This document shows positions 1 through 20,000 of a stretch of DNA of 20,000 nt, one piece after another. Position 1 is the stretch's first letter, and every line of letters starts with the position of its first letter. Under the pieces are notes generated by a model. That model was not told the origin of the DNA, ran no database searches, and saw only the letters and a list, made by a program, of their open reading frames with translations. The position numbers and the translations under genes are program-made. Origin of the DNA: Cirrosporium novae-zelandiae (taxonomy: Eukaryota); contig JAPETS010000012.1 of the NCBI GenBank assembly GCA_026023565.1, positions 743,116-763,115 on the forward strand. The letters run 5' to 3'.

Positions 1-118
1 TCGAGATATGGAAATTATCATTCTAATTCCCAAATTACCATTCTACCCCCATCAATCCCCACACCAAAAAAAATCCACAACTCCTTCCCTTCCCCGTTCT
101 TCCCCCCCCCCCTCCAAT

Positions 119-123
119 AAAAA
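119..123 (-). terminator. RNA polymerase III terminator (T5) of tRNA-Ile
   Basis: TTTTT on the minus strand 11 nt downstream of the discriminator base. Confidence 0.7.
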
Positions 124-134
124 TTATCAACTCC

Positions 135-219
135 TGGTCAGTACGGGGGTCGAACCCGCGACATCCGCGTTACACTTTGCGTATTAGCACGGCGCTCTAA
201 CCAACTGAGCTAACCGACC
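135..219 (-). tRNA. tRNA-Ile (anticodon AAT) with 11-nt intron (171..181)
   Basis: Minus strand GGTCGGT TA GCTC AGTTGGTTA GAGC G CCGTG CT AAT A [CGCAAAGTGTA] A CGCGG ATGTC GCGGG TTCGACC CCCGT ACTGACC A: acceptor, D, anticodon and T stems all pair; A and B boxes present; intron at the canonical 37/38 position; discriminator A. Confidence 0.96.
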
Positions 220-363
220 ATTTTCCTGTGGGAGTTTTGTGATTTGATGGAAAGGTGGGCGCGTTAGTGGGAATATGAGTGAGCGTGGGTGTGGGGGTTC
301 GGAGATTCGGAGATGGGGAAGAAGTGGGAATGGAGGAGGTTGTTGGATTTTATTTTTTATTAC

Positions 364-384
364 TATTATTATTATTATTATTAT
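364..384. repeat. (TAT)7 microsatellite
   Basis: Read directly in the AT-rich intergenic region between the tRNA and the TMEM135-like gene. Confidence 0.9.
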
Positions 385-725
385 TTGTTGTGAAATGAAG
401 AGGAGATGAGATGAGATGAAAAAAATATGTCTAAAGATATAAGTAAAAAAATATTAAAGGGGATATGTATGGTGTGGGTAGGTATAAATTTTTTTTTTTT
501 ACATATTTATGAACAAGGGTAATTTACATCAGTTTCGAACTATGTTACAAAACTCTTTTTTGATTGATCGAGATAGGACGTAGACATACATTATATATGC
601 TATTATTGAAATTAGGAGGAATAGCTAGCTAAAGGAGCTGGCTCGTCATCATCTTTCATCATCTTTCGTACCCATTATTTCGGAAATGTCATTGCTGACT
701 GACTGACAAGCAAGTCAATTTATAT

Positions 726-2506
726 TTACTCTTCTTTCTTCCCTTCCGTCTTGTCCTTCTCCTTCTTTCCATCCGCTCCATCTACCGCTTTATCACCCCA
801 TCCATCTCCCCTCAGAATCCCCATCCCTTTCCTCAACATGCCATCGGTAACCGCCTCTGGGTCAACCTCATAGACCACATTAACCAGCGTCAACCCCAAG
901 ACAAAGAACCCTAGATCGACCCCCATTCTCCTTTTCCACCATCCTCGTTTTGAGCCCACCTTCATCAGACTATCCAGACTCGCTCGCGTGCTATACAGGA
1001 AAGCCGGTCTCCCGTTTTTCTTGGCTAGAATGGCCCAGAATCCAGCCAAGAACCCAGCAAGACAGAAGCGCTGGGTCGGGAAAAAGTTACGAGGGAAAGT
1101 GTTGATAAAGAGGCAGATGGAGGCCCATGCAGTGCCGATGGAACCTGAGATAAAGAGAGAGGAGCGGAGGACATTATGGAGTATATCAGTGATGAAGCTG
1201 ATGGGAGAAGAAAGTAGTTTCTGGTACTTCGGGATCGAGAATGCGGTAAATATTAGAGCAAGGTATTTGGCGAGCTGTGGAATGGAGAGAAGAAAGTGTT
1301 GGAGGTAGGGCAGGAGACAGGAGGGTGTTCCCGGGTGAATAAGAGCGCAGGAGAGGGAGGTATGAATGGGATGCGCGGAAGAGGTTATGGGATCGAGGTT
1401 GGTAAGAGAGGGCGGGAGGGTTTCTGGTTGGTCGGGGAATAGAATTGGGGATGTGAATGCTCTGTAGATAGGTTATTATTGACATAACACGCCTTGGGGT
1501 GGTGGACTCACGGCCAATTCAATTTAGCCATTTCACCTAACCCATCGGCGATTTCGAGTGTGGTTGGCCAGGAGAGATGCGAAGGGTAATCTGCTGGTCG
1601 ACGTTGGATATAATTTGGAGTATTTTTGAGTATAAAAGTCCCGAATTCCTTTTCTCCAGTCAGTACTTAGGTGAGTGTCCCATTTTGCAAAGATTAGTTA
1701 TCTATACCTCCGGGAAACAATCTCGATCAAATATAAAAGCGTGGAGCAGCTGTCCAAATGTCAAGGGTTGGAGCATCCAGCTTCCAAACCACCATGGTCT
1801 ATCCTTAAACCATCCTTCATTCTCAAGTGCATTGTAAGCAAATTGTAATCCGTTTGTAACGAAGAATATTGCAGCAGTTAGCCGGAGCTGTTCTTCAGGA
1901 TAAACGCCCAACGCGAATCCTGCAAGACTGGCTCCAACCGCGGGTGCGAGAGAGGATGTAAGAGCTTTGGAGACCCGAGGATTTCGTCGTCGGAAGGGTA
2001 GCGCATTTTGGTGGAGAAGATTAACACGGAGACGAACAAAGAATCGACGGAGAATACGATGAAGAAGGAGGATTAATGAAAGGGAAAGGGGGAGACGAAA
2101 GTTGGGCGATTTAAGAAAGGGTATCTTCGGTTTGGCTCTAGTTATATCAATTAGCATAAGCACTTCTCCTCGGCATACAAGAGTCATACTTTTCCACAGC
2201 GCCTTTCTTGAATAGCTGCGATTTGACAACATCAATCAATTTTAGTCCCGCTGATACAGCAATAAACACCCGTAGAGCCGCCCGAACAGTAGCAATATTA
2301 TAATCATCTTTCGACTTGACAATGGCTTCGTATCTGGACGGAGAAGGAACCTTCCTCTTCACGACAGGCGGACTCCGCGTCAGTAGGTATTTATGCAGAG
2401 TCTCGTACTCTTGAGCGGAAAGGCTGTAGCGGAGCGCATTGCGAACGATGACATCGCTTGTCGCTTTCGACGTGGAGGGAGGCGGCGAGGAATCCTGCGA
2501 AGCCAT
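726..2506 (-). CDS. TMEM135-like integral membrane protein (PMP52-related), ~539 aa; exons 2506-2190, 2137-1708, 1648-1512, 1461-726
   Basis: Introns 2189-2138 (GTATGA..GCTAAT..TAG), 1707-1649 (GTATAG..CTGAC..AAG) and 1511-1462 (GTGAGT..CAG) join the ORF fragments into one 1620-nt frame. The protein has several hydrophobic helices, 'GQLLHAFIFDRDCFP' and a Cys motif 'SCALIHPGTPSC' resembling the TMEM135 Cys-rich C-xx-x-H-P-xxx-S-C. Gene structure is more certain than the family name. Confidence 0.8.
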
Positions 2507-2593
2507 GTAAAGGGAGAGAAGAACGCGATATCACATCTGCGAATGATATTTATGCGACTCTTCTGATATCCCAGAGAATGCTACTTTCGGAGA

Positions 2594-2599
2594 CCTCGG
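2594..2599. promoter_or_regulatory. Candidate FarA/FarB (Ctf1-type) fatty-acid response element CCTCGG; second copy at 2885-2890
   Basis: CCTCGG 88 bp and ~380 bp upstream of the TMEM135-like ATG; hexamer match only. Confidence 0.35.
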
Positions 2600-3417
2600 A
2601 AGCTTTTGCCGAATTAAAGGGAGGAGTGGAGAGTAATTATTGATAATTGGAAGAGCAAGGAGATAAGGTCATTCATCGGGAAGTGGACAAACACCACTAG
2701 GAGTGAATGGCCCTCAGTCTCCACGAAATTTGGGTGATTTAACAAGTCATGCAAGAACTCTTCGTTCAACAAGGTATTACATCTATATTTCTATATAGAA
2801 AACCACTGTTGATGCTGGAAGTTGAAATCCAAAGTTGCATTTCTTTGGGTTAAGGTGCGCCGGCTATAGCCCCTTTGCCCCCAACCTCGGCGTTCTTTAA
2901 ATCCCCAGGTTTTGGCTTGGTCCACGTTGTATAGTTCCTGGGGTTTTACCCACTTCCCGATAATTACGCTACGTCCTGAATGGGTTTACCCTGATCATCC
3001 ACCTTGAACCCTCTGCGGTTGACAATAAGGCACCAATAGAGATTGCCTGGTCTCCTGTGGTAAGATCTGATGTAATCTTTAAGGCTCTTTGACTACGGGC
3101 GAACTTAATGACAGGTGTAGCAAAAAAAAGATATTGAACAGCTAACATTCATTCCATCTATCACTATCATAACTATCGGTTAGAGACTATACGGTACTTA
3201 GCTACTGTCAAGTTTGCAGCGCCCAGGAGGTTCTACCGAAAGTAGTCGCTATTCATCGATACAACACACAAAGCACAGCAAAAATGCGACACATAAGAAC
3301 CCCGTATAGGTGCCTTCACGCACGTGGGTATCATAACTAATCATCTCATCCTATCCATGTGGAAACCATTCTCGCCGTATTACCTTGCCTAATTCCCATC
3401 CGAAACCCTTAACCTGG

Positions 3418-6400
3418 TTACCAGAAAGAACACCAACCGATATAATGCTGGCACAAGTTCTCTGTACTGACAGCCTGCGCGATCAGTTTGTCAACTTGTT
3501 CGCTGACGCTGAGCTTCTCATTCGGTTTGAAATCTCTGCCTGTGAGTTTCTCGCGGACCCTAGCCAACACTTGCAAAGCTCGTTCATTTCTGACTTCGCG
3601 GTTGTCACTGTTGGTGCCGTTTTGAGGATCCAAGGTACCGGGATCAATGACAGACGGGCGACGGCGGCGAAGTGATGAAGGAGACTGTGCACGCTTGAGC
3701 TCACCCACGTCTTCAATAATGGAGGCACGGCGTTCCGAATGAAAGTTAGGACGTGCCGGGGATTCTCGACTGTTGAGACGCCAATTGAGGAGCGGATCAT
3801 GGATGAACTGATTAGAATTACATTAGTAGGTCGTAGATGATCAAGTGGAAGTGGGAACTTACAGCTTCGAGGACAGCCATGACAGATTCCTTGTTTTCCC
3901 TCAACACTCTCATGACGGCTTCACAAGTGATACGATAGCTGCCTTCAATATTACTGACTTCCATAGCATACGTTAACATGCGCGTAAGTCGGAAAGGCAC
4001 ACGCTCAGGATATTTTTCACGATGCATGGCCACTTCGAAGCAGTCACCGAAATCAATGTGAATGATTTTTCCGGTGATACGATCAAGCATCAAGTTGGAA
4101 GGATGACGATCACCAAGTCCAAGAATGTAGCCCACCATCGACATGACAGCCAAGGAGCGAGTGTAATTCGTGCGGCGGTCGAGCCAGGATTCGGAACTCT
4201 TAGATTTGAGCCAGAGAACACGGTATAGATCCTTGCCAGTTGTGTTGTTCATCGCATACGTAAAAACTTCGACCTTTTGCATAAGCGTGAGGTTGTCGTA
4301 GTCAGGAGCCATCTGGAGCATAATACGATGTTCGATATTAAGAAGGATCCGACGTGTTTCACGATATTCTTTGATGAGATTATGGAGGGTATCGCTGTTC
4401 GGGACCCACCCAAGGAGACCAGAATTCTGTGACAGTGGAATAGCCGGGAAACCCTGAATGTTAAGATGGCGCTTAAAGCTCTCGCTATCATTAGTCAACA
4501 GAGTATTGACGAGGCCGAATAATTGCATGACTCGTTCATCTTGGCGAATATCCTCATGACCCTTCAAGGCATAGGTGTATGAATTGCCATCACTCCCCAT
4601 GAGAGCCATCTTCCGAGGGCGTTGTTTGGACTGGATGACCGTAAAGATTGGATCAAAGCTCTGAATGCAAATGATGGGCTTGCCACTCTTGTAGGTACCA
4701 GGAACAGCCAAATCCAAGTCCTTGGCCTCCTTGAGTTTGGGAGAGACGAACTTGAGATCCAGCATCATTAGCTGAGGAAGCTGTCGAGCAATCTTGCGGA
4801 AGACGGTATAGTAAAGATCCCAAGCTTGGTTGAGGTCCCCAGTCTCTCCGGTCTGCTTGTAAAGGTTGCAGAAATGAAGAGCCTCGCTGAGATCACGGCC
4901 AAAGGCTTGAGTAAAGGATATCTCACGAAGAGTTTCCGGGCCCTTTGTAATCATATCATGTAGTGGGGCCAATGTTTCAAACATGCCTTCAATATTATGG
5001 TCACCAAAATACAGTCTGGAAGCTTCTTCAAGCCCTTCATGCCAAAGCTCGTGCCAAAGAACAGCAACGCGGATGAGTTCATGGCTGACAAGATCGGCCT
5101 GCTCGACCAATTTGGAACTGTGCTGTCGCATGCTATCCATGATTTGACCGGCAGAATGAGATCGGCGAGCGACATTTGATTTCATTGCTACAGTCAGCGG
5201 ATACACCAATGCTTGGGGATGGGCTTTTCCAACTTCGGACAAGAGCCTATGGATAGATGAACGGACACGTGCATTGGGTTGGTTGATCCGAGCAATTAAT
5301 TGTGGAATAACTTCCAGCCAAGTATCAATGCTGACGGAAGAGAATCCCTCAGTCACTATGGAATTAACGTCTGCATCTCCTCCATGTGCAAACCAAAGCG
5401 TGAGAAGCCTCAAGGTATCCTGAAGCGAGCTGCTCGAGGACAACGAGATAGATTTGAAGAATCCTGAGATGGCTGGCAAGACGTGATCCAAGATTATTTG
5501 ATGACTCGCTACAGTGGTACTATGCTCTGCTTGAGAGGTAATGTTTGAGACAACTTCAAAGTTCGCAAGAGCCCATGCGTGCCACCCTTTGTAAGACTTC
5601 TCATTATGCTGAGTCGCCTTTTGATATGAATTTAGAATCTCTCGAACATGGACTGGATTCATGTCTCCTTGGTGCATAAACGTCTGCCATTGTCCTTGCT
5701 TGAGATAGCATTTGGCTAGAAGTATCTTGAACTTTTCGGGCTCGTTGATGATGCGCTGATGAGGCGCACCGTCGGCGATATGAGAATCCACAACACCATT
5801 CGAGGCATGTATTTGATTACTGCTATTAACCCCGTTCTGTTGAGCCTGATTGACGATAGCATTATGGGCAGCAAGGTCGTCAGACATTTGACCAGTGAAT
5901 TCCCGAAGATATGAAAGAGCTTCATCTTGATAGCCTGTGGCCCACATGTACTTTAGCTGAGCATAGTTGACTTCTGGTGGAGCAGCACGACTGGAAATGT
6001 CGGTTGCATTATTACTTGTTAGATTAACAAGAGAATTCAAGGACTTTTCAGCTAGACCAATGCGATTCGATTTGCGACAAAGGTTGGCAAATTTGATCCA
6101 CATGTCCAAGTTTTCTAGTGGAGAAACAACCAAGGATCGCACCTTAAGCATACGTTGCCAGACTTCGACATTTTGTTGACAACCAAGGAGACGTTTTGCC
6201 CAAGTTGCTCGCATCATCTCCTGCTTCTCTGTATCACTTGAGTATTGTTTGTATGTGATTATTTCTTCAAGTTCAGCAAGCATTTGAGTTCGAACAACAC
6301 CATTGTATGCACGAGCATACGACTCATTCAGGAGTGCAGAGAGCTCCTTGTTCAAGACAGTGCGAGCCTGTTCAATATGCATAGAGGCCTCTTCGAATTG

Positions 6401-9400
6401 ATTTCGATTTAGTGCAACGATAGCACCAAAGAATGAGCGGTCGGCAGTATTCTCCTTCATCACACTAAGGTAGTTGTCCATCAATTCCCATTGCCCAAGA
6501 CCCCAAGCTGCAGCGGCTGCCAAAGGAGCAATAAGACGACGGTTTTCGACCGATTCTTGGTTCCATTTGTCTTGAGCCAAGTTAGAAAGCACATCCCATT
6601 CGCCGAGAGCGTGAAGGCATCGCATTTTGCCTTTGACAATCTCGAAAGAGTCGGGCTCATCAGCCTCTCTCTTTTGGTAAGCTGCGAGAGCCTCTTCCCA
6701 ACGCTGCAATTTCTCGAACCAGGTTTCTTTAAGCTCGACATCTCGATACATCTGCGCTTTTCTCAAAATGCCAATAGCCGCATCAGTCTGTTGGAGCTGG
6801 TTATTGATGCTGATTAGAGCCTCTACTGCGAGTGAGGTCTGCTCCTGCTCAAACTCTAGCTCCTTGTAGTGGAGTGCTTTCGCCCAGGCGTGACATTTGG
6901 CCGCATGGGCACCCAATACCCGGATATCAATTGGAAGAGCTTTGTCATCGTGCTCCATAAACTCGGCAAGATTTAGCAAGATCTGAAGGATCTCGGGGGG
7001 CATTTCGGGAGATGTGAGGGCCTTTTCAAGGGACGACACCAACTGATCCTGATACTGGTCATAAAGTTCAGTCCAACACGATACAAAGGCGGCATTGAAA
7101 AGGTCTTTCGCCAATGGTTGATAGATACTGGCAAGACTTGCGCAAGCTCGCAGAGCATGAGAAGGTGACTCTTTCAATAGTTCCACACTGAAACGGCGGA
7201 TCCATTCCTGCCAATCTTCTGCCGTCGATTTCTGCGACACCTCCCAGGCGTTTTTGAGATGCTGTTGGTTGACAGGGGGCTTGATTTGATTGACATCGGC
7301 CGAAGCGATATCAAGTGGTTGGTCGGTATAACGCTCCTGGGGACTGAGATCCTGTGGAAGCGAATCGCCTTTTTGCAACTTCGTAACAAGGATCTGATAG
7401 TTCTGATGTGGGATCTGATTCTTTTGTAGAACCTTGTTGATCATGGGGATATAAGGGATAAAATCAGTACCAAACTGAAATATCAGTGCGCAAATACAAT
7501 CAAGTGCAGCTTGTCGCAGGGTACGATCGCTTCCCCCGAGAATCCTTGATAGAGGATGAAGAAGCAAAGAAGCGTGATCAGAAATATTAACTTGCTTCGA
7601 AATCTTGGCAATGGTTTCAATCGCTGATTTTCGAAGTGATACAGGTACATTCTTCTTTTCGGCAAGCCTGATAGTAGGTGGAATCAACAAATGCATATAC
7701 TGCTCCGCACCAGCGCCAAAGACGAGGAAGGCGTGAAGAATTTTCTCAGACGGTATGCGGTTAGGGGTGGTATCTTTATCAAAGACATCAACCATCAGTG
7801 GAACAAAGTCAAGGAGAAATCGCTTGAATTCTCCTTCCAGAGCTTTTGAGATGGATTCAACCAATGACAATATTGTAGACTGCACTTGAGGTGAGACTTC
7901 CCAGTAGTCCCGGACAACTTTCAGGATATCTGGTAGATATTGACGAATATGCACTCGCACTATGGAGACTAAGATCGCAAGTTGATTGAAGTAGGTATCC
8001 AAGCGATTTGGACTAGAATTTCGAATAACGAGTATAAATCCCTCAACAACTTGTTTCAAAAATGGCACACATTTGAGACCTAGAGTCTTGAAGATATTGA
8101 CAATGGCGTCGATGACAGCCGAGTGATATTGGGTCAAGGAATTATCTTTGAGAATATTCTGAATCAAGGTCTGGAAAACCACCGTGGGATAGTATTCTTC
8201 GCTTGAGGGGGTGAGCCCTTGAGTGATGAGAGAAATATCAGAAACATTCTGTTCAGCGGTAGCCTCCCCGTATTCGGGTGCAGTTTCAATGACCTGTTGA
8301 TACTTGTAAGGGTCAAGTGCACCAAGGATTCCAATAAGTTTGATAGTCTCTTGACGTAATGGGCCCGATTCTTCGGTCTTGATGATATTCAGCAATATCG
8401 GAAGCAGCGAGGGATGGTCAAGATAAGGTTCAATAACATATCCAGAGCTGCTACAAATTTGTCCGAGAGCCCGTAATGCAGCAAGTCGTTTAGTATGGGA
8501 GCTTAGGTCAACTAAAGCTTCAATAACGATTGGCATAAGTTGAGGAATGTATTTCCGCATTGCTTCTCCGCCAATTTCAGAGAGTTCACCGATCGCCTTG
8601 ATGGATGTAGAAGCAACTCCAGCGTTGGAGTCAACTGCTTTGGGAAGTAAGATGCTAAGCATAGGATCGACATATGCCTTGATAAGTGTAGTGCCATTGG
8701 CAATGAAATGGCTCAGAAGCTGAGCGTTGTCCTCCTTGACCCTCGTGCTATTCGTATGTTTCAAACCTGTCAAGAGGTTGATTAATAGCTTCCGGAGGGC
8801 GGGAAATACATATGCTGGATTAACAGTTGTCAAGCGGCCAATGATGCTAATAGCAGCTTCTCTCACCGAAAAATCTTCATCGTTTACTGCAAGGAAAAGT
8901 GACCTAATGTTGTCTGGGTGAGCGAGATGGCGGTCGAAACGCGGATCTAAAGACAGAAGAACTGTTCGACGAATCTCAGGGTCAGGATCAGCAAGACATT
9001 GAGCCAAAAGCTTCTCGATGACCTCTCGAACAACCTTCACGGCATTATAACTAGTCTGGTGCACGATAGGATCTCTGATGAAGATTTGGCAGGAAGTAAG
9101 GGCCGCAGCCTTTCTAATTTCTGGGTTGTCGTTGTCAACGTACTTGATCGCAACATCACGAACAAATTCGTTCAGGATATGTCCTGAGAAATCAAAACTC
9201 CCCAATGTGACCAATGCCAATGCAATCTCAGCATCTGAGTGATGGGCGGTGGCACGATTGTAGTCCCGAGCATATGCTGGGAGTGGTGGAACTTTGTCAT
9301 TTGGGCATCCAACAGGTTTGAAAGCAGTACCACAAAGAACAATACTCAACAAATCAAGTAACTTGTCTTGAATTCTAGTCTTGATGGGCGGGATATAGTG

Positions 9401-10745
9401 TGCCATGTCAACAAGCGCCTGAGTTAAAGACTCGCTAAGTCCACAAGCAAACATCGGATCCATGAGTGCTTCCATGTATTTGGTAAGAGTCTGGCCAACG
9501 GCTATCGCAAGCATGCTGATACATTCAAACATTGGGCCTTCATCTGTCAGGCGACCTCGGACCTTCAGGCTAAGTGCCTCTCGGATGTGCACCAAGATAG
9601 AATCAAGGTAAGGGGCAATGGCACTACCTACGGCGCTCGCAATCTTGCCCACCGCAATGAATGCAGAATTTCTCTCTTTATCCTTCTTCAGCAGCCCTTG
9701 GAGGTACACCATAAACTTATGTAGGTAGTTCCCTACAAAGTCAAGAGGGGAATAGGCAGCGAGAATAGGGATCATAGCGACAACTTGTGATCGGATCTTT
9801 GGATCGCGATGCTCTTTGAGTCGTAAGGTGATTTCACAGGCATTGTGATAATGTTCTTGCATGAACATTCCTCCTTTGAGTAAGAGTTCTCTAATAATCA
9901 AGAGAGACCCATGTGTCGCATCGATGTTGTTAGTTTTGAAGCCATTAATTGACTCATCGTACATTCTAAGAAAATAAGCCAATCAGTAGCCATCGAGACT
10001 CTTATCAAAGAATGAGCCTTACCGTGAGAACCATCGTTGTCGTACTTGTGTATCCCGAGCAAGGATAATCTCAAAGCAAGCACTGACCGCTTCTGCCGCA
10101 GTCTCGCGAATCAAAACTTTTGGGTCCCGTACCGCAACCCATATGAGTTCAAGGATAGAGGGAACATGGCCGTAGAGCAAGGTGGGAGCGTTCTTAGCTA
10201 GCTCTCGTATAACCAAGACCGCAGCAAACCGTCGATTTTCTTGGCGATCTGATTGTAGCCATTCCAGTGCAGACTGCGTCTCACTTTCAACCAGCTCAGT
10301 CACGAGTGCCCCTCCAGGTCTTGCAAGGCGGCCGATGGCTCTAGCCGCGTAAACAATAACAGTGTTGTCATTGAACCTCAATGCATGTCTAAGATAGCTC
10401 ACGAATCTTGTCGTTTTCTGAGCGGCGTCGACACCGTCGAAGTCGATGAGGCGATCTAAGGCTTGAATACCGGCGATTTTCTCATTTGGGTCGGTAGAGG
10501 TAACGATGAGCTGAGATATAAATTGAACAGCTTTGTTGTAGTAATCTTGGAATTTATCTGGTGTATAGTCTTCGTATACAGTCAGCAAAGTCCATCTAAA
10601 GTGGATTGAAGGCTCAGAGCTCACCTTTGGATACAAGGTGTATATGCTCTCTGAGCTCATAAGTAGCTTTCAGGCGGATCTCTTCATTTCGGGAACGTAG
10701 ATCACCGAAAATTCGTTGCAGCTCAGACTGCGTCGCTGACGCCAT
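3418..10745 (-). CDS. tor: Serine/threonine-protein kinase TOR (PIKK family), ~2386 aa; exons 10745-10625, 10569-10023, 9965-3863, 3807-3418
   Basis: HEAT repeats, FAT domain, FRB domain (LWHELWHEGLEEASRLYF..DLNQAWDLYYTVFRKI, rapamycin-binding Ser retained), kinase motifs (LKGHEDIRQDERVMQLF, GLGDRHPSN, IDFGDCF) and FATC end (LCQHYIGWCSFW*). Introns 10624-10570 (GTGAGC..CTGAC..AAG), 10022-9966 (GTAAGG..CTGAT..TAG), 3862-3808 (GTAAGT..CTAAT..CAG); spliced length 7161 nt, in frame. An alternative in-frame ATG lies at 10922. Confidence 0.98.
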
Positions 10746-11429
10746 AATGGAATCTTTCCATATGGCGGGCGCGTCAGTTGGCCTTTGGAGAATAAAAGAT
10801 GAAGGATAAGGAGAGTTGACGTAAGGTAGTTGAGGTGCTTGTTGTTGAGCAGCTTGTAAGGCCTCGGCGAATTCAAGTTCACTTGGCTCGTCGAATTCGA
10901 AGAGACCTTGCTCAGGTTCCATAATTGCTTAGGCTGCCAAATGGTTGGTGAATTGTGGCTGGGACGGAGATTATATTCGCCGATTGGCTGTCTTCATTTT
11001 TGGCTTGAAGGTGGGTTGATGTTGTGGCGGTGCATGTGTGGCGTGTGTGAATTTGATTCACAGGTCTTTGACTCGCTCTAAGCGCGCGTCAATTTGCTAT
11101 CAAGTTTTCTTTTAAGCACGTATCTAGACCTGTACCCGGCATTGTACGGCTCTATATTTTCCAACTTCTTAGTTCAAGTATGCGATACAATATGACATGT
11201 CTAAGTCTTATAATAATGCTCCTCTACGCTTTGTCGCCCGCTAATGCTAAGAAAATATGCTGACTTCGGCGCCAAAAAGGTTAACGAAGATAAGCCAGCA
11301 CGTGGCCAGTAGTTAAAGGCGAATATATCTATATCATCAGTGACTCAAAAAGGCGGGGGATAATAGATTACTACATAGTTAAGGGATATTTCACAAATCT
11401 TGCCTCCCTAGCTGTTAAGGTCTCTAAGA

Positions 11430-12330
11430 ACAGTCAAGCCTCTACAAAATCTATGCATCGAAAAGAATGGTAATGGAGAGATTGATATAGACTACACGTC
11501 AAAAGAGATGGCTCAGTTGGTTGATCAAACTTTAACCTCAAAGAAGGGACCACCCCCGAGTCTCCATGTTCTATTCCAGAGACAGAAGAGGGTTTCGATG
11601 GCGAATGATTGGTTACTCCCAGTGACATTGACCGCTGGCTATTCCTACAAAGTAATGTTAATCCCTCTTCTCCTTTCTTGGTAGTTCATATTCCCCGGTC
11701 CAACAAGACAAGGCTCCTTCCTTTGAGGTACCTGAACTGCCATGACAAAGCAATATCCACCACTACTCTCATTAACGCATCTTCTTCTCATCACCCGCAA
11801 CCATGCACCAGCCATACCCTACATAAAAACCCCCAATAATCACAAGGCGTACACCCCAAATCCATGACACTAAACATCTCATCCCATCTCGAAATCCAGA
11901 ATTCTGTAGCCCAAAGGCCTCGGAATTCCACCCGGAGATATGGTAAACGAGATTATACGCCTAATACATTGATCATCTATCAACAGGGCTAATGCATGGT
12001 CACATGTTAAGCCTTAGGCAAGAGTCCAGAGGTAAAACGGAAGGCTGGGACAAACGCCAGGAGTCAGTGACAGACCAACTCTGATCGGATCCTGCCAAAG
12101 GACGGTCTTGAAATTTTGGTTTTGCTGCCTTCGTGGTGACAGAGCCTTCTTAAGTTCCTAATGATGCTTGGTATGCAAAGAAATGTCATTCATTGAAACC
12201 TAAATTGTTGTCTCACACCTATAATTGACTGTGTTACTTTGGATCGGCCTTGGACGAGAATTGGTGCTAGTTTGTCTCATTCGGATTATCAAGAACACCA
12301 AAAACAACGAACGGATTGCCTGAATAAAGA
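11430..12330 (+). pseudogene. Degenerate cytochrome P450 relic (C-terminal half), multiple frameshifts and stops; boundaries approximate
   Basis: Collinear P450-like fragments in changing frames: LVDQTLT (11517-11537, I-helix start), PE-/QKR (11576-11591), LPLRYLNC../YPP (11717-11762, K-helix region), RNPEFCSPKASEFHPEIW (11890-11943, PERF/W region), intron-like GTAAAC..GCTAAT..TAG (11943-12017), NFGFAAF/GDRAFLS (12112-12155, decayed FxxGxRxCxG). Confidence 0.55.
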
Positions 12331-12536
12331 ATGTTTCATTTTTATTGAAATTCCTAGGTTAAGAAATACAGTTTCGTTTATTCCCGCCTGCTAATCCCAG
12401 ACTCTCGTGCTATCGTAACAATGCAACGCAACAAGCATAAGCTACTGTGACAGGTAGATAGGTAATAAGGTAAATAAAGCAAATGTAGGGGGGAAGGTAG
12501 GTGGAGGTAGGTGGAGGGGCAGTTGCTCTGGCCCAT

Positions 12537-13931
12537 TTAGAACTTTGATGCAAAGTCTGTCTGGTCCAAGGTGCTCTTCCGACTAGGTGGATACCTAGAT
12601 GCGAAGTCTTGCCCATCCATGGTGCTCTTCCTGCTTGGAGGCAGGTGAATTGCCTCTCTAGAGTACCTCCTGCCATTGCTGTTGAGGTTCTCCTGGTTCT
12701 TTTTACTCATCGAATATCGTTTGATGTTGCCATTACTGGTGATCTTGCCATTTGATTCCATGCTGATCTGGACTCTGTTTATGACCTCGGCAACCCTATC
12801 GTGCAATGGATGGTCTTTCTCTAACCCGCAAACTTCCTCTGCAATCTCATCTGGATTTTGCGTCTCCAGCTTCTTTGCAAGCTCAAAGCTCTCATCATCG
12901 CCTTCCACGTTCTGGAATCGGAATCCCATTTCAATGCAGCCCAGTAAGTACTCGCATTGTAAGCCCATTTCTGCCAATTGAGCAGCTGGTGCTACAAATC
13001 GCTCCCTCCTTGAGAGCTTTCTCATTGGTTCTCGACCAACTCGAGGGATCATGTCTGCAAGGTAGGGATTGGAGATACGAGTAATGATCTTATCGATGTA
13101 TGTGTTTTGATCTTCTGCGGTGATGCCAAATTTATTGACAATGAGATGTGCCGTCTCCTCTACCGCTTTGCGGATCAGTTCACGAAGTTCGAAAAGCTCA
13201 AGAACTTGATGAACCACCGTAAACCCTCTCACATGGCCGTAATATGCTGCCGCAGTGTGGCTGGTATTGACAGTAAAGAGCTTGCGCTCAATGAAGGGTG
13301 CTAGATCATCAACCCACTTGACAGCATCGATCTTTGGGTGGCCAAATGGCTCGAAAGGAGGTGCCTCGACAACCCATTCGTAGAAGGCCTCGATTTGCAC
13401 ATCGAGACCCTGGTCCGAACCTTGGGCTGGGACAATACGGTCAATTGCTGAGTTGGCAAAACGAGCTCGTTCATGAATCGACGTCACTCGTTGTGCTGAG
13501 ATGTCTTTGGTGTAGAAATCCTTGATAAAGCCAGCCAAGGTATCTGTGGCATTGATTGCGTTCTCGCATGCAATGACGGCCAATGGGACTTGGGCTGTGC
13601 GCTTATCGATACCCTTAGCAATGAGTGGAGCAATGAACTTCAAGATTCTTGGTCCCACTGCGCAGGTGACGACGGCAGCTTTGGAGATCTCTTCAATCAC
13701 ATCATTCTCGTGCGTCTTGGAATTTAAAGCACGGTAGTTTGTGATTGTTTTGACATCCTCGCCTTCGGAGCTAATTTCAATGACCCGGTAGCTTTTGGTG
13801 CTGTTCAGATCGTCAATGACCTTGTCAACGACATCGACGAAGACGACCTCAAATCCAGAGAGATGGAGAAACTCTGCAACAAACCCCCGGCCGATGTTGC
13901 CACCTCCGAACTGAACAGCTATAGGTGCCAT
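12537..13931 (-). CDS. mpdA: Mannitol-1-phosphate 5-dehydrogenase (M1PDH), 464 aa, intronless, with a 76-aa C-terminal extension
   Basis: Starts [22 protein letters not shown] (Rossmann fold); [36 protein letters not shown] (catalytic Lys region) and [16 protein letters not shown] are typical of fungal MpdA/bacterial MtlD. First ATG at 13931 (the ORF track starts at an upstream GTG). Confidence 0.95.
12540..12641 (-). repeat. Coding tandem duplication, 2 x 51 nt ([17 protein letters not shown] / [17 protein letters not shown])
   Basis: Copy 1 12641-12591, copy 2 12590-12540; 12 of 17 aa identical. Confidence 0.92.
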
Positions 13932-14059
13932 TCTGGGTGTTTCTGTGGAAGAGAGAATGGACAAAGATGCGGTGACTCGGTAGATAAATGGCCTATCCAC
14001 CCAATGACCGAACAGCTTCTGTCGAAGTTGTAGTTGTATACCGATGAAAGTGTAGAGGG

Positions 14060-14165
14060 TTAAGAGGAAGAGGGTGGATGGATGGATGGATGGGTGTAGT
14101 TAAGGGGAAGAAGGGGAAGTAAAAGGTTGACGAAAGGGAAAGAGAAAGGAAAAAAGAGGAAGAAG
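14060..14165 (-). promoter_or_regulatory. Pyrimidine-rich (CT-box) core promoter/5' leader tract of M1PDH
   Basis: Long purine-rich run on the plus strand (CT-rich on minus) 130-235 bp upstream of the ATG, typical of filamentous-fungal core promoters; includes a (GGAT)n run. Confidence 0.5.
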
Positions 14166-14747
14166 CTTTGTATTAAAGAATGCGCGTTTGGGTGTGCTCC
14201 TACTGATGAGCCTACTGAACTACGTCTCACGGGAAGAACGAAGTGGGGGGTCACGATGTCTATTTTCCATGTTTCTTTTCGTACAACATTGATTTACAAC
14301 TGACTGTACCAACGTACTTTAGCTATTAACTTGGCCTATCATCAAACATCCCAATTTATCGAACGAGGGGGGTCGTCAGAGGCTTTTTTCGGCTTCACTC
14401 TGGTTCGTTCCAGATGGAGGAACCTTGAATCTTTTAGGTAGTTACCATAGTCACCGTAGTCACCGTAGCTATCTGATGCAGTTTACTTGTTGAGCATAGT
14501 CGCTTGGAAAAGTCACGATGAATGAAAGAAGGCAGGAATGAATGAATGAAGACATGCAAAAGACCAGGACCCATTAAAGCCCCAGAAGCCCCAGGAAAGC
14601 TCAAATGGAACCTGGCACTGCCCCTCAATTTTTTATCATAATTACTTGTGGTAGCCCCGCAGTAATAAAAGTCGGATAATATGAAAAGATCAAGCATTGG
14701 ATCATTAGACCATTGGACTATCAGATCAGTACTTTTAGGAAGATGAC

Positions 14748-14805
14748 TAGGATGATTTTCCAGGATGATTTTCCAGGATGATTTTCCAGGATGATTTTCT
14801 AGGAT
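14748..14805. repeat. 13-bp minisatellite (YAGGATGATTTTC) x ~4.5
   Basis: Units at 14748, 14761, 14774, 14787 and a partial unit at 14800-14805. Confidence 0.95.
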
Positions 14806-15167
14806 ATGAAGTCATAGCCTTTTTTCAATCACCCTTCAGGCTTTTTTCTATGCCCTCATAATTTCTTCGGCTTATTTGGGGGGGTACTAAGCAAAGCGAG
14901 GGGGGCATTTGAAATTGAAATTAGACTACCATTAATTATTCCTAATCAAGTTAACTTCCTTTTGTTGAATGGCCCATCGGCTTCATTCCCATAAACAAGT
15001 CTAAAGTCCGAAAGGCCAACTCTTCTACTCTCGCTGCATCTAACGAACTTTGCTCATAGATATACTCCAACTCCGTCTTCGGTACAATTCTTCAAGGTTC
15101 TCAACAAATACTACCTCAACTATCATCGTCATTGGCTGTTGTTTTATACACAACTAATTCGCTATCC

Positions 15168-15259
15168 TAGACATGTAGACATAGACATATAGACATATAG
15201 AGAGAAAGAGAGAAAAAGAAAAAAAAAGAGAGTGAGACAGAGAGAGAGAGAGAGAGAGA
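15168..15259. repeat. Compound low-complexity tract: TAGACA(TA)-type repeats, A-rich run and (AG)10
   Basis: Read directly; (AG)10 at 15239-15258. Confidence 0.85.
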
Positions 15260-16104
15260 ATAGGGCTTACATTAATCCCATGTACTGTACCTACATAAAT
15301 ACAATGCAACTACTTGTACTTGCTCTGCTCTGCTTCACGGAAAATATTCAACACCCACTCTCCCTGAATCACTAGAGTCCATCCACCCATGGTCCCGATA
15401 AATCATCGTGAAGTTTTTTTTATTAATTTTACCATCTAATTCCAATGTCTTCCTTTCCTGCGTTTTGTTGCTCACCGTCGCCGTCGGGATCGGCATGTTG
15501 GTAACAAGTCACGAACCCAAAGGACCCCATCCATGGACGCCCAACTGTTGAGGTACAGCATTAACACACACAGAACCCATAGGACCACAGAACCACGTTC
15601 TGCATCAACTCCCCTCCCTTCCCCAAATTTACCCTGCAGATAGAGATGCGCCATATCCCGGCGAAACCAAACGCATAGGCAAAAATCAAAATCCATGTTA
15701 ACGAATCACAAAGTACAATTTGCTTAATTGGGTATCCTAGTCAGTCCGGAGTGCATGAAGCTTCATCTCATCCAACTCACGCCTATTGCTACCAAGTATT
15801 TCACATGCATCAAATCATAAATCAGTGACAGCCATTAATTTCTTGCATATCCAGCCCTTATCGTGCTATGGTATCGTCCCCGCAAACTCCCGCTAAAAAA
15901 AAGCGAAGGCCTCCATGCAGCCCCATATGGGGTAATTATCAACAGTCCGAGGGGTAACCATGTGCTTCTAGATCATCATCCAAAAGAATCAGCCCGCCAT
16001 TCCCCGTACCACCAATTTAGGACCTAAAATCCAGCTTGCCAGCGTTTGCTTCGGCGAGGCCTTGGAGCAGAACAAACGGATTTCGGTCAACTGGTTTGGA
16101 TTCC

Positions 16105-17087
16105 TTAGAGTCTGCCTTCTTTTCCATCCCGCACATATGTCTTTCGTTTCTTTCGTCCAGCACAGCAGTCCAAGACCCAGCCCATAGCTGCTATTAGCAT
16201 CAAAGCCGTGGCGGCCCAAGTCATACCGAGGAACTTGTTCCCCTTGGTAGCTGAGATGCTAATGTCATCGCCATACTTGTTAACGGCATCCACCACCTTG
16301 ACTACCACGACCGTGACAATCGCCGAAGCAATGCCCAAACCTAAGAATGCGATCTGGAATATGCGTTAGATTATGGTCTTAGAAGTCAGGTCATATTCTC
16401 AGTTGCTGGAACTTACCAGAGCAAGAATGAAGTTAACAAAAGCAATCAAACGCCCATCTATAATCACTGCCGCAATACTTGCGAGCACAGATATTCCTGC
16501 CGCCGCGATTCCAATGCAATAGAGCACAAAGAGTGCTTTTGAAGCTGTCTTGACGTCTTGGATTTTGTCATCAATATCATCTGGCCAGTCCAGATCTGTC
16601 AGATTTATTCCAGACGTCAACTCCGAGCTAAGAATATCACTGGGGTCGAAATGATAGAAGGCCGTCGTGTTGGAGCATTTGGTCACATTCTTATGGCTGT
16701 CCTTGACGGTCGCGTTTGGTTCGAAGTAGCCTTCGCAATAATCAAGCAGATGGGCACTATAAAAATCATGGATGCCAAGCTCCGCTGTAATGTCATCCAC
16801 CACATCATTAATTTCATCAGTTATAGCATCGCCGATCGCAGATGTGATTGAGGACAAAAGACCGTCGGATGATGAGTTACTTGAGTTACTCGATACATGT
16901 CCGAGCATCGACACATTAAGCTATCAAGGTCAGTGTTTCTAGCTTGCTCATAGGGAGGAAGACCACTAACAGTCAACAGATCACCATTCTCGATAAAATT
17001 GCGCTTCGAACCAGCGAACAAGCAGAGCATAGAAAGAATAAACGCTGCTACGGCACAAAGAAGTGGGAAAATTGCAATCAACCTCAT
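16105..17087 (-). CDS. SUR7/PalI-family (Pun1-like) plasma-membrane protein, ~289 aa; exons 17087-16971, 16920-16417, 16353-16105
   Basis: N-terminal TM helix ending LCLFAG; large extracellular loop with the claudin-like motif GIHDFYSAHLLDYCEG, a second Cys (VTKCS) and N-glycosylation sequons; three further TM helices, 'GNKFLGMTWAA', then DCC and a basic tail. Introns 16970-16921 (GTTAGT..CTGAC..TAG) and 16416-16354 (GTAAGT..CTAAC..CAG), both phase 0. Confidence 0.9.
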
Positions 17088-18253
17088 GGCTGCGGTTGAT
17101 CAGCTCAGTTTGCTAGAGGAGTGTTGGCCAAATTCTCAGACCAGGATTGGGGATTTAAACAGCTCTGGGTTATTCAGAGTGAATATCGTTGGAGTTAGCC
17201 ACTGTAAAGACAATGTTATCCTGATTCGGCGAAATGATTAGATTCAGGATAAGTGATGAGTTTAGTGAAGAAAATTTAATGGCAGAGTTGAATTATTGTA
17301 CGATACAGAAGAGGCTGGATTTGTACTTGGAGCTGCCAGCCACTGGCATTGTCAAAGCAAGTTCTCTACCTTGTCAATTCCCTTGCCAACACCAGCAAAG
17401 ACCAATTCATAAATGAGAGGTCAACAGCACTGCAGATCTTTACGACGCTTCGCTTTGTTTATCCAAGCAAAGTTGGCGGTTAGTAGCCGTGGCAGCCAAA
17501 TCAGGTTTCCAGGTTGATGCTGTGTTGATGGCTTTTATTGCAAACGCAACAACTGTTGCGTCATAAAGGAACAGTTTCATCATCCAAGCTCCAATCCATG
17601 TCCTTACCCCTGTATTGGCTATTTGGCTTCGCGTATCGCTATCTTGAAACCGGCCATTCCCGAATTATAATCATCTCTCTCTCAATTCCTGGTCGATCCT
17701 GGTCGATCCTGGTCTATTCCTCAGGCATCCAGATCTTTGTTTTAATTCTTTCTATTTGACCATCATCTTCACCATCATCATCATAACCTCCTCAAGTCCC
17801 AAATTGCTCATTCAGTCCATTGCTAGCGTTGCAATCATTGTGGACCATTTAACAAGGCTTTCAGCCATACAATGCTTTCGTAATGCAATGATACGGTGGC
17901 ATCTTTCGTAGACTTGTTATTCTGAAGTCTCTTTGGTTCTTTGAGTCACCGTATTCGGCACACGATACTCGACTAATCATCTAGAATTTTGAAGAGTGAC
18001 TCAATTCTTCTTACCGCTTAGGACCAACTATTGAAGTATAATGAAGTTTTTTTTTGAACAGCCACAGTACGAAGCCGAGGCTATGCAACCATCCATCTCA
18101 ATGTCTTGGATCTCACTCCACTGTCCTTGGAGATTGGACTATCTACCAATGATAACTCATGTAGATTCTAACCTTGACAATGTTGGAAGCCCCAATACAG
18201 AAAACTCCACAAGCAGAATTTCCTATTCAACATCATCATCATAATCATCAGTA

Positions 18254-19220
18254 TCACAGCTTGGAATCCACCCATTTGGGCTTCCTCTTTTCTACGAATG
18301 CACGTATGCCCTCCTTCATATTCTCACCAGCCTGTAGTCGCACATACCAATCATTTTGAAGCAATTGAGTCCCTTCGTCTGCCCCAACTCCCTCCCAACC
18401 TAGCTTAACCCCCTCTCTACTCACGATGACAGCATCAGGGCTATTCGCGGCAACCAGATCAGCCATATCCACAGCCGCCTTGACGACATCCTCTCCCTCC
18501 CCAACAATCCTATTAACAAACCCCCACTCCATGGCCTCTTGCGCCTTGACGCTCCTCCCCGTCAACGCCATCTCCATGGCCCTTTGCTTTCCAACCGTCC
18601 TCACAAGTCTAGGAAGCGCACCCGCAATGGCCACCACTCCGATCTTAACCTCTGAAAACGCAAACGTCGCCGTCGAACTCGCAATCACCATATCGGAATT
18701 AACCACAATCTCGCAACCACCCCCATAGGCAATGCCATTCACAGCAGCAATAACCGGCTTCTTCCCACCACGTCTGGAGAGGCCTCCAAAACCCGACGCG
18801 GGCATCGGTCGTGTATTCGAAGATCGATTCTGAGCATCCCATTCTATTATTCCCGAAAGAGAAAAACAAAAGTCAGTATTCGCAACTCCATCTCGTCATC
18901 ATGTCCCACAAAACTACAATTCCAAAAAAAAAAAACCGAAGAGCAAGAGAAAAAGAGAAATCACAATTGTACAAACCTTTCAAATCCGCCCCCGCACAAA
19001 ACGCGCGCCCCGCACCCGTGACTATCCCCACCCGCAGACTCGGCTCGGCATCCATCCATGTCCAGAGCGCATCGAGCTCATAGTGACCCTGAATATTAAT
19101 GCAATTGAACGATGACGGGCGGTTTAGAGTCGCAAGCAATATATGGGGTTTGGGGAAGGAGACCGTGACGTAGGTTTGTGGTGGTGGTGGGGTTTGAGTG
19201 GAGGGGGAGGTGGAAGACAT
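18254..19220 (-). CDS. Peroxisomal enoyl-CoA hydratase/isomerase (crotonase family, CaiD/SidH-like), ~277 aa; exons 19220-18977, 18843-18254
   Basis: Crotonase motifs TLNRP, RAFCAGADLKE, KPVIAAVNGIAYGGGCE, FSEVKIG (both catalytic-position Glu present), AFVEKRKPKW; C-terminal PTS1 -SKL. Intron 18976-18844 (GTTTGT..CTGAC..TAG, 133 nt) restores the frame (834 nt). Confidence 0.93.
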
Positions 19221-19447
19221 TGTTGTTATGGATATGGGTGAATAGGTAGGTTGGTTGGTTATACAATACAAGCCAAGCCAAGCCAAAAAAAAAAAAAGGT
19301 AAGAATTCTTTTAAACTGCTATGAAGGCGGGGAAGTTTCTTTTTCTTTTTTTTATAACCACTTTTATTCCCTCCCAAATCAATATTGTGAATAACCGACA
19401 CCCCGAAGCAGGGAATAGAATAGGGAATAGTAATCATATAAGTAAGT

Positions 19448-19556
19448 AATCAATCAATCAATCAATCATACAAGTTCGCATTCACATTCATATGCATCAT
19501 CATCATCATCATCATCTCCTTCCCTCCTTCCTTCCAACACATACATACATACATAC
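19448..19556. repeat. Microsatellite cluster: (AATC)5, (CAT)7, (CATA)4
   Basis: 19448-19467, 19495-19515 and 19540-19555, read directly. Confidence 0.85.
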
Positions 19557-19629
19557 CTCTACGTACGTACAGTACAGTACATAACACAGAGCTAGGGGGG
19601 GTCGGGGGGAGAATTCACCTAGCAGAGAG

Positions 19630-19635
19630 CCTCGG
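19630..19635. promoter_or_regulatory. Candidate FarA/FarB element CCTCGG upstream of the enoyl-CoA hydratase
   Basis: CCTCGG ~410 bp upstream of the ATG of an SKL-bearing beta-oxidation-type enzyme. Confidence 0.45.
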
Positions 19636-19770
19636 CACAAATTCTAATTTAATTAACCGAAGAGCTCCCTTTCTCTTCCTTTTCCTTTTCCTTAGTTCAA
19701 GATCAAGATCATTTAATCACATCCATACCAAATATAAGAGATTTCATTTCTATAAAATTTCGGGATTTTG

Positions 19771-19826
19771 TATGTATGTATGTATGTATGTATGTATGTA
19801 TGTATGTATGTATGTATGTATGTATG
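19771..19826. repeat. (TATG)14 microsatellite
   Basis: 56 nt of perfect tetranucleotide repeat. Confidence 0.97.
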
Positions 19827-20000
19827 GGATGTGAGGTATAGTATGTAAGCTAATTGGGGTTTGCTTATATAGATAGGTAGTTAAACGGAACATATATCTG
19901 CGAAGCCCTCACCCAGACACTGCCGCCCTAGCAGGGTGAGTTGGATAGTGCACGTGACCTCTCGCGCGACCCTCACCCTCTTCTTTTCCCATCGTCCTTT

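Follow-up and report, generated by a model that had tools for sequence, protein, structure and literature searches.

Described systems

Mannitol is a main storage and stress polyol in filamentous ascomycetes and lichen fungi, and mannitol-1-phosphate 5-dehydrogenase (M1PDH) catalyzes the committed step of its synthesis. Disordered extensions at protein ends that carry kinase sites are well known. Freitag et al. reportedly described, in 2012, cryptic PTS1 isoforms of fungal sugar-metabolism enzymes that arise via splicing or read-through. These resemble the tail described here in being a C-terminal addition on a normally cytosolic enzyme with a PTS1-like end, but they are reported to be short and conditional, whereas our tail is 76 aa long, is a constitutive part of the genomic frame and has a weak SKF at its end. 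Fungal MpdA and bacterial MtlD, the family of the enzyme itself, have in common with it a two-domain core, a nucleotide-binding motif and three phosphate-binding arginines, and differ from it by its extra tail of 76 residues.

A functional comparison is offered by the yeast trehalase Nth1, which is activated by PKA sites and 14-3-3 (PMC9523730). Like the enzyme described here, Nth1 works in storage-carbohydrate metabolism and bears paired PKA-type sites on a terminal segment that lies beyond its catalytic domain. There is no homology between the two: the segment of Nth1 is N-terminal and experimentally proven, whereas ours is C-terminal, partly tandem-duplicated and putative, and the analogy is functional only. 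Among the titles and abstracts found, with few subscription papers covered, none reports that a fungal M1PDH has a C-terminal extension, is phosphorylated directly or is sent to peroxisomes.

Gene and enzyme core

The gene lies in a 20,000-nucleotide window of the Cirrosporium novae-zelandiae genome (the window is the whole stretch of DNA analyzed here). It is intron-less and has the following layout.

13931-12537, minus strand: M1PDH gene (mannitol-1-phosphate 5-dehydrogenase), uninterrupted ORF of 464 aa
12768..13931, minus strand: M1PDH core, residues 1-388, no intron, with the GxGNIG fold start
12540..12767, minus strand: in-frame C-terminal tail of 76 aa, basic, hydrophilic, predicted disordered from residue 400
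12537..12539, minus strand: TAA stop, followed by sequence that scores non-coding
12382-12377 and 12346-12341, minus strand: two AATAAA hexamers, ~155 and 190 nt past the stop, candidate poly(A) signals

The core ends in VINRVQ (residues 383-388 of the ORF) and contains two Pfam domains, the Rossmann domain PF01232 (E 2.9e-47) and the C-terminal helical domain PF08125 (E 1.5e-30). The closest solved structures are the M1PDHs PDB 3h2z (E 5e-69) and 5jnm (E 5e-61); mannitol 2-dehydrogenase matches more weakly than both chains (E 9e-12), which places the enzyme closer to M1PDH. Ascomycete M1PDHs are ~60-64% identical to it. Residues K217, N222, R300, R304 and R311 are all kept in the core, K217 and N222 being the invariant Lys and Asn of the RKLFTVN motif, which we take to have a catalytic role. 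The net charge of the core is -16 (rank 7 of 90), which is acidic, though not uniquely so. In Staphylococcus aureus M1PDH, R283, R287 and R294 bind the substrate phosphate (PMC6623548); by alignment to the structure chain they correspond to R300, R304 and R311 here, with the numbering offset inferred. The core also retains 150 of 160 conserved columns (>=85%). These columns and the three phosphate-binding arginines suggest that the enzyme is probably active, which for this family would mean NADH-dependent reduction of fructose 6-phosphate, and judged by its domains and residues it is an ordinary member of the MpdA/MtlD family.

M1PDH appears to be single-copy. No second, tail-less M1PDH paralogue was seen in genome searches that give lower bounds. 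The genome search with PF01232 (G000) found the M1PDH gene alone and no long-chain mannitol 2-dehydrogenase, again as lower bounds, since spliced genes can escape.

Layout of the tail

The preliminary description of this DNA had placed an ORF running 76 codons past the core end at about residue 388, and this proved exact (13931-12537 for the ORF, 12767-12540 for the tail). It had seen no intron signals in the tail, and the GT dinucleotides there indeed stand without canonical donor context. The tail is identical letter for letter in a Logan contig of the probable source run (depth 367, no indel), a non-independent sample, which argues against an assembly slip. The missing canonical donor and the identical contig led us to reject an intron or an assembly error behind the tail. 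Genome-wide stop loss was also rejected, as both neighboring genes checked end normally (WCSFW in the TOR-like gene, SKL in the hydratase). Two other sequencing runs (X2, X3) hold short core-like pieces less than 90% alike, and the tail sequence is absent from them.

The tail has a pI of 10.2 and a GRAVY of -1.29. Apart from the kinase-type sites and the terminal tripeptide, which are listed below, its parts are as follows.

12711..12770, minus strand: SNG-rich tail start, residues 388-407, with a weak likeness to glucose-6-phosphate isomerase
12641-12591, minus strand: 17-codon module copy 1, residues 431-447, holding the RKST of site 3
12590-12540, minus strand: 17-codon module copy 2, residues 448-464, holding the RKST of site 4

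The two 51-nt module copies show 15 nucleotide differences over 17 codons. Codon by codon, comparison reproduced exactly the classes reported before: five identical, seven synonymous (P, P, S, R, D, F, S), and the replacements M/L, R/K, Y/F, G/Q and Q/T. An earlier motif pair had been given as SNG..[KR]RYS. The repeat is present, but this pattern fits the first copy alone, as the pair reads SNG-NI-KRYS and SNG-RRYS, the second copy lacking the two-residue spacer.

Coding and constraint

By the Nei-Gojobori method, the module copies differ at 8 of 10.5 synonymous and 7 of 40.5 non-synonymous sites (pS 0.76, pN 0.17). The synonymous excess has a Fisher p of 3.3e-4, and of 0.005 when three more upstream codons are included, which guards against the choice of boundary. 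When 15 changes were placed at random with no stop allowed, the probability of at least 12 identical residues was 0.002-0.012, depending on the transition share. We note that the reading frame of the module is set by the enzyme and was not picked among six. As an empirical control, all six frames were searched for the duplication signature, first in the window and 40 loci of 10 kb each (420 kb) and then in 40 more loci (400 kb). The first 420 kb contained seven clusters at four loci, all in or opposite coding repeat frames: long coding frames at L018 and L040 (one cluster on the opposite strand), shadow frames at L029, and the M1PDH tail. The L029 clusters are shadow frames of a repeat-protein frame that is ankyrin-like by eye. 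The further 40 loci (400 kb) contained none.

The coding score was taken from an order 3 codon-position model applied leave-one-locus-out. The tail scores 0.041, compared with means of 0.040 for coding and -0.023 for non-coding sequence, and the 228 nt 3' of the stop score -0.037. Only 6 of 1094 non-coding windows score as high as the tail or higher. The other two frames of the tail score 0.010 and 0.022, above the non-coding mean, so part of the coding score reflects base composition. A two-fold version of the model was noisier (0.004 and 0.045).

These numbers bear on the possibility that the tail is a neutral read-through of a lost stop, or lies outside the mRNA. Non-coding starts remain open for 76 codons in 70 of 4452 cases (1.6%), 20 of 553 stop-free non-coding runs (3.6%) score as high as the tail does, and the tail occurs in no homologue, all of which would fit. 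Such an origin would, however, need an open frame, a coding composition, a synonymous-biased in-frame repeat and a motif cluster, all by chance. There is also no splice donor, and UTR-like AATAAA sequence starts only past the TAA at 12537. We regard this explanation as quite improbable.

The preliminary description had further read the tail as a translated sequence subject to purifying selection. The within-genome statistics favor this view indirectly, but a captured gene end would leave the same codon signature. We infer translation and present-day selection from one genome, and we consider it likely that both apply to the tail.

The structure was modeled with AlphaFold2 from a 90-row alignment. 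The core is confident, its last helix reaches about residue 400, and pLDDT is below 50 for residues 400-464. The homologues in the alignment give the tail no depth, so the low pLDDT can be taken only as consistent with disorder, and the tail is predicted to be disordered.

Homologues and other M1PDH tails

Homologue lengths were taken from the best 120 of 7442 matches (119 homologues and the query). In this set 115 of the 119 homologues are 386-402 aa long and the other four are N-terminally longer; the nearest homologue, ~64% identical, is without the tail. The tail is thus not common among these homologues. A search for homologues longer than 413 aa gave 64 besides the query among the matches listed, and 25 of these 65 long rows have at least 30 extra C-terminal residues. 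Six of the 25 are merges or fusions of more than 500 aa. Among the other 19, several resemble retained introns and three form a divergent clade; the motif [RK][RK]x[ST] is found in none of 18 of these rows and once in the remaining one.

The divergent clade (P0168, P0169, P0175) has ~40% core identity to the window enzyme and sits on a separate long branch. Like the window enzyme, its members have an M1PDH core followed at the C-terminus by some 100 aa of low-complexity tail (98-114 aa, rich in R, G, P and S). The tails of P0168 and P0169 align with each other, and by this alignment M1PDH tails include a second kind, which is conserved. The window tail is unlike that of P0169, and the three clade members hold 0, 0 and 1 basophilic sites, which points to an independent origin. 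The tail had also been called undescribed. This agrees with the titles and abstracts found, although C-terminal tails on M1PDH as such are not unique, given the unrelated ones of this clade.

A homologue search with the tail alone, as proposed earlier, found no homologue among protein representatives, in the genome itself or in metagenomes. A search with the tail region recovered the query alone among 15 candidates. Against its own genome, the tail matches only the M1PDH locus, with no second copy. A Pfam scan of the tail found no family at E up to 10, and the ESM Atlas search with the tail gave no usable feature match (structure TM <=0.39). A metagenome scan returned one relative (L044), which is 49% identical and has a short, unrelated end. 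When the tail was run with phmmer against 1.84 billion representatives, six weak matches appeared (E 1.7e-5 to 8e-4), each summing 4-11 stretches; the two that were checked proved to be DUF5122 propellers, and P0186 a proline-rich repeat. An assignment of the tail to the DUF5122 (PF17164) beta-propeller repeat was rejected, as the tail has no Pfam match at E up to 10 and the hits are weak summed stretches.

In a quick tree of 70 selected rows, the query's branch is long (0.59) and groups with proteins of Agyrium, Heterodermia, Teloschistales, Lepraria and Alectoria (SH-aLRT 94). By this placement the host would likely be a Lecanoromycete-like ascomycete. In our best explanation, set out below, the tail would be peculiar to the Cirrosporium novae-zelandiae lineage.

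Possible capture of a gene end

The tail could be the captured 3' end of another gene, with a synonymous excess that dates from selection in the donor. Nearly saturated synonymous sites mark the duplication as old, and the transition from core to tail is abrupt; both would suit a capture. A further point in its favor is a likeness to glucose-6-phosphate isomerase, the enzyme that makes the substrate of M1PDH.

12770-12711 of the window, minus strand, against L082:7755-7817: match to a conserved isomerase motif

Here Q388 and the first 20 residues of the tail agree with the genome's own isomerase motif at 12 of 21 positions, 7 of them consecutive (shuffle P 3e-4, against that one exon). However, two other frames among 440 equal or beat this likeness, one serine that the tail has in common with the isomerase motif is encoded from the other codon family, and weak, unrelated beta-propeller matches fall on this part of the tail as well. 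The likeness is probably due to chance, and these three grounds led us to set aside an origin of the tail start in glucose-6-phosphate isomerase. In addition, no second genome copy and no donor family were found. A capture from any gene therefore seems improbable to us.

Kinase-type sites in the tail

The tail contains four [RK][RK]x[ST] sites of the PKA/Sch9 type, at S407, S424, T437 and T454.

12711..12722, minus strand: basophilic site 1, KRYS (S407), then Met
12660..12671, minus strand: basophilic site 2, RRYS (S424), 17 residues past site 1
12632-12621, minus strand: basophilic site 3, RKST (T437), in module copy 1
12581-12570, minus strand: basophilic site 4, RKST (T454), in module copy 2

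The sites form two pairs with a spacing of 17 residues in each, and a hydrophobic residue follows three of the four. Three are strict R[RK]x[ST] sites and one is a K-variant, in the region predicted to be disordered. The preliminary description had proposed a regulatory or targeting module; these sites, together with the terminal SKF, would give that proposal a more specific form. The strict form, matched by three of the four, is the yeast PKA consensus and is thought to be common to Sch9 (PMC8961621). Conservation of these sites is seen between the two internal module copies; no orthologous tail was found for comparison.

The kinase motif was chosen after sequence inspection. Shuffling gave P values of 6e-4 for four sites and 3e-3 with one repeat copy removed. 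Windows of 76 aa from the long frames of the genome never reached four sites (0 of 1098 in all, 0 of 266 with low hydrophobicity, 0 of 77 matched in composition), and three sites were found in 2 of the 77 matched windows. With one repeat copy dropped, the tail is left with a strict count of 2, which 10 of 1098 windows and 5 of the 77 matched ones also reach, and a loose count of 3, which 2 of the 77 reach. The broader pattern Rxx[ST] is not enriched in the tail (P 0.17).

Our best explanation, held tentatively and just short of an even chance, is a lineage-specific phospho-regulatory tail that places mannitol synthesis under AGC-kinase control. The M1PDH gene would yield an ordinary enzyme with a real, translated, disordered tail of 76 aa. 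An ancestral stop was probably lost or replaced, the tail would have grown through at least one old tandem duplication, and its short motifs would have been kept by selection. The kinase acting on S407, S424, T437 and T454 would most likely be PKA or another AGC kinase related to it, for example Sch9. The added phosphates would neutralize the basic tail, which could then bind a 14-3-3 dimer or make contact with the phosphate pocket and its arginines. As a result, the activity, stability or location of the mannitol step may be tuned to nutrient signals. Phosphorylation, the kinase responsible and any consequence for the enzyme are predictions.

Support for control by a kinase comes from the synonymous excess, the coding score, the missing splice donor, the predicted disorder and the motif density, taken together. 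The duplicated unit contains one kinase-type site, and the internal copy keeps its residues though it cannot serve as a C-terminal signal. Nth1 provides a precedent for PKA sites acting with 14-3-3. The case is weakened by its dependence on one genome, by the post hoc motif, by the lack of enrichment of Rxx[ST] and by the fact that predicted PKA motifs are often unphosphorylated, as are two of four in Atg24 (PMC7773993). It is also weakened by a core that is not uniquely acidic, and by the conserved D-x-x-DFAS half of the module, which PKA does not explain. A more specific version, in which a switch arose from scratch and the two 17-spaced PKA/Sch9 pairs gate activity via 14-3-3 or the phosphate pocket, perhaps with control over the exposure of SKF, appears less likely than not.

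The tail may instead be translated and mildly constrained as a generic basic, hydrophilic disordered segment that serves solubility, condensates, desiccation or turnover, with incidental kinase motifs. Its low GRAVY and high pI would suit such a segment, and so would the unrelated M1PDH clade with R/G/P/S-rich tails and almost no motifs. However, selection on composition only would not hold 12 of 17 residues while synonymous sites saturate, and the motif density is above that of composition-matched controls. We consider a generic segment rather unlikely.

If the proposed kinase switch is real, fungal M1PDH would be regulated post-translationally in a way that is absent from the titles and abstracts found, and the tail would show cleanly how stop loss and tandem duplication can give rise to a regulatory module. 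A natural tailed variant of a single-copy gene allows one to ask whether PKA/TOR wires mannitol synthesis as it does trehalose breakdown, and the tail would lend itself to studying how new regulatory sequence appears at the end of a protein. An inert tail would be a lineage-specific curiosity on an ordinary enzyme.

Terminal SKF and peroxisomal signals

The last three residues raise the possibility of peroxisomal import.

12540..12548, minus strand: terminal tripeptide SKF, a context-dependent PTS1 variant

The tail may be a flexible linker that shows SKF as a weak PTS1, giving an enzyme with a dual location in cytosol and peroxisome; this would be compatible with phosphorylation. A PTS1 takes about 12 residues, and the tail is 76 residues long. 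SKF fails the canonical pattern [SAC][KRH][LM] and is found at 0 of 235 frame ends in the sampled genome, where 6 match the strict pattern; many of these ends are not true C-termini. The residues immediately upstream of SKF are acidic, which also speaks against import. The internal module copy conserves DFAS-[RK]-[YF] without a C-terminal role; this constraint makes a PTS1 alone insufficient. In favor of import, the genome encodes Pex5 (L045:553-2340), and PTS1-like ends (SKL, SKI, SKV, SKA, PRI, PRM) occur in 6 of 50 homologue clusters formed at 80% identity, where shuffling of the last 8 residues predicts 1.0. This loose pattern is post hoc, and strict ends occur in 1 of the 50 clusters. As a non-canonical tripeptide that works in some contexts, SKF imported yeast Mdh3 but not luciferase (PMC12316961, citing Kragler and Elgersma), and it is among the peroxisomal signals screened in PMC4882508. 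Taken together, we find a targeting tail unlikely.

Two further observations concern the ends of other M1PDHs. Penicillium-type enzymes (P0030, P0021, P0131, P0147, P0110, P0125, P0129, P0144) occur as 388-aa forms ending in Lys and as 395-aa forms ending in PRI, PRM or PHI, and some predicted forms carry an apparent retained intron between the two ends. At the protein level this suggests alternative splicing at the core end, possibly with a cryptic peroxisomal isoform; no such splice variation was found in literature titles and abstracts. In P0162 (Xylona heveae), SSRL follows directly after the core and precedes a gene-model extension, and the unspliced form might end in the PTS1 SRL.

Neighborhood of the gene

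Directly downstream of M1PDH, on the minus strand at ~3500-10922 of the window, lies what we take to be a TOR-like kinase gene, ending in WCSFW. An enoyl-CoA hydratase/isomerase gene (18254-19220, minus strand) ends in the canonical peroxisomal SKL. A SUR7/PalI gene (16399-17087) lies upstream of M1PDH on the same minus strand. Three Teloschistales-type proteins (P0014, P0037, P0077) are merged models of SUR7 and M1PDH, which suggests that the adjacency of the two genes is conserved and that the fusion models are prediction errors. Between the SUR7 gene and the M1PDH start, ~820 nt upstream of the latter, a 13-bp unit is repeated 4.4 times at 97% identity (14749-14805); it could be an array of promoter elements. 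The M1PDH frame is also open for 56 codons upstream of the ATG (13932-14099, minus strand), 520 codons in total, and this stretch is pyrimidine-rich and leader-like, a candidate extension only.
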